A DNA stretch of 64,000 nucleotides from an uncultured Bacteroidia bacterium. GTDB taxonomy: Bacteria > Bacteroidota > Bacteroidia > Bacteroidales > CAJPTX01. Shown one piece after another: positions 1 through 64,000 of this stretch; position 1 is the stretch's first letter, and every line of letters starts with the position of its first letter. The notes beneath the pieces were generated by a model. The model saw nothing but the letters and a program-made list of their open reading frames with translations, had not been told where the DNA came from and made no database searches. The position numbers and the translations under genes are program-made. Where the stretch lies: NCBI GenBank assembly GCA_947252645.1, contig CAMXWF010000002.1, positions 72,632 through 136,631 on the forward strand, read 5' to 3'.

Positions 1-815
1 ATGAGAAGCAGCATTCACTGCACGCCGCGGTACAGCGAAATGAGGTGATCAATGCTAGAGTGTTAGGTGGTCTCATAGCCACACCATTTCTGTACCTAGA
101 CAAAGATAATCATTTCCCCACAAAAAACAACGCTGTTAGCAATGTCTTTTTTGAAATTGTGCCGGAGTGGTACAAGGTCAACGCAGTGAGGGTGATTACA
201 GGCATTGTGGGCGCCTCTAAACGTGCGAAGGATTGCGTCTGAATGCTGACGCATTACTGTCCATTAGGGTTGGGTAAGCACATGCTCCCTAATAATAATC
301 GTTGAGAAATGGTAAAATCGTAAAATCAGAAAACCCCAGCCGTGGCTGGCGGTGAAGACAGGAGGATGAGGAGTATTTGCGCAGTTATGGGATGTCAGGG
401 AGTGTTTTGAGTAAAGAAGCTATGCCATTGCGGTTGACGTGGGGCATGAGGCCGCACTATGCACCGGGTAGTGTGTGGGAGCTGTCTGAGCCTTCGGCCG
501 TCATGATGTTCATATGCGGGGCGTGGAGGGCGATGGGCTTGAAATGGGCCAATAGAGCAAGAGAAGCAGGTGCGGCACGGCCATGCTGAAAAGCAGAGCC
601 CGCATTGCGGCATCCCACCAGGCGAAATTGTGTCGGGGAATAGGAGGCCGTAGCTTCCTAGCGTGTATGATTGAGGCCTCTAGCCTGAGGCCATGCGAGG
701 CCTAACCAGAGCTGTTGCGCGAATTGACCGTAAGAAGCACACGATTATGCACCGCCCTCCCCTCCACCCCTTGGGCTTCCGAGTAATCTCTGCGCTCCAC
801 CAATGAAATCTGCTG

Positions 816-823
816 TACCTTTG
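816..823 (+). promoter_or_regulatory. Bacteroidota-type -7 promoter box TAccTTTG upstream of tsaD
   Basis: Exact TAnnTTTG match 25 nt upstream of ATG 848. It lies inside the longer track ORF that starts at 803, which argues for the 848 start. Confidence 0.4.
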
Positions 824-847
824 CGCCACCAGATGGCAGGGGATAGA

Positions 848-1873
848 ATGGAGAAGCACGACCCGATAATACTTGCGATAGAATCCTCATGCGATGACAC
901 CTCTGCAGCCCTGCTGCGCGGATGTCAGCTGTTGGCCAACGTTATCAACACCCAGGAGGTCCATCGGCAATATGGGGGCGTGGTGCCCGAGCTGGCCTCT
1001 AGGGCGCATCTGAGCAACATCGTGCCCGTAGTCCATGCAGCCCTCAAGCAGGCCAACCTCACGGTGGAAGACATCGAGTGCGTGGCCTTTACCCGGGGCC
1101 CCGGGCTGCTAGGCGCGCTATTGGTCGGCACCTGCTTCGCCAAGGGCTTCGCGCTGGCCCGCCGTATCCCCATGGTCGAGGTGAACCACCTCGAAGGGCA
1201 CATCCTGGCTCCCTTCATCCAGACCGAGGCCCATGAGCCCACCCCGCCATTCCCCTATCTCTCCCTCCTAGTCTCAGGTGGCCATACTCAGATAGTGGAG
1301 GTGGCAGGGCCCAGGGAGTTCCGCGTGCTTTCCCACACCATCGACGATGCCGCGGGCGAGGCCTTCGACAAGTGCGCCAAGATGATCGGCTTGCCATATC
1401 CCGGAGGCCCCCATGTCGACCGTTTGGCCCAGCAGGGCAATCCCAAAGCCTTCGAGCTGGCCCATCCCCTCTTGCACGAGCCAAACTTCAGCTTCAGCGG
1501 ACTTAAAACCTCCTTCCTCTATCTCCTGCGCGATGCCCTAGCCACCAACCCACACTTCATCGCAGAACGGCAGGCCGACCTGTGTGCCTCCCTCCAGGCC
1601 ACCATCATCGACATATTGCTCGCCAAGGTCAAACGTTGGCTCAACGCCACTGGCATCAAGCACTTGGCCATCGGGGGCGGGGTTGCTGCCAACGAGGGGC
1701 TGCGCCGCGCCGTGGAGCAGCTAGGGAATGAACGCCATATTGCCACTTATATCCCCGCGCGCAGATTCACCACCGACAATGCCGCCATGATCGGCATTGC
1801 AGGCCTCTTCAAGTATCGCAGTGGGGAGTTCGCCCAGCAGGACATCGTGGCCTCCCCTCGCCTGAAAGTCTAA
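848..1873 (+). CDS. tsaD: tRNA N6-adenosine threonylcarbamoyltransferase TsaD (Kae1/Gcp family)
   Basis: Track ORF 803..1873. Motifs ILAIESSCDDTSAAL, VVPELASRAH, VNHLEGHI, LLVSGGHTQ, DDAAGEAFDKCAKMIGLPYPGGP. Start moved to the internal ATG at 848. Confidence 0.9.
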   Translation: MEKHDPIILAIESSCDDTSAALLRGCQLLANVINTQEVHRQYGGVVPELASRAHLSNIVPVVHAALKQANLTVEDIECVAFTRGPGLLGALLVGTCFAKGFALARRIPMVEVNHLEGHILAPFIQTEAHEPTPPFPYLSLLVSGGHTQIVEVAGPREFRVLSHTIDDAAGEAFDKCAKMIGLPYPGGPHVDRLAQQGNPKAFELAHPLLHEPNFSFSGLKTSFLYLLRDALATNPHFIAERQADLCASLQATIIDILLAKVKRWLNATGIKHLAIGGGVAANEGLRRAVEQLGNERHIATYIPARRFTTDNAAMIGIAGLFKYRSGEFAQQDIVASPRLKV

Positions 1874-1885
1874 CCCCTATGCGCC

Positions 1886-3172
1886 ATGCTTGAACCACTA
1901 CAAACGCTTTTCCTACGTTCTCGCCTGGTGACCATTGATTCCAGGACACCGCAACCTGGGGCTATTTTTTTTGGACTCCAGGGGGAGAAGTCCAACGGTG
2001 GACAATATGCTCCGCAAGCCCTAGAGCAGGGCGCAGCCTTGGCCGTCGTGGATAGGCCAGCGTACGTAGTATCGTCCCAGTGTCTCTTGGTCAACGATGC
2101 CCTGCGCACCCTTCAGAACCTGGCCAGCTGGTACCGCAGCACACTCCACATCCCTATTGTGGCCATTACGGGCACCAACGGGAAGACCACTACCAAGGAG
2201 CTACTCCACACCACCCTCTCTTCCCGCTATCGTTGCTATGCCACAGAGGGCAACCTCAACAACCAGATCGGAGTACCCCTCACCCTGCTGCGTATCCCGC
2301 CCAACGCGCAGATTGCCATCGTGGAGATGGGGGCAAGCCACCCGGGCGACATAAAGGAACTCTGCCAGCTCGCAAGCCCCACCCATGGCCTCATCACCTC
2401 CATTGGCCTAGCCCACCTAGAGGGCTTCGGCTCCCCAGAGGGCGTGCAGAGGACTAAAGGGGAACTCTTCGAGTACCTCAAGCAGCATGGCGGCACGGCC
2501 TTTGTCCGTACCGATGACCCCAGCATCACAGCGCTTGATGAGCGCCTACATATAGGCTGTTCTGGCTCACGCTACTCCTTGGATGCCTACCATGTCGCCT
2601 GCACCACCACGCACGAGGGACTACTGGACCTCACCTTCACCGCGCCAAGCTACGAAGGAACCATCCATACCCAGCTGGTGGGAAGCTACAACGCCATCAA
2701 CGCAGTGGCCGCCCTCCACTTGGCCTACTTCTTCAATGTGCCCCTGGCTGAGGCCGCCGAGCGAATAGCTGCCTATACGCCTTCGAACCACCGATCGCAG
2801 CTTGTGCGCACCGCACGCAACACCCTTATCCTCGATGCCTACAATGCCAACCCCTCCAGCATGGCTGCGGCGCTTGAGGCTTTCAAACAATTCCCCGCGC
2901 CCAATAAGCGCATTATCCTTGGCGCCATGCGCGAGCTAGGACAGGCCTCGCCCAGCTACCACCAGCAGCTGTGCCAGCAGGCCGAATCCATTGCCCCAAC
3001 CCACGTACTCTACGTGGGCAGGGAGTTCGAGCCAATAGCCCCGAGTAGCCGCTACTTCTGTAGCCTCCAGCCACTCAAGGCCTACCTCGTACAGCAGCAA
3101 CCTTCCGGGTGTACCATCCTTGTGAAGGGCTCCCACAGCGTTGGGTTGGAAGCAGTCGCCGACCTCCTGTAG
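1886..3172 (+). CDS. murF: UDP-N-acetylmuramoyl-tripeptide--D-alanyl-D-alanine ligase
   Basis: Mur ligase P-loop ITGTNGKTTTKELL and the DAYNANPSSM motif; 428 aa, a typical MurF length. Confidence 0.9.
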   Translation: MLEPLQTLFLRSRLVTIDSRTPQPGAIFFGLQGEKSNGGQYAPQALEQGAALAVVDRPAYVVSSQCLLVNDALRTLQNLASWYRSTLHIPIVAITGTNGKTTTKELLHTTLSSRYRCYATEGNLNNQIGVPLTLLRIPPNAQIAIVEMGASHPGDIKELCQLASPTHGLITSIGLAHLEGFGSPEGVQRTKGELFEYLKQHGGTAFVRTDDPSITALDERLHIGCSGSRYSLDAYHVACTTTHEGLLDLTFTAPSYEGTIHTQLVGSYNAINAVAALHLAYFFNVPLAEAAERIAAYTPSNHRSQLVRTARNTLILDAYNANPSSMAAALEAFKQFPAPNKRIILGAMRELGQASPSYHQQLCQQAESIAPTHVLYVGREFEPIAPSSRYFCSLQPLKAYLVQQQPSGCTILVKGSHSVGLEAVADLL

Positions 3173-3338
3173 CCTCCCCTCGCACCCCATGGTAGAGGCT
3201 GGCCCCTTGCCGTTCGCTACGCCATTATAGCAGTTGGCGCACCCCCTTCTGCCTCCCCTAGGGTTCGCTGCACCTACTATCTCCCGCCGGGCCTGCGCCC
3301 TTGGTGCAGGAAAACGCAAAGTGCTACCCTACCATCGA

Positions 3339-3404
3339 CGTACCCTCGCCGCTCAATTACGCTTTTTTAGCGAAGTAGATATGGCGTTGGTCAGCGATTG
3401 GCAC
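3339..3404 (+). repeat. Conserved intergenic element, copy A (CGTACCnnCnCCGCTC ... GGCGTTGGT ... TTGGCAC)
   Basis: Ungapped 49/66 identity to 32805-32870, counted by hand. Shares the 16-mer and the GTTGGT arm with 62545-62599. Imperfect hairpin potential. Confidence 0.5.
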
Positions 3405-3567
3405 GCTAGGTGGACATGCGGAGCACGCCATGGCCGTTTCTTCTCCTTGGCGGTTTTGCGGGTGACTCGGCGTTGCTACGGGCCTCGCGGAGCCTCGTGC
3501 GCCCGTGGCTCGGGGAAACTTCTTTGAAACGTAACCACTACGTGTCGCCTTGATGATAGTGGGGGTC

Positions 3568-3575
3568 TACCTTCG
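3568..3575 (+). promoter_or_regulatory. Candidate -7 box TAccTTCG upstream of the TonB-dependent receptor
   Basis: TAnnTTCG variant 22 nt before ATG 3597. The same variant recurs upstream of sppA, prfB, polA and tdh. Confidence 0.3.
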
Positions 3576-3596
3576 CGACGTGAATAAAAGGAGCGT

Positions 3597-6308
3597 ATGC
3601 GGCACATGCGAGTAGTGGTGTTGGCCCTGTCGATGGCCTTTTTGCTAGGCCAGCAGTTGGCGGTAGGTGGAGTGATTCGGGGGGTGATTCTCGATGCAAA
3701 GACAGGTGAAGCCCTGCCCGGGGCCACAGTGCGGATCGATGGCAGTTACACGGGGGCCATGGCCGATGATCACGGCTTCTACCTGCTTAGGGGACTCACG
3801 CCAGGAGCTTACACGTTGCTCGTGCAGTGCATCTCCTACCAGGCCCAGCGGCATCAGGTCAGGCTCGTGAAAACGAGCGATACCCTAGTGGCCAATTTCC
3901 AGCTGACCCCCGAGTCGCTAGAGGTCGAGGAGGTGCAGGTAGTGACCCACGTGTCCAAGGAGGGTGAGCGCCTGCTACTGGCCGAGCAGAAGAAATCGGT
4001 AGTGCCTGTGATGGCCTTGGGCGCCCAGGAGCTCTCGCGCAAGGGATTGGGCGATGCCCAAGATGCCCTGGCCCAGATGGCAGGCATTAGCAAGCAGGAG
4101 GGGATGAAAAATGTATTCGTGCGCGGGCTTGGCGATCGCTACAATGTCACCATGCTTAACGGATTCCCCATCCCGAGTGAGGACCCAGAGTATAAAAATG
4201 TGGCCCTCGACTTTTTCACCTCCGACATCATCCAGAATATCGGCGTGAGCAAGGTATTCACTGGCGAGCGCAACGGCGACGTGGGGGGCGCAATAGTTGA
4301 CGTGACCTCCAAGGAGCTTTTCCAACCCTACCTCTTCTCGCTATCAGCAGGTGCCGGCTTCAACGCCAGCGTCTGGGGGCATAAAGTCCTACGCCAAGAT
4401 GCTGCGAACTACTGGGGCTGCACCCAGCAGGCCTTGCCCACCGAGAACGGCTATCTGTTCAAGAATAGCCTCAATCCTAAGATCATAGCCCTCCCCCTCA
4501 ACCACAGCTACGGGCTTTCGGGGGGCTATCGCTGGACGTTCGGCGGCGGGAAGCACAGCCTGAGCGCCATGGCCGTGGCCACCAATAGTGAGGAAAGCAG
4601 TTTTACCAAGTCCGCCGTCCGTAATGCGGTCATCACCCCCAATGGCAATTTCAGCCTCTACCAGGACCAGGAGGGTACAAAAAGCTCGCACGGCACCTCC
4701 CAGGTCGCCATGGCCAATGCCACGCTACGCCTGGGCGGGGGATATGTGGTGGCCTACAACCTCTTCTTCATCCACAGCACCAACCTTTCCGTGAATGATC
4801 TTTCGGGGCTCCATTCTGAGCGCTACCAGGCCAGCCCCTCGAGCCATGGGATCATGCGTCGCCAGCAGGCCAATGACAATCTGCTCTTGACCAATCAACT
4901 CCTAGCTACGGTGCCCGTTGCGCAGCACTTGACGCTCGATGCCGGGATAGGCCATGATATCGTCAAAGGTGACGAGCCCGACCGACGCGAAAATGACTGG
5001 GTCAAAATGGCCACCAATTATGTCTTCAACAGCAGCGACAGGCAGAAGCGCTCCTTCTCGAGCCTGGATAGTAAGGGTCTGAGCGCGCGCCTAGGGGTGA
5101 AATATGAGCTGCCCGACCACTATAGAATGGGCCGCTCGTTCCTCAAGGTGGGCTATGTGGCTAACGGCATGCGCAACGACTTCTGGGCCCGCGAATATAG
5201 CTTCGGAGCTATCGACGGCGTATCGATGGCACTCGAGCAGCCCACGTTAGAGCTCGATGGCTTCTACAACTACGATCGACGGGCAGACTACACTCTCCAC
5301 AAAAGCTCCTTGGCTACCTACAGTGTGCGAAAGTGGCTGCATACAGGCTATTTGGATCTGAGCTACCAGCCCTGGAAGCCCTTGACGCTAAGCTTTGGCC
5401 TGCGGGTTGACAAAGTCAACTTGGCGGTGGACTACCACACCGATGCTACGGGCACCGGGCAGGAGACCATCGACACCCTCTACGCGCTTCCCGCGCTCAA
5501 TATCCGCGCTGACCTCGGCGAAAAACACACGCTGCGCTTGGGCGCCAGCACTTCCTACACGCTGCCCCAGGCCAAGGAAATCGCCCCCTACCAGTATGTA
5601 ACGGTCGGGTTTACCAGCCAGGGGAACGCCAAGCTCAAACCCTCTATCAACTACAACCTCGACCTGCGCTGGGATTTCTTCATCGCGCCCTCGGGATACC
5701 TTGCCCTGACGGGCTTCTACAAGCACATCCTGCGCCCAATAGCAAGGGTCGATAAGGGCAACTCGGCGGGCTTGTTGGAATATGACAACGTGAGCGCCAA
5801 GGCCGAGGTGGCGGGCGTGGAGCTGGAATTCCGCTACGACCTGCTCAATCGCATCACAGCGGCCCAAGGGCTGGCGCACAAGCTCACCCTAGGCTTCAAT
5901 GCCTCCTACATCTACACCACCCACGAGGTGATGCTCGATACCCGACACAATAGGGCCTCGGCCATGGAGGGCGCTGCCCCTTGGATAGTCAATGCCGACC
6001 TGTCCTACAGTCTCCGCGGCGAACACGTAGAGCTGGCTCCCACCCTCCTGTTCGGCTACTTCGGCACTCGCATCCACACCATCGGCACCAAGGGGTATAA
6101 CAACATCATGGAGAAAGGCGCGCCACGCCTAGACCTACAGATAGCACTCAAGCTCTATAAGCATTGGACGCTCAAGCTTAAGGCTAAAAATCTCCTCGAT
6201 CCAGCGCACCAGCTCACGCGGGTCTTCCCAGGCCAGGCCCACCCCTATATCTTGGAGGAGTATAGGCGCGGGCGGAGCTTCTCGCTAGGGCTCTCCTATG
6301 CGCTCTAG
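3597..6308 (+). CDS. TonB-dependent outer-membrane receptor with N-terminal carboxypeptidase-regulatory-like domain
   Basis: Signal peptide; CarbopepD_reg-like GVILDAKTGEALPGATVRIDGS...GFYLLRGLTPGAYTL; plug region VFVRGLGDRYNVTMLNGFPIPSEDP; long beta-barrel ending GRSFSLGLSYAL. Confidence 0.85.
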   Translation: MRHMRVVVLALSMAFLLGQQLAVGGVIRGVILDAKTGEALPGATVRIDGSYTGAMADDHGFYLLRGLTPGAYTLLVQCISYQAQRHQVRLVKTSDTLVANFQLTPESLEVEEVQVVTHVSKEGERLLLAEQKKSVVPVMALGAQELSRKGLGDAQDALAQMAGISKQEGMKNVFVRGLGDRYNVTMLNGFPIPSEDPEYKNVALDFFTSDIIQNIGVSKVFTGERNGDVGGAIVDVTSKELFQPYLFSLSAGAGFNASVWGHKVLRQDAANYWGCTQQALPTENGYLFKNSLNPKIIALPLNHSYGLSGGYRWTFGGGKHSLSAMAVATNSEESSFTKSAVRNAVITPNGNFSLYQDQEGTKSSHGTSQVAMANATLRLGGGYVVAYNLFFIHSTNLSVNDLSGLHSERYQASPSSHGIMRRQQANDNLLLTNQLLATVPVAQHLTLDAGIGHDIVKGDEPDRRENDWVKMATNYVFNSSDRQKRSFSSLDSKGLSARLGVKYELPDHYRMGRSFLKVGYVANGMRNDFWAREYSFGAIDGVSMALEQPTLELDGFYNYDRRADYTLHKSSLATYSVRKWLHTGYLDLSYQPWKPLTLSFGLRVDKVNLAVDYHTDATGTGQETIDTLYALPALNIRADLGEKHTLRLGASTSYTLPQAKEIAPYQYVTVGFTSQGNAKLKPSINYNLDLRWDFFIAPSGYLALTGFYKHILRPIARVDKGNSAGLLEYDNVSAKAEVAGVELEFRYDLLNRITAAQGLAHKLTLGFNASYIYTTHEVMLDTRHNRASAMEGAAPWIVNADLSYSLRGEHVELAPTLLFGYFGTRIHTIGTKGYNNIMEKGAPRLDLQIALKLYKHWTLKLKAKNLLDPAHQLTRVFPGQAHPYILEEYRRGRSFSLGLSYAL

Positions 6309-6352
6309 CACATCTCAGAAGAACAATCTAGTAACCAAAACCATATAATGCT

Positions 6353-7543
6353 ATGAAGAGGTACGCAATGAGTTTTCTGCTGTGCATCCTGGCAGCAGGG
6401 CTGTTGTTGTCCAGCTGTAAGAAGGATAACAAGAGCGGCAGCAAGGACAAGATCGACAATCCCGCAAATACCCAGCTGAAGGGGGAGATTACGAATGACT
6501 TGACGCTCGATGCCTCCAAGACCTATACGCTGGCGGGGTCGGTCTACGTGAATGACGGCGCCACCTTGACCATCCCCGCGGGCACCACCATCAAGGCCCA
6601 GGAAGGCTTCGACAAGTTTATCCTCGTCCTCAGGGGCGGCAAGATCAACATCAACGGCACGGCCGATAAGCCCGTCACCATGACCCCCGACGGCGATCAA
6701 AACGCCCAGGGCTACTGGGGCGGTCTGATCATCAACGGCAAGGCAGGCCTTTCCACCAACGGGGAGGGCAGTACTGAAATCAGCGCTACGCATAAGTATG
6801 GCGGCTCCGATGACGCCGACAATTCTGGCTCTATCACCTATCTGAAGCTTATCGGTTGCGGGGCGCGGAGCTCAGCCAACGTGGAGCACAACGGCCTCAC
6901 GCTCAACGGTGTGGGGAGCGGCACGAAGATTGAGAATGTCTTCATCCTCAACTCCTCCGATGATGGCGTGGAGTTCTTTGGGGGGGCCGTGCACGTCAAA
7001 AACCTGCTAGTGGTCGATCCCGATGATGACATGTTCGACTTCACCCAGGGCTACCGTGGGGAACTGTCGAACTGCTACGGGGTCTGGACGAAAGACTACA
7101 AGAGTTCCGAGTCCGATCCTCGCGGCGTGGAGGCTGATGGCAACCTCGATGGCCTTGAGGCCAATGCTACCCGTCAGAGCGACTTCACGATCACCAACAT
7201 GACCATCGACCTGCGCACGCCGGCCGCCGCAAAGGATGCAGCTGGTAACTTTACTGGCCCGAACTACATGCACGATGGGCTAAAAATCCGCCGCGGGGCA
7301 CACGTGGTCATCAAAAATGCCCTTATCAAGGGGGCTGGCGAAAGCTCTGTCGCCAATATCCTGGGGCTAATCGATGGGAAGGGCGATGCTGCCGATGGGT
7401 GCGACTTCACGATGGCATGGCAGGGCATTGCATTTAAAAACGAGATCAAGGCCACCGACCCCGCAAAACACACTCTCACCAAGGATCCTAAAGTGACAGG
7501 GTGTGCGCAGGGAATCTTCAGCTGGACTGGTTATAGCTTCTAG
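6353..7543 (+). CDS. Predicted surface lipoprotein, probable parallel beta-helix fold, partner of the upstream TonB-dependent receptor
   Basis: Lipobox LLLSSC. Repetitive G/N/D-rich beta-helix-like segments (YWGGLIINGKA, NGLTLNGVGSGTKIENVFILNSSDDGVEFFGGAVHV). Begins 44 nt after the receptor stop. Confidence 0.6.
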   Translation: MKRYAMSFLLCILAAGLLLSSCKKDNKSGSKDKIDNPANTQLKGEITNDLTLDASKTYTLAGSVYVNDGATLTIPAGTTIKAQEGFDKFILVLRGGKININGTADKPVTMTPDGDQNAQGYWGGLIINGKAGLSTNGEGSTEISATHKYGGSDDADNSGSITYLKLIGCGARSSANVEHNGLTLNGVGSGTKIENVFILNSSDDGVEFFGGAVHVKNLLVVDPDDDMFDFTQGYRGELSNCYGVWTKDYKSSESDPRGVEADGNLDGLEANATRQSDFTITNMTIDLRTPAAAKDAAGNFTGPNYMHDGLKIRRGAHVVIKNALIKGAGESSVANILGLIDGKGDAADGCDFTMAWQGIAFKNEIKATDPAKHTLTKDPKVTGCAQGIFSWTGYSF

Positions 7544-7561
7544 TTCGTTCTCCTCGTAGCA

Positions 7562-7603
7562 GCTGGGCATCTTGGCGCAAGCCTGGATGCCCAGCATTTT
7601 TTT
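7562..7603 (+). terminator. Rho-independent terminator after the receptor/lipoprotein pair
   Basis: GCTGGGCATC ... GATGCCCAGC 10-bp stem followed by T7. Confidence 0.6.
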
Positions 7604-7616
7604 GCTATTATCTGCT

Positions 7617-7624
7617 ACCTTTGT
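7617..7624 (+). promoter_or_regulatory. -7 box TAccTTTG upstream of the cyclase gene
   Basis: Exact TAnnTTTG 50 nt upstream of ATG 7674. Confidence 0.4.
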
Positions 7625-7673
7625 CTACTGCGATGGGGTTGAGGTGTGCGGGTAAACGGGTGGAGCTTTAGGC

Positions 7674-9170
7674 ATGATCTTTGGCAGCTATGCGCCTTTG
7701 CTGGCGGTGTTTCTGTTCTCCTTCGCCACCGCATTCTTTCTGGTGCTTATGGTGCGCAATGCTATTCAGCTCTACCGAGCGCGCATAGCCGCACGCTACC
7801 AGGGGGTGCTTGCGCAGCGTACCGAGGAGTTGGCCAAGGAGAGGGTGAAGATTGACAATCTGCTCTCCCGCATGCTCCCCGCTACTACGGCCAACGAGCT
7901 ACAGAAAACAGGCAGCGTCCAAACCGCTCGCTACCAGATGGTCTCGGTGCTCTTTGCCGACATCGAGGGCTTCTCCCTGATAGCCGAATCCCTTAACCCA
8001 GAGCGACTCATCGAGTCGCTTGACCGCCTCTTCTTCGACCTCGACAGCCTTGTCGCCCGCTACAACGTAGAGAAAATCAAAACGGTGGGCGATGGCTACC
8101 TCTGCGCTGGCGGGCTGCCTAGGCCCAATAGGACGAACCCCGTGGAAGTAGTTCTGGTGGCCTTGGAGATGCAGGCGCACATGCAGCAACTCAATAGGAC
8201 CAAGGCCTTTGGCACCACGCCCTGGCGGTTGCGCATAGGCGTCAACACCGGGGCCGTGGTCTCGGGCGTGGTAGGGCGCGACAAGCTCTCCTACGACATC
8301 TGGGGCACGGCGGTCAATGTGGCCAGCCGTATGCAGTCGGCCAGTGCCCCAGGAAAAGTCAGCATCTCCTCTTCCACCTTCTTCTACATCAAAGACTTCT
8401 TCCAATGCACCGAGCGCGGCTCCGTGGCCGTCAAGAGCTTCGGGCAGGTCGACATGTACTACGTCGACGGCATCCGCCCCGACCTCTCCAAGGGCGGCCA
8501 GGGCCTAGAGCCCAACCACGAGTTCGACGTCCAGCTACAGCTGCTCCGACTCGACGACCTAGAGGTCTTTGTCCTCGATATGCTCGAAAAAAAACTCCCC
8601 CCTACCCTCTACTACCACAACCTCAAGCACACCATCGACGTCTACACCCAGGCCGAGATCATCGGACAGGCCGAGGGCGTCTCCACCGAGGAAATCCTCC
8701 TGCTGCGCACCGCGGCCCTCTTCCACGACTCTGGCCACATCATCGACTACAAAACACACGAGGAAATGGGGGTCAAGCTCGCGTGCGAAATCCTCCCCAA
8801 GTTCTTCTACACCAAGCCCCAGATCCGTACCATCTGCGCGCTCATCATGGCCACCAAGATGCCCGTCAACCCCCAGAATCTCCTCGAGGGCATTATCTGC
8901 GATGCCGACTGCGACTACCTGGGGCGCCGTGACTACCTCCCCGTGGCTGAGTCCCTCTACCGGGAACTCAAGGTGCGCGGATTCGTCACCGAGTTGAGCG
9001 CCTGGGTCGACACACAAATCGCCTTCCTCAGCCAGCACCACTACTACACCAAGACTGCACAGAATCGGCGCGAGCGCAATAAACAGCAGCAGCTACAGAG
9101 TCTCCAACAGCTCAAAGCCAAAGCCCTGGCCGAGGAAGCTGCCCGCGCCGCTGAGGGGGCACCTGATTAG
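7674..9170 (+). CDS. Membrane-anchored class III adenylate cyclase fused to a C-terminal HD-domain phosphohydrolase
   Basis: N-terminal TM helix and coiled coil. Cyclase motifs FADIEGFS, KIKTVGDGYLCAGG, IGVNTGAVVSGVVG, YDIWGTAVNVASRMQS; the Lys/Asp specificity pair suggests ATP. HD motifs HNLKHTIDV, LFHDSGH, CDADCDYLG. Confidence 0.8.
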   Translation: MIFGSYAPLLAVFLFSFATAFFLVLMVRNAIQLYRARIAARYQGVLAQRTEELAKERVKIDNLLSRMLPATTANELQKTGSVQTARYQMVSVLFADIEGFSLIAESLNPERLIESLDRLFFDLDSLVARYNVEKIKTVGDGYLCAGGLPRPNRTNPVEVVLVALEMQAHMQQLNRTKAFGTTPWRLRIGVNTGAVVSGVVGRDKLSYDIWGTAVNVASRMQSASAPGKVSISSSTFFYIKDFFQCTERGSVAVKSFGQVDMYYVDGIRPDLSKGGQGLEPNHEFDVQLQLLRLDDLEVFVLDMLEKKLPPTLYYHNLKHTIDVYTQAEIIGQAEGVSTEEILLLRTAALFHDSGHIIDYKTHEEMGVKLACEILPKFFYTKPQIRTICALIMATKMPVNPQNLLEGIICDADCDYLGRRDYLPVAESLYRELKVRGFVTELSAWVDTQIAFLSQHHYYTKTAQNRRERNKQQQLQSLQQLKAKALAEEAARAAEGAPD

Positions 9171-9177
9171 AATTTAG

Positions 9178-9185
9178 TACATTTG
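9178..9185 (+). promoter_or_regulatory. Candidate -7 box TAcaTTTG upstream of the USP-like gene
   Basis: TAnnTTTG match 52 nt upstream of ATG 9237. Confidence 0.3.
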
Positions 9186-9236
9186 CACATGTATTCCATC
9201 CGTTGCCATAAGGCATACGACTATAAGAACTAGAGC

Positions 9237-10151
9237 ATGGCTGCAGAGGTAAAGAAGACCATCATTGTGCCCTGGGACTATACGGAGGCCAGTGCCATAG
9301 CCCTCGAGCATGCGTACCAGCTCGCCCACGTGACCGGCGATACCATCATGTTGCTCCAGTGCGTACCCACTAAGCGCACCTTTTCCCGCGCAGCACGCGA
9401 CAAGCAGCACGACATGCTGGAAAACCTCAGAAGTAAGCTCACCGAGCAGGTGCAGCAGCTCACAAAGCAGTACGCCGCGCTGGGCGCTGAGCTCTCCCTG
9501 ATGCTCAAAAAAGAGAGCTACGTCAAGCACCAGGTGCAGAGCGTGACACTCTTGCCCATGGTGGTCGGCTATCGTAACCTCCCAAAGGCCTTCTTCGAAC
9601 TCTACAAGTCCATGGAGGTCAACCTCGTGGTCACCTCCAACTTCTACCAGGCCACCGAGAAAAAGACCCTCAACATGGCCACCGTCCTGAGAAAAGTACC
9701 CTCAGGTCGCCTCGACACCTTGCCCTTCATCATCGTCAAGAATAAGCCGGTACACCGCTACTACACCGACCTCGTGGTCCCCATGGACAATAGCTGGGCC
9801 TTCAAGGAATCGCTCCGGTGGGTCGCCTACCTCTCAAGCTACTACCACTGCAACGTCAACCTCATCAAGCCGGCTTTGAGCGATGGATTCAATAAGCGAG
9901 GCATGGCCAACAACACCTACTTCACCAAGAAAATCCTCGATGCCCACAACGTGGTCTACGGTATCAAAACCGCCGAACGCGGGCAGGACTTTTCCCGTGC
10001 CGTGGAGCAGTTCTCCAAGGCAATCGACGCCGATATGATTATCATCATGACCGATAGGGCAAAAAAAATATTCCCTAAGGATGTCATAAAATCCGACATC
10101 CCCGTCATGATGATCAACCCACTCTCCAAGAAAATCGGCGGCTTCTCTTAG
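9237..10151 (+). CDS. Tandem universal-stress-protein-like (USP) domain protein
   Basis: Two alpha/beta halves, each starting with a buried beta strand (KKTIIVPWDYTEAS...; YTDLVVPMDNSWAFKES...) and ending in hydrophobic strands (DMIIIMTD, IPVMMIN). Assignment from pattern only. Confidence 0.5.
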   Translation: MAAEVKKTIIVPWDYTEASAIALEHAYQLAHVTGDTIMLLQCVPTKRTFSRAARDKQHDMLENLRSKLTEQVQQLTKQYAALGAELSLMLKKESYVKHQVQSVTLLPMVVGYRNLPKAFFELYKSMEVNLVVTSNFYQATEKKTLNMATVLRKVPSGRLDTLPFIIVKNKPVHRYYTDLVVPMDNSWAFKESLRWVAYLSSYYHCNVNLIKPALSDGFNKRGMANNTYFTKKILDAHNVVYGIKTAERGQDFSRAVEQFSKAIDADMIIIMTDRAKKIFPKDVIKSDIPVMMINPLSKKIGGFS

Positions 10152-10195
10152 TCCGACCACAAGGGGCTGCTCCCCAGCCTGCGCACCATCCCGGT

Positions 10196-10534
10196 ATGCT
10201 CAAACGATTAGCCCGCTTAGCCGATGCCCTGTTTTTGGTGCTCCTAGTCGCTTTGCTCCTAGCGGAAGCATTGCTGCTGCTCACCAACTGGCTCGATGGA
10301 TACGCCCAACGCATCCATTTGCTCATGTTCCTCGTCCTAGGCCTTTGGGGCATCTATGGAGGGCTGCGCATGCGCCTGCTGCCCTGGGGCGGGTTCTCCA
10401 TGCTGGCCGGCGTGGCCATGGTGGTCCAAATCCTCCTCTCTGCCCACAGGCTCCACCCCGCCATCTTGGCTCTTTGCCTGCTTTTAATCGTCCTGGCCGC
10501 ACTACTCGGGAAAAGAAAGCCTTCCGCCTCCTAG
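10196..10534 (+). CDS. Small hypothetical integral membrane protein (about 4 TM)
   Basis: Hydrophobic 112-aa ORF filling the gap between the USP-like gene and lpxC-fabZ. No recognisable family. Confidence 0.35.
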   Translation: MLKRLARLADALFLVLLVALLLAEALLLLTNWLDGYAQRIHLLMFLVLGLWGIYGGLRMRLLPWGGFSMLAGVAMVVQILLSAHRLHPAILALCLLLIVLAALLGKRKPSAS

Positions 10535-10570
10535 TCTGTTCCCCTAGGAGCGCTGTTATGGAGTTCACTG

Positions 10571-11962
10571 ATGCCTAAACAACAAACAATAGCCCAACCC
10601 TTTTCCCTCACGGGCGTAGGGTTGCATACGGGCTGCAAGGTCACTGTGACCTGCAAACCAGCTCCTCAGGATGCCGGGATCAAATTCTATCGTATCGATC
10701 TCCCCGGCGTCCCCTGTATCCCGGCACTCGCCGATAGGGTGATAGATACCGCGCGGGGCACCACCTTGGGGCTCTCGCCCGAGGAATCGGTAGCTACGGT
10801 GGAGCATCTGATGTCCGCCGTGTGGAGCATGGGGGTCGATAACCTGGTTGTAGAGGTCAACGGCCCCGAGGTGCCCATCCTCGACGGCAGCGCCGCCCCC
10901 TACTGCGAGCAGATACAAAAAGTGACCCTACTGCCTCAGGATGCTGACCGCCACTACTTCGAGGTCACAGAGAAAATAGAGCTCTCCAAGCCAGAGGCCG
11001 GTGTGGAGTTGACCCTCTACCCTGCCTCCAGCTTCAGCGCGGATGTCTTGGTGAACTACCCCTCCGAGGTGGTGGGCCATCAGTACGCCACCTACACCGA
11101 GCAGTCCGACTTCCCGCATGAGGTCGCAGCAAGCCGCACCTTCGTCTTCTTCCACGAGCTCGAGGCTCTACGGCAGCGCGGGCTTATCAGGGGCGGGGCG
11201 CTTTCCAATGCCATGGTGGTGCTCGATAAGCCAGTTCCCCAGCAGGAGCTGGATAGGCTCGCCGACCTCTTCGGCGTTGAGCATGTGGCCATCCACGGTA
11301 AGGGCATCCTGAGCGTTAGGCCCCCTGTCTATGAGAACGAGCCCGCCCGCCATAAGCTGCTCGATCTGCTGGGCGACTTGGCTTTGGTGGGCTGTCGCAT
11401 CAGGGGTCGAGTCGTGGCGCGTTGCCCAGGCCACTGCCATAACACCGCCCTGGCCAAGCAGATCCGACAGGCCTACCTCGACACAAGAAACCACCCACAG
11501 GGCCCCATGGTCAATCTCAACGAGCCGCCCATGATGGACGTGCAGCGCGTCATGACCCTGCTGCCCCATAGGCCCCCCTTCCTCTTGGTAGACAAGGTTC
11601 TCAGCCTTACCAGCAACACGGTCATCGCCCTCAAGAACATCACCATGGACGAACCCTTCTTCGTGGGCCATTTCCCCGGCCAGCCCATCATGCCTGGGGT
11701 GCTACAGGTGGAGGCCATGGCGCAAGCCGGGGGCATCTTGGTTCTCAACGCCGTGCCCGACCCCCAGAACTACTCCACCTATTTCCTCAAAATCGACCAC
11801 GTCCGCTTCCGTCAAAAAGTCGTCCCAGGCGATACGCTCATACTCCGCCTCACGCTCACCGCGCCTATCCGACGGGAAATCGCCACCATGCACGGCGAGG
11901 GCTTTGTGGGCAATGCACTCGTGGTGGAGGGCGATATGGTGGCCCAAGTAACTAAAAGTTAA
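10571..11962 (+). CDS. lpxC/fabZ: Bifunctional UDP-3-O-acyl-GlcNAc deacetylase / 3-hydroxyacyl-ACP dehydratase (LpxC-FabZ fusion)
   Basis: N-terminal LpxC (QQTIAQPFSLTGVGLHTG, HKLLDLLGDL). C-terminal FabZ hot-dog (LPHRPPFLLVD, FFVGHFPGQPIMPGVLQVEAMAQ). The fusion is characteristic of Bacteroidota. Confidence 0.92.
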   Translation: MPKQQTIAQPFSLTGVGLHTGCKVTVTCKPAPQDAGIKFYRIDLPGVPCIPALADRVIDTARGTTLGLSPEESVATVEHLMSAVWSMGVDNLVVEVNGPEVPILDGSAAPYCEQIQKVTLLPQDADRHYFEVTEKIELSKPEAGVELTLYPASSFSADVLVNYPSEVVGHQYATYTEQSDFPHEVAASRTFVFFHELEALRQRGLIRGGALSNAMVVLDKPVPQQELDRLADLFGVEHVAIHGKGILSVRPPVYENEPARHKLLDLLGDLALVGCRIRGRVVARCPGHCHNTALAKQIRQAYLDTRNHPQGPMVNLNEPPMMDVQRVMTLLPHRPPFLLVDKVLSLTSNTVIALKNITMDEPFFVGHFPGQPIMPGVLQVEAMAQAGGILVLNAVPDPQNYSTYFLKIDHVRFRQKVVPGDTLILRLTLTAPIRREIATMHGEGFVGNALVVEGDMVAQVTKS

Positions 11963-11972
11963 GCCAGTAGCT

Positions 11973-12761
11973 ATGAGTGTGAGTCCTCAAGCGTACGTCC
12001 ACCCCTCGGCCAAGATCGGACAGGGTTCCCAAATCGAACCGTTCGCCTACCTCGGGGCCGATGTGGAGCTCGGCACCGATTGCTGGATTGCCCCACACGC
12101 CACCCTCCTCCCCGGGGCCAGGATCGGTAATGGCTGCAAGATCTTCCCAGGGGCCGTCATCGCGGCTATCCCGCAGGACAAAAAGTTCGCAGGCGAATAT
12201 AGCACCGCCGAGCTGGGCGATGGAACCGTAGTCCGCGAGTCCGCTACTGTCAACCGGGGCACCAAGTCCCGCGGCATCACCCGCGTAGGGCAAGATTGCC
12301 TCATCATGGCCTATTCTCATGTGGCCCACGACTGCATCCTCGGTAACCACATCATCATCGGCAACGCCTCCCAGGTTGCCGGCGAGGTGGAAATCGATGA
12401 TTATGCCAACCTCTCGGGTGGCGTACTCGTACACCAGTTCACCCGCATCGGCAGGCACGTGATGATCCAGGGCGGCAGTAAGGTCAATAAGGACGTGCCG
12501 CCATTCGTCATGGCTGGCCGCGAACCCCTGGCCTACATGGGCCTCAACGTCATCGGATTGCGTCGGCACGGCTTCACCCAATCCCAAATCCTTATCCTCC
12601 AGGAGGCCTACCGTCTCCTTTACCGCGAAGGTCTCAACTTCTCCCAGGGCATCGAGCGGATCGTCTCCGACCTCCAGCTTACCGCCGAAAGCCAGGCGGT
12701 CATCGACTTCGTCCGGGGCTCCTCCCGCGGCATTATTCGTGGGCCTAAATATGAGTCTTAA
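11973..12761 (+). CDS. lpxA: Acyl-ACP--UDP-N-acetylglucosamine O-acyltransferase
   Basis: Left-handed beta-helix hexapeptide repeats plus a C-terminal helical domain; 262 aa; directly after lpxC-fabZ. Confidence 0.9.
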   Translation: MSVSPQAYVHPSAKIGQGSQIEPFAYLGADVELGTDCWIAPHATLLPGARIGNGCKIFPGAVIAAIPQDKKFAGEYSTAELGDGTVVRESATVNRGTKSRGITRVGQDCLIMAYSHVAHDCILGNHIIIGNASQVAGEVEIDDYANLSGGVLVHQFTRIGRHVMIQGGSKVNKDVPPFVMAGREPLAYMGLNVIGLRRHGFTQSQILILQEAYRLLYREGLNFSQGIERIVSDLQLTAESQAVIDFVRGSSRGIIRGPKYES

Positions 12762-12775
12762 TCCCCGCTAGCACC

Positions 12776-13315
12776 ATGCCCAATGTCGTAGTATGGGGCC
12801 ACACTTTTATTCCTTACCGCTCGCATGAGGCCATCCAAGCCGATGTGCAACGCGTGGCCCAGCAGATCCAGCACGACCTCGAGGGGGTACAGCTACCCCT
12901 CTTTCTTTGCATGCTCAACGGGGCCTTTGTGTTCGCCGCTGACCTCCTGAGGGCCTACTGCGGGCCTGTCGAGGTGGAGTTCGTGCGCTACAGCTCCTAC
13001 AGCGGCCTAGGATCCTCGGGCCACACCCAGGAGCTCCTCGGCCTACGTAAGCCCATTGCAGGTCGCCATGTGGTCGTAGTGGAAGACATTGTCGATACCG
13101 GCCTGACCATGGCCCAGCTACTTGTCCGCCTGCGTGAGGCCGGGGCCGCAAGCGTGCGGATCGCCACCATGTTCTTCAAGCCCGAGGCCTTTAAAGAACA
13201 CTTCCAGCTCGACTACGTGGGCCAGTCCATCGACAATAAATTCGTCATTGGCTATGGCCTCGACTACGATGGCCTAGGGCGCAATCTGCCCGGCCTCTAC
13301 ATCCTCCAACAATAA
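12776..13315 (+). CDS. hpt: Hypoxanthine phosphoribosyltransferase
   Basis: PRPP-binding motif VVVVEDIVDTGLT, KFVIGYGLDY tail, 179 aa. Confidence 0.85.
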   Translation: MPNVVVWGHTFIPYRSHEAIQADVQRVAQQIQHDLEGVQLPLFLCMLNGAFVFAADLLRAYCGPVEVEFVRYSSYSGLGSSGHTQELLGLRKPIAGRHVVVVEDIVDTGLTMAQLLVRLREAGAASVRIATMFFKPEAFKEHFQLDYVGQSIDNKFVIGYGLDYDGLGRNLPGLYILQQ

Positions 13316-13328
13316 TCCCTCTACAGCA

Positions 13329-13901
13329 ATGCTCAACGTTATCCTCTTTGGGCCTCCAGGGGCCGGTAAGGGTACCCAGGCCGAGTTCTTGACCCAGCGC
13401 TACGGCATCCTGCAGCTTTCCACAGGCGACATCCTCCGGCAGGCCATCGCCAGCGGCTTCGATTTAGGCAAGCAGGCCAAGGCCTTCATGAACCGCGGGG
13501 AGCTGGTCCCCGACTCCATGGTGGTCGACATCATCGCCCAGAAGCTCCAAGCGCACCCCGAGGCCAAGGGCTTTCTCTTTGATGGCTTTCCACGAACCTC
13601 GGCCCAGGCCGCGCAGCTCGACGACATGCTCACCCAGCATGCCATGCGCATCAACGTGATGATCCAGCTCGAAGTCCCAAAGGCCGAGCTCCTCAAGCGC
13701 CTGCTCAACCGCGGTCGCACGAGCGGAAGACCCGATGACCAAGACGAGTCCATCATACGCAATCGCATCGAGGTCTACCAGCAGCAGACTATGCCTGTGG
13801 CCGCCTACTACCAGCACCAGGGCAAGCTCCGTGAGGTCGACGGCACCGGCGCCATCGCGCAAATCTCCCAGCGCATCTTCGACATCCTCGATCATATCTA
13901 G
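13329..13901 (+). CDS. adk: Adenylate kinase
   Basis: P-loop [25 protein letters not shown] motifs, 190 aa. Confidence 0.92.
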
Positions 13902-13914
13902 TCGCAGCGCCCCT

Positions 13915-14910
13915 ATGCCCGAGAGCAACTTCATCGACTACGTCCGCATCTACTGCCGCTCTGGCAATGGAGGCGCAGGCAGTACGCATCTCCGACGAGA
14001 AAAATTCGTCCCTAAGGGCGGGCCCGACGGAGGCGACGGGGGGCTCGGCGGCGATGTGATCATCCAGGGAAACCAGCAGATGTGGACCCTCATCCACCTC
14101 AAGTTCAATAAGCACGCCTTCGCCGAGAACGGACAGCCAGGGGGTAAGCAGCGTAGCTCGGGCGCCAACGGGAAATCTATCATCCTACAGGTGCCGCTAG
14201 GCACCTTGGCCAAAGACGGGGAAACGGGCCAAGTGCTCGGTGAGGTTCTCGAACACGGACAGCAGCTCATCATCAAAAAGGGCGGAAGAGGCGGCCTAGG
14301 CAATTGGCATTTCCGCTCCGCCACGCGCCAAACACCACGCTTCGCCCAGCCAGGGGAAGCCGGTCAGGAGGGCTGGGTCACCCTCGAACTCAAGCTCCTG
14401 GCCGATGTGGGGCTCGTGGGGCTGCCCAATGCTGGCAAATCTACCTTGCTGGCCACGCTCTCAGCCGCAAGACCTAAAATCGCCGACTACCCCTTCACCA
14501 CCCTCGAGCCCAACCTGGGCATCGTGGAGTACCGGGACAACCAGTCCTTCGTCATGGCCGACATCCCTGGTATCATCGAGGGCGCCCATGAGGGCAAAGG
14601 CCTCGGCTTGCGCTTCCTCCGTCATATCGAGCGAAACTCTATCCTACTCTTCCTCATACCTGCCACCTCCCCAGACGTGGCCGCTGAATTCCGACTCCTG
14701 CGCGGCGAACTAGAGCAATACAACCCTGAGCTGCTCCAAAAACGCTTCGTCGTGGCAATTACCAAGTGCGACCTCATCGACAAAAACGCCCGACGCTCCA
14801 TCGAGCAGGCGCTGCCAACCCAGTTGCCCTACATCTTCATCTCCGCCCTTGCCGGGGAGGGCTTGCTCTCGCTCAGAGACATGCTCTGGCGTGAACTCCA
14901 TATCGACTAG
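13915..14910 (+). CDS. obg: GTPase Obg/CgtA
   Basis: Obg fold [38 protein letters not shown]; G1 [11 protein letters not shown]; G3 DIPG. Start moved from track 13735 to ATG 13915; the extension overlaps adk and is Ser/Thr/Pro-rich off-frame-like sequence. Confidence 0.9.
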
Positions 14911-14912
14911 CC

Positions 14913-15506
14913 ATGCTCGAACAGCTGCTAGCCTGTGATAGGGCTCTCTTCCTGGCCATCAATTCCCTCCACACGCCCCTCTCCGATGCCCTCATGACCT
15001 TCGTCTCGGGCAAGCTCACCTGGTTGCCCTTCTACCTCTTCCTCATGGCCCTCGCCTGGTACTACAAGGGCAGCAAGGGGCTGCTGTGGCTCCTCGTGGG
15101 GACAGGACTCTGCGTCCTATTGGCCGATAGACTCTCTGTGATGGCCTTTAAGAATGTCTTCCAACGCCTTCGCCCCTGCCACGACCCCTTGCTCCAAGGC
15201 CAGGTATGGTTGCCCGATGGCCACTGTGGCGGACTCTATGGCTTCATCTCTTCCCATGCCGCCAACGTGTTTGCCGTTGCCACTTTTATTGCGCTCTACC
15301 TGCGACACCGTTGGCTCACTTGGACGCTCCTGCTCTGGGCTGCATTGGTCTCCTGCAGCCGCATTTTCATGGGGGTGCATTTCCCCGGCGATATCCTGGG
15401 GGGCGCCCTGGTGGGCGCGCTGATTGGCTGGTGCGTCTGGCGCTTGCTCCGCTACCTGCTCTGGCATCTGCCCAGAATGGCCCCTGCTGCACCTCGGCGC
15501 ACCTAG
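14913..15506 (+). CDS. PAP2-superfamily membrane phosphatase (undecaprenyl-PP or lipid A phosphatase type)
   Basis: PAP2 motifs RLRPCH, SSHAANVFA, SRIFMGVHFPGDILGG; multiple TM segments. Confidence 0.7.
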   Translation: MLEQLLACDRALFLAINSLHTPLSDALMTFVSGKLTWLPFYLFLMALAWYYKGSKGLLWLLVGTGLCVLLADRLSVMAFKNVFQRLRPCHDPLLQGQVWLPDGHCGGLYGFISSHAANVFAVATFIALYLRHRWLTWTLLLWAALVSCSRIFMGVHFPGDILGGALVGALIGWCVWRLLRYLLWHLPRMAPAAPRRT

Positions 15507-15549
15507 CTGCGATGCCCCGCCCCGCGCTTGCCCCTACTCCTGCCCGGCC

Positions 15550-16980
15550 ATGCGAATAGTGCGTAATGCCTTCTATGTGGCCCTCATGCAGGCCTCAAAC
15601 GTGCTCATTGGCCTGCTGGTGCTCCCCTACGTAACCAGCGTTCTGGGCAGCGAGCGCCTAGGCATCCACTCCTTTGGCTTTGCAGCCGCCATGTACTGCT
15701 CCACCCTTGGACAGCTGGGCATTATGGCCTATGGGGTGCGAAGAGTGGCCAAGGCCCGCGAGCATCACGCCACGCTCCAGCTGGCCTTCTCCGATTGCCT
15801 CGCCTACCAGCTCACCTTTGGCCTCGCCGCCACGCTGCTGTATAACCTCTGGGCCCTGCTACAACCTGACGGCTGTTTAGGCTACTACCTGCTCTTCAAC
15901 CTGACTATGCTAGCTGGACTCACCGATCTCTCCTGGCTCTATGCTGGCCTTGAGCGTTTCGGCGCTGTGGCCCTGCGCACCTTCGCCATGAGGGCTATGG
16001 GATTGCTGCTCACCTTCGCCTGTGTACGCTCACAGCGTGACCTAGGGCTCTATATCCTCGTCCAGCAGGGCACCGTGCTGCTGAGCAATCTGTTCTTCTG
16101 GCTTGGCCTGCGTCGCTACCAGCTGCGCCTCCTCCTCTCTTCCTGGCACGACATCCGCCAACGGGTGCTCCGCGAAAGTTTCGGCATATTCCTGCCCTCC
16201 CTAGTGGCTATCATCGCCACCTCACAAGATCGACTCCTGCTGGGCTACCTGGCCAATAAGCAGCAGGTGGCCCTCTACGATTACCCCATGCGTTTTGCCA
16301 AAATCGCCATCATGGCTGCCAACGTCCTAGGCAATGTGAGCCTACCACGATGGGCAAACCTCTGGAATAAGCCCGACCGCACACAGTTCCTCCAGGCTGC
16401 CCAGCAAGTACACTACTTCGGCTTTATTACCGCACTATTCCTAGCCGGGGGGCTCGTGGCCACGGCTAACGAGGTCTGCCACTTCCTGCTCGGCCCTTCC
16501 TTCCCCGGGGCCCATACCATCCTGCGGATCGCCTGCCTGCCCGTGGCCCTCACGGGCTGCGGATTCTACTATATTGGCCTAGCCATGGGACGTGAGAAAG
16601 CCCTGCTGCAAGGCATGGGTTCCACCTGCCTCCTCAGCCTCCTCGCTTACTTCTACACTATCCCTCGCTGGGGGGCCTTGGGAGCTGTCTGGGCCTACGT
16701 TATCCCAGAGCTGGCTCTGCAAACCTACTACCTGGTGCGCTTTCGCAACATCGTGGATTGGCCTAATTTCCTAAGAGCTGCCCTCATCGCCCTTCTCCTA
16801 TGCCTCGCGGCATTGGCCGCAGCCGCCTGCTGGACCTCATGCACCCCCCTGACCGCCTTCCTACTAAAATGTACTACCTTTGCCGTAGTCTATGGGGGAG
16901 GCTGCATCCTTCTCCTCAAACCACTACGGCACTATTGCCTGTTGCGCCTAAAACAGCTTACGACGCATTCCTCTAGGTGA
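15550..16980 (+). CDS. Wzx-like oligosaccharide/polysaccharide flippase (MOP superfamily)
   Basis: About 12-14 TM segments. N-terminus MRIVRNAFYVALMQASNVLIGLLVLPYVTSVLGSERLG is typical of polysaccharide biosynthesis flippases. Start moved to ATG 15550. Confidence 0.6.
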   Translation: MRIVRNAFYVALMQASNVLIGLLVLPYVTSVLGSERLGIHSFGFAAAMYCSTLGQLGIMAYGVRRVAKAREHHATLQLAFSDCLAYQLTFGLAATLLYNLWALLQPDGCLGYYLLFNLTMLAGLTDLSWLYAGLERFGAVALRTFAMRAMGLLLTFACVRSQRDLGLYILVQQGTVLLSNLFFWLGLRRYQLRLLLSSWHDIRQRVLRESFGIFLPSLVAIIATSQDRLLLGYLANKQQVALYDYPMRFAKIAIMAANVLGNVSLPRWANLWNKPDRTQFLQAAQQVHYFGFITALFLAGGLVATANEVCHFLLGPSFPGAHTILRIACLPVALTGCGFYYIGLAMGREKALLQGMGSTCLLSLLAYFYTIPRWGALGAVWAYVIPELALQTYYLVRFRNIVDWPNFLRAALIALLLCLAALAAAACWTSCTPLTAFLLKCTTFAVVYGGGCILLLKPLRHYCLLRLKQLTTHSSR

Positions 16981-17678
16981 TGAATTGGATAATCCTCCTA
17001 GCTGCAGGAGAGAGCCGGCGTTTCGGGGGCACGGCCCCCAAGCAATTCCTTAACCTCAACGGCCAAGAGGTCTTCACCCACTCCCTGCGCACGCTCAGCG
17101 AGTGCCAGGGCCTAGATGGCGTGGTAGTGGTTACCCCCAGCGGCATGGAGGCCCACGTAAAGCAGGAGGCTGGGCATTGCGCCCCGCACTTGGCCGTGCG
17201 CGTGGTAGCGGGCGGAGCCTCCCGCATGGCCTCTACCAGCGCAGGCCTCGCGGCCTTAGACGACGTCTCCTCCAAGGCCAACGTCCTCATCCACGACGCT
17301 GCCCGACCCCTGGTCTCTTTGATCTTGGCCAATAGAGTCCTGAAAGCATTAGACCACTGCGAGATGGCCATCCCCGTGGTCGAAAGCCGCAATACCATGG
17401 TCATGGTCGATGCCCAAGGGTGCATTGAGCGCATGCCTCCACGCGACCGATTGCGCGCCGTCCAGACTCCTCAAGGTTTCCACATCGACATCCTGCGCCG
17501 TGCCTACCACGCCGCCAACGCAATGGGCTCCTGCCATGCCACCGACGATGCCTCCGTCGTCACACGTTTCTACCCCAACGTCAATGTCGCCCTAGTGGAG
17601 GGCGAGACGTGGAATCTCAAGATCACCTACCCCCAGGATTTGGCTGTGGCAGAAGCCATCTTGCGCTACTACCATTAG
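16980..17678 (+). CDS. ispD: 2-C-methyl-D-erythritol 4-phosphate cytidylyltransferase
   Basis: ILLAAGESRRFG...PKQFL, VLIHDAARP and QTPQGF motifs. The ATG overlaps the flippase stop by 1 nt. Confidence 0.85.
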   Translation: MNWIILLAAGESRRFGGTAPKQFLNLNGQEVFTHSLRTLSECQGLDGVVVVTPSGMEAHVKQEAGHCAPHLAVRVVAGGASRMASTSAGLAALDDVSSKANVLIHDAARPLVSLILANRVLKALDHCEMAIPVVESRNTMVMVDAQGCIERMPPRDRLRAVQTPQGFHIDILRRAYHAANAMGSCHATDDASVVTRFYPNVNVALVEGETWNLKITYPQDLAVAEAILRYYH

Positions 17679-17691
17679 CCCTCGCTACGCC

Positions 17692-20562
17692 ATGCGAAAA
17701 GATGAGTCGATCTGTCGGCGCACGCACATCGCCCTGCGCAGGCTCTTCGGCCTGTGGCTCGTCCTGCTAGTCCTAGCCCCCGCAAGCGCGCAGTTCTACA
17801 TCGGGGGCACAGAGCCCCTCAACGGCCCCCTCAAGCAAATCGTACTACCACCATTCAGGGTCATCTACCAGCCACACCAAGACTCCCTCGCGGGGCTGGC
17901 AGCGGACTACCTAGCGCGCTACCACCACCTCACCGCCCTCTCCAAGCAACGAAACCGACCCTTTCCCATCCTCCTGCGGGGCCTCACCCCCAACGCCAAC
18001 GGTATGGTGGCCTGGACGCCCTCGCGCATGGAACTCTACCCCCTGACGGCAGGCGAACTGGCCACTCCCAGACCGTGGCTCCAACACCTCGTCGCACACG
18101 AAATACGACACTACGCCCAGATGGAAGCCCTCGACAAGGCCTGGTTCAGAGCCCTATATTTCCTCCTGGGCCAGGCCAACGTCGCGTTGGCCTCTGCCAT
18201 CGCACCACCATGGCTCCTGGAAGGCGATGCCATCCACAGCGAAAGCCGCTTCGGACGCTTCGGACGAGCCATGGAGGCTAACCACCTACAGGCCTACCGA
18301 GCCGACCTGCTCAACGGCACTCCCAGAAATTACGACCAGTATCTCAATCGCAGCTTCCGCTACTACATGCCAAACCACTACACCTTCGGCTCGCTCCTAG
18401 TGGAATATGCCTACGACCGCTACGGTGAACAGTTCTGGCCCCAAGTATTCGAGTATGCCACCCGACATCTCCACTACATCCTTCCCTACCACTTCGCGCT
18501 AAAAAAGTATGCCGGCGTCGGGATAAGAAATCTTTTTGATTCCGCCTTCCTCGCCCTCGATTCCGTCTTCCGCCAACGCACCGAGCCGGGCGAGCTGCCG
18601 CCAGCTGAGCCCCTCGCGCACTTCGAAGACCAGCGCTACCCCCACCTCGCCCCCAATGCCCACTACCTCTACTACTGGCACTGGGACTTATCCCACACCA
18701 TGGGCCTCTATCGACTCGACCAGGCAACCCATACAAAAAAACGCCTGCTCCGCCCTGGCAGCCTGCTCGGCCGTCCACGCTACCGCAATAACCTAGTCAT
18801 CTGGCCAGAATTCAGGCAACACTCCCGCTGGGCCCTGCTGGCCTCGGCCGATGTCTACCTCGCCTCCCTGCCCGCGGGCAAGCTCAGAAGGCTCACCCGG
18901 GGCGCCATGCTCCTCTCTCCCGACATCCTGCACGGCGACTCCACCTTTACTGCCATCTCCGTGGCCCCTAATGGGCATCAAGAACTACAGATGCGTGCCC
19001 TAGCCAACGGAAGACTACTACGCACGGCCAAGATACACCAGTCCCTCGAACTGCGGGAAGCCGTCAACCACACCTCCAAGCAGCTCACGCTCCTCCGCGC
19101 GGTCAACGATCAGGGCACCTTGCTCTTCGCGTACTGCTGGGACACCGATTCCCTCATCGCGCTCTTACCCCCACAGCTACTCGACATCTCCAACCTCCAG
19201 CCCACCGATTCGGGCTTTTTCTTCACCATGAGCCACCGGGGACGCATACAGCCCTATTTCGCGTCCACCGACGGGCTACACCCCCCCACCCAGTTCTACC
19301 GTATCCCCCTAGCCAACCATGGCGTCGAGGACCTCAACGCACGCACACCGGCGTCCCTTATGCTCGCACGCTACACCGTCAACGGCTACCGCTACCAGCA
19401 GCTAGACTCCCTCTCCCTAGAGCCTGTGCTGGAGCTCAAGCCCGCCGAGCCCATCTTCCCACTCCGGCCTGTCGATCACGGGCCCCACACGCCAGATTCC
19501 CTTGCGCGCCCCGTGCGCTCCAAGCCCTACTCTCGTTTTACCCACGCCATCCGCGTACACAGCTGGGCACCCCTCCACTTCGATGCCCTCGGCGGAACTC
19601 CTGCTCCCACCTGGGGCTTCTCGCTCTACTCGCAGAACTCCCTCGGCTCCTTGGCCGCCACCGCCTCCTACTTCTACAATGGCTACCACGGTGCTCAGCT
19701 CCACGTGCTCTACGATGCCCTCTGGCCACGTATAGAAGCCCAGATCGTTTATGGGGGCGCACGCGCCGTGACCTATTCCACCCAGAGCACCTACTCCAAC
19801 GACCTGGCCCTACAGGGCACGCTCGCGCTCAACCTCCCCTTGCACCTCCGCCAAGGGGCCTGGAGCTTCTACCTTGCCCCCCTCGTGGCCATACAGGCCA
19901 CCAACGACACCTATTTCCCCCCTAGCGCCCCATCGGCCTTCCAGGGCTTACTCAAGCTACGCTATGGCCTGACCACCGCCGCCACACAGGTCAAAGCCCC
20001 ACGAGACCTCTACCCCCGTTTCGGCCTGCAACTCTCGGCCTACGGAGTCCATGTACTCTTCCCCCAGGCCCTCTTCGGGGAGCTGCTGCGCGCCGGCACC
20101 ACGCTCTACCTCCCGGGCTTTTACACTAACCACTCTTTCCGCCTCTCGGGAAGCTACGTGGACCAAACGCATGCCACCTATCGCGCCCTATTCACTGCCC
20201 CTAGCCGAGGCCGGGGGCTTTTCCCCTCCGCCCTAGGGCAGGATGCCACCAAGGCCTGGATGGCCGCCGCCGACTATACCCTCCCCCTAGCCTACCCCGA
20301 CCTGCGATGGGGAGTCCTGGCCTATTTTAAGCGCATCTACCTCAACCTCTCGGGCGCCTACACGCGTTTCCGCTCCAACTCCAATGGTTGGCAACAGCTC
20401 CGCGCCATTGGCCTCTCTTGGGGAATTGATCTACACCTCCTCCGCCTGCCTCCCATGATCAGCATCCTCCTCTCCGCCAACTATAGCCCCTGGGGCGACC
20501 ACCTATCCAAGCTCAAGCCCTACAATTGGGGCTTCGATGTGGACTTCAATGTCTCCCTCTAG
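17692..20562 (+). CDS. Large secreted/outer-membrane hypothetical protein with an HExxH zinc-metallopeptidase-like motif
   Basis: Signal peptide (LVLLVLAPASAQ); LVAHEIRHYAQ at about residue 135; aromatic-rich C-terminal third with alternating pattern suggestive of a beta-barrel. No family recognised. Confidence 0.6.
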   Translation: MRKDESICRRTHIALRRLFGLWLVLLVLAPASAQFYIGGTEPLNGPLKQIVLPPFRVIYQPHQDSLAGLAADYLARYHHLTALSKQRNRPFPILLRGLTPNANGMVAWTPSRMELYPLTAGELATPRPWLQHLVAHEIRHYAQMEALDKAWFRALYFLLGQANVALASAIAPPWLLEGDAIHSESRFGRFGRAMEANHLQAYRADLLNGTPRNYDQYLNRSFRYYMPNHYTFGSLLVEYAYDRYGEQFWPQVFEYATRHLHYILPYHFALKKYAGVGIRNLFDSAFLALDSVFRQRTEPGELPPAEPLAHFEDQRYPHLAPNAHYLYYWHWDLSHTMGLYRLDQATHTKKRLLRPGSLLGRPRYRNNLVIWPEFRQHSRWALLASADVYLASLPAGKLRRLTRGAMLLSPDILHGDSTFTAISVAPNGHQELQMRALANGRLLRTAKIHQSLELREAVNHTSKQLTLLRAVNDQGTLLFAYCWDTDSLIALLPPQLLDISNLQPTDSGFFFTMSHRGRIQPYFASTDGLHPPTQFYRIPLANHGVEDLNARTPASLMLARYTVNGYRYQQLDSLSLEPVLELKPAEPIFPLRPVDHGPHTPDSLARPVRSKPYSRFTHAIRVHSWAPLHFDALGGTPAPTWGFSLYSQNSLGSLAATASYFYNGYHGAQLHVLYDALWPRIEAQIVYGGARAVTYSTQSTYSNDLALQGTLALNLPLHLRQGAWSFYLAPLVAIQATNDTYFPPSAPSAFQGLLKLRYGLTTAATQVKAPRDLYPRFGLQLSAYGVHVLFPQALFGELLRAGTTLYLPGFYTNHSFRLSGSYVDQTHATYRALFTAPSRGRGLFPSALGQDATKAWMAAADYTLPLAYPDLRWGVLAYFKRIYLNLSGAYTRFRSNSNGWQQLRAIGLSWGIDLHLLRLPPMISILLSANYSPWGDHLSKLKPYNWGFDVDFNVSL

Positions 20563-20611
20563 CCCCACCCCCTTGCCTGCTGGCCACATGCCGCGCCTCG
20601 GTGATAAATAC

Positions 20612-20619
20612 TAACTTCG
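20612..20619 (+). promoter_or_regulatory. Candidate -7 box TAacTTCG upstream of sppA
   Basis: TAnnTTCG variant 24 nt before ATG 20644. Confidence 0.3.
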
Positions 20620-20643
20620 CGCGTTGCATAATCTAACACGCCC

Positions 20644-22446
20644 ATGAAGTCCTTCTTCAAAATGGTGCTCGCAGTGATTGTGGGCTATCTCCTGCTCTCG
20701 CTGCTCTCCCTGTTGGCCATGTTGCCCTTTATCCTCTTGGTCGCCGCCTCGGATTCTGGACCCACGGTGGAGCCTCACTCTATCCTACGGATTAACCTAG
20801 GGCAGCCTATTGTCGAACGCGCGTATTTTTCCTCGCCCTTCTCCTTCTCTCGCCTGCCCAGCAAAGCAAGCTACGACCAGATCGAGCTGCTCCCGGCCCT
20901 AGAGGCCATCGACCACGCCATGGTCGACGACAAAATCACAGGGATCTACTTGGATTGTTCCGACTTCGCCCTAGACTTCTACAGCTCCGAGGAACTGCTA
21001 GCCAAGCTCCAGGAATTCGCCCAGGTGCCGGGGAAGTTCATCTATGCCTACGCCCCCAGCTTCTCCCAGTTTAACTACCTGCTGGCCTCCACCGCGGATA
21101 GCATTTTCATGAACCCAGCGGGCGACTTTTCTTGGTCGGGCTTGTCCACCACCGTCCTCTACATGAAAGACCTCTTCGACAAGCTGGGCATCGAGCCCCA
21201 GGTCGTCCGACACGGCAAATACAAGTCGGCCGTCGAGCCTTGCATCTCCAACCGCATGAGTGAGGCCAACCGCGAGCAGATCCTCTCCTACCTCAATGGC
21301 CTCTTTGGCTTCTTTACCCAAACCGTCGCTGAGGCCCGCCATATCCCCGTAGATTCCCTCAATGCCTTCGCCAACAACGTCTACCTCACGGGGGCCGACC
21401 GTGCGCTCAAGGCCGGCTTCATCGACGCCGAGGCCTACATCGATCAGCTCGACTCCCTGCTCATCGCCAAGTCGGGCCAACGCGACACCACCACCCCCAA
21501 CTTCGTTGACTTCGAGGACTACGTGGAGTACGCCAGCCGACACCGCGCCAAGAACAGGCCCAATGCGCCCCGCGTGGCCGTGCTCTACGCCCAGGGCAAC
21601 ATCGTGCAAACCGATGGCACCGAGCGTGAGATCGGCTCCCAGGGCTTCATCGACCTCATTAACGAACTCCGCACCGATGACGACATCCACGCCGTGGTGC
21701 TGCGCATCTGCTCGGGCGGCGGGAGCGCGCTGGCTTCCGAGGAAATCTGGCGCGCCCTCGAACTCCTCAAAGCGGAAAAGCCCCTCGTAGTCTCTATGGG
21801 CTCCATGGCCGCCTCCGGGGGCTACTATATTGCCAGCGGGGCCGACCGCATATTCGCCGACCGCACCACCCTCACCGGCTCCATCGGGGTCTTCGGCCTC
21901 TTCTTTACCGCCGAGTCCCTCTTTGCCGATAAGCTCGGGCTCACCCCGCAGCCTGTAAGAACCCACCAGCATGCAGACCTAGGCTCCCTCTTCCGCGGCA
22001 TGAGCGACCAGGAAAATAAAGTCCTCCAGGATATGGTAGAACGTGTCTATGGCACTTTCACCACCCGGGTGGCCGATGGACGTAAGTTGCGCCTGACCTA
22101 TGTCGATTCCATAGGCCAGGGCCGCGTATGGACAGGCGAGCAGGCCAGGGCCAACGGCCTGGTTGACTCCATTGCTGGCCTGCAGTCGGCTATCAAAACC
22201 GCGGCAGAGCTCGCGGCCCTCGACTCCTACCGCGTCAACGCCTATCCCAAGGTGAAAGACCAATTCCTCAAAAAATATCTCAAAACCCTCATGGGGGGCT
22301 TCGGCAGCGCAAGCCAAAATGCCCAGCTGCCCCTCGTGGATGAGCAGGTGGAGCTGCTCCGCCAAGTGGAGCAGATGCGGGGCATCCAGGCCCGCCTTCC
22401 TTTCCAGCTCTATCCGCCCAGAGCCAACGCCCAGCGCGTTTGGTAG
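20644..22446 (+). CDS. sppA: Signal peptide peptidase SppA, 67K type
   Basis: N-terminal TM and two ClpP/crotonase-like halves; catalytic region VVSMGSMAASGGYYIASGADRIFA; 600 aa. Confidence 0.88.
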   Translation: MKSFFKMVLAVIVGYLLLSLLSLLAMLPFILLVAASDSGPTVEPHSILRINLGQPIVERAYFSSPFSFSRLPSKASYDQIELLPALEAIDHAMVDDKITGIYLDCSDFALDFYSSEELLAKLQEFAQVPGKFIYAYAPSFSQFNYLLASTADSIFMNPAGDFSWSGLSTTVLYMKDLFDKLGIEPQVVRHGKYKSAVEPCISNRMSEANREQILSYLNGLFGFFTQTVAEARHIPVDSLNAFANNVYLTGADRALKAGFIDAEAYIDQLDSLLIAKSGQRDTTTPNFVDFEDYVEYASRHRAKNRPNAPRVAVLYAQGNIVQTDGTEREIGSQGFIDLINELRTDDDIHAVVLRICSGGGSALASEEIWRALELLKAEKPLVVSMGSMAASGGYYIASGADRIFADRTTLTGSIGVFGLFFTAESLFADKLGLTPQPVRTHQHADLGSLFRGMSDQENKVLQDMVERVYGTFTTRVADGRKLRLTYVDSIGQGRVWTGEQARANGLVDSIAGLQSAIKTAAELAALDSYRVNAYPKVKDQFLKKYLKTLMGGFGSASQNAQLPLVDEQVELLRQVEQMRGIQARLPFQLYPPRANAQRVW

Positions 22447-22535
22447 GTATCGCGCTTACCCACGCCTTTAATCCCGGGCGTGTCCACTGCCAGTGGACAC
22501 GCCCGGCTTCTTCCTAGGCTACGCCAGCTTTCCCG
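22226..22535. repeat. 310-bp direct repeat, copy 1 (last 221 nt of sppA plus terminator region)
   Basis: Read base for base against 26788-27097: identical, offset 4562 bp. Confidence 0.9.
22474..22506 (+). terminator. sppA terminator-like hairpin
   Basis: CCGGGCGTGTCCACTG / CAGTGGACACGCCCGG 16-nt inverted arms, 28 nt after the sppA stop. No clear U tract. Confidence 0.5.
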
Positions 22536-22667
22536 ATCGCCCCCTCACGCTAAGATACAACCAACCTTCGTTTTTGTTCTAGATGGCGCACTGATGTGAA
22601 ATGCAATCCATAAACCTCTCCCGCTAATGCGCAGCGCATGCCTACCCCATCTACCCCGTTCCCCCAT

Positions 22668-22711
22668 CGTATCAAACCCAATTATTCTCGGAGATAATTG
22701 GGTTTGATACG
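22668..22711. repeat. Perfect 18-bp inverted repeat (hairpin) upstream of the LRR gene
   Basis: CGTATCAAACCCAATTAT - 8 nt - ATAATTGGGTTTGATACG; AT-rich stem about 200 nt upstream of ATG 22909. Confidence 0.6.
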
Positions 22712-22908
22712 GCTTAGATACGGGTCCATGGGAATCAATTGGGAGCCGCGGCGTGGTGCACTTTCTGATTATTGCCCTACGGAAATGCACGCCACGCACA
22801 GTATGATTACGCAAAGAATCAGCCAACGGACGATGGGGGCGTCGCATCAAAAAACTTCACGTACCTTCACGGCGGATTTGACGATACACTTAAAAATTGG
22901 ATAGAATT

Positions 22909-25389
22909 ATGACGCAGTTCGTACGAGTGATGGCACTAATGGTGCTTTTTGCGCTGGGCGCATGGAATGCAAAGGGGCAAGCACAGCAAGGTTGGACGGA
23001 ATACGCTGTAAACGGCGTAACGTGGTTGGTACAGAAAATGGATGGAGCCGATGTGTATCGGATTAAACCGAAAGATAAAACGATTGGAGAAATCAGCATC
23101 CCTGCCCTAATAGATAATGGAAGCATTAAGGTTGTTGAGATTGCAGAAGATGCATTTACAAGATATGGTAGAGACCTGACTAAAGTGACCATTAGCAGCG
23201 GCATTGAGACCATCGGGCAGGCCGCCTTCAAGGGCTGCGAGAACCTCAAGGAGGTGACCATTGAGGAGGGCGTGAAGACCATTGGCTACAAAGCCTTCTA
23301 CGGATGCAAGAGCATCAAATCGCTAGTCATCCCCGCCACGGTGGAAACAGTCGTGGGGAACGAGAATACCTTTTCAGGCGCAGGATCATTCGAGGGGTGC
23401 AACGCACTGACCTCCCTCAAAATTAGTGCGAAGACCATCGGGCGCGGCGCATTCAAGGGCTGCGAGAACCTCAAGGAGGTGACCATTGAGGAGGGCGTGA
23501 AGACCATCGCCTACCAAGCCTTCTACGGATGCAAGAGCATCAAGTCGCTAGTCATACCCGCCTCGGTGGAAACCCTAGCGGGGAACGAGAATACCTTTTC
23601 GGGCGAAGGGTCATTCGAGGGGTGCAACGCGCTGACCACCCTCAGCATCGGCGTGAAGACCATCGGGAGGGCCGCCTTCAAAAACTGCAAAAACCTCAAG
23701 ACAGTGACCATTGAGGAGAGCGTGAAAACCATCCGCTTCGAGGCCTTTGGCGGGTGCGAGAGCATTGAGTCGCTGCGCATCCCCGCCACGGTGGAAACCG
23801 TTGTGGGGAACGAGGACCTCCATACGACCCGAGGGAGCTTCGAGGGGTGCAACGCGCTGACCACCCTCAGCATCGGCGCGAAGACCATCGGGCGCGGCGC
23901 ATTCAAGGGCTGCGAGAACCTCAAGGAGGTGACCATTGAGGAGGGCGTGAAGACCATCGCCTACCAAGCCTTCTATGGGTGCAAGAGCATCGAGTCGCTA
24001 GTCATCCCCGTCTCGGTGGAAACCCTAGCGGGGAACGAGAATACCTTTTCGGGCGAAGGATCATTCGAGGGGTGCAGCGCACTGACCTCCCTCAAAATCG
24101 GCGTGCAAGCCATTGGACGCAGCACATTCAAGGGCTGCGAGAACCTCAAGGAGGTGACCATTGAGGAGGGCGTGAAGACCATTGGCTACCAAGCCTTCTA
24201 TGGGTGCAAGAGCATCGAGTCGCTAGTCATCCCCGCCACGGTGGAAACCGTTGTGGGGAACGAGAATACCTTTTCGGGCGAAGGATCATTTGAGGGGTGC
24301 AGCGCACTGGCCTCCCTCAAAATCGGCGCGCAAACCATTGGACGCTATGCATTCAAGGGCTGCGAGAACCTCAAAGAGGTGACCATTGAGGAGGGCGTGA
24401 AGACCATCGCCTACCAAGCCTTCTACGGATGCAAGAGCATCGAGTCGCTAGTCATCCCCGCCTCGGTGGAAACCCTAGCTGGGAACGAGAATACCTTTTC
24501 GGGCGAAGGGTCCTTCGAGGGGTGTAGCGCACTGGCCACCCTTAAAATCGGCGCGAAGACCATCGGGCGAGCCGCATTTAAGGGCTGCGAGAACCTCAAG
24601 GAGGTGACCATTGAGGAGGGTGTGAGAACCATCGCCTACCAGGTCTTTGGCGGGTGCAAAAGCATTGAGTCGCTAGTCATCCCCGCCACGGTAGAAACCG
24701 TTGTGGGGAACGAGAATACCTTTTCGGGCGAAGGGTCATTTGAGGGATGCAGCGCGCTGGCCTCCCTCAAAATCGGCGCGCAAACCATTGGATGCGGCGC
24801 ATTCAAGGACTGCGGGAACCTCAAGGAGGTGACCATTGAAAAGGGTGTGAGAACCATTAAGGACGAAGCCTTTTCTGGCTGTAGAAAGATTACAAAAATT
24901 ACCGTTCCTAGCAGTGTAACCGAAATTGGGCTGAATGCTTTTGGCAGCTGCGCTGCGCTTAACGATGTAGTTTGGCTTGCGGCTGCTAATTGCAATGTGA
25001 GCGACGATGCATTCAAGAACATAGCGCAACCCGCCATTCTCCACGTAAGGCTGGGAGAAAAAGCGAAAATAGAGAGTAATGGAAAAACGTGGTGGCATCC
25101 TTTTACCATAGTAGAAGACGGAGTCGCCGATATTTCAGCCGTGGAAAGCACGCTGCTTGCCGAGGTGCGGGTAGTGCCTAACCCCATGCACAATACGTTA
25201 ACGCTTGAGGGAACCTCTTCGGCTATACGTGTGGAGGTGTACAGCGTGGCGGGAACACTGATGCAAACCTACACCCCACACGGCGAACCACGTATCGAGA
25301 TAGCCGCTGACGGGTGGCCCAGCGGAGTATACATGGTGCGTATGGTCGCGCAAGATGGGGCTAGAGTGATGCAGGTAGTAAAACGCTAA
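22909..25389 (+). CDS. BspA-type leucine-rich-repeat surface protein with T9SS C-terminal sorting domain
   Basis: Signal peptide MTQFVRVMALMVLFALGAWNAKGQA. About 24 LRR modules of the AFxGCxxLxxVxIxxxVxxIG type. C-terminal VRVVPNPMHNTLTLEG...VEVYSVAGTLM...WPSGVYMVRMVAQDGARVMQVVKR matches the Por/T9SS CTD pattern. Start moved from TTG 22897 to ATG 22909. Confidence 0.85.
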   Translation: MTQFVRVMALMVLFALGAWNAKGQAQQGWTEYAVNGVTWLVQKMDGADVYRIKPKDKTIGEISIPALIDNGSIKVVEIAEDAFTRYGRDLTKVTISSGIETIGQAAFKGCENLKEVTIEEGVKTIGYKAFYGCKSIKSLVIPATVETVVGNENTFSGAGSFEGCNALTSLKISAKTIGRGAFKGCENLKEVTIEEGVKTIAYQAFYGCKSIKSLVIPASVETLAGNENTFSGEGSFEGCNALTTLSIGVKTIGRAAFKNCKNLKTVTIEESVKTIRFEAFGGCESIESLRIPATVETVVGNEDLHTTRGSFEGCNALTTLSIGAKTIGRGAFKGCENLKEVTIEEGVKTIAYQAFYGCKSIESLVIPVSVETLAGNENTFSGEGSFEGCSALTSLKIGVQAIGRSTFKGCENLKEVTIEEGVKTIGYQAFYGCKSIESLVIPATVETVVGNENTFSGEGSFEGCSALASLKIGAQTIGRYAFKGCENLKEVTIEEGVKTIAYQAFYGCKSIESLVIPASVETLAGNENTFSGEGSFEGCSALATLKIGAKTIGRAAFKGCENLKEVTIEEGVRTIAYQVFGGCKSIESLVIPATVETVVGNENTFSGEGSFEGCSALASLKIGAQTIGCGAFKDCGNLKEVTIEKGVRTIKDEAFSGCRKITKITVPSSVTEIGLNAFGSCAALNDVVWLAAANCNVSDDAFKNIAQPAILHVRLGEKAKIESNGKTWWHPFTIVEDGVADISAVESTLLAEVRVVPNPMHNTLTLEGTSSAIRVEVYSVAGTLMQTYTPHGEPRIEIAADGWPSGVYMVRMVAQDGARVMQVVKR
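23221..24900 (+). repeat. About 7.5 tandem copies of a 225-bp (75-codon) unit inside the LRR gene
   Basis: Core TGCGAGAACCTCAAGGAGGTGACCATTGAGGAGGGCGTGAAGACCAT recurs at 23236, 23461, 23911, 24136, 24361 and 24586, with diverged copies at 23686 and 24811. All are in 225-bp register. Confidence 0.9.
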
Positions 25390-25418
25390 ACACACACACA
25401 GGATATACTACGGGGTAT

Positions 25419-25444
25419 GCGGGCGGACCAGCGTGTCCGCCCGC
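25419..25444 (+). terminator. Terminator-like GC-rich hairpin after the LRR gene
   Basis: GCGGGCGGAC - CAGCGT - GTCCGCCCGC 10-bp stem, 30 nt after the stop. No U tract. Confidence 0.45.
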
Positions 25445-26031
25445 GCCGTATTAGCCCTCATAACGCCTCGGTATAAGCCCAAGCTAAGACTACAGCCGAA
25501 CTCGGCCATAGCAGAATGTGAAAATGGATGGTCTCTTAGCTCTAGTTCAATGCAGGGGTATAGCTATACAGAGGCACCCCGCTACAGCTAGAAGGGTAGC
25601 TACGCGTCATGAAATAGGAGACTAGCCCCCCACACACTTCCCCCTCCTGGGTTTGCGCATCAATGCAGTCCTATCAGTAGAACGAGTACTGAAGCCGAAA
25701 ATCTTTAGCCATTCAGCCTATTGCCATAAGGGTGAAACGGTATAGAAGAGTGACCGGCGGAACCCTCCCGTACAATCCCTACGTTGAACTCGCATTCCTT
25801 TAGTTCCCTTTAGAATACGGTGATTCAAGGTAGTATCCCAAAAAGTGTGTAAGGCAGAACGTCTCTTTGAACTTCAGATGTACCTATCTTTTCGCTTTGC
25901 TTCCCGTAAAAAACAAAAAATAAACCTAAAAAGAATTAGGGCAAGGCTGTCGGAGCGAAGCGGAGGCACCGCCTTGCCGTATCCTTTTGGGTTGATACCT
26001 TTGTGTCGGGAAGTAAAGCGCATCATGCTGT

Positions 26032-26787
26032 TTACCATTCATCTACTCTCGTCAGCCCGGCAGAGAGGGCCCCTATTCTTTTCCTCAGGTAGGTGGCGTT
26101 CGTTGCTATGCTACCGATGAGATGGAGGGCCGATTTTACGCTCGGGAGGGCGCGCTTGTACCGTGCCCCTTTTTTGTTTCCCGATTGAAGCGCTCCAGCC
26201 AGTTGGTGCTGTGGATATACCTCCGGGCCCTCACGTCGTACTTGAGGTAGGTGAAGTAGTACTTGATCCGCTCCCCGCGCGCGACTTTAGAGAGGAAGGG
26301 GTAGTGCCCCCCCCCCCAGCGATCGGCAAAGGCCCTGAAGCGCATCACCCACTCCAGGGGAGCGCGCCCGGCGCTCCCGTAGCCAGAAACCTCATGGAGT
26401 TCCCCCGTGAAGGCAGACTTGTCTCTCGGCCGAACCTTTCGTGTCAGCTCCCTTCGGAGATGCACGGCGCAGAGCTGGACCTCTGCCCCCGGGAAGTGCT
26501 GCCTCGCTACCTCCTCTATACTATTGAGCTCATCCGAAATGATCAGGCCGACTTCCTCTAGCCCCCGGCGCTTCAAGTCCCCGAAGAACTCCCCCCAAAT
26601 ACCGCTCCCCTCCGTGGGGTTATTATACACCCCAACAATATCCCTCCGCCCCTCCCGGTCAAGGCTCATCACCACAAAGAAGGCCTCCTTGCTGACGCTG
26701 CCCCCCATCGAACCGACAGGAAGGTAGCATCAATAGCAAGGGCCTCAAGAGCCCGTGGGAGGGGCCTCCAGCTCCACGCCTCCACTG
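26032..26787 (-). mobile_element. IS256/Mutator-family transposase remnant, 5'-truncated and carrying two frameshifts
   Basis: Track ORF 26136..26708 has the IS256 core (LIISDELNSIEE...FPGAEVQLCAVHLRRE; STNWLERFNRETKK). My translation of 26709-26787 in another frame gives AVEAWSWRPLPRALEALAIDATFLSVR, the first-Asp region. 26032-26170 in a third frame gives KRALPSVKSALHLIGSIATN...DEW-stop. The shifts sit at a G6 run (26701-26706) and an A6G4 run (26166-26175). About 150 N-terminal codons are missing. Confidence 0.75.
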
Positions 26788-27008
26788 CCTACCGCGTCAA
26801 CGCCTATCCCAAGGTGAAAGACCAATTCCTCAAAAAATATCTCAAAACCCTCATGGGGGGCTTCGGCAGCGCAAGCCAAAATGCCCAGCTGCCCCTCGTG
26901 GATGAGCAGGTGGAGCTGCTCCGCCAAGTGGAGCAGATGCGGGGCATCCAGGCCCGCCTTCCTTTCCAGCTCTATCCGCCCAGAGCCAACGCCCAGCGCG
27001 TTTGGTAG
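26788..27008 (+). pseudogene. Orphan 3' fragment of sppA (last 73 codons)
   Basis: Track ORF 26814..27008 is identical to the SppA C-terminus (MKDQFLKKYLKTLMGG...ANAQRVW). There is no upstream sppA sequence. Confidence 0.85.
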
Positions 27009-27035
27009 GTATCGCGCTTACCCACGCCTTTAATC

Positions 27036-27068
27036 CCGGGCGTGTCCACTGCCAGTGGACACGCCCGG
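27036..27068 (+). terminator. Duplicate copy of the sppA terminator-like hairpin
   Basis: Same 16-nt inverted arms as 22474-22506 (offset 4562). Confidence 0.5.
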
Positions 27069-27188
27069 CTTCTTCCTAGGCTACGCCAGCTTTCCCGCTC
27101 ACCTTGTGCCGTTGGTGTCAGCAAAAACCTGGAAATGAGCTACTTTCAAGAATCCCTAGCACCCTATTGCAACCTGCTTAGAATTTGC

Positions 27189-27196
27189 TATATTTG
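27189..27196 (+). promoter_or_regulatory. Candidate -7 box TAtaTTTG for the small-protein transcription unit
   Basis: Exact TAnnTTTG 86 nt upstream of ATG 27282. The unit ends at the strong terminator at 27764. Confidence 0.35.
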
Positions 27197-27281
27197 CATT
27201 GCGCAGACGAGCCGCCTTCTCACCTATCGAGCCATGGGAGACTGTATGGTCAGGTCGGTGTAGTTTTAATGTATCAATATC

Positions 27282-27401
27282 ATGTCTAAGTGGTGTTTGA
27301 TGGGAGTGATGATGATTGCTCCAATCATCGCCTCGTGTAGTGCAGTAGATGCAGAAAAACCGGCCAATGGTGAGCGTAGTGTTACGCTTACCCAAGCGTA
27401 G
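27282..27401 (+). CDS. Possible 39-aa lipoprotein (below the ORF-track cutoff)
   Basis: My translation: MSKWCLMGVMMIAPIIASCSAVDAEKPANGERSVTLTQA, with lipobox IIASC. It lies in a lower-GC patch between a promoter box and the next small gene. Speculative. Confidence 0.25.
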   Translation: MSKWCLMGVMMIAPIIASCSAVDAEKPANGERSVTLTQA

Positions 27402-27528
27402 ACAGATGAATTCTGTAACGATTTTGTCGGTAGAGTGGTCTATGAGACCAACCTCTCTGTCCGGCTTCTCATTGCCGCTTCCTGTACGTGTCAACAGTAG
27501 TTTCGTCTTAAAATTTTGAGGTGTTATC

Positions 27529-27738
27529 ATGGAAAATATTCAGAGTAGGGGATTTCTGCATAGTAACGCTGCCCCGGTGTGGTTGCTTGCCGCGAGTATA
27601 GTCGTGACGCTCGCAGGGGCCTTGTTGAAAATCGAGCACCTCGTTGTCCCTCTGGCCACCACCCTTATGGCCATCGGCACTGTAGCTGCTCTCGCTGCCT
27701 TTATCTGGCTGCTAGTAGCCTTCGCGCGCCTCCGGTAG
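27529..27738 (+). CDS. Small two-TM membrane protein (GldL-N-terminus-like GALLKIEH motif)
   Basis: 69-aa ORF with two hydrophobic helices, followed 25 nt later by a strong terminator. Confidence 0.45.
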   Translation: MENIQSRGFLHSNAAPVWLLAASIVVTLAGALLKIEHLVVPLATTLMAIGTVAALAAFIWLLVAFARLR

Positions 27739-27763
27739 ACTACCTCGCATTGGCTCGAACTGT

Positions 27764-27806
27764 GGGTCTACTCCTCCGCGGCGCGGAGGAGTAGACCCTT
27801 CTTTAT
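27764..27806 (+). terminator. Rho-independent terminator
   Basis: GGGTCTACTCCTCCGCG / CGCGGAGGAGTAGACCC inverted arms followed by TTCTTTATT. Confidence 0.7.
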
Positions 27807-27946
27807 TCCCGTATGGGGCTAGGTTCTCTTTCCTTGGGCATCGCCGTGCAGCACCCCCCATTTGTCTAATTCGCCCGCCCCGCACCCCCTGTTGGGCTAC
27901 CACTTCTTCCCCCTTCAGCCCCAAGCCCGCCTAAGAGAATATTCTC

Positions 27947-27954
27947 TACCTTTG
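27947..27954 (+). promoter_or_regulatory. -7 box TAccTTTG upstream of the LptF/G-family gene
   Basis: Exact TAnnTTTG 23 nt before the TTG start at 27977. Confidence 0.4.
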
Positions 27955-27976
27955 TCAACAAATACTTGCCTCGGCC

Positions 27977-29578
27977 TTGTACCGCCTTCATCGTCTCCTG
28001 CTCCGGGCATTCTTGGGCCCCATGGTGCTCACGTTTCTCATCGTGATGTTCATCATGGTCATGCAGTTCCTATGGAAGTACATCGATGAGCTGGTCGGCA
28101 AAGGGTTCACCATAGACCTCATCCTGGAGCTCATGGGCTATGCGGCCGTGACCCTCATCCCCATGGCCATGCCGCTGGCATTGCTCTTGGCCGCCCTGAT
28201 GACCATGGGCAACTTGGGCGAGCATAGCGAGCTGCTGGCCATGAAGGCCGCAGGAATCTCCTTGGTCCGCATCCTAGCCCCCATGGCCGTGGTGAGCACA
28301 ATGATTGCGGTGCTTGCGTTCTTCATTGGTAACAACGTGGCGCCCGTGGCCTGCCGGAAGATGGACTCCCTCATCTACAGCATGCGCCAGAAAAAACCCG
28401 AGCTCATCATCCGCCCGGGCATGTTCTATAACGGCATCGAAAACTATACCATCCGGGTCGACTCCGTCCGCAAAAAGCCCGCCATGATGTTTGGCATCAT
28501 GATCTACGATCACTCCGCCGGGCTGGGCAACGTGGCGGTCACCGTCGCCGATTCGGGCAACATCGACATGGCCGCCGACCAGCAAAGCCTCCGCGTGGAG
28601 CTCTTCTCCGGCTGCGCCTACGAAGAACTCGAACCCAACGCCTTCTACGCCCAAGAGGCCGCCCTGCCGGCCAGAAGGGTGCAGTTCAAACGTCAAGTAG
28701 GCCTGCAGAAGCTCGAGGGGTTCGACTTCAAACGCGAGGACGAAAACCTCTTCAAGGATGACTACATGGCCATGAACGTGGCCCAGATCCGTCACTACGC
28801 CGACTCCGTCAGGCAGATTATCGACACCTGCCACCAGCGCCGCCTTCGCCTAGTGCTGCGCCAGTTGCGCTATCGACCCGCGCCTGAGTCTGTCGACTCT
28901 GCGACTCTAAAGCCAGGCCCCGACAGCCTCGCTGCCGACACGCAGAGCCCGGCCCCTACCGCGGTCCTGGCTGCCCAGCCCGCCCCGGCCCGCCCCGCCA
29001 ACGACACCGCCCCACTGCGCGGCTCAGCACAGCTTCACGACACCCTCCTGCTCCACCCATTGCCTTTTGACTCCATCTACCAGGCCTCTGCGCGCCCCGA
29101 CCGCCGCCGCTACCTGGGCCTAGCCCTCTCGCGGGCCCAGATGGCTAAGGAGGGACTCGCGTCCCTCACCGACGACCACGATTACTACCAACGGCGCATG
29201 GTGCGCTACCTCGTGGAGTTGCACAGAAAGTACACCCTCTCAGTGGCCTGCATCCTCTTCTTCTTCATCGGGGCGCCCCTAGGCGCCATCATCAAGAAGG
29301 GCGGTTTCGGCGTCCCCACCGGCATCTCGGTGCTCTTCTTTGTAGTCTACTACGTCGTCTCGCTCACCACCGAGAAATTCGCCCGCCAGCTTACTTGGGA
29401 CGTGCTGCCCGGCATGTGGTTCAGCACCTGGATCCTGGTCCCCGTGGCCTTGGCGTTGCTCTACAGGGCGACCAACGAGTCCAGCCTCCTCCGGGGCAGG
29501 CTCTGGCCCACCTGGCCCGCTCGCCCCCGTCAAGCGCCGCGGGTCAAGCCTTCCCAACCGCGCGATACAACAGAATAG
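27977..29578 (+). CDS. LptF/LptG-family (YjgP/YjgQ) lipopolysaccharide export permease
   Basis: N-terminus YRLHRLLLRAFLGPMVLTFLIVMFIMVMQFLWKYIDELVGKG; 6 TM pattern with a large periplasmic loop. TTG start per the track. Contains a Pro/Ala-rich insert. Confidence 0.8.
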   Translation: MYRLHRLLLRAFLGPMVLTFLIVMFIMVMQFLWKYIDELVGKGFTIDLILELMGYAAVTLIPMAMPLALLLAALMTMGNLGEHSELLAMKAAGISLVRILAPMAVVSTMIAVLAFFIGNNVAPVACRKMDSLIYSMRQKKPELIIRPGMFYNGIENYTIRVDSVRKKPAMMFGIMIYDHSAGLGNVAVTVADSGNIDMAADQQSLRVELFSGCAYEELEPNAFYAQEAALPARRVQFKRQVGLQKLEGFDFKREDENLFKDDYMAMNVAQIRHYADSVRQIIDTCHQRRLRLVLRQLRYRPAPESVDSATLKPGPDSLAADTQSPAPTAVLAAQPAPARPANDTAPLRGSAQLHDTLLLHPLPFDSIYQASARPDRRRYLGLALSRAQMAKEGLASLTDDHDYYQRRMVRYLVELHRKYTLSVACILFFFIGAPLGAIIKKGGFGVPTGISVLFFVVYYVVSLTTEKFARQLTWDVLPGMWFSTWILVPVALALLYRATNESSLLRGRLWPTWPARPRQAPRVKPSQPRDTTE

Positions 29579-29604
29579 TGCCCCAGTGCGTTTACAGCTA
29601 ATAA

Positions 29605-30852
29605 ATGGATGTTCTGATGGCTACACAAGAGGACTTGAGCACGCAGCTCAGCACCATCGATGAGGCAATAGAGGCCTTTAAGCAGGGCGAGTTCGTCATC
29701 GTGGTCGATGATAAGGACCGCGAGAATGAGGGTGACCTGATCATCGCTGCTGAGAAGATCACCCCAGAAAAGGTCAACTTCATGCTCCGCTATGGAAGGG
29801 GAGTCCTGTGCGCGCCTGTCTCTGAGGCCCGATGCGAGGCCCTCGAGCTCCCCATGCAGGTGCAGCACAACACCTCCTCCCATGAGACCCCCTTCACTGT
29901 CACGGTCGATCGCATCGGCAATGGCTGCACCACCGGGGTCTCCATGCACGATCGGGCGGAGACCATCCTGGCACTAGCTGACCCTACTACCAAGCCTTCC
30001 GACTTGGGCCGCCCCGGCCACGTATGCCCCCTACGAGCCAGAGAGAAGGGCGTGCTACGCAGAGCTGGCCATACCGAGGCCGCCTATGACCTCACACGCC
30101 TGGCGGGCCTCCAGCCCGCCGCGGCTCTCATCGAGGTCATCAAAGAGGACGGCACCATGGCCCGACTCCCCCAGCTGATAGACATGGCCCACAAGTATGG
30201 CTTTAAAATCATCACCATCGAGGACCTGATCGCCTATCGACTCAAGCGCGAGAGCATCATCGAGAAAGGCGCCGAGTCTACCCTCCCCACCCGCTGGGGC
30301 ACCTTCAAGGTCATTCCCTTCATCCAAAAGAGCAATGGTCTAGAACATCTGGCACTGGTCAAGGGTACTTGGACTCCCGATGAGCCCGTGCTGGCCAGGG
30401 TGCACTCATCTTGCATGACGGGCGACATCTTCGGCAGCTACCGCTGCGACTGCGGCGAGCAGCTCCACGTGGCCATGCAACGTATCGAGCAGGCCGGCAA
30501 GGGGGTGCTTGTCTATATCAATCAAGAGGGACGCGGTATCGGGATCTTCAATAAGATCCATGCCTACCAGCTCCAGGACGAGGGGATGGACACTGTGGAT
30601 GCCAATGTGGCGCTTGGCTTCAAGCCCGATGAACGCGACTACGGGGTCGGGGCTTCCATCCTCAACGCCCTGGGCGTGACCAAGATGCGCCTCATGACCA
30701 ACAATCCCGTCAAGCGTAGCGGCCTGGAGGGCTACGGGCTCCAGATCACCGAGGTGGTGCCTATCGAGATTACCCCCAACGAGTACAACCGCCACTACCT
30801 AGAGACCAAGCGCGACAAGATGGGGCATCGTATTCTAGAGGGCGACAAGTAG
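29605..30852 (+). CDS. ribBA: Bifunctional 3,4-dihydroxy-2-butanone-4-phosphate synthase / GTP cyclohydrolase II
   Basis: RibB motif [21 protein letters not shown]. RibA motifs [31 protein letters not shown]. Confidence 0.92.
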
Positions 30853-30886
30853 CGCGCGGCAGATTCCCCTTTAGGCCTTGCTGCTG

Positions 30887-31861
30887 ATGTCACCTTCGCT
30901 GGTTGGTCTGCGGGTGCTCTACTTGGGAACGCCCGACTTTGCTGTCAAGCCGCTGGAAGCTCTCCAGGCGGCGGGGGCCACGATTGTAGCTGTGGTCTCC
31001 AGCCCCGACCAGCCTGCTGGGCGCGGTCTGCGAATGCGCACGCCCCCAGTGGCCGAGGCCGCCCTGCGTCTCCAGCTCCCGCTCCTGCAGCCGAAGGATC
31101 TGAAGGCCCCCGCATTCCTAGAGCAGGTGCACCAGCTCGCCCCAGATTTGGGGGTCGTGGTGGCCTTTCGCATGTTGCCTAGAGCCCTGTGGTCCATCCC
31201 TTCGCTTGGCACCTTCAACATCCATGCCGCCCTCCTGCCCGCCTACCGTGGGGCCGCCCCCATCAACTGGGCCATCATCCACGGCGAAGCCACCACGGGG
31301 GTCACCTCTTTCCTCCTCGACGACCACATGGATACTGGCCACGTGCTCCTCCAGACCGAAACCCCTCTCGGGTCCAGCACCACGGCAGGCCAACTCCACG
31401 ACACCCTGGCCAGCTTGGGCGCCCAGCTGGCCGTGCAAACCGCCTACGGCCTCCTGCATCAGGCCCTTACCCCCCGACCGCAGCCCGAGGTGGAGAATCC
31501 ACCATTGGCCCCCAAGTTCTTCCGGAATGACATGCGCATCCACTGGACGCAACCCGCCGACCAGATCCACAACCTCGTGCGCGGGCTCGCCCCGGCCCCG
31601 AGCGCGTGGACGCAGCTCATGGTGGACGGCAAACAGCTCGACAACGTGAAAATTCACGCCACTAGACCTCTGCAAGTGGGGATTAGCCCTACCCTGGCCC
31701 CCGGGGAATGCCGCTTTGAATCTGTGCCCCCGCACCTACTAGTCGGCTGTGGACAGGGGTCCCTGCTCGAGCTCCTCGCCCTCCAGCTCCCCGGAAAGCG
31801 CGCCATCTCCGCCGCAGAGTTCCAACGAGGATACGGAAATCGTACCCTCCTATTCAATTGA
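30887..31861 (+). CDS. fmt: Methionyl-tRNA formyltransferase
   Basis: GTPDFAV, SPDQPAGRG, NIHAALLPAYRGAAPINWAII motifs. Start set to ATG 30887; the track uses TTG 30878. Confidence 0.88.
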   Translation: MSPSLVGLRVLYLGTPDFAVKPLEALQAAGATIVAVVSSPDQPAGRGLRMRTPPVAEAALRLQLPLLQPKDLKAPAFLEQVHQLAPDLGVVVAFRMLPRALWSIPSLGTFNIHAALLPAYRGAAPINWAIIHGEATTGVTSFLLDDHMDTGHVLLQTETPLGSSTTAGQLHDTLASLGAQLAVQTAYGLLHQALTPRPQPEVENPPLAPKFFRNDMRIHWTQPADQIHNLVRGLAPAPSAWTQLMVDGKQLDNVKIHATRPLQVGISPTLAPGECRFESVPPHLLVGCGQGSLLELLALQLPGKRAISAAEFQRGYGNRTLLFN

Positions 31862-31888
31862 TAGTTACCCTTTAGGTCGTGTGGTGCT

Positions 31889-32644
31889 ATGCAACAGGTG
31901 CTAATAGTGGGTTATGGGAAGATGGGCCGCGCCGTGGAGGCCTCTTGTCGCGAGCAGGGCTACCAGGTGGTGGGCCACGTGAATAGCCTGGAGGCCCTAG
32001 AACGAGTCTTGGCGGAGCATAGAGGCCCCATGGTGGCCGTAGAGTTCACGCAGCCCAGCGCCGCTGTCGACAATCTGCTGGCGTGCATAAACGCTGGCGT
32101 ACCCGTAGTGTGCGGCACGACCGGCTGGTACGACCAACTGCCTTCCGTGGCAGAGTGCCTCGCGCAGCATCCTGAGGGCGCCCTAGTCTACGCACCAAAC
32201 TTCAGCCTAGGAGTCTACTACACGCGAAAGATGGTCCAGGTGCTCGCCACGATGAACCGACTCCTACCCCAGACTACCCGCGTGGCCATTACGGAGGCCC
32301 ACCATGCCGAGAAAAAGGATGCACCTAGCGGCACGGCCATCATGCTGGCCCAAGAGTTCCTAAAGCCCAAGGGGCTTTACCCCCGCTGGAGCTTGACCCC
32401 GACCAATGACCCCGACGCCCTGCCAATCACCGCCATTCGCCAGGGGCAGGAGCCCGGGCGACACACCGTGGTGCTGGCTACGCCCGATGAATCCATCACC
32501 CTGACCCATCAAGCCGCGCAGCGCCATGCCTTCGTCACGGGCGTGATGATGGCCATTCCCTATATCGCCTCCCACCAGGGGCTGCACACCATGGACGATC
32601 TGATGCGCTGGGCCGAGCATGATGTGACCAACCACCAGGCGTAG
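31889..32644 (+). CDS. dapB: 4-hydroxy-tetrahydrodipicolinate reductase
   Basis: Rossmann VGYGKMGRAV; catalytic EAHHAEKKDAPSGTA; 251 aa. Confidence 0.85.
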   Translation: MQQVLIVGYGKMGRAVEASCREQGYQVVGHVNSLEALERVLAEHRGPMVAVEFTQPSAAVDNLLACINAGVPVVCGTTGWYDQLPSVAECLAQHPEGALVYAPNFSLGVYYTRKMVQVLATMNRLLPQTTRVAITEAHHAEKKDAPSGTAIMLAQEFLKPKGLYPRWSLTPTNDPDALPITAIRQGQEPGRHTVVLATPDESITLTHQAAQRHAFVTGVMMAIPYIASHQGLHTMDDLMRWAEHDVTNHQA

Positions 32645-32781
32645 GCTCGCCGCGGGCTCTCTCGCCCTGCGGGCGCAGGGGCTCGAATGGAGGCCCAATG
32701 CTGCAGCCTACCTCCTGGGGCAATCATGAAGTCCCAGGGGTGTTCCTTGCCAGTTTCCTCCCACCCTTCACGAAATTGTGC

Positions 32782-32870
32782 CCGTATCCTCTCCGTATCC
32801 TCTCCGTACCAACGCCGCTCTTTTAGCCTATTTTAGCGAAGGAGGTACGGAGTTGGTGGCTATTTGGCAC
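32782..32870 (+). repeat. Conserved intergenic element, copy B, preceded by 11-nt direct repeats
   Basis: CCGTATCCTCT x2 then CCGTACCAACG (11-nt phase), then CCGCTC ... GGAGTTGGT ... TTGGCAC. 49/66 identity to copy A. Confidence 0.5.
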
Positions 32871-33145
32871 ATGGGCGAACGTTTGCCCCAATGCGTGCGT
32901 GGTCAGCTTTGCGAATCATATGAATAGTAGGCCCAGTCGGCCGTTTTGCCCGTGGCAGCCGAGTTGCACCTCCGCGCGAAGTTTCGTCCTGGGTGTTGGC
33001 GAGGGGTAGGGCGGTGGGGGCGTTCCCCAGCTAGCGCGGCTTTGCTGCGCAGGCCAGCGTTCGGCGTGGGCGTTCGTCTGAAAACAGCTACCTTTACCAC
33101 CGTTTCTACGAACACGGCTATGGCCGCACGAAAAAATAAAGAGTG

Positions 33146-34561
33146 ATGGTAGAAAAGATAGTTACTTCATTGCGTGATCGGGCGGGGTACCGTTGGCTGG
33201 CCTTGGTGCTATTGGCCACGGGTATGTTCTTTGCCTACATCATGGTCGATGTGCTCTCCCCGCTGCAGGAGCTATTGCAGACTCAGCGCGGTTGGGATCC
33301 GGTGGCCTACGGTCGCTATGCGGGCTCGGAGATGTTTCTCAATGTCTTTGTCTTCTTCCTCATTTTCGCCGGCATTATTCTCGATAAGATGGGCGTGCGG
33401 TTCACCGCAATCCTGTCTGGGGTCGTGATGGTGGCTGGGGCGGCGATCAACTACTACGCGGTGTCAGCGGCCTTCGTGGGGAGTGGGCTAGAGCGCTTTT
33501 TCACAAACTATTTCAACCTGCCCGATGCGGCCTGGAATGTGACCCCGTGGGTGGAGGGGATGCCCGCCTCGGCGAAGCTTTCGGCCATAGGTTTTATGAT
33601 CTTTGGCTGCGGGTCGGAGATGGCAGGTATCACCGTCAGTCGTGGTATCGTCAAGTGGTTCAAGGGTAGGGAGATGGCACTGGCCATGGGCATCGAGATG
33701 GCGATTGCGCGTGTGGGCGTGGCGGTGGTGGTGCTGGGGTCGCCCTTAGTAGCCAGGATGACCCCGGTGGCTGTGTCGCGGCCTGTGGCCTTTACGCTGC
33801 TGCTGCTCTGCGTTGGGTTGGTTTGCTTCATCACCTACGGCTTCATGGATAAGCGGCTCGATGCCGAGGGGGTGGAAGAGGTGAAGGACGATCCCTTCAA
33901 AGTGCGCGATATTGGCAAGATCCTCTCCCTGCCTGTTTTCTGGCTTGTGGCCCTGCTCTGCGTACTCTACTACTCGGCCATATTCCCCTTCCAAAAGTAT
34001 GCCATTAATATGCTTCAGTGCAACCTGGACTTCACGGCGGAGCAGGCGGGATTGGTCTTTTTCGTCTTCCCGCTCGGGGCAGCGGCCATCACGCCTTTCC
34101 TGGGTAACTATCTTGACCGTAGGGGCAAAGGCGCCTCGATGCTTATCGTTGGGGCAGTCCTGATGATTGTTTGTCACCTGACGTTTGCCTTCCTCGTGCC
34201 AGCCACACAGAGCGTTGTCATCTCCTACGCGGCTATCATTGTCCTGGGCATCTCCTTCTCCCTGGTGCCGGCAGCCCTGTGGCCCTCGGTGCCAAAGCTC
34301 ATCGACGAGAAGCTCCTGGGCTCGGCCTATGCGCTTATCTTCTGGATTCAGAACATTGGTCTCTACGCCTTCCCCATGATTATCGGCGTGGTGCTCCAGA
34401 AATCCAACCCGGGCATCACCGACCCGCTTCAGTATGACTACTCCGTCCCGATGTGCGTCTTCGCCTCGCTGGGGGCGCTTGCGCTCGTGCTGGGCTTTGT
34501 GCTCAAGGCCCTCGACAAGAAGGGCGGCTACGGCCTAGAGCTGCCCAACAAAGTAGATTAG
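33146..34561 (+). CDS. Major facilitator superfamily transporter
   Basis: 12-TM hydrophobicity pattern, 471 aa. Start set to ATG 33146; the track uses GTG 33143. Substrate unknown. Confidence 0.7.
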   Translation: MVEKIVTSLRDRAGYRWLALVLLATGMFFAYIMVDVLSPLQELLQTQRGWDPVAYGRYAGSEMFLNVFVFFLIFAGIILDKMGVRFTAILSGVVMVAGAAINYYAVSAAFVGSGLERFFTNYFNLPDAAWNVTPWVEGMPASAKLSAIGFMIFGCGSEMAGITVSRGIVKWFKGREMALAMGIEMAIARVGVAVVVLGSPLVARMTPVAVSRPVAFTLLLLCVGLVCFITYGFMDKRLDAEGVEEVKDDPFKVRDIGKILSLPVFWLVALLCVLYYSAIFPFQKYAINMLQCNLDFTAEQAGLVFFVFPLGAAAITPFLGNYLDRRGKGASMLIVGAVLMIVCHLTFAFLVPATQSVVISYAAIIVLGISFSLVPAALWPSVPKLIDEKLLGSAYALIFWIQNIGLYAFPMIIGVVLQKSNPGITDPLQYDYSVPMCVFASLGALALVLGFVLKALDKKGGYGLELPNKVD

Positions 34562-34728
34562 TTGCCTTGACCCCACGTTGTGGGGTGATGGTATTGGCGG
34601 GGGCTCGTTGGGCCCCCGCCTTGCTATCTAGTCTGCTGTCGGGGTGGACTGGGCAGCAGGGGCGGGAAGAGCGTTGGTGCATCGGGAAGGCTGGGCTTGA
34701 GACCAGGGTGATTTTATAGGGTACGTGC

Positions 34729-35697
34729 ATGGTTTTGCGGTATATTGACCTGTTTGCGGGCATCGGGGGCATGCGTATTCCCTTCGATGAGTTGGGCTAC
34801 CAGTGCGTGTTTGCCTCGGAGTGGGATGGCCGTGCGCAGCAGACCTACCAGGCCAACTTCCAGCACTGCCCTGCGGGGGATATCACGGCCATTCCCAGTG
34901 AGGCTATCCCGGCGCACGATGTGCTGCTGGCGGGCTTTCCTTGTCAGGCCTTCTCCATCATGGGGCATCAGCGAGGCTTTGAGGATACCCGCGGCACGCT
35001 CTTCTTCGAGGTGGCGAGGATCTTGGCCTACCATCGGCCTCGAGCCTTCCTGCTTGAGAATGTGAAGCAGCTGCAGACGCATGATCATGGGCGCACATTT
35101 GCCACTATCCTCGCTACGCTCCGGCAGCTCGGCTACGCAGTGAAGTACGCAGTGCTCAACGCGCTCGATTTTGGCCTCCCCCAGAAGCGGGAGCGCACGA
35201 TCATTGTGGGTTTTCTCGATGCGGCCCTGGCGGGCTATTTCTCCCTAGAGTTCGCTGCGCAGCCCTACTCGCTGGCGGCGCTGCTGGAGCCAGAGGCATC
35301 GATCCCCCAGGAGGTGTTCGCTTCCCCGGCCATACAGCAAAAGCGACAGAGAGCCGTGGAGGGGAAGAAGAGGCTTTCTCCCTCGGTGTGGCACGAGAAT
35401 AAGGGGGGCAGCGTGTCGATTCACGACTATTCCTGCGCGCTGCGGGCGAATGCGTCGTACAACTACTTGCTGGTAGATGGTCGCCGCCGTTTTACCTGCC
35501 GGGAGCTGTTGCGGTTGCAAGGCTTCCCCGAGTGGTTTCGCGTGGTAGTGTCGCCGGCGCAGCTCCGCCGGCAGGTGGGGAATTCGGTGCCTGTGCCCAT
35601 GATACGGGCTGTGGCCAAGAGGATTGATAGGTGCTTGATGGGGGGCTCTCCATATGAAAACGCCGAGGCTGCGGGACGCGCGACACACCGGGGGTAA
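34729..35697 (+). CDS. DNA (cytosine-5)-methyltransferase, M.HhaI-like architecture
   Basis: Motif I DLFAGIGG, IV GFPCQAFS, VI ENVKQL, VIII QKRERTIIVG, X GNSVPVPM. N-terminal two thirds are collinear with M.HhaI as I recall it, but the target-recognition region differs. Confidence 0.9.
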   Translation: MVLRYIDLFAGIGGMRIPFDELGYQCVFASEWDGRAQQTYQANFQHCPAGDITAIPSEAIPAHDVLLAGFPCQAFSIMGHQRGFEDTRGTLFFEVARILAYHRPRAFLLENVKQLQTHDHGRTFATILATLRQLGYAVKYAVLNALDFGLPQKRERTIIVGFLDAALAGYFSLEFAAQPYSLAALLEPEASIPQEVFASPAIQQKRQRAVEGKKRLSPSVWHENKGGSVSIHDYSCALRANASYNYLLVDGRRRFTCRELLRLQGFPEWFRVVVSPAQLRRQVGNSVPVPMIRAVAKRIDRCLMGGSPYENAEAAGRATHRG

Positions 35698-35743
35698 TGA
35701 GCCCTATCCGCGCAACGCCCCGACCAGGGAGGTGGTGGTGGCG

Positions 35744-36400
35744 ATGGGGAAGCATATCGCGTATTGTAAGGCAACCCGGGGCAATGTGTTTACTGGCGAT
35801 GATTGGGCCGAGGCTTTCGCCTACGCAGTGGGTGGGCATTCCCTTAGCTCGCCGCTTGGAATCGCGGGTGTCCCCCTGGATGGGATAGCTTGGTCGCTGA
35901 AAACGATAAAGAATAAACTCCCATTCGAGGCGACGGTAGCTCGCTTGATTGTAGGTAGATGCTCCCCAGATTATTCCTATAGTATTTACGATCCCCACAA
36001 AGACGTTGCGCAGACGGGTAAGGCAGTATTAGGAATATGGAATGAGAGGGTCAACATAGCGGAAGCTAGATTCAGGCCTTTGCGTATGGCAATTCTCGTG
36101 CGGTCTGAAGATCTTACGCAGTTCACTTTTTTCGAGGGAAATACGCTTCGCTACAGTCCAGCTCAATTTGTTTGGGAATGGAACGTGCGGGGAAACCTTT
36201 AGGCAAGAGATGTGGCTACTGGAAAGCATGTTTTTACCTGGCAGCCCCACGGTGCCCAGCTTACGCTCCACCCAGCTATCCCGCCCTATGCCACGAGATT
36301 TACTTTGCGGAGTCCTGGGGTCTTGGATAGGGGCTCGATATTGCGCCAGATTGGGTTTGACGAGAGTTGGGTGGGTATTGTTCCCGATGCTGGGCGATAG
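35744..36400 (+). pseudogene. Putative type II restriction endonuclease interrupted by an in-frame TAG (36200-36202)
   Basis: Track ORFs 35654..36202 and 36212..36400 share one frame and are separated only by the TAG. The sequence reads smoothly across it (...FVWEWNVRGNL*ARDVATGKHVFTWQPHGAQ...). Candidate D...SxK nuclease motif PLDGIAWSLKTIK. Positioned directly after the methyltransferase. Family not recognised. Confidence 0.4.
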
Positions 36401-36422
36401 GGCCATTGTGCCCTCGTTTTTT

Positions 36423-36430
36423 TACCTTCG
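36423..36430 (+). promoter_or_regulatory. Candidate -7 box TAccTTCG upstream of prfB
   Basis: TAnnTTCG variant 29 nt before ATG 36460. Confidence 0.3.
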
Positions 36431-36459
36431 CGGCTATAGCATAGCGGGGGAGGTAGGTC

Positions 36460-37576
36460 ATGCCGGTAACGCACGAGATGGTAGCGGATTTGCAGCAGCG
36501 CCAGGATGCGCTGGGGAGGTATCTTTGACATCGCGGGTCGTAGGGTGCGGGTCCAAGAGCTAACTGCGCTTTCGCAGGCTCCTGGATTCTGGGACGATTC
36601 GAAGGCCGCAGAGGGGCAGCTGCGCACGCTCGGGAGCGAGAAGAGCTGGGTAAGCAGCTATGAGGCCTTGGCGGAGCTGGTGGATGAGCTGGAGCTGACC
36701 TATGAGTACGCCAAGTCGGGTGAGGCCGATGAGGCCGCGCTGGCTGCGAGCTACGAGAAGGCTCTGCAGGCCGTGAAGGACTTGGAGTTTAAGAAGATGC
36801 TCTCGCAGAAGGAGGACGGCCTCGGGGCGCTGTTGAGCATCAATTCGGGCGCGGGGGGTACGGAGAGCATGGATTGGGCAGGGATGCTCCTGCGCATGTA
36901 CCAGATGTGGGCGCAGCGCCACGGGTATGGTATTCGGGTGAACGATTTGAAGGAGGGCGAGGAGGCTGGGATTAAGTCGGTGAGCATAGAGGTGGTGGGG
37001 CCCATGGCGTATGGATACCTGAAGGGGGAGAGCGGGGTCCATCGCTTGGTGCGGATCTCTCCGTTTGACTCCAATGCGCGGCGCCACACGTCCTTTGCTT
37101 CGGTGTACGTGATGCCGGCCATTGACGACACGATAGAGATCACCATTTCCCCGGCTGACATCAAGTGGGACACCTACCGCTCGCCTGGGGCTGGGGGGCA
37201 GAACGTGAACAAGGTGGAGACGGGCGTGCGGCTCTACCACATCCCCACGGGCATTGTGGTGGAGAACACGGAAACGCGCTCGCAGGCCAATAATCGGGAG
37301 AATGCCCTCAGGATTCTCAAGTCGCACCTCTACGACCTGGAGCTCCGCAAGCGTGAGGAGGAGAAGCACCGGCTGGCGGGTCTGAAGAAGAAGATCGAGT
37401 GGGGCTCGCAGATCCGAAACTATGTGCTGCAGCCCTACCGCCTGGTGAAGGATTTGCGCACGGGCACGGAGAGCAGCGATGTGCAGGGGGTGCTGGGGGG
37501 CGAGATCGATGATTTTTTAAAGTCCTATCTGCTCTCGCAGCAGCTGCTTACGGAAAACGCGGAGGGCGAAAAGTAG
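36460..37576 (+). CDS. prfB: Peptide chain release factor 2, expressed via programmed +1 frameshift: join(36460..36525,36527..37576)
   Basis: Frame-1 leader [22 protein letters not shown] ends in CTT TGA C. The +1 frame continues [24 protein letters not shown]... with the SPF (RISPFDS) and GGQ ([13 protein letters not shown]) motifs. Confidence 0.92.
36513..36529 (+). promoter_or_regulatory. prfB recoding site: internal SD-like GGGGAGG, 3-nt spacer TAT, slippery CTT TGA C
   Basis: GGGGAGGTATCTTTGAC read directly. It matches the canonical RF2 autoregulatory frameshift cassette. Confidence 0.85.
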
Positions 37577-37579
37577 ACC

Positions 37580-39616
37580 ATGGCCACGGGAGATGGAATG
37601 GGCTTTCAGCTCGAGGCGCCCTACCAGCCCATGGGGGACCAGGTGGAGGCTATAAGGCAGCTGGTACGCGGTTTTGCCAAAGGCGTTAAGGCCCAGACCC
37701 TGCTGGGGGTCACGGGCTCGGGCAAGACCTTCACGGCGGCCAACGTGATCAACCAGCTCAACAAGCCCACCCTGATCCTCAGCCACAATAAGACCCTGGC
37801 AGCCCAGCTCTACAGTGAGTTTCGGGGCTTTTTCCCGGCCAACCTGGTGGAGTACTACGTGTCGTACTACGATTACTACCAGCCGGAGGCCTACCTGCCG
37901 ACTACGGATTTATACATAGAGAAGGATCTGGCCATCAACGCGGAGCTGGAAAAGCTGCGCCTGAGCACCACGGCCGCCTTGCTGTCGGGCCGCCGGGACG
38001 TGATCGTGGTCAGCTCGGTGTCGTGCCTCTACGGGGTGGGTAATCCAGAGGACTTCATGGCCAACACCATCCACGTGACCAAGGGCGATAGCTCGGGGAT
38101 GGAGAAGGTGATGCGCCGCTTGGTGGATGCGCTCTATAGTCGCAATGACATGGACTTGACCAAGGGGCGCTTCCGGGTTCGGGGCGACACGTTGGACGTG
38201 GCGGTGGCCTACGGAGACTACGCCTACCGCTTGGTCTTTTGGGGCGATGAGGTGGAGAGCATCCAGGTGTTTGACCCGCAAACGGGTCAGATGGGCCAGA
38301 TGGTGGAGGGGGCGTCTATCTATCCAGCCAACATCTTCCTCACTACGCCTGCCCGCATGCAGCACGCGCTGCGGCTGATTCAGGATGATTTGGTGAAGCA
38401 GGTGGCTTATTTTGAGGATCAGGGACGTCCCGCCGAGGCCAAGCGGCTGCAGGATCGCGTGGAGTACGACATGGAGATGATGCGTGAGTTGGGCTACTGC
38501 GGGGGCATAGAGAACTACTCGCGCTACTTCGATGGGCGCAACCCAGGCGATAGGCCCTATTGCCTGCTCGACTATTTCCCGGAGGACTACCTACTCATCA
38601 TCGACGAGAGCCACGTGACGATTCCGCAGGTTCGCGCCATGTATGGGGGCGATAGGGCCCGGAAGAGCAATCTGGTGGAGTATGGTTTTCGTCTGCCGGC
38701 GGCTTTTGATAACCGCCCGCTGCGCATGGAGGAGTTTGAGCAGTTGACGCAGCAGGTGATGTACATGAGTGCCACGCCCGCCGACTATGAGCTTCAGGCG
38801 AGCGGGGGAGTGATCGTGGAGCAGCTGATACGCCCCACGGGGCTGCTCGATCCGCCCATAGAGGTGCGGCCCTCCGCGGGGCAGGTGGACGATTTGCTCA
38901 AGGAGATCCGCAAGCGTACGGCGGCCAACGAGCGCGTGCTGGTCACCACGCTCACCAAGCGCATGGCCGAGAGCTTGACCTCGTATTTTGCCGACATGCA
39001 CCTGAAGTGCAACTATATCCATTCCGATGTTGACACCCTGGAGCGGGTGGCCATTCTGGAGGCCCTGCGGGCTGGGGAGATCAACGTGCTGGTGGGGGTC
39101 AACCTGCTGCGGGAGGGGCTCGATTTGCCCGAGGTGAGCCTGGTGGCGATCCTCGATGCCGACAAGGAGGGCTTTCTGCGCAGCGTGCGGTCGTTGACGC
39201 AGACGGCGGGCCGCGCGGCCCGCAATGTGCATGGGCTGGTGATTATGTATGCCGACACGGTCACGGAGTCGATGCAGCAGACCATAGATGAGACGGCGCG
39301 CCGTAGGCTCAAGCAGATGCAGTATAACCAGGCCCATGGGGTGGTTCCGCGCCAGATCGTGCGCCAGAAGACGCAGGCCCTGGTCGACATGGGCCAGGGG
39401 GAGGAAGCCGAGCGCAGCTATGCCGTGGAGCAGGAGTACCACATGGTGGCCGAGGCGGCGGCGCAGTACCAGACGCCCAAGCGACTCCGAGAGGGGGTGG
39501 CTCGGGCAGAGCGCATGATGCGCCAGTCGGCCAAATCAAAGGATTTCAAGGCTGCGGCCGAGTACAGGGATCTGATGTTTACGCTACAGGCCAAGTTGTC
39601 CTCGCTCGGGAAGTAG
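37580..39616 (+). CDS. uvrB: Excinuclease ABC subunit B
   Basis: GVTGSGKTFT Walker A, YYDYYQPEAY, DESH, beta-hairpin region, C-terminal UVR domain (FKAAAEYRD). Confidence 0.95.
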   Translation: MATGDGMGFQLEAPYQPMGDQVEAIRQLVRGFAKGVKAQTLLGVTGSGKTFTAANVINQLNKPTLILSHNKTLAAQLYSEFRGFFPANLVEYYVSYYDYYQPEAYLPTTDLYIEKDLAINAELEKLRLSTTAALLSGRRDVIVVSSVSCLYGVGNPEDFMANTIHVTKGDSSGMEKVMRRLVDALYSRNDMDLTKGRFRVRGDTLDVAVAYGDYAYRLVFWGDEVESIQVFDPQTGQMGQMVEGASIYPANIFLTTPARMQHALRLIQDDLVKQVAYFEDQGRPAEAKRLQDRVEYDMEMMRELGYCGGIENYSRYFDGRNPGDRPYCLLDYFPEDYLLIIDESHVTIPQVRAMYGGDRARKSNLVEYGFRLPAAFDNRPLRMEEFEQLTQQVMYMSATPADYELQASGGVIVEQLIRPTGLLDPPIEVRPSAGQVDDLLKEIRKRTAANERVLVTTLTKRMAESLTSYFADMHLKCNYIHSDVDTLERVAILEALRAGEINVLVGVNLLREGLDLPEVSLVAILDADKEGFLRSVRSLTQTAGRAARNVHGLVIMYADTVTESMQQTIDETARRRLKQMQYNQAHGVVPRQIVRQKTQALVDMGQGEEAERSYAVEQEYHMVAEAAAQYQTPKRLREGVARAERMMRQSAKSKDFKAAAEYRDLMFTLQAKLSSLGK

Positions 39617-39674
39617 CGGTTGGGGCTGCTCGGGCGGGGCGTGGGGTGCGGGTAGCTGTGTGGGCTAAAAATGC

Positions 39675-39682
39675 TATATTTG
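39675..39682 (+). promoter_or_regulatory. -7 box TAtaTTTG upstream of the prolyl oligopeptidase gene
   Basis: Exact TAnnTTTG 31 nt before ATG 39713. Confidence 0.4.
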
Positions 39683-39712
39683 CGGGCAGGATAGGAACGG
39701 CAGTTTGAGGCG

Positions 39713-41824
39713 ATGAAGCAGCTGTGCGGGGTTTGGCTATTGCTAGGAGCTATGGGGATGTTGGTTTCTTGCCAGCAGCAGGGCAGCTATCCGGAGACGC
39801 GTAGGGATAGCACGGTAGACACCTACTTTGGGGTGGAGGTGCCCGATCCGTACCGTTGGCTGGAGTGCGATACGGCGGCAGAGGTGCGTGCGTGGGTGAA
39901 GGCGCAGAATGCCGTCACAGAGGCCTACTTGGAAAAGATCCCCTACCGTCAGCAGCTGGCCAAGCGCATCGGGCAGCTCTACGAGTACGATAGCGAGAGC
40001 GCACCGCAGAACACGGGCAAGTACTACCTTTACTACCGTAAGCCTGCGGGGGCCAACCAGGCCATACTCTACATCAAGGATAGCTTGTCGGGCGAGGGGC
40101 GGGTGCTGCTCGACCCCAATACGTTTATTTCGGATGGTACGCAGGCCTTGACGCTGGCGCGGCCTTCGCACGATTCGCGCTATCTGGCCTACATGGTGGC
40201 CGATGGGGGCTCGGATTGGCAGACCATCTGCGTGCTTGATCTGCCCACGGGGGCCAAGCACCCAGACACCCTCTCGTGGGTAAAGTTCTCCGATGTGGCC
40301 TGGCGGGGCGATGGCTTCTACTATAGCCGCTACGCCGAGCCTCGGGCGGCCGAGGCTCTGACGGGCAGAAACGAATACCAAAAGATATACTACCACAGGC
40401 TAGGCACGCCCCAGCAGGAGGATCGGCTCATCTTCCAAGACCTAGAGCACCCGCTGCGCAGCTACGTGGCCCAGGTGACCGAGGACGAGAAGTACCTCAT
40501 CGTGTCGGAGACGGAGAGCACGAGCGGCTGCTCGCTCTATGTGAAGAATCTGGAGAAGGAGGGGGACTTCGTCCAGCTGACCACAGGGTATGACTACGAT
40601 TACTCCGTGGTGGGGAATATTGGCGATGACCTCTATGTGCTGACGAACTACCGGGCTCCCAAGTATAAGCTGGTGCGCATCAACATGGATCGCACCGATA
40701 TCGGGGCGTGGGAAGATGTTATCCCCGAGCAGAAGGATGTGCTGCTTCAGGCCACGCTGGTGGACGGCAAGCTGGCGGCTGAGCATATGCACGATGCGTC
40801 GAGCCTGCTGTCGATCTATGATCTCCGGGGGCAACTGCTCAAGGATGTCGACTTGGGCATCCTCGGCTCGTTGGGGGGGCTTTCAGCGCGCAACGATGCC
40901 CCAGAGCTCTTCTTCTCGCTAACCTCCTTCACCATGCCCGCCGTGGTGTATAGCTACGATGTTCGCCGGGACGAGAAGCAGGTGCTTTTTTCTCCAAAGT
41001 TCGATTTTGACTTCTCTAATTACGTGGTGGAGCAGGTGTTCTACCCCAGCACCAATGGGGTGACCGTTCCCATGTTCTTGGTGCATCGGAAAGATCTGAA
41101 GCTCAATGGCAAGAATCCCACGTTGCTCTATGGCTATGGCGGGTTCAACATCAGCCTGACGCCTAGTTTCAGCAGTGGCCGTTTGGCTTGGCTGGAGCAG
41201 GGAGGAATCTACGCCATGGCGTGCATACGCGGGGGCGGTGAGTACGGGGAGAAGTGGCATCGCTCAGGCACCAAGCTCAACAAGCAGAATGTGTTTGATG
41301 ACTTTATAGCTGCGGCCGAGTATCTGGTGGATAAGAAGTATACCAGCTCCAAGTATCTGGCGATCCAGGGTGGATCTAATGGTGGGCTGCTGATCGGGGC
41401 AGTGGTCAATCAGCGCCCAGGTCTGTTCGCTGTGGCTATCCCGCAAGTGGGGGTGATGGATATGCTGCGCTACCAGCATTTCACGATAGGCTGGGCTTGG
41501 GCGGATGACTATGGGACGAGCGATGAGGAGTTCCACTTCAAGAACCTGTATTCGTATTCGCCCTTGCACAACATTGCGGCGGGGAGTAATTACCCGGCCA
41601 TTCTCGTCACGACGGCCGATCACGATGATAGGGTGGTGCCCGCGCATTCCTTCAAGTACATTGCGACCCTCCAGGCCCAACAGCCGGGGGGTAAACCCAA
41701 GCTGATTCGGATAGAGACCCGTGCGGGCCATGGGAGCGGGAAGCCTACCCGCTTGGTGGTGGAGGAGCAGGCGGATATCTATAGTTTTATTTTCAAAAAC
41801 ATGGGATTGGCACCCAAGTTCTAA
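39713..41824 (+). CDS. Prolyl oligopeptidase (S9A family serine peptidase), lipoprotein/secreted
   Basis: N-terminal propeller (DPYRWLE); catalytic GGSNGGLL; C-terminal DDRV and AGHG triad context; 703 aa. Confidence 0.88.
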   Translation: MKQLCGVWLLLGAMGMLVSCQQQGSYPETRRDSTVDTYFGVEVPDPYRWLECDTAAEVRAWVKAQNAVTEAYLEKIPYRQQLAKRIGQLYEYDSESAPQNTGKYYLYYRKPAGANQAILYIKDSLSGEGRVLLDPNTFISDGTQALTLARPSHDSRYLAYMVADGGSDWQTICVLDLPTGAKHPDTLSWVKFSDVAWRGDGFYYSRYAEPRAAEALTGRNEYQKIYYHRLGTPQQEDRLIFQDLEHPLRSYVAQVTEDEKYLIVSETESTSGCSLYVKNLEKEGDFVQLTTGYDYDYSVVGNIGDDLYVLTNYRAPKYKLVRINMDRTDIGAWEDVIPEQKDVLLQATLVDGKLAAEHMHDASSLLSIYDLRGQLLKDVDLGILGSLGGLSARNDAPELFFSLTSFTMPAVVYSYDVRRDEKQVLFSPKFDFDFSNYVVEQVFYPSTNGVTVPMFLVHRKDLKLNGKNPTLLYGYGGFNISLTPSFSSGRLAWLEQGGIYAMACIRGGGEYGEKWHRSGTKLNKQNVFDDFIAAAEYLVDKKYTSSKYLAIQGGSNGGLLIGAVVNQRPGLFAVAIPQVGVMDMLRYQHFTIGWAWADDYGTSDEEFHFKNLYSYSPLHNIAAGSNYPAILVTTADHDDRVVPAHSFKYIATLQAQQPGGKPKLIRIETRAGHGSGKPTRLVVEEQADIYSFIFKNMGLAPKF

Positions 41825-41938
41825 CACGATATTTGTCTGGCTCTTTGCGGGGATGCGCAGAGCGCTAGCGTGTGGACATTGGAGTAGTGAATGTAATAGA
41901 GCGATAACAAAGCTGTTTATCCACAAATAAGAAAGAAG

Positions 41939-43648
41939 ATGAGAGGATTGAAATTGTCGATGTTAGCATTGCTTGCTGGACTCGTTGCGATGCTGGCGGG
42001 GTGCGATAACCCAGAGAAGATGAAGGATGTGCCGCAGGAGGCTCTTCCGAAGGTGAGTCCTAACCCTCTGACCCTTAGGGGTAGCACGGTGGACGGGAAA
42101 GTCACAGGCCAGTTTCCCCCGAAGTATTTCAACAAGGCAGCAACGCTTGAGCTGACCCCAGTGCTGGTTTATGGTGGTCAGGAGCTCAAGTTGCCCTCCC
42201 GGAAGTATCAGGGCGAGAAGGTGGCCGACAACAATCCTGTGGTCAGCTACGAGAATGGGGGGTCGTACTCTGTGGATTTCTCCTTCCCCTACGATCCAGC
42301 CATGATGCGCTCTGACCTGGAGCTTCGCCTGACGCTTTCCTATAAGGGTAAGGCTGTACCTTTCGATGAGGGAATCAAGTTGGCACCTGGCATCAACGTG
42401 ACGCAGCTGCTGGTAGAGAACGTGGGTGAGCCATCGCTACTGCCCCATGGGCGTGGTGCGGATGAGGCCCTCAAGCAGGATGCGCAGATCAATTTTGCCA
42501 TGCAGAAGTCTGAGATCCGCAAGGGTGAGCTGACGAACGATGACGTGGTGGCCCTCAAGCAGGTGCTGGCCTCGCTGTCGCAAGACGACAAGTTGGCGCT
42601 GACGAACATCGAGGTCAGGTCCTATGCTTCGCCTGATGGCCCGGTCGATTTGAACGACAAGCTCTCCCGGAGCCGTGGCACTGAGACGCAAAAGTGGCTG
42701 GGCAAGACGCTCAAGAGCAACAAGCAGGATGTCAACGTGGTGAACATCACCGAGAGCTCAACCGATTGGGACGGCTTCAAGAAGATGGTGCAGGAGAGCA
42801 GCATTGCCGATAAGGATCTGATTCTCCGCGTGCTGGATATGTATTCCGATCCCGATACCCGGAACAAGGAGATGCACAATCTTGGCAAGGTGTTCCAGGA
42901 GGTGGCGGAGAAGATTCTGCCTGAGCTGCGCCGCTCCAACATGCGGGCTAACCTAGTGCGCAAAGGCCTGACGGATGACGAGTTGAAGGCCATTGTGGAT
43001 GCCAAGAATTTTGACCAGCTCTCCCTGACTGATGGCCTCTATGTGGCCACGCTCTATGATGATTTCATGGTGAAGGCGGCCATCTATGAGAACCTGATGG
43101 GGCGCTTTGAGGATGTACGTGCTGCCAATAACTTGGCCTACGTGTACCTGCGGCAGAACCGCCTGGCCGATGTGCCGAAGGCTCTAGACAAGGCCGCTGC
43201 ACTCGATCCGGAAAACCCGGCTGTGCTGAACAACCAGGGTGTGCTGGCGCTCATGCAGGGCAATAACGATGAGGCCGAGCGTCTCTTTACCCGTGCTACG
43301 GCGGCAGGTCCAGAGGTCAAGGCCAATCTGGGCGTGATTGCCATCATGAAGGGCAACTATAGCCAGGCAGTGGACTACCTGGCGGGTACAGGCATCTTCA
43401 ACCAGGGGCTGGCCAACCTGCTCAACAACAACCTCGATGCCGCCAAGAATATCTTCTCCAAGCTTTCCAGCGGTAAGGCCGCCTATGGCATGGCCATTAT
43501 CGGAGCCCGCAATGGCGATGAGAAGATGATAGCCGATAACCTTCGGGAGGCCTTCAGCCGTGACTCCTCGCTCAAGGAGTGGGCCCAGAAGGATGTTGAG
43601 TTCATCCGCTTTGCCCAGAGTGAGCTGGTGAATGCGCTCCTGAAGTAA
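41939..43648 (+). CDS. Lipoprotein with OmpA-like segment and C-terminal TPR repeats
   Basis: Lipobox MLAGC; VRSYASPDGPVDLNDKLSRSRGTETQKWL resembles an OmpA C-terminal-like motif; TPR-like helices in the last ~200 aa. Confidence 0.6.
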   Translation: MRGLKLSMLALLAGLVAMLAGCDNPEKMKDVPQEALPKVSPNPLTLRGSTVDGKVTGQFPPKYFNKAATLELTPVLVYGGQELKLPSRKYQGEKVADNNPVVSYENGGSYSVDFSFPYDPAMMRSDLELRLTLSYKGKAVPFDEGIKLAPGINVTQLLVENVGEPSLLPHGRGADEALKQDAQINFAMQKSEIRKGELTNDDVVALKQVLASLSQDDKLALTNIEVRSYASPDGPVDLNDKLSRSRGTETQKWLGKTLKSNKQDVNVVNITESSTDWDGFKKMVQESSIADKDLILRVLDMYSDPDTRNKEMHNLGKVFQEVAEKILPELRRSNMRANLVRKGLTDDELKAIVDAKNFDQLSLTDGLYVATLYDDFMVKAAIYENLMGRFEDVRAANNLAYVYLRQNRLADVPKALDKAAALDPENPAVLNNQGVLALMQGNNDEAERLFTRATAAGPEVKANLGVIAIMKGNYSQAVDYLAGTGIFNQGLANLLNNNLDAAKNIFSKLSSGKAAYGMAIIGARNGDEKMIADNLREAFSRDSSLKEWAQKDVEFIRFAQSELVNALLK

Positions 43649-43668
43649 CGCCAATATCCTCGATTTTG

Positions 43669-43698
43669 AAGCCTACCCGAAAGGGTAGGCTTTTTTTT
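43669..43698 (+). terminator. Rho-independent terminator
   Basis: AAGCCTACCC GAAA GGGTAGGCTT stem-loop followed by a T8 run. Confidence 0.8.
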
Positions 43699-43785
43699 GC
43701 GCATAAGACGCTTGGTCTAGAGAATATTTTGTATATTCGTCCAGTGCAACAGCGCAACATGTTCAACCATTAAAGCTGTAACATT

Positions 43786-44295
43786 ATGATACTGAAAGAG
43801 TTTCTTTTGTGTACTGCTATTCTGGTGCTCTCAGTTGCGAGTTATGGTTGCAACAAGGGGAGTGCAGTTCAGCAAGAGGAGCAGCAGGCCGTTGAGCAAC
43901 TTCAGGGGCAACCAGATCCGGTCTATAACCACGAGACAATAGCCCAGGCTGGTGTGACCGAGCCAACTGAGCAGCTTCTCTTGAATTTGATTGTTGCCGC
44001 TTCTAATTCCTTGCGTACTATCAATGCTAGTGGAGCGGGAGTAGAGTATGAGGCAATGTTTACGATTGCACAGCCCGATAATGCTACCCCTTTGGACAAT
44101 TGCTTGATGGTTTTCCCCAAGGAGTCACCTGACAGTAGCCAGGAGGAGGAAGCCAAGGAGAGCTGTCGTGCGTGCGGTTTGGTCGAGGGTTCCGACTGCG
44201 TGAAGAAGGTGATAGCCAAATTCCGTGCATCGGATGATGGGAAGCTGGAAGTTTCGGTGCGCCTGGATGGCGATTGCGTTGTAGTGGAGTATTAA
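43786..44295 (+). CDS. Hypothetical lipoprotein
   Basis: Signal peptide with lipobox VASYGC; 169 aa; lower GC than its neighbours. No family recognised. Confidence 0.45.
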   Translation: MILKEFLLCTAILVLSVASYGCNKGSAVQQEEQQAVEQLQGQPDPVYNHETIAQAGVTEPTEQLLLNLIVAASNSLRTINASGAGVEYEAMFTIAQPDNATPLDNCLMVFPKESPDSSQEEEAKESCRACGLVEGSDCVKKVIAKFRASDDGKLEVSVRLDGDCVVVEY

Positions 44296-44445
44296 TCTAG
44301 TGTACAGGTGCTGTTGCGCTATGGTGAGGCTCGCAAAGGCTTCACCATATTCTTGAGCTGATATGTAGGAGTCTAGCGCTTCGATATATCTTGCTTGTCC
44401 ATCCAAGAGAAGCGTTTCAGGTTTGGTGGGGAGAGGAGAAATGGC

Positions 44446-44453
44446 TACCTTTG
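44446..44453 (+). promoter_or_regulatory. -7 box TAccTTTG upstream of tRNA-Asn
   Basis: Exact TAnnTTTG 32 nt upstream of the tRNA 5' end. Confidence 0.45.
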
Positions 44454-44485
44454 CGCTTGCATTTCGGACGGCACTGTGGTCTAAT

Positions 44486-44559
44486 TCCTCATTAGCTCAG
44501 TTGGTTAGAGCATCTGACTGTTAATCAGAGGGTCCTTGGTTCAAGTCCAAGATGAGGAG
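44486..44559 (+). tRNA. tRNA-Asn (anticodon GTT)
   Basis: Cloverleaf folded by hand: acceptor TCCTCAT/ATGAGGA, D arm GCTC/GAGC, anticodon loop CTGTTAA, T arm CTTGG-TTCAAGT-CCAAG, discriminator G. CCA is not encoded. Confidence 0.95.
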
Positions 44560-44595
44560 CAGCTCATAGCAGGTTTTCACGGTGTTGAGTGCGTA

Positions 44596-44621
44596 GGGGT
44601 AGCGGGATGCTACCCCTTTTT
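44596..44621 (+). terminator. Terminator after tRNA-Asn
   Basis: GGGGTAGC - GGGAT - GCTACCCC followed by TTTTT. Confidence 0.6.
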
Positions 44622-44655
44622 GTTTCACAGTGGTGCCTTGTGCCCTAGCAAGAAG

Positions 44656-45756
44656 ATGTACCTTAGGCGCCTTGTATGCCAGAGCTTTCGTAGCTATCCC
44701 GTACTCGAGGTCTCGTTTGCGCCCGGCATCAATGCTATCTACGGAGGCAACGGGACTGGGAAGACCAACGTGGTAGATGCCATCATGTACTTGAGCTTGG
44801 CCAAGTCGGCCCGTGGGCTACCCGATGCGAGCTCGGTGCAACATGAAGCCCAGGGATTTGCGCTGCACGGGGAGTTTGATGCCGAGCCTCCATTTACGGT
44901 GACTGTGAGCTATGATGCCAGCTCGGGCAAGCAACTTAAGCTTGACGATCAGCCCTACAGCCGTATTTCTGCCCATGTGGGTTGTGTGCCTGCCATTCCG
45001 CTGTACCCCGCTGACATCGAGCTTATCTGGGATGGGGGCGAGTTGCGTAGGCGCTTTCTGAATATTGGTATTGCGCAGTACGATGGGGACTACCTCCAGA
45101 CCCTCTTGAGCTATAATAATCTGCTTGCCCAGCGCAATGCCTTTCTCAAGACCCCCCAGCGCTACGACACGCAGCTTTTGTGTACCTATGACCAGCAGCT
45201 GCAAATGCCTGCGCAGGTGCTCTACCAGGCGCGACGTGAGTTTTGCGAAGCCTTGCAGCCCCTATTCCAGGAGATTTACGAGGCGCTCTCAGATGGTCGG
45301 GAGCAGGTGGAGGTGCAGTATATGAGCCAGCTGGGTAGTGGGGACTACTTGCTGCAGATGGCAGGGGCGCGTGAGAAGGATTGGCAGGTGCAGTATACCA
45401 CGTTTGGCGTACACCGCGATCGTCTTCTGCTCAGTATGGGCGGTTATCCCATCCGTCGGGACGGTTCACAGGGGCAGCAGAAAAGCCTGATAGTGGCACT
45501 GCGGTTGGCGCAGTGTAGACTCCTTGCCCAGCGTAGTACCGTGCATCCTCTGCTGCTTTTGGACGACGTATTTGAGCATCTTGACGCGGGGCGGAGTGAA
45601 CGCCTGATCGCCGTTCTTGCCCGTTGTGAGCTTGGCCAGATATTTGTCACGGGCACCGATGAGGAGTTGCTTACTAAGTTGGTGCGCAGCCAGTCCACGC
45701 GCAGCGCCCTGTTCAAGGCGGAGCACCAAGCGCTGTTGCAAGTACCAATCAATTGA
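44656..45756 (+). CDS. recF: DNA replication and repair protein RecF
   Basis: Walker A GGNGTGKTNVVDAI; signature GSQGQQKSL; Walker B LLLLDDV. Start moved to ATG 44656 because the track start at 44536 overlaps the tRNA. Confidence 0.88.
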   Translation: MYLRRLVCQSFRSYPVLEVSFAPGINAIYGGNGTGKTNVVDAIMYLSLAKSARGLPDASSVQHEAQGFALHGEFDAEPPFTVTVSYDASSGKQLKLDDQPYSRISAHVGCVPAIPLYPADIELIWDGGELRRRFLNIGIAQYDGDYLQTLLSYNNLLAQRNAFLKTPQRYDTQLLCTYDQQLQMPAQVLYQARREFCEALQPLFQEIYEALSDGREQVEVQYMSQLGSGDYLLQMAGAREKDWQVQYTTFGVHRDRLLLSMGGYPIRRDGSQGQQKSLIVALRLAQCRLLAQRSTVHPLLLLDDVFEHLDAGRSERLIAVLARCELGQIFVTGTDEELLTKLVRSQSTRSALFKAEHQALLQVPIN

Positions 45757-46082
45757 TGGATATTTTTGATTTGCCGCAGGGGTTTGTCAAGTCGCACCGA
45801 GCGCCTCGTTCGCTGGCCGAGCTGATGCGCAGCGTACTTTTGCACGACCCAGAGGCCCGTGATAGGGTGCTGGGGGCCTACATGGCCAAGGTTTGGCGCG
45901 AACATGCCCCGCAGTATATTGTTGCGCATACGGGTGAGGTTACCTATGCCAAAGGCCGTTGCACAATTCGGATTACTAATGGGGCCTTGCGTACAAACCT
46001 CTGCATGGAGCAGGCCAGGATGCTTGACTACCTCAATGACTTGCTTGGAGGACAATACGTACGGGTGCTTATTTTTGCTTAG
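45756..46082 (+). CDS. DUF721 (DciA-like) protein
   Basis: About 108 aa directly after recF with overlapping stop/start. The pattern L..vW......I...T.......G.L.I......A....L is typical of DUF721. Recalled from memory, not searched. Confidence 0.6.
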   Translation: MDIFDLPQGFVKSHRAPRSLAELMRSVLLHDPEARDRVLGAYMAKVWREHAPQYIVAHTGEVTYAKGRCTIRITNGALRTNLCMEQARMLDYLNDLLGGQYVRVLIFA

Positions 46083-46084
46083 CT

Positions 46085-47137
46085 ATGGATGGAGTGGAAG
46101 CGGTGTTGACTTCGGAGCGTTTGCAGGCTCTGCAGGCGTTGATAGGGCGGGCGCAGTGCGTTGCGGTTATTGCGCACGCACGGCCTGATGGAGATGCCAT
46201 GGGGAGCATGCTGGCCCTCGCGCTGCTGCTTGAGGCGCAGGGCAAGCAGGTGGTGCGCATCGCGCCGACACCAGTGCCGGCGTTCCTGGGCGGCATGGCC
46301 GGTAGCGACCAGGTAATTGTGGCCTCTAAACAGCAATATCTGGCCAAGAAGGGCATAGGGGAGTCGCAGCTAATAGTCCATGTGGACCATAGTGCCATCA
46401 GCCGGATCGACCCCTATTTGGCTGATGTAGTTGCCTGTAGTGGGAAAGCGAAGGTGGCTATAGACCATCACCTGGCCCCCACCGATGAGTTTGATCTTCT
46501 TTTCTCCTATCCATCTGCGAGTAGCACCTGCGAGTTACTCTACGAGATTGTTGTGCGGCTGTGGGGGCCAAGCTGCATCACGCCCGAGGTGGCCCATGCC
46601 ATCTATTTGGGGCTGATGACCGATACTGGCTCTTTCAGCTACTCTTGCTCGCGCGGACGCACCTTTGAGGTCGCAGGTCACCTTGTGGACGCTGGGGCCG
46701 ATGTGCCCGCTATTCAGAATGAGGTCTACCGGCAGTATAGCAAGGATCGCCTGCGCATGTATGGGGTGGCCTTGGCTGAGCATTTAGAGTTCATTGCCGA
46801 CGACCGGGCTGCCGTCATAGCGCTAGACCATGACTTCCTACAGGCGTACAACAACCAGCCTGGCGACACCGAGGGGCTGGTGAACGAGCCGCTGACTGTG
46901 GCCTCGGTTTGCATATCTGCGCTGATTACCGAGAAGCGCAACGGCACGGTGCGCATCTCCTTGCGGGCTAAGGGTAACGCCGTGGTCAATACGCTGGCCG
47001 CGCGCTACTTCAACGGTGGAGGCCATCCACAGGCTTCGGGAGGCACTATGGCATCGTCTATTGAGGCAGCTAGGGACCGCGTAGTGGAGGTCATAGAGGC
47101 GGCCATCGCGAGCGGGGAGTGCTTCCTCAACAGCTAG
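46085..47137 (+). CDS. DHH-family phosphoesterase (NrnA-like oligoribonuclease/pAp phosphatase)
   Basis: DHH motifs HARPDGDAMGS, DHH (AIDHHL), DTGSF; DHHA1 motif GGGHPQASG. Confidence 0.8.
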   Translation: MDGVEAVLTSERLQALQALIGRAQCVAVIAHARPDGDAMGSMLALALLLEAQGKQVVRIAPTPVPAFLGGMAGSDQVIVASKQQYLAKKGIGESQLIVHVDHSAISRIDPYLADVVACSGKAKVAIDHHLAPTDEFDLLFSYPSASSTCELLYEIVVRLWGPSCITPEVAHAIYLGLMTDTGSFSYSCSRGRTFEVAGHLVDAGADVPAIQNEVYRQYSKDRLRMYGVALAEHLEFIADDRAAVIALDHDFLQAYNNQPGDTEGLVNEPLTVASVCISALITEKRNGTVRISLRAKGNAVVNTLAARYFNGGGHPQASGGTMASSIEAARDRVVEVIEAAIASGECFLNS

Positions 47138-47198
47138 CCCCTCTGTGCTAGAATAGGGGCAGGGTTGCGGCACTATTTGCAGGTTAGCAGAAAAGTCG

Positions 47199-47206
47199 TA
47201 CCTTTG
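47199..47206 (+). promoter_or_regulatory. -7 box TAccTTTG upstream of tRNA-Met
   Basis: Exact TAnnTTTG 38 nt upstream of the tRNA 5' end. Confidence 0.45.
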
Positions 47207-47244
47207 CAGTTGGAGATCGGCGGAATGCTGGTGTCCAGTTGGAT

Positions 47245-47317
47245 TGCGGGGTAGAGCAGTTGGTAGCTCGTTGGGCTCATAACCCAGAGGTCACAGGTTC
47301 GAATCCTGTCCCCGCTA
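47245..47317 (+). tRNA. tRNA-Met (anticodon CAT), initiator type
   Basis: Collinear with E. coli tRNA-fMet as recalled. It has a 1:72 mismatch, GCGGGG/CCCCGC acceptor, three G-C pairs closing the anticodon stem (GGG-CTCATAA-CCC) and T loop TTCGAAT. CCA is not encoded. Confidence 0.92.
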
Positions 47318-47333
47318 CTCATGGTGGTGAGAA

Positions 47334-47364
47334 GGGCGGAGGTGTCGTTTAGGCATCTCCGCCC
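47334..47364 (+). terminator. Terminator-like hairpin after tRNA-Met
   Basis: GGGCGGAG ... CTCCGCCC 8-bp stem followed by TTCTCCTTTT. Confidence 0.5.
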
Positions 47365-48086
47365 TTCTCCTTTTCGGGAGTTGTGCGCCGCTGCTTCTTG
47401 CGCTTTGATGCTCCCTTTGGCTCTTTGGGCGTATGGCCTAGTGGACGATTGGTTGGGCAAGTGCCCTGCGCAATGCGCATTGCGAAATTAGCAGGTAGGC
47501 GAGTGCTGGCTCATCTATGCCTCTGTGCCTGCGCTGGCTTCATCTTGGATTGGGTGGCACGCTCGCCGAGACGTGCTACAAACGTTTCCCACAAATGTTG
47601 CTCTGTAGCAGTTTCGCTCGGGGACGGCTAAACCTTCGTACTTCCTGGAAGGGATATCGCGATGCCCAGGGCGATGTGGGATGCTAGAGGTAGAAGCTGC
47701 GGCTATTGGGCTTCCTGTGGTATGGCAACTAGGTAGTAGGGTACAGGGGACACGGCGGAGTAGGAAGTATGCTCCGTTTGGTTAATTGAAGCAGTGCGCA
47801 TTGCTGCGCTGTGCACCAGCAGTCCGTTTTACGAGCTCGTGCCTTTCCCTGGCCTTCTGTGGGCATGATACGCTTTCCAGATAGAGACATATGCACCTGG
47901 CTTGCATTGCCTGGGCGCCAATAGACTTTCCCGATTGCCAGGTTGTGGGCGTCGACAGGTCTCTGTGCCACTTGGCGGGTTAGCCGTCAGCCCAAGGGGG
48001 TAGTGAGGCTACGTTGGGGTGTTAGTTAGACCCCGTACCGTCAAGGGGTGCTCACGTTGTTTTCTTGCGGCTTTAAGAAAGCACAA

Positions 48087-48113
48087 GGGGCTGTCGCTGT
48101 AAGCAACAGCCCC
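48087..48113 (-). terminator. Terminator-like hairpin downstream of the minus-strand OM-barrel/lipoprotein operon
   Basis: GGGGCTGT ... ACAGCCCC stem 58 nt past the stop at 48171, followed on the minus strand by a T-rich stretch. Confidence 0.5.
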
Positions 48114-48170
48114 ACATATTTCGCAGCTGGCACTTTGCCGAGCATTCAGGGTCTCTAGCAATGCCTTGCG

Positions 48171-48824
48171 CTACTCGGCAGAGGCCTCAGGGTCACGCAG
48201 GGGAATGGGCACCCCCACTACCACACCCCCAGTCAGTGCGCCCTGCGGCATGTTGCGTAGGTTGGCGTAGGCCCCGAGCGAGAGGTGGCGCAGCACACGG
48301 TAGCTGTACGAAAGTTCTACCGCACCGGTGAAAGCGTAGCCGGCATAGAACACTGCATTGAAATGCTTTCCGAGACCGTCCTTATCCTGCCAGCGCTGGT
48401 GGACGCTAAAGCATACCATGCCACCGTCCACGCGCAGCAGCAGCAGATGCCGCGTATGGGGCCACTTTATAGCCAACGGGGCAAACACCATGCCCACGGA
48501 GTAGCTCCTGGCCGAGATATTGTAGCTCGCAAGCCCATCCATGCCAGTGGCATCACCGAGCTGAGGTCGCCGATTATCCCCCCAATCTAAAGAGATAAAG
48601 CTATGCTTGCTCTGGGCTAGGCCGTGGACGTCGAAACGTGCATAGCTACCCAAGTAGGGCAGGTACATCCAATCTAAGCCCAGGCCCCCGTGCATGGCCC
48701 AATGCGTCAGCTCCATCTCTCCGGCACCCACGTTGAGGTTAACCGATACCCGTTGCTGTGCGAACCCATGCGCAGCGGCACACAGCAGGAATACCACCAG
48801 TAAGAACCATCTAGTACTTCTCAT
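48171..48824 (-). CDS. Hypothetical small outer-membrane beta-barrel protein
   Basis: Signal peptide (LLVVFLLCAAAHGFAQQ); alternating aromatic/Gly-rich beta-strand pattern; 217 aa. Starts 9 nt after the upstream lipoprotein gene. Confidence 0.55.
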   Translation of the reverse strand: MRSTRWFLLVVFLLCAAAHGFAQQRVSVNLNVGAGEMELTHWAMHGGLGLDWMYLPYLGSYARFDVHGLAQSKHSFISLDWGDNRRPQLGDATGMDGLASYNISARSYSVGMVFAPLAIKWPHTRHLLLLRVDGGMVCFSVHQRWQDKDGLGKHFNAVFYAGYAFTGAVELSYSYRVLRHLSLGAYANLRNMPQGALTGGVVVGVPIPLRDPEASAE

Positions 48825-48833
48825 GGGATTACG

Positions 48834-50108
48834 CTATTTTCGTACTTCAATTACGAACTCAAAGGTATCACCGCACCTGTAGGTGTGCTGATTATGCTCA
48901 TCCGTGTCGTCCTTAAAATGAACGCTTTGATTGCATATTAGGTCGTCACTGAGGTTGATGGTAGCCTTTGTATACATACTTAGCCCCGCAATAGAGCACT
49001 CTATAGTAAAGGTTGCTATATCTCCTTCGTCCACTTCAACGAACGACACACTGTAGAAGTCGTTTAACAGCATCCCCTTCTCCCAGCGTCCAATCTCGTT
49101 ACCGCAGTCTTTCCAAGCGCCATTCCACCAGCCCTTGTCACTGTAGCTCCATGTGTTATGCTGATTTTGCATGTACGTGTGGCATACTACTTCGGGTCTT
49201 CCGCGCCACCGGGATTCGTACAGCCGCATGGCATCTTGACTCGTGAAGTGAGCCTTGACTAAGAACTCTTGAGTACCAAGAACAGCACTCCGGAACACCT
49301 TGGTTCCTATAGGAGTCCCGCTCCCGCCAGTTCCCAGGTTCCACCTATGGTCATCGTGAGGCATTTTGTAGTAGTAGCGCCTATGCTCCGAACCAGCACC
49401 TTCGATGTTGTCTGTGCCGCAGGACATATACTCGAAGTAGAGTTGCGCTTCTGGCCCCATTCCCCCGATGCCCTCTACTGTGATACGCTCACTCACCCCA
49501 AGCACCAGCAAAGGTCTATCTTTTTCGGCATTGACATCGATCGCTAAAGATTTACCGTTACGATCATAAACGAGAAGGCTCTCGGGGTGCCGTTCACTAC
49601 AGCCTGTAGGTGCAATTACTATGGCAAGTCTGGGATCTGTGAGTCCTTGTGTTATGTCTCCTGAATAATTGTCTTCTGCCGGTACAAAAAGTACATTTTG
49701 TAGCGGGTTGGCCGAGAGTAAGGAGTCAAGGAATGTCGGGCTCGCGCCTCTCGTAGGCTGGTCATAACGGTTAGCGAAGTGCTGTAAGAACGAAGCAGTT
49801 GCCTCACTCCACTCGGTGCCCCTAGTTCTAGTGGGCGACATCATCTCCGCCAGCAGCACCTCGCTATCTCCATCGCGTTCGAAGCCAAGCCCCTTTGAGA
49901 GTCCATCCCTAAATGCGCCATCAGAGAGTCCTTTTACCATCGCTTCAAGGAGCTTCTTTTGCAGCGCTGTGGTGTTACTATCATCGGGGAGAGCTTGGCC
50001 GATGGACTCTGGCCGTACCCCCTCAACGGGAGCAGCTTCTCGCTTGGCGCACGCTGTAGCCAGCAGCACCAGCAAAACTGCGTACATGGTCACTCTAAAT
50101 CGCTTCAT
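48834..50108 (-). CDS. Hypothetical lipoprotein (424 aa), no recognisable family
   Basis: Lipobox LLATAC; natural amino-acid composition; Trp/His/Cys-rich C-terminal half. Confidence 0.6.
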   Translation of the reverse strand: MKRFRVTMYAVLLVLLATACAKREAAPVEGVRPESIGQALPDDSNTTALQKKLLEAMVKGLSDGAFRDGLSKGLGFERDGDSEVLLAEMMSPTRTRGTEWSEATASFLQHFANRYDQPTRGASPTFLDSLLSANPLQNVLFVPAEDNYSGDITQGLTDPRLAIVIAPTGCSERHPESLLVYDRNGKSLAIDVNAEKDRPLLVLGVSERITVEGIGGMGPEAQLYFEYMSCGTDNIEGAGSEHRRYYYKMPHDDHRWNLGTGGSGTPIGTKVFRSAVLGTQEFLVKAHFTSQDAMRLYESRWRGRPEVVCHTYMQNQHNTWSYSDKGWWNGAWKDCGNEIGRWEKGMLLNDFYSVSFVEVDEGDIATFTIECSIAGLSMYTKATINLSDDLICNQSVHFKDDTDEHNQHTYRCGDTFEFVIEVRK

Positions 50109-50162
50109 GATAATTGAGTTTTAGTTGTACTCTGCAAGTTAGAAAAAATCCCATTCGCAAAG
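49838..50162. repeat. Diverged tandem duplication, unit 1 (5' end plus upstream region of the 424-aa lipoprotein gene)
   Basis: Aligns ungapped at offset 375 with 50213-50537. About 90 percent identity by eye (9 of 90 encoded residues differ). Confidence 0.85.
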
Positions 50163-50210
50163 TGAGATGTTCACCTGCGCAGATTGCACCCGCAAATGCA
50201 ACTTCTGCCG

Positions 50211-50483
50211 CTACATCATCTCCGCCAGCAGCACCTCGCTGTCTCCGTCGCGTTCGAAGCCAAGTCCCTTTGAGAGTCCATCCCTAAATGCGCCATCAGA
50301 GGGTCCTTCTACTACTGCTTCAAGGAGCCTCTTTTGCAGCACTGTGGTGTTACTATCGTCTGGGAGAGCTTGGCTGACGGACTCTGGCCTCACCCCCTCA
50401 ACGGGAGCAGCGTCTCGCTTGGCGCATGCTGTGGCCAGCAGCACCAGCAAAACTGCGTACATGGTCACTCTCAATCGCTTCAT
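50211..50483 (-). pseudogene. Truncated 5' paralog of the 424-aa lipoprotein gene (90 codons; start, signal peptide and lipobox intact)
   Basis: MKRLRVTMYAVLLVLLATACAKRDAAPVEG... matches the N-terminus of the 48834..50108 product. Homology ends at ...LLAEMM, followed by a stop. Confidence 0.6.
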
Positions 50484-50537
50484 GATGATTGAGTTTTAGC
50501 TGTACTCTGCAAGCTAGAAAATGCCCCATACGCAAGA
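50213..50537. repeat. Diverged tandem duplication, unit 2
   Basis: See 49838-50162. Weaker similarity continues about 20 nt further (shared CCTGCGC at the same offset). Confidence 0.85.
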
Positions 50538-50872
50538 GCGTTGCCCGCCTGCGCTTCAGGGCACTTCAACCCAGCGCTCAGGCTTCCTCAAGCGCGGTGG
50601 TAGTCGAGCTGTTGATCACGGGCGGCTCAACGCCTCAAACCTGATTGTTGTTGCTAGCCAACGTGCTTCGCCCCCGGCGCAACGCCCAGTAGACACCCTA
50701 TGCGCAGGTTTGCCGGGTTTCCCCAGCAATTCCCCCGGAGATTCCTACAAGGAGTTCCTAGGGCAATTCCCCCTCAGCTCAGGCAACAGGAATCGCCCTT
50801 GTGACCAAGCAGATGCTACCCCCTCAGGGCATCAATAGCCTTGCGCTGGTCCTTTACGCGGCGCTTGGCAGG

Positions 50873-51418
50873 CTATGGGAAAAGGGGCGTAAAATCCATC
50901 GGCACCACGGCGCCGTAGGGGTGGAGGTGTGCGTAGGGGTCGCCTTCCACCTTTTTCCCTAGGAGGATTTCGGCGGCCAGGATGATGCCCCCATGGGCAA
51001 ATAGCAGCAGATTGCGTTCATTGGCTGCATGCCGTTCCTTGAGAAAGTCGAGCAGTCGGTCAGTCATCATCATGATGGACTCCCCGCCCGGCGCGGGTTC
51101 GTGGAGCGGGTCGTTAAGCCAGCGGGTAAACTCTGCGGGGTCTTGCTTGTCCAGCGGCTGCCATTCCCAGTGCCCGAAGTCCATCTCTTTGAGTCGGTCA
51201 TCGCGTTGTGCATCGCCGCGGCCGCAGTAGGAGGCTAGTCGCACGCAGCGGGAGAGGGGGCTGGTGTATACGGCCTGATAGGCTCTGGGGGGAATATTTT
51301 TCTTCACCACGGCGGCCTCCTGCTCAAAGGTGTTGCGCAGCGGGACGTCCGTCTGCCCGTAGCACATCCCCTTGGGGACATCGACTGCCGTGTGGCGCAC
51401 AAACACTGCCTGCATCAT
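50873..51418 (-). CDS. Histidine phosphatase family protein (phosphoglycerate mutase / alpha-ribazole phosphatase-like)
   Basis: VFVRHTAVDVPKGMCYGQTDVPL (RH catalytic motif) and LLFAHGGII (second His). Start set to the ATG immediately after the upstream stop. Confidence 0.65.
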   Translation of the reverse strand: MMQAVFVRHTAVDVPKGMCYGQTDVPLRNTFEQEAAVVKKNIPPRAYQAVYTSPLSRCVRLASYCGRGDAQRDDRLKEMDFGHWEWQPLDKQDPAEFTRWLNDPLHEPAPGGESIMMMTDRLLDFLKERHAANERNLLLFAHGGIILAAEILLGKKVEGDPYAHLHPYGAVVPMDFTPLFP

Positions 51419-51419
51419 C

Positions 51420-52004
51420 CTAGCGCGCCACCTTAATGGACTCAAAGAAGGCCTTGCTCACTTGCTGGACATCGTCCGGGGCATTCTGGGTGGGGTAGTA
51501 GTGGATGGCTTTTACTAGGAGCATTTTGTCCGATATGTAGTAGCCTATGCAGGTGCCCGTGAAATCTAGTCCGCTGTCGGTGCGCTTCTTGAAGTTTATG
51601 CGCATCGTGTAGTATTTCCCGATCTTCTCGAACTTCTCCTCTACGCCGTATACGGGGTTGAGGTCGTCGAGGACAGTGTGTTCCTTGAGGATGCGGTGGA
51701 TGAAGGTCTGGTTTTCGGGCAAGGATAGGCGTCGAGTGTAGGCGCTGCGTAGCTCGTTGAGCTGTTTGGTGGTGGCCTGGTCGCGACGGTAGAAATCCTC
51801 TAGCTCCACGACTGAGATGCAGAAAATGCCATATTGGATGTGCTGTAGCTCCTTGTCGTAGCGGATGTTGTCGGTGAGGTTGGCGTTCACAGGGAGTTCG
51901 AAGGAAACGCCCTTCCTGACGGTAATCCGGTCGGTTTGCGCTTGTAGATTCGGTGCTATGGCGAGCAGGAGCAGGCAGCAGAGCGCAGTGATTTTGGTAG
52001 ACAT
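51420..52004 (-). CDS. Hypothetical secreted protein
   Basis: Signal peptide MSTKITALCCLLLLAIAPNLQAQ and balanced composition. The overlapping alternative-frame ORF 51442..52038 is Arg/Pro/His-rich and was rejected. Confidence 0.5.
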   Translation of the reverse strand: MSTKITALCCLLLLAIAPNLQAQTDRITVRKGVSFELPVNANLTDNIRYDKELQHIQYGIFCISVVELEDFYRRDQATTKQLNELRSAYTRRLSLPENQTFIHRILKEHTVLDDLNPVYGVEEKFEKIGKYYTMRINFKKRTDSGLDFTGTCIGYYISDKMLLVKAIHYYPTQNAPDDVQQVSKAFFESIKVAR

Positions 52005-52035
52005 GGTTGGCCTTTCTTCCAGGGGTGTTACCTTG

Positions 52036-52043
52036 CAAAGGTA
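52036..52043 (-). promoter_or_regulatory. -7 box TAccTTTG (minus strand) for the 51420..52004 operon
   Basis: Reverse complement of CAAAGGTA, 32 nt upstream of the start at 52004. Confidence 0.4.
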
Positions 52044-52074
52044 TTGAAAATGCGCCTACCTACTCAATATTGCC

Positions 52075-52082
52075 TACCTTCG
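52075..52082 (+). promoter_or_regulatory. Candidate -7 box TAccTTCG upstream of polA
   Basis: 19 nt before ATG 52101. Supports the 52101 start over the track start at 52044. Confidence 0.3.
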
Positions 52083-52100
52083 CTAGGCAAGCATACGAGC

Positions 52101-54857
52101 ATGGAGACAGAGAATAGGCTGCTAGGCGTGGATGCCTTTGCGCTGCTTTTCCGTGGCTATTACGCCCTTATCAATAGGCCACTGCTGACTAGCGACGGTC
52201 GCAATACCTCGGCCGTCTATGGGTTCATGGGATCGCTGCTTTCCGCAATGGATGAGCTCTCTCCCACGCATGTAGTGGTGGCCTACGATCTGGGGGGGCC
52301 CACCTTTCGACAAGAGCTCGATGGCCAGTACAAGGCCAACCGGGAGGCCACGCCGGAGGCAGTGGTCTATGGTGCTGATGCCGTCAAGCGTATGCTGGAG
52401 GCGCTGGGGGTGTTGATAGCATCGCAGCAGGGTTTTGAGGCCGACGATATGCTCGGTTCTGTGGCCCAAACTTTCGCCAGTGACCAAACCACCGTGTACC
52501 TCTTTACCCAGGACAAGGACTACCAGCAGCTCCTAGGGCCCCACACCGTTATGCATAAGCCCCTGCGCAATGCGCCAGGGAATAGGCCTTTCACCCAGGC
52601 CGACCTATTGGCCAAGTACCCCATAGCGCAGCCAGGGCAATTCAGGGACATTCTGGCCCTCTGGGGCGATGCCAGCGACAACGTCCCCGGAGTTCCCGGG
52701 ATAGGGGAGAAAACGGCCGCCAAGCTTGTAGGCAAGTATGGCGGCATCGAGCAGATCTACGCCAACATCGGCAAGCTCACCCCAAAGTTGCAAAAGGCTC
52801 TCAAAGAGCACAAAGAGCAGCTACTCAAATCCTACGAGCTGGTGGGGATACGGCGCAATCTGCCGCTCGACTTCCAGTTGTCGGATTGCCGCGTGGGGCC
52901 ACCTGATTGCCGGGCTCTGGCGGTGCTTTTCTCCGAGCTGCAGTTTGGTGCCATGGCCGAGAGCATCATGCGCCATTTCCTCACCGAGGCCCAGGTGGCG
53001 CAGGTCAGGGAGTGGAGGCAGGGGAGCGTTCGTGTGGACAAGGCTCCTGCGGCCGATACTAGCAACCAAGCCACGCAGGCTGACAAGCAACTCCAGGATG
53101 CTGAGCGCGCGGCTGCGGGCGCAGACTGTGCTCGGGTAGCCGATGTCGATACGCTCCCGAAGCTGGCCGAGGCCATCGCCGAGGCGCCCTGGGTGGCTCT
53201 GGCCCTGGCGCAGGAGGGCGATAGAGTCCTAGGAGTCAGCATATGCTACGAAGTTGACCAGACGGTGTATTGCCCCCTGCCATTCCTCAGGGGCTTACCA
53301 GCAGAGCAGCGCGCCCTACTCAATGGGGCCTTGGGTGCGCAGCCAGCGCGTATACTCGTGGGCTACGATCTAAAAACTATTTCCATGGCCTTGGCGGGTC
53401 TTGAGCTCTACCCCAAAGGGCTGTTTGAGGATCTGATGGTGATGGATTATCTCATTGACCCCGACAAGAACCGTGGGCTCGACTATCATCCCGGGCCGCA
53501 ATTGGCGCAATTTTTAGCTGCGCAGGGTGAGGCTTCAGGGGATTTGGAGGCCAGGGTTGCCAATAGCTGTGCAGTGACTCTCTGGCCGAGGCGATTGGAT
53601 AGGCGAGCTCGGCTTGTAGAGGCCGGTGTGCAGGGGGTCTATGAGTCCATTGAGGCGCCCTTGCGCCCTGTTTTGGCTGCCATGGAGCGTACAGGGGTTG
53701 CGGTCAATCTTGGTGTGCTCGACAGCCTTCGGGGTGCGTTCAACACAAGGCTAGAGGCCTTGCGCTCGCAGGTGCTGGCCTATTCTCCGGACAAGAGTAT
53801 CAACATCGACTCCCCCAAGCAGGTGGGCGAGCTACTTTTCGATGTGTTGCACTTGAGTCGTAACCCTAAGAAGACCCACTCGGGGACTTATAGCACAAGC
53901 GAGATAGAACTTCGGAAATATGCCCACCTGCACCCCATCATTGCGCAGCTTCTAGAATACCGCGAGGTCCGCAAGCAGCTCAATACCTATGTTGATGCTT
54001 TGCCTGGTTTGGTGAACCCCGCCACGGGGCGCATCCACACGCATTTTAACCAGGCGGTGGCCGCCACGGGAAGACTCAGCTCGAGCAATCCTAATTTGCA
54101 GAACATCCCTGTGCGCAATGAGTCTGGCCGCCTTATCCGCGAGGCCTTTGTCTCTTCCTTTGAGGGTGGGGAGCTGCTCTCGGCCGACTACTCGCAGATC
54201 GAGCTGCGCCTCATGGCCCACATGAGCGGCGACAAGAACATGGTGGAGGATTTCCTAGAAGGCCATGATATCCACGCAGCCACGGCTAGCCGCATCTTCG
54301 GCATTCCCCTCCAGGAGGTGACCCCCGCGCAGCGCAAGACCGCTAAGAAGGCCAATTTCGGCATGATTTACGGCATCTCGGCCTTCGGCCTATCGCAGCA
54401 GCTTGAGGTCAAGCCAGAAGAGGCCAAAAAGCTCATGGACGATTACTTTGCCACTTACCCGGGCGTGGCAGCCTACATGCGTGCGGAGATAGAGAAGGCC
54501 AAGCAACGTGGCTACGCCGAGACGCTCTTTGGACGCAAGCGGTGGATCCCGGACTTACACCATGGGAATGCGAACCTCAGGAAGGCCGCAGAGCGCAACG
54601 CCATCAATGCGCCTATACAGGGTACGGCCGCAGACATTATCAAGAAGGCCATGGTGACGATCTTCCGCGCCATGCAGGTGCAGGCACTGCGCTCCAGAAT
54701 GATTATCCAAGTGCACGATGAGCTGATCTTCGATGTCTATCCGGGTGAGCTGGAGGCACTGCAGGCCATCGTGAAGCCCGGCATGGAGCAGGTTTGCCAG
54801 CTGAAAGTGCCACTGATTGTGGATATGGCCCACGGGCCCAATTGGGGGACGCTCTAG
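52101..54857 (+). CDS. polA: DNA polymerase I
   Basis: 5'-3' exonuclease N-terminus (LLGVDAFALLFRGYYAL, DNVPGVPGIGEKTA). Polymerase motifs DYSQIELR, RKTAKKANFGMIYG, QVHDEL. Confidence 0.93.
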   Translation: METENRLLGVDAFALLFRGYYALINRPLLTSDGRNTSAVYGFMGSLLSAMDELSPTHVVVAYDLGGPTFRQELDGQYKANREATPEAVVYGADAVKRMLEALGVLIASQQGFEADDMLGSVAQTFASDQTTVYLFTQDKDYQQLLGPHTVMHKPLRNAPGNRPFTQADLLAKYPIAQPGQFRDILALWGDASDNVPGVPGIGEKTAAKLVGKYGGIEQIYANIGKLTPKLQKALKEHKEQLLKSYELVGIRRNLPLDFQLSDCRVGPPDCRALAVLFSELQFGAMAESIMRHFLTEAQVAQVREWRQGSVRVDKAPAADTSNQATQADKQLQDAERAAAGADCARVADVDTLPKLAEAIAEAPWVALALAQEGDRVLGVSICYEVDQTVYCPLPFLRGLPAEQRALLNGALGAQPARILVGYDLKTISMALAGLELYPKGLFEDLMVMDYLIDPDKNRGLDYHPGPQLAQFLAAQGEASGDLEARVANSCAVTLWPRRLDRRARLVEAGVQGVYESIEAPLRPVLAAMERTGVAVNLGVLDSLRGAFNTRLEALRSQVLAYSPDKSINIDSPKQVGELLFDVLHLSRNPKKTHSGTYSTSEIELRKYAHLHPIIAQLLEYREVRKQLNTYVDALPGLVNPATGRIHTHFNQAVAATGRLSSSNPNLQNIPVRNESGRLIREAFVSSFEGGELLSADYSQIELRLMAHMSGDKNMVEDFLEGHDIHAATASRIFGIPLQEVTPAQRKTAKKANFGMIYGISAFGLSQQLEVKPEEAKKLMDDYFATYPGVAAYMRAEIEKAKQRGYAETLFGRKRWIPDLHHGNANLRKAAERNAINAPIQGTAADIIKKAMVTIFRAMQVQALRSRMIIQVHDELIFDVYPGELEALQAIVKPGMEQVCQLKVPLIVDMAHGPNWGTL

Positions 54858-54867
54858 CCCCGAGACC

Positions 54868-55614
54868 ATGGAGGAACGCGTCTACAGGGGGGGCGTGGTC
54901 TACATGCTCCCGGCGCCGCTCGGCGACGAGCCCCCAACGCTAGCGCTTACTGGGGCTGCCTTGGCTTGCATACGTGGGCTACGGCTGTTTGCAGTTGAGA
55001 ATGCGCGCACGTCTCGGCGCTTACTAGCCCGAATAGGCATGCCCGTGCCTATCGATGAGCTGGAGTTTATCGTTTTTGATAAGCGTAGCGATGCTGACTT
55101 GGCCCTACGGATTGTTCGTAGGGTGGCTGAGGGAGCAGACCTAGGCTACTTGAGCGAGGCGGGGGCACCAGGGATTGCTGATCCTGGGGCGCAGATCGCG
55201 GCCGCTGCCCACCAGCTGCAGGTTCGAGTGGTGCCCTTTGGGGGGCCAAGTAGCGTGATGATGCTAGCCATGGCCTCAGGCATGACGGCGCAGTCTTTTG
55301 CTTTTCTCGGCTATCTTCCTGCTGAGCCCAAGGAGCGAAAACTACGCATCCAGCAGGTCGAGGCCTTGGCTCTTCGTGAGGGCCAGACCCAGATCTTCAT
55401 CGAGACCCCCTACCGCAACGATGCCCTCCTGGAGGCGCTTCTGCGCGCCCTCAAGCCGACCACCTGCCTATGCATTGCCACTGGGCTGGAAACAGAGGGC
55501 GGCTGGCTGCGTACGCTGCCCGTGGTGCAATGGCTTCAGGCTAGACCCACGCTGGGGAAAAAGCCCACCATATTCGCCATTGGTCGGCTGCAGCAGGACG
55601 CAAGGAAGAGATAG
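54868..55614 (+). CDS. RsmI-like SAM-dependent methyltransferase (tetrapyrrole-methylase fold)
   Basis: LSEAGAPGIADPGAQI, VVPFGGPSSVMMLAMASGM and FAFLGYLP are collinear with RsmI motifs as recalled. Start moved to ATG 54868. Confidence 0.6.
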   Translation: MEERVYRGGVVYMLPAPLGDEPPTLALTGAALACIRGLRLFAVENARTSRRLLARIGMPVPIDELEFIVFDKRSDADLALRIVRRVAEGADLGYLSEAGAPGIADPGAQIAAAAHQLQVRVVPFGGPSSVMMLAMASGMTAQSFAFLGYLPAEPKERKLRIQQVEALALREGQTQIFIETPYRNDALLEALLRALKPTTCLCIATGLETEGGWLRTLPVVQWLQARPTLGKKPTIFAIGRLQQDARKR

Positions 55615-55709
55615 TTACCCTCCGCCGTTTGCCCGTTACCCATGGGGCTGACGAGCTGTTGCGCTGGGCGCAATCCCCCATTCCCTAGTTGCCCGGTTCT
55701 TTCTGTTCC

Positions 55710-56471
55710 CTAGCCTTCCCGTGTGGCTTTCTTGCGCTCTGCCAGCAGGGTATCGAGTAGGGCGCCTAGGCGAGCCAGGGCCACAGGCCCACTGTGTCTG
55801 GTCATGTAGAAGGGGAGTCGCACGCCTTTCTCTCGGCGCAGGTCCACAAACTCCCATGGATGGAAGTATAGGCTCAGGTAGCCTGTCTGGCGGTAGGTGA
55901 ATTTGCAAAGCCAGATGTAGAGCCATTGGGGCAGATGGTGCATGGATAGCCAGAAAAGAGGAAAGCGCAGGCGCGGCGTTACCGAGGAGGGGAGTTCCTG
56001 TATGGGGCCGTCCATGAAGGGGCGCAGGGGGCGACGCAAGTGGCAGTAGCGGCCGGGGATCCACGTGGGGTTGAGGGAGGCATCGTAGGTATAGCCCGCG
56101 GCAGCCAGGTCTTCCATGCTTATGGGCTGCATGCGCGGCATGCGGAAGCCGTGTACGCGGTGCCGGTGCTGGGTCAAAGCCTCCAGGACCTCCCGCGAGG
56201 CTAGCAGGTCGTCGACCGAAAAACGTGAATGCTCCATGCCGTGCGAGGCCAGCTCGTGCCCCTCGGCTACTATCCTAGCCAACAGCTCGGGCACCTGTCG
56301 TGCGAACGCTACCGTGGCAAAGAATGTGGCAGGGAAGCCTTTGGATGCCAGCAGGTCGAGGACGGCTTCCAGCCCACGCCGCGAGATGTCGACCTCCTGC
56401 TCGAACGGGATGGGATGGCCAAACTCCCCTGGCGCGTCGAATTCCTCGATGTCGAAGCTTATTAGAACCAT
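55710..56471 (-). CDS. Polysaccharide deacetylase (CE4/ArnD-like) family protein
   Basis: ISFDIEEF N-terminal metal-binding motif, ATFFATV, GHELASHGMEH. Overlaps the upstream GT2 gene by 10 nt. Confidence 0.7.
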   Translation of the reverse strand: MVLISFDIEEFDAPGEFGHPIPFEQEVDISRRGLEAVLDLLASKGFPATFFATVAFARQVPELLARIVAEGHELASHGMEHSRFSVDDLLASREVLEALTQHRHRVHGFRMPRMQPISMEDLAAAGYTYDASLNPTWIPGRYCHLRRPLRPFMDGPIQELPSSVTPRLRFPLFWLSMHHLPQWLYIWLCKFTYRQTGYLSLYFHPWEFVDLRREKGVRLPFYMTRHSGPVALARLGALLDTLLAERKKATREG

Positions 56472-57193
56472 CGTGATTTCAGGACTTGTAGCACGGCCCG
56501 CAGCTCTCGGAGCAGGATGCGTAGGCCCATCTTGGAGAATTTGATGCCCTCGCTGCGTAGGGTCACTGGAACCTCTTCCAGGAGCAGCTTCCGCCGCGTG
56601 GCGATGGCTATGAACTGAGTGTCGAAAAGGTAGCTGTTGATGTTCGTCGCGAGGAGGGCCTCGCGGCCTTTGGCATCGAAGGCCTTGATGCCGCCCTGGG
56701 TGTCGGACACGGGCAGCCCAAAGAGCACCCGATTGAGCAGGTGCGACCCTAGCGAGAGCACCTTGCGGAAGGGCGAAAGGTGGCTAACATAGTGGCTGCC
56801 GCGGTTGCCCACTACCACGTTGGCCCCCGCCAGCAAGGTTTCTATTAGCCGTTGGTATGATGGCAGCGAGAAGGGGACGTCGTAATCGGTGTAGAGGAAT
56901 AGTTGCTCAGCGGGGCCCGCTTGCGCCACTGCGTGGCGCACGGCGTGTCCCTTCCCTTGGTTGGGGGTGTAGTCGTAGACGGCCACGGGGTAGTGCTTGT
57001 TGAGGTCAGCTAGCCCTTGGAGGGTCTCCTGCGAGTAGGCGTCATATGATCCATCTGGGCATATGGAGATGTGCACTGCGCCGTAGTGGGCCAGTAGCTC
57101 GGCTAGCAAGCGGACGCGCTCAAGCCAGGGGCCATGTGGGCCGTGGGCAGGCAGCGCAAGCACTATTTGGGGACGTGTCTCCATGTCGCTCAT
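56462..57193 (-). CDS. GT2-family polyprenyl-phosphate hexose(amine) transferase-like glycosyltransferase
   Basis: NQGKGHAVRHAV, YTDYDVP (DxD), DTQGGIKAF and FDTQF motifs, typical of the Dpm1/ArnC branch. Start set at the ATGA overlap with the upstream stop. Confidence 0.8.
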   Translation of the reverse strand: MSDMETRPQIVLALPAHGPHGPWLERVRLLAELLAHYGAVHISICPDGSYDAYSQETLQGLADLNKHYPVAVYDYTPNQGKGHAVRHAVAQAGPAEQLFLYTDYDVPFSLPSYQRLIETLLAGANVVVGNRGSHYVSHLSPFRKVLSLGSHLLNRVLFGLPVSDTQGGIKAFDAKGREALLATNINSYLFDTQFIAIATRRKLLLEEVPVTLRSEGIKFSKMGLRILLRELRAVLQVLKSRWF

Positions 57194-58422
57194 CCTGTTA
57201 TGGCCCCACGGAATTCGCTGGCGGCTTCTGCCGTGCCCTCCGGCTTGCTCCAGAGCAGCCACTGGATGCGTAGCCAGATGAGCATTGGGAAAAAAGCCTT
57301 GAAGGAGTAGGGGAGCAAGAATTGGTCTCGCCAAGTTCTGGGGAACAAATCGCTGGTGGTCTGGCTAAAGATCATGGCACCAATGAAAAGGGCCAAGTCA
57401 TACCATGCGAAACCATGTTCCTCGTGGCAGGTAATCCACCAGAGGCCTATGCCAAGGTAGCCTACGATGTAGGTGTTTGTTTCCGTGCCCGTGCTGAAGA
57501 GGACGATGAATAGGGCGATGCTGCTAAAGAAGAGACGGCGGAAGGCCTCGCGCCCATATTCTTCGATGCGCAGTAGCGGGGCCAGTAGTAGCATTGCGCC
57601 TGGAGCTATCAGCCATAGGTCGGAGTAGCCCGATAGGCCCGTTGACTTACGCACTAGGCCCACGAAGCCTTGGTTCTGCATGAGGGAAAACATGTTGGCG
57701 CAGTCCTTGTGCGTAAGTGCTGTGAACCATGCCTGGTATTGCGACAATAGGTACTCGGGGCCTACCATCACCAGGGGCAATAGGAGCAGCACCACGAGCC
57801 ACAGCAGTCCGAAGAGGATGAAGCGTCCTTTCCGCTTCACGAAGGGAAAGAGCAGTAGACCCAGGAGGCCGTAGACTTTGGTAAGTGCGCCCGTCACAAT
57901 CATGAGCGCAGCCCAGATAGGCTGGTCTCGCTCCACAAATGCGAACGTGAGCAGCAGCATCCCCGCCACCAGCAGATTGTACTGCTGCATGAGCGTGGCG
58001 ATGAATAGCTCGTTGAGAAGAACCCAGAGAAACACAGTTCGCCGCGAGGCCTCTAGGTGGGGTACTAAATGACGCACTGCGTAGACGATGACGCCATTGC
58101 CCAGCAGTACCCATAGCACCACCCCCACGCGAGTAGGCAGCAGTGCCAAGGGCGCCATGAGCAGCGCAAAGAGGGGGCCATAGAGGTACACATCGTAGTA
58201 CTCCTGTGGATACTCTGCGTAGAGATCCGCTTGAGCAACGAGGTGGTGCCAACTGGCCGCGAAGATCCGGTAATTGTTGATGTTGCTGGGTCCTGCTAGC
58301 CGTAGGCATGCGATTGCGAGCAGCGCCCCGAGGGCTACCAGCACTAGGGGCCAGCTATGCCAGACGTGCCTTACGAGGAATCGGTATAGCTGCCAGGCCT
58401 TTGACATAGCGCGATGGGCCAT
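57190..58422 (-). CDS. Polytopic membrane protein, putative GT-C glycosyltransferase (DUF2029/GT87-like)
   Basis: About 10-11 TM segments. N-terminal loop motif ADLYAEYPQEYYDVYLYGPLFALLMAPLALLP resembles the DUF2029 signature as recalled. Needs HMM confirmation. Confidence 0.55.
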   Translation of the reverse strand: MAHRAMSKAWQLYRFLVRHVWHSWPLVLVALGALLAIACLRLAGPSNINNYRIFAASWHHLVAQADLYAEYPQEYYDVYLYGPLFALLMAPLALLPTRVGVVLWVLLGNGVIVYAVRHLVPHLEASRRTVFLWVLLNELFIATLMQQYNLLVAGMLLLTFAFVERDQPIWAALMIVTGALTKVYGLLGLLLFPFVKRKGRFILFGLLWLVVLLLLPLVMVGPEYLLSQYQAWFTALTHKDCANMFSLMQNQGFVGLVRKSTGLSGYSDLWLIAPGAMLLLAPLLRIEEYGREAFRRLFFSSIALFIVLFSTGTETNTYIVGYLGIGLWWITCHEEHGFAWYDLALFIGAMIFSQTTSDLFPRTWRDQFLLPYSFKAFFPMLIWLRIQWLLWSKPEGTAEAASEFRGAITG

Positions 58423-58447
58423 AGGAGTCTGCCAAGGGGGGCTTGTG

Positions 58448-59218
58448 CTAGCAGCTGGTATGGCTGTTTTCCTCCCTTGCCGCCAGGTGCTGTGCCCGGG
58501 CTAGGTCTTCAGGTGTGTCCACCGAGAGGCCCTCTTGTTCCACGGCCACAGTCTGGATTCTCAGCCCTGCATTTAGCCAACGGAGCTGCTCCAAGCTTTC
58601 GGCCTGCTCTAGGGGTGCAGGGGGCAGCTGCGCGATGCGTGCCAGCACTGCCGGTCGGTAGGCGTACACTCCGATGTGAGCCCAGTAAGCGGGCTCATCG
58701 TTAGGCGCTACGTTGCGATAGTATGGAATGACCGCGCGGCTGAAGTACAGCGCTTCCCCCGTTGAGCTTAGGGCCACCTTGGGGCGATTGGGGTTGGCGA
58801 CCTCCTCCCCCGCACTGAAGGGGCGCACCAGCGTGGCTATGGATACCTCGGGGCTTTCGAAGGCCATTACCAAGCGGCGCAGCGGTTCAGGATCGATGAA
58901 GGGTTCATCGCCCTGCACGTTGACCACGACCTCCCAGCTATTGCGTTCCTGCCCCTGGGCCCTGAGTATTTCTAGGGCTTCGGCGCAGCGGCTTGTCCCG
59001 CTCTCCTGGGCTCGCTGCGATACAAGGCAAGCGCAGCCATGCTCAAGGCATGCCTGCGCTATGATCTCGCTATCCGTCACCACGTATAGCTCCGCAAAGA
59101 CCGGCTGTACTCGACGGTATACCCGCACTACCATGGGGAGCCCCCCAATGGATGCCAGCGGCTTTCCCGGCAGGCGGGTAGACTGGTAGCGTGCTGGGAT
59201 GAGGCCGAGGGCCTTCAT
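58448..59218 (-). CDS. kdsB: 3-deoxy-manno-octulosonate cytidylyltransferase (CMP-Kdo synthetase)
   Basis: LIPARYQSTRLPGKPL, NVQGDEP and HIGVYAY motifs. Start moved to the internal ATG (MKALGLIP). Confidence 0.88.
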   Translation of the reverse strand: MKALGLIPARYQSTRLPGKPLASIGGLPMVVRVYRRVQPVFAELYVVTDSEIIAQACLEHGCACLVSQRAQESGTSRCAEALEILRAQGQERNSWEVVVNVQGDEPFIDPEPLRRLVMAFESPEVSIATLVRPFSAGEEVANPNRPKVALSSTGEALYFSRAVIPYYRNVAPNDEPAYWAHIGVYAYRPAVLARIAQLPPAPLEQAESLEQLRWLNAGLRIQTVAVEQEGLSVDTPEDLARAQHLAAREENSHTSC

Positions 59219-59241
59219 GGCTTTCTGTGGTTCGGCCAAGG

Positions 59242-60198
59242 CTAAAAATCGCCCCGCTGGTGGCGCTCGCCGAGCCGCTTGAGCATGTCGTCGGTCATGC
59301 TGCTCAAATCCCACTTTGGCTTCCAGCCCCATTCGGCGCGGGCCACCGAGTCATCGAGCTTGTTGGGCCATGACCGTGCGATGGCCGCCCGCACGGGGTC
59401 GATCTGGTATTCCATCTGGAAGCTGGGAAGGCGTTTTTTGATCTCCTGGTAGATTTGCTCTGGTTCAAAGCTCATGGCGGCCACATTGAAGGAGTTGTGG
59501 TGCTTGAGCTTGCTTCCATCGGCCTCCATGAGCTGCACGATGGCATCCAGCGCGTCGGGCATGTACATCATGTCCATGTAGACCCCCTGTGGGATGGGGC
59601 AAACGAACTTTTCGCCCTTCACGGCTGCGTAGTAGATCTCCACGGCGTAGTCGGTGGTGCCTCCCCCAGGAAGGGTTACATTGCTGATGATTCCTGGGAA
59701 GCGCACGCTGCGCGCGTCCACCCCAAAGCGGCTATGGTAGTAGTCCCCCAGCAGCTCGGCAGTCACCTTGCAGACACCATACATGGTGTTGGGGCGCATG
59801 ACGGTGTCCTGCGGCGTGTTGTCCTTGGGGGTGCTGTCGCCAAACGCCCCGATGGAGCTTGGGGTGAAGACTGAGGCTTTTAGCTCGCGGGCCACCTCCA
59901 GGGTGTTGAGCAGGGCACCCATGTTGATCTTCCAGGCCAGCTGTGGGTTGGCCTCCCCCTTGGCCGAGAGTAGGGCCACCAGGTTGAAAAAAGTGTCGAT
60001 GTGCTGTTGCTTGGCTAACTCGGCTAGCCCCGATGCATTGAGCGCATCGAGCGTCTCAAATGGCCCCTGGGCTGCTAGCTGCTTATTCACGCGCACATCC
60101 GAGGCAATGACGTTGGACTCACCGTAGATAGAACGCAGGTGTGGTACTAGCTCCGAGCCTATCTGCCCGCCAGCACCCAATACCAAGATACGCTTCAT
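59242..60198 (-). CDS. NAD-dependent epimerase/dehydratase-fold L-threonine 3-dehydrogenase-like enzyme
   Basis: Rossmann ILVLGAGGQIGSEL and catalytic YGVCK (YxxxK). Overall pattern matches SDR-type TDH as recalled. Start could also be 60231. Confidence 0.55.
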   Translation of the reverse strand: MKRILVLGAGGQIGSELVPHLRSIYGESNVIASDVRVNKQLAAQGPFETLDALNASGLAELAKQQHIDTFFNLVALLSAKGEANPQLAWKINMGALLNTLEVARELKASVFTPSSIGAFGDSTPKDNTPQDTVMRPNTMYGVCKVTAELLGDYYHSRFGVDARSVRFPGIISNVTLPGGGTTDYAVEIYYAAVKGEKFVCPIPQGVYMDMMYMPDALDAIVQLMEADGSKLKHHNSFNVAAMSFEPEQIYQEIKKRLPSFQMEYQIDPVRAAIARSWPNKLDDSVARAEWGWKPKWDLSSMTDDMLKRLGERHQRGDF

Positions 60199-60285
60199 CT
60201 TCCTGTTATGAAATTTAGCTTGCGCCTCCACGGCGCGTTGTTTCCCCTCGCAGCTTCGCGAAGGTAGCCATATTATGGTTGGTCC

Positions 60286-60858
60286 TTACTCCCTTAGCAC
60301 TTGGATGGCGCCCCTCGCATCTATGCTGATGATGCGGGAGGCTTTTCCTCCGTGGGCGGTGTCTAGTGCCCATGGCACTGCGTAGTCCACGGCCTCGACT
60401 ATCTCCCTGGGGATGAGTGGGGGCGCTTGGTAGGGAGTTCCCGACGCGTTGGCCGAGGTGGAGACTAGCGGCCCGCCCATACGGGTCAGCAAGGCCTGGC
60501 AGAATGGCTGGTGCACTATTCGGATGGCCACGCTCCCCTCTGCTGCCACAGCTTCAGGCGCCAGCCCGTGGGCTACGGGGTAGATCACCGTGGTAGGGAC
60601 TTTGGCCCTCTGGAGCTGCTCTGCCACCGCGGGTGTCATGGGCTGCGTGTATTGCTCCAGCATGGCTAGCCCGTCTACAAGTAGGATGAGGCTCTTGGCT
60701 TCGGGCCGCTGCTTGATCCTGAATATGCGCCTGACGGCCTCGCGGTTGCGTCCATCGCATCCAAGGCCCCAAATCGTGTCGGTGGGGTAGAGGATCACTC
60801 CCCCGCCTGCCACTACCCTGTAGGCCGCTTCTACGGCTTCCTCTAGCGCATTGGCCAT
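60286..60858 (-). CDS. tsaC: L-threonylcarbamoyladenylate synthase (TsaC/YrdC)
   Basis: ILYPTDTIWGLGCD, KQRPEAKSLILLV and STSANASG motifs; 190 aa. Confidence 0.85.
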   Translation of the reverse strand: MANALEEAVEAAYRVVAGGGVILYPTDTIWGLGCDGRNREAVRRIFRIKQRPEAKSLILLVDGLAMLEQYTQPMTPAVAEQLQRAKVPTTVIYPVAHGLAPEAVAAEGSVAIRIVHQPFCQALLTRMGGPLVSTSANASGTPYQAPPLIPREIVEAVDYAVPWALDTAHGGKASRIISIDARGAIQVLRE

Positions 60859-60881
60859 GGCTTTCCCCTACGTTGCGGTGG

Positions 60882-60889
60882 CAAAGATA
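60882..60889 (-). promoter_or_regulatory. -7 box TAtcTTTG (minus strand) for the tsaC-led operon
   Basis: Reverse complement of CAAAGATA, 24 nt upstream of the start at 60858. Confidence 0.4.
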
Positions 60890-60911
60890 CTGCGTTTTGT
60901 GACTATTCCCC

Positions 60912-60919
60912 TAATTTTG
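60912..60919 (+). promoter_or_regulatory. -7 box TAatTTTG for the PepSY-TM gene (divergent from the tsaC promoter)
   Basis: Exact TAnnTTTG 18 nt before ATG 60937. Confidence 0.4.
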
Positions 60920-60936
60920 CCCGCAGTCAGTAGACC

Positions 60937-62445
60937 ATGCGCACGCTCCGTCACCTCAGCTTCCACCGGTTGGTAGGTCCCGTTTTGGCCCTGTTGCTTT
61001 TCAACATGGCCTTTTCGGGCATCTTGCTCAACCATCGTGCTATCACGGCGCGTATCCCGGTGCCTCGCTGGCTCATGCCGCCCAGCTACCATGTAGCGAA
61101 CTGGAACAATCAGCTAGTCAAGGGGACCTTACGCCTTGCGCCCGACTCCCTCCTGCTCTACGGCGCGGCTGGCCTCTTCCTACTGGATAGCCTCTGGCAG
61201 CACCCGCAGCCGTTTTCCCAGGGGCTGCCGCCCGACCTGGCCCCAGTATCTGCGTTGCTTAGGCTCCCCGAGGGGCAGATCTTGGCTGCTACCCCCAGGG
61301 GGATCTATCGCTATCGGGGCTCGCGCTGGGAGTGCCTCCTCAAGTCCCCCGAGCCGCTCATCGACATGCTCTATGCCGACTCCGTTGTCTACGCGCTCTC
61401 GCGAAACCATCTATTCATGGCCAAGCCCCCGTTTGGCCGTCTTCAGCCTGTGGAGCTGCTGTGCGCGGAGGACGTAGGTCGCAAGGTCAGCCTTTTCAAG
61501 TTCCTGTGGTTTCTCCATAGTGGGGCTCTTTTGGGGCTCCCTGGCCGTCTCGTTGTCGATGGCTTGGGCCTTGTCATGATGCTGCTATCCATCACCGGCC
61601 TCCTGGCCATGCTGTCTAGGCGAATAGGGGGCAAACTTACGGCTGGTGCCCGTCGACTCCGCTACTCCAGGCGCTGGATGCGTAGCCTTAAGCTCCACGT
61701 GCCAGCAGGGCGTTGGCTGCTCGTCCCGCTGCTTATTCTGATGCTCTCGGGCATGGTGTTGCGCCCGCCTCTGCTCATTGCCGTGGTGCGCTGCTACCTG
61801 GTGCCACCGTCAATTACTACGCTCTACTCCGAGAACCCCTGGCACGACAAGCTGCGCCGGATGGCCTTCAACCCAGAGACCCACACCCTCCTGCTCTCCA
61901 CCAGCGTGGGCTTTTTCAGTGCCTCTCCTGCTGACCTGCAGTTTCGGTCGCTGCGCCCTGCGCCGCCAGTGAGCGTCATGGGGTGTAACGTGTTGCGTCC
62001 AGAGGGCAGAGGCTGGCTCGTGGGCTCCTTCGCTGGACTCTACTTCTGGGCGCCCGAGGCCTCCCGCATTGTCGATGCCAGGACTCACGAGCCCCCCGCT
62101 ACACGGGGAGGCATGCCCATCTTCAGCGACCTGGCCGTGGCTGGGTTCTCCACGGACTGTCCCGCAGCCCCCGTGCTGTTTGACTATTACCGCGGCGCGT
62201 TGTCGCTTGGGGGCGCCCAGATGGCTCCGCCCATGCCCGAGGCGCTAAAAGGAGCTCCTATCTCCCTATGGCATTGGGCGCTTGAAGTGCATACAGGGCG
62301 CATCTATGGCCTTAACGGCTCGGTCATAGGCGAATCCATCTTCATCTTCCTCCTGGGGCTCTTGGGCCTTTCCCTGCTGGTTACAGGGTATAGGAGGATT
62401 AGGCGGCCTCCACGTAGTCGCAAGGTGAAAAATGGGCAGAATTAG
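60937..62445 (+). CDS. PepSY-associated TM-helix family membrane protein
   Basis: N-terminal FHRLVGPVLALLLFNMAFSGILLNHR and C-terminal WHWALEVHTGRIYG...LLGLSLLVTGY motifs are typical of PepSY_TM proteins. Large central extracytoplasmic region. Confidence 0.55.
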   Translation: MRTLRHLSFHRLVGPVLALLLFNMAFSGILLNHRAITARIPVPRWLMPPSYHVANWNNQLVKGTLRLAPDSLLLYGAAGLFLLDSLWQHPQPFSQGLPPDLAPVSALLRLPEGQILAATPRGIYRYRGSRWECLLKSPEPLIDMLYADSVVYALSRNHLFMAKPPFGRLQPVELLCAEDVGRKVSLFKFLWFLHSGALLGLPGRLVVDGLGLVMMLLSITGLLAMLSRRIGGKLTAGARRLRYSRRWMRSLKLHVPAGRWLLVPLLILMLSGMVLRPPLLIAVVRCYLVPPSITTLYSENPWHDKLRRMAFNPETHTLLLSTSVGFFSASPADLQFRSLRPAPPVSVMGCNVLRPEGRGWLVGSFAGLYFWAPEASRIVDARTHEPPATRGGMPIFSDLAVAGFSTDCPAAPVLFDYYRGALSLGGAQMAPPMPEALKGAPISLWHWALEVHTGRIYGLNGSVIGESIFIFLLGLLGLSLLVTGYRRIRRPPRSRKVKNGQN

Positions 62446-62533
62446 CCGTTGCAAACTTCCCGAGGTGCTTTGCTGCGATGTCCCTAGCACTGGGCTCCCC
62501 GCGCTGCGCTTAATCCCTTACTCGTGTCCGCAC

Positions 62534-62599
62534 CGTACCAACGCCGTACCAACTCCGCTCATGGCCGCCCTGCAAGCGGACTTGTAGCGGAGTTGGTAC
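62534..62599 (+). repeat. Conserved intergenic element, copy C (11-nt direct repeats plus perfect 14-bp hairpin)
   Basis: CCGTACCAACG CCGTACCAACT CCGCTC. GTACCAACTCCGCT (62546-62559) pairs perfectly with AGCGGAGTTGGTAC (62586-62599), leaving a 26-nt loop. Confidence 0.55.
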
Positions 62600-62921
62600 G
62601 TTGGTGATCTTTGATATATGTGGCAGTACCTAGAGTGATGGAGGGCTTGAAACACCAGTAGATAGGTGCACTATGCGAGCGAATAACAGAACTATGGACT
62701 AGAGCGTAATGTCGTAAAGCCCACAAACACAACGCCTTCCAGTTAATTATAGCAACCATAAAGCGGGGGCGAGCAAGCATTGTAAATCCGGCAATTTCCA
62801 CAAACCGCCCCCCTAGAGGAGGCTGCGTAGCCTTGCCGGCAACTGCTGCAAGCTCATCGCGCCTGCGTATGCCAGGGCGGAGGCTCAGGAAGAGGCCTGC
62901 GCTTCGCGGTAGAGCGCTAGA

Positions 62922-64000
62922 TTAGATCATCTCGTTGACTTGCCCGATGATGGTCTGGGCTAGTTCCTCGGCGCGGGCTTGGTTAGCGGCCTCAGCGTAT
63001 ACCCGGATGATGGGCTCGGTGTTGGATTTCCGCATGTGGACCCACCCGCCCGCCATTTCGATTTTGATGCCGTCCTCGGTGTTGAGCCGTTCGTTGATGT
63101 AGAGGTTCTTGATGTTGTCGAGGAGGACATCGGGGTTGGCGGAGCTTGGCAGCTCGATGCGTTGCTTGGCGATGTAGTATGACGGGTAGAGCCTTCGGAG
63201 CTGCGAAGCGCTCTTCTGGCAATGGGCCAAATGGGAGAGGAAGAGGGCGATGCCCACGAGGGCGTCGCGGCCGTAGTGGAGCTCGGGATAGATGACCCCG
63301 CCGTTGCCCTCCCCGCCAATGACAGCATTCACCTCCTTCATTTTGGCCACTACGTTCACTTCGCCCACGGGGCTAGCGTAGTAGCGCCCCCCGCGGATGG
63401 TGGTGACATCGCGCAGCGCGCTGGTGCTGGAGAGGTTCGACACCGTGTTGCCAGGGGTGTGGCTCAGCACGTAGTCGGCCACGGCCACCAAGGTGTATTC
63501 CTCGCCAAACATCTGTCCGTTCTCGCACACGATGGCGAGCCGATCGACATCGGGGTCGACGGCGAAGCCCACGTCGAGTTGCTGCGTAGCCATGACCTCG
63601 CTGAGTTCGGTGAGGTGCGCCGGGAGGGGTTCGGGATTGTGAGCAAAATGGCCCGAGATATCGCTATTGATGCCCACCACGTGCTTGATGCCGAGTTCCT
63701 GGAGTAGGAAGGGCAGCGCAATGCCCCCCACGGAGTTGATGGCATCGTAGGCGACTTTGAAATTGGCGTTTTGGATTGCGGTTTTGTCTACCAGGGGTAG
63801 GGCGAGAATGGCATCGATGTGGTGATTGAGGGCATCGAGCTGCGCCACGTACTGGCCGATGCGGTCTATAGGGGGGTAGAAGAAGTCGGGCGAGTCGAGC
63901 GAGTCGAGGATGGATTGGCCGTCGTTGGCCGAGACGAACTCCCCGGCCTCATTGAGGAGCTTGAGGGCGTTCCACTCCATGCCGTTGTGGCTGGCGGTGA
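62922..64000 (-). CDS. glmM: Phosphoglucosamine mutase-like alpha-D-phosphohexomutase (partial; N-terminus beyond the window edge)
   Basis: The reading frame stays open to nt 64000, where it encodes the phosphoserine motif TASHN. Other motifs: Mg site FAVDPDVDR, sugar loop GGEGNGG, phosphate loop RKSNTEPIIRVYAEA. Confidence 0.8.
   Translation of the reverse strand, partial: TASHNGMEWNALKLLNEAGEFVSANDGQSILDSLDSPDFFYPPIDRIGQYVAQLDALNHHIDAILALPLVDKTAIQNANFKVAYDAINSVGGIALPFLLQELGIKHVVGINSDISGHFAHNPEPLPAHLTELSEVMATQQLDVGFAVDPDVDRLAIVCENGQMFGEEYTLVAVADYVLSHTPGNTVSNLSSTSALRDVTTIRGGRYYASPVGEVNVVAKMKEVNAVIGGEGNGGVIYPELHYGRDALVGIALFLSHLAHCQKSASQLRRLYPSYYIAKQRIELPSSANPDVLLDNIKNLYINERLNTEDGIKIEMAGGWVHMRKSNTEPIIRVYAEAANQARAEELAQTIIGQVNEMI

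Follow-up and report, generated by a model that had tools for sequence, protein, structure and literature searches.

Downstream of its sppA gene, an uncultured Bacteroidia bacterium carries a gene for a putative surface protein, a piece of an insertion sequence and then the 3′ end of sppA a second time. Is this arrangement a real feature of these bacteria, and how could foreign DNA have come to lie between two copies of the same short target sequence? We analyzed the locus within a 64-kb stretch of metagenomic DNA (hereafter, the window), together with contigs from other assemblies.

A 310-bp direct repeat brackets the insert

A computed repeat search recovered the duplication reported in a preliminary description of this DNA, according to which the sppA 3′ end and its hairpin are present, in exact copies, on both sides of an insertion. 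The two copies of the repeat (R) are 310 bp long, lie at an offset of 4562 bp and end sharply, not one further base matching on either flank (Table 1). R is the only long dispersed repeat of the window, the remaining repeats of at least 30 bases being tandem arrays within genes, and its chance expectation is effectively zero. It starts at codon 528 of the 600 of sppA, the final 73 codons of which are included in copy 1. Gene calls agree that copy 1 completes an intact sppA and that copy 2 is an orphan, in which a 51-aa ORF was called (26853–27008). The SppA protein scores 410.8 bits with model TIGR00705 (SppA_67K; cutoff 311). The 101 nt that contain the hairpin (22440–22540) show a minimum free energy of −43.6 kcal/mol (z −4.8). 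The DNA that follows copy 2 includes a 69-aa ORF (27529–27738) and a further terminator-like hairpin (27764–27798).

Table 1. Coordinates in the window of the features discussed in the text.
Feature	Position	Strand	Details
sppA, intact signal peptide peptidase gene	20644–22446	+	600 aa; Peptidase_S49, E 5.9e-71
Repeat R, copy 1	22226–22535	+	sppA 3′ end and downstream hairpin; exact match to 26788–27097
Terminator-like hairpin	22474–22506	+	15-bp stem, 3-nt loop, CUUCUUCC tail; duplicated at 27036–27068
Left-joint microhomology	22522–22535	+	CGCCAGCTTTCCCG at the end of R, similar to CACCAGCTCTCCCT; 11/14 bases
Insert part I-a, LRR cassette	22536–25830	+	373-bp upstream region, gene and 441-bp downstream region
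BspA-type LRR surface-protein gene	22909–25389	+	826 aa; LRR_5, E 2.7e-127, 8 stretches
Tandem array in LRR gene	23207–24857	+	225 bp x 7.3 copies; 75-aa LRR modules, ~85% identical
Insert part I-b, IS256-family remnant	25831–26787	−	5′-truncated, frameshifted near 26710
Right-joint microhomology	26779–26787	+	CCTCCACT(G), end of IS fragment, similar to CCTCGACT; 7/8 bases, 1-nt offset
Repeat R, copy 2	26788–27097	+	Orphan sppA 3′ fragment and second hairpin copy
Ancestral sppA-downstream DNA	27098–28021	+	Leads to lptF/G; directly follows the single R in L003 and L038

The insert consists of an LRR cassette and an IS256-family remnant

The 4252-bp insert is composite, and profile searches and ORF analysis bear out its contents as first described: an LRR/T9SS gene, an ORF-free stretch of lower GC content (25390–26135) and a decayed IS256-family transposase. 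The LRR protein combines LRR_5 repeats, an N-terminus that is by inspection a putative signal peptide (MTQFVRVMALMVLFALGAWNAKGQAQQ) and a C-terminal T9SS sorting domain (TIGR04183, 29 bits, cutoff 23; PF18962, Por_Secre_tail, 26.6 bits, slightly below the cutoff of 27), as expected for BspA-type cargo of this secretion system. Its homologues, of 460, 535, 676 and 826 aa, differ in size by whole modules. With the HupY/LrrG model its score is 116 bits (cutoff 1250), and its identity to characterized adhesins is low. Apart from the LRR gene and the IS fragment, the profile search of the insert returned no recombinase, integrase, replication or mobilization gene, and its DNA matched none of the plasmids in PLSDB. 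A scan for sigma-70 promoters found 3 sites, against 3.0 in shuffled sequence; no promoter is claimed.

The transposase fragment (Transposase_mut/IS256) occupies positions 26136–26708 of the minus strand, the other frame running on to 26787. It matches PF00872 (E 1.8e-29, 103 bits against a cutoff of 21, profile positions 176–347 of 379) and approaches the cutoff of NF033543 (146.3 bits, cutoff 150), the latter score being reduced because only profile positions 137–312 of 338 are present. Annotated IS256 transposases found by tblastn share about 35% identity with it. The first ~135–175 residues, that is, the N-terminal third, are missing, as is one end of the element. The remnant reaches the last base before copy 2, so the coincidence of its truncation point with the first base of that copy, noted previously, stands. 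A relative (L043) runs on beyond this point, which shows the truncation to be internal. The outer end at 25831 is putative: homology to contigs L045–L047 is lost there, and contig L042 ends exactly at 25830. Of the marks of a complete IS256 element, neither two terminal inverted repeats nor an 8–9-bp target duplication was found at the remnant. Neither the remnant nor the sppA orphan would have any activity.

The LRR cassette has relatives in another Bacteroidia lineage

The donor context, which the preliminary description had left to a homology search, was located in a different Bacteroidia lineage, where a homologous cassette lies between sufB and the rnf operon (L045, L046 and L047). Homology to the insert begins at 22524–22536 and ends at 25828–25830. 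Seven housekeeping proteins of the window species fall into small 90%-identity clusters from which the suf-rnf lineage is absent. For RF-2, the best non-self match is at most 74% identical, and the nearest named relative, Candidatus Bacteroides periocalifornicus (periodontitis-associated), reaches only 73%. A scan of the GTDB species genomes with SppA yielded no close genome, the top match sharing 41% identity. Taking into account that the DNA of the cassette, non-coding flanks included, is 87–93% identical between the two lineages while their housekeeping proteins remain below 90% (RF-2 at most 74%), the comparison points to horizontal acquisition of the cassette. The sampled suf-rnf cassettes are 7–13% diverged from the insert and none carries the IS; the actual donor is not among them.

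Strains with and without the insert

The insertion is a real presence/absence variant among strains of this uncultured Bacteroidia species. An empty site, with sppA, one R and then the downstream DNA, is found in contigs L003 and L038, the latter a 20-kb contig from a strain that is 1–2% diverged. The flanks of L003 are nearly identical to those of the window (2811 of 2811 bases upstream, 549 of 550 downstream), so that both states occur in near-identical backgrounds, a comparison that holds between samples only. Contigs of 395–438 kb include sppA and lptF variants and no member of the LRR cluster. Independent assemblies from other samples contain the insert: L044 spans both the R-to-insert and the insert-to-R junctions, and L042 spans the latter. 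The heterogeneity foreseen in the preliminary description is consequently seen as a difference between samples, empty in L003 and L038 and insert-bearing in L042 and L044. In three more samples, contigs of the downstream DNA take in exactly the last k-1 bases of R and no more. The SppA protein encoded on L003 and on contig L004, also counted as an empty-site contig, is identical to that of the window.

Searches for exact matches to the LRR protein, to the transposase fragment and to the 51-aa orphan ORF led back to the window's own scaffold only; L042 and L044 were reached through homologue searches. A 19-mer at the end of R gave 22 hits in JGI metagenome contigs, every one of them fortuitous, as the contigs share no homology with the window. 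Two 816-aa variants of the LRR protein (P0148 and P0151) were considered as evidence of continuity from the insert through R into the downstream DNA and set aside as ambiguous, as the gene caller's choice of start codon may explain them; only the 4668-bp contig size was retained from this material. L044 also carries a toxin cassette, flanked by a nested promoter duplication of ~118 bp.

Identity of the repeat copies and age of the insertion

That the two copies are identical base for base is correct for the window, but this is a property of the assembly. The break positions of MEGAHIT contigs with 100% identity to the window imply that the insert-linked and the sppA-linked R of this same strain differ, at least at repeat coordinate 134 according to contig-end arithmetic. 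A scaffolder that re-uses one repeat node renders the copies identical by construction, and their perfect identity is probably the result of such homogenization by the assembler. In L044, copy 2 of R carries four SNPs, all of them at third codon positions. Three of these are also present in L003 and L004, and are synonymous, since the SppA proteins of these contigs equal that of the window.

From the lack of divergence a recent event had been deduced, a reading that we abandon: the same junctions are shared by the insert haplotypes of the window and L044, which come from two samples and differ at 81 of 4232 positions (~2%; ~4% in the IS remnant), and the copies themselves differ by contig-end arithmetic. 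The insertion event is apparently old relative to strain divergence. The case is also a methodological warning, in that perfect repeat identity in a short-read metagenome scaffold, here probably a product of assembly, is unfit for dating.

Both joints coincide with short imperfect homologies

At the left joint, the end of R resembles the sequence that directly precedes the cassette at its suf-rnf locus (CACCAGCTCTCCCT). The 11/14 match is the sole one of its quality among 44,036 positions in L045. On the right, the IS fragment terminates in bases that resemble the sppA sequence just before R (CCTCGACT, 22218–22225), and this 7/8 match is likewise unique across 1900 positions of the IS remnant. 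Each joint hence falls at the single best match of its search space, both homologies being imperfect. The breakpoints bear no relation to element ends, the right one lying inside the transposase gene and the left one at the native flank of the cassette. As both joints sit at short imperfect homologies (11/14 and 7/8), the junction sequences favor microhomology-guided illegitimate recombination or template switching, rather than transposition, as the process that would have duplicated 310 bp of the target.

Origin of the insertion

A history that accommodates these data, and to which we give somewhat more credence than doubt, is as follows. The ancestral locus would have comprised sppA, its terminator, the 69-aa ORF and lptF/G, with a single R. 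A 4252-bp segment would then have been captured from foreign DNA that included the LRR/T9SS cassette, which another Bacteroidia lineage carries between suf and rnf genes, together with a portion of an IS256-family element previously inserted at the right edge of the cassette. The left end of the segment would have been joined after base 22535, immediately past the sppA terminator, and its right end, inside the IS, before base 22226; as the right-hand joint thus lies upstream of the left-hand one on the target, the intervening 310 bp would be present twice. These steps might reflect a single MMBIR-like event of replicative template switching, or else a double illegitimate recombination that bridged a pair of sister duplexes. 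The insertion would have left sppA intact and the LRR gene with its own upstream region. Insert-bearing and empty alleles would later have been shuffled among strains by homologous recombination, the copies of R exchanging sequence with functional sppA alleles, and recombination between the two copies could precisely delete the cassette. The predicted outcome is a repeat-variable surface protein, present or absent depending on the strain.

Several points weigh against this history. The tandem order sppA-R-insert-R-downstream rests on one scaffold, and every de Bruijn contig fits equally well an empty chromosome accompanied by a circle of R and insert. The microhomologies are imperfect, and that of the right joint requires the 1-nt offset. 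One-step and multi-step origins yield the same final sequence. Lastly, contig L004, which crosses the start of R unbroken and stops exactly at its end, is not explained.

A Campbell-type integration, in which a circle already carrying the LRR cassette together with the IS fragment and 310 bp of the sppA 3′ end entered sppA through one RecA-dependent crossover, appears unlikely to us, even if the arrangement corresponds exactly to a single-crossover product, with direct copies of the target-homologous segment bracketing the insert. The difference between the insert-linked and the sppA-linked R would be expected if the circle had supplied an allele of its own and the crossover fell in coordinates 135–310, and the contig ends of L044 overlap by 89 nt within R. 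Nevertheless, such a circle would itself need both illegitimate joints and a further recombination step, which makes this route less parsimonious; in addition, the insert has neither the replication, mobilization or integrase gene nor the PLSDB match by which a circular element would be recognized.

We ascribe a lower probability to a scaffolding artefact, by which an empty chromosome and a separate circle of R and insert (4.56 kb; 7.9 kb in L044) would have been mis-threaded through R. The de Bruijn graph has the same topology for both structures, none of the MEGAHIT or Logan contigs passes through R to connect sppA with the insert or the insert with the downstream DNA, and the contig-end arithmetic fits tandem and circle alike. 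Yet the circle would lack a replication gene and matches no plasmid in PLSDB, persistence with 1–4% divergence across samples is impossible for a non-replicating circle, and the scaffold took the tandem path, presumably guided by read pairs.

Equally improbable is a two-step origin, with foreign DNA first joining sppA at codon 528 in a donor strain, thereby disrupting the gene, and a fragment of insert, R and downstream DNA then entering a wild-type strain through a homologous anchor on the right and an illegitimate joint at the end of R on the left. The difference between the insert-linked and the sppA-linked R, the 14-nt imperfect homology at the left joint and the evident exchange of alleles between strains agree with this scheme. 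It requires, however, two independent illegitimate events and a donor with a disrupted sppA, of which there was none among the contigs.

A bolder proposal, which we judge slightly less probable still, would see R and its insert as a hitch-hiking module that needs no recombinase: by recombining with each other, the R copies would free a circle, unable to replicate, that bears the adhesin gene and a 310-bp sppA "address tag". If this were true, the circle or a linear copy of it would be taken up and re-integrated at sppA by the host RecA, the surface-protein gene would spread through the population in the manner of a natural suicide vector, and the nested ~118-bp promoter duplication of L044 would be another outcome of this habit.

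A by-product of IS256 transposition, as target-site duplication or composite transposon, is hardly credible and was rejected on the positions of the junctions: there is an IS256-family fragment at one edge of the insert, but target duplications of this family are of 8–9 bp and not 310 bp, R abuts the inside of the transposase gene and not an IS end, and at the other edge, free of IS sequence, the native flank of the cassette directly meets R, all of which upholds the earlier view that the repeat is no transposition target-site duplication. Tandem duplication of R and insert followed by deletion was discarded as well, continuity from R to the downstream DNA being ancestral (L003 and L038).

Comparison with known systems

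The data favor ordinary illegitimate recombination and not a new kind of element; what is newly added is the donor context of the LRR cassette, its apparent horizontal origin and the microhomology at both joints. In Rhs/CDI polymorphic-toxin loci, cassette displacement leaves orphan 3′ gene fragments. The sppA locus shares with them the order of intact gene, new DNA and orphan copy of the 3′ end of the gene. It differs in that sppA encodes a housekeeping protease and the orphan is of the same sequence class, with no displaced alternative tip. As in suicide-vector or plasmid co-integrates of the Campbell type, direct copies bracket the insert, which may be lost by their recombination; unlike these, no vector backbone, origin, integrase or att site is present in the insert, and the circle is putative. 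The transposase fragment belongs with IS256-family elements by its matches to PF00872 and NF033543, yet in contrast to complete ones it is only a remnant, and the flanking repeat is not its product.

In humans, insertions by replicative template switching have been described that come with small gains in copy number where they landed (PMC5120786); PMC12359135 cites Hulter and Wackernagel (2008) on double illegitimate recombination in bacteria. The locus agrees with these processes (FoSTeS/MMBIR or double illegitimate recombination) in that the inserted segment stems from an unrelated locus, that both joints show short imperfect homology and that no recombinase is involved, and with replicative insertions also in a modest gain of target copies next to the insert. 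It departs from them in that we infer the process from a single natural product, that the donor is apparently foreign and that the matches at the joints are imperfect, the right one with its 1-nt offset. The locus would thus be a natural example of a foreign surface-protein gene captured with no dedicated machinery at the site, two microhomology joints being enough, and the long target duplication left by the event would make the acquisition reversible.

The LRR protein resembles the BspA family of Tannerella forsythia in its LRR_5 repeats, its putative signal peptide, its T9SS type A sorting domain and a module number that varies between alleles. It differs in its low identity to characterized adhesins, and is a strain-variable and repeat-variable adhesin candidate in an uncultured Bacteroidia lineage.

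The insert and its flanking repeat

The insert located downstream of sppA (22536-26787, 4252 bp) consists of an LRR/T9SS cassette (22536-25830) followed by a remnant of an IS256-family element (25831-26787), and lies between two copies of a direct repeat, here termed R. The preliminary description of the repeat and of the insert contents proved accurate. Copy 1 of R comprises the final 73 codons of sppA plus a hairpin, and both ends of R are sharp, with a mismatch at the first outside base on either side. A 30-mer census of the entire window revealed no dispersed repeat besides R; all other repeats are tandem arrays within genes.

Features of the sppA region and of the insert (window positions)
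Feature	Position or length	Strand	Description
R, direct repeat	22226-22535 / 26788-27097		exact over 310 bp, offset 4562 bp
sppA	20644-22446		Peptidase_S49; TIGR00705 410.8 bits (cutoff 311)
Hairpin, 15-bp stem	22474-22506		surrounding 101 nt: -43.6 kcal/mol, z -4.8
LRR_5 gene	22909-25389		826 aa; T9SS sorting domain; tandem array of 225 bp x 7.3
ORF-free stretch of lower GC	746 bp		between the R copies
IS256-family transposase fragment		-	profile positions 176-347 of 379 in one frame; other frame onward to 26787

The uninterrupted site in other samples

The window belongs to the ENA scaffold BLOO22-1_SAMN25037372_METAG-scaffold_8 (263,657 bp). No close genome was found among GTDB species (the best SppA match is 41% identical), and the nearest named RF-2 is that of Candidatus Bacteroides periocalifornicus, with 73%. 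Contigs of the same species from other samples were retrieved by means of exact-protein matches. Comparison of the sppA-downstream locus, as proposed in the preliminary description, showed on two of these contigs an uninterrupted site, in which sppA and a single R continue into the sequence located after copy 2 in the window. The first, L003 (ERZ27231625), is identical to the window along the upstream 2811 bp, differs from it at 1 of 550 bp downstream and shows three differences within R. The second, L038 (a 20-kb contig from SRR28705475), exhibits 99.2 and 97.9% identity on the two flanks. These sites show that continuity between R and the downstream DNA is ancestral, the insert plus one R copy being the derived state. 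Variants of sppA and lptF are also present on contigs of 395-438 kb (P0136, P0138, P0139) with no member of the LRR cluster, which implies more empty sites.

Upstream of sppA, a 956-aa ORF (17692-20562) has no Pfam or NCBIfam match. L003 and the Logan contig L004, built by different assemblers, both start inside this ORF at 19415-19426, and its differences from L038 are concentrated at 19569-20100, which suggests that this segment, especially 19415-20100, is hypervariable or polymorphic. The region 36506-37576 was considered as RF-1 and rejected, its named homologues being RF-2 (prfB). Window prfB is a single 356-aa ORF, and many relatives are called as 290-aa products; the size difference may stem from the usual programmed frameshift, either present in the relatives or absent in the window.

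Both junctions recur in independent assemblies

Contig L044 (ERZ27283158, MEGAHIT, 8123 bp) starts at R coordinate 124, counted from the repeat start, crosses 22535/22536 into the insert, exits it across 26787/26788 and reaches R coordinate 212. L042, a Logan contig from ERR12873868, spans 25830-26817, that is, the insert-to-R junction plus 30 nt of R. In three further samples, contigs of the downstream DNA start inside R, exactly k-1 bases short of its end, and one contig carrying sppA and R stops exactly at 22535. As both novel junctions recur in independent contigs, they are not chimeras of a single assembly and are real.

Age of the insertion and identity of the R copies

The lack of divergence between the R copies had been taken as a sign of a recent event, a claim that the comparison with L044 does not support. 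Alignment of the window with L044, which has both junctions as well, gives 81 differences over 4232 positions: the LRR gene diverges by about 0.5-1%, the IS remnant by about 4% and R copy 2 at 4/212 sites. The event is thus older than the divergence of these strains. Moreover, contig ends in MEGAHIT assemblies (k=141) fall where two differing R sequences would put them. L002, which matches the window with 100% identity, stops at 22500, where the first 141-mer that leaves site 22359 uncovered comes to its end; L035 begins at the last 141-mer within R, and L044 stops with the first 141-mer that leaves site 26858 uncovered. The insert unitig is predicted at 141 + 4252 + 275 = 4668 bp, the exact size of the contig bearing P0151, an LRR protein identical to that of the window from residue 11. 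From these contig ends, the insert-linked and the sppA-linked R of the window's own strain are very probably not identical, coordinate 134 being at least one point of difference, and the two identical copies in the scaffold are likely a single consensus placed twice.

The known polymorphisms of R, four in total, all lie at third codon positions, and the three present in L003 and L004 leave SppA identical to that of the window and are hence synonymous. The orphan copy thus holds alleles evolved in functional genes, a pattern indicative of exchange through recombination rather than of independent decay. The R allele of L003 (G, T, T) is similar to the one linked to the insert in L044; it may be what remains after recombination within the first 58 bp of R has precisely removed the insert or, equally possible, an ancestral empty allele brought in by recombination.

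In L044 (420-4008), a further insert of 3.35 kb lies immediately ahead of the LRR start codon, at a point corresponding to window 22885/22886. It encodes a 536-aa protein with a WHH/colicin-DNase nuclease toxin domain at its C-terminus, together with two proteins without family match. A duplication of about 118 bp from upstream of the LRR gene (22768-22885) flanks this insert; the initial ~25 nt of the second copy have diverged. Alleles (P0015-P0023, P0147) vary in how many 75-aa LRR modules they contain (window 23207-24857): proteins of 460, 535, 676 and 826 aa differ by whole modules, the window allele being the longest seen.

Origin of the insert

The search for the donor context of 22536-26787 led to a cassette homologue in another lineage. 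LRR homologues P0015, P0021 and P0147 are encoded on long contigs of a different, far more often sampled Bacteroidia lineage, and in each of the three that were read (L045, L046, L047) the gene has sufB on one side and the rnf operon on the other; for P0016, P0017 and P0020, matching contig sizes place it on the suf-bearing contig. Nucleotide identity between the window and suf-rnf cassettes is 87-93%, beginning at the left joint (22524-22536) and ending at 25828-25830. L042 terminates exactly at 25830, as expected of an IS end, and L043, a relative of the IS fragment, extends beyond 26787, which makes the truncation of the IS an internal one. For the window species, seven housekeeping proteins fall into small 90%-identity clusters from which the suf-rnf lineage is absent, and no non-self RF-2 above 74% identity to that of the window species was found. 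By these measures the suf-rnf lineage is no close relative; as the non-coding flanks of the cassette are nonetheless about 87-93% identical between both lineages, horizontal acquisition of the cassette is indicated. Most simply, the donor was a relative of the suf-rnf lineage, after an IS256 element had landed beside the cassette.

L043 (736-1497 plus flanks; Logan SRR5568673) is the closest longer relative of the IS fragment, with about 80% nucleotide identity. Its transposase is itself decayed (253 aa) and adjoins fragmented type I restriction genes and a Mob_Pre remnant, which places the element in a mobile-element graveyard.

Joining of the insert

At the left joint, the final 14 bases of R (CGCCAGCTTTCCCG) match the 14 bases preceding the native cassette (CACCAGCTCTCCCT) at 11 of 14 positions, a score unequalled at any other of 44,036 positions of L045. 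The right joint shows agreement at 7 of 8 positions between the terminal bases of the IS fragment (CCTCCACT, followed by G) and the 8 bases preceding R in sppA (CCTCGACT); the IS remnant has no second site of this kind. Neither joint coincides with the end of an element; the insert lacks genes for a recombinase or a replication protein and has no plasmid match. Such joints are characteristic of illegitimate joining guided by microhomology. The segment is attached with its left end at 22535, downstream of the attachment of its right end at 22226, so that the intervening 310 bp occur twice. A single replicative template-switch event with two joints would yield the whole structure; for template switching, comparable insertions accompanied by small gains at the target are on record (PMC5120786). 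Alternatively, double illegitimate recombination across sister duplexes, described in bacteria according to a reference in PMC12359135, would likewise need two joints. We infer this joining mechanism as a whole; its class is that of an ordinary structural change, here neatly documented. If the window species had a suf-rnf cassette with an intact IS256 at the position equivalent to 25830 and a CCAGCTTTCCCG-like left flank, the donor would be in-genome, favouring template switching; an empty suf-rnf locus would favour uptake of foreign DNA.

Campbell integration of a circle carrying R and the insert, an origin initially suggested, gives an identical end product but requires a circle that had both joints beforehand; it is not supported. 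An empty chromosome coexisting with a free circle of the insert-linked R and the insert produces the same de Bruijn graph as the tandem order sppA-R-insert-R-downstream, for which the window scaffold is the one line of support; such a circle is unlikely, since it would lack a replication function and yet persist with divergence across samples. L004 passes the start of R unbroken and stops exactly at its end, which the model does not account for.

Within the LRR upstream region, positions 22670-22709 form a perfect inverted repeat with 16-bp arms (TATCAAACCCAATTAT ... ATAATTGGGTTTGATA), largely kept in the suf-rnf copies of L045 and L046, where the left arm has a single substitution at its outer end; a role as a regulatory element or terminator is conceivable. 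Elsewhere in the window, a 424-aa ORF (48834-50108, - strand) contains an internal direct repeat with a 375-bp offset, 49891-50096 matching a copy 375 bp away.
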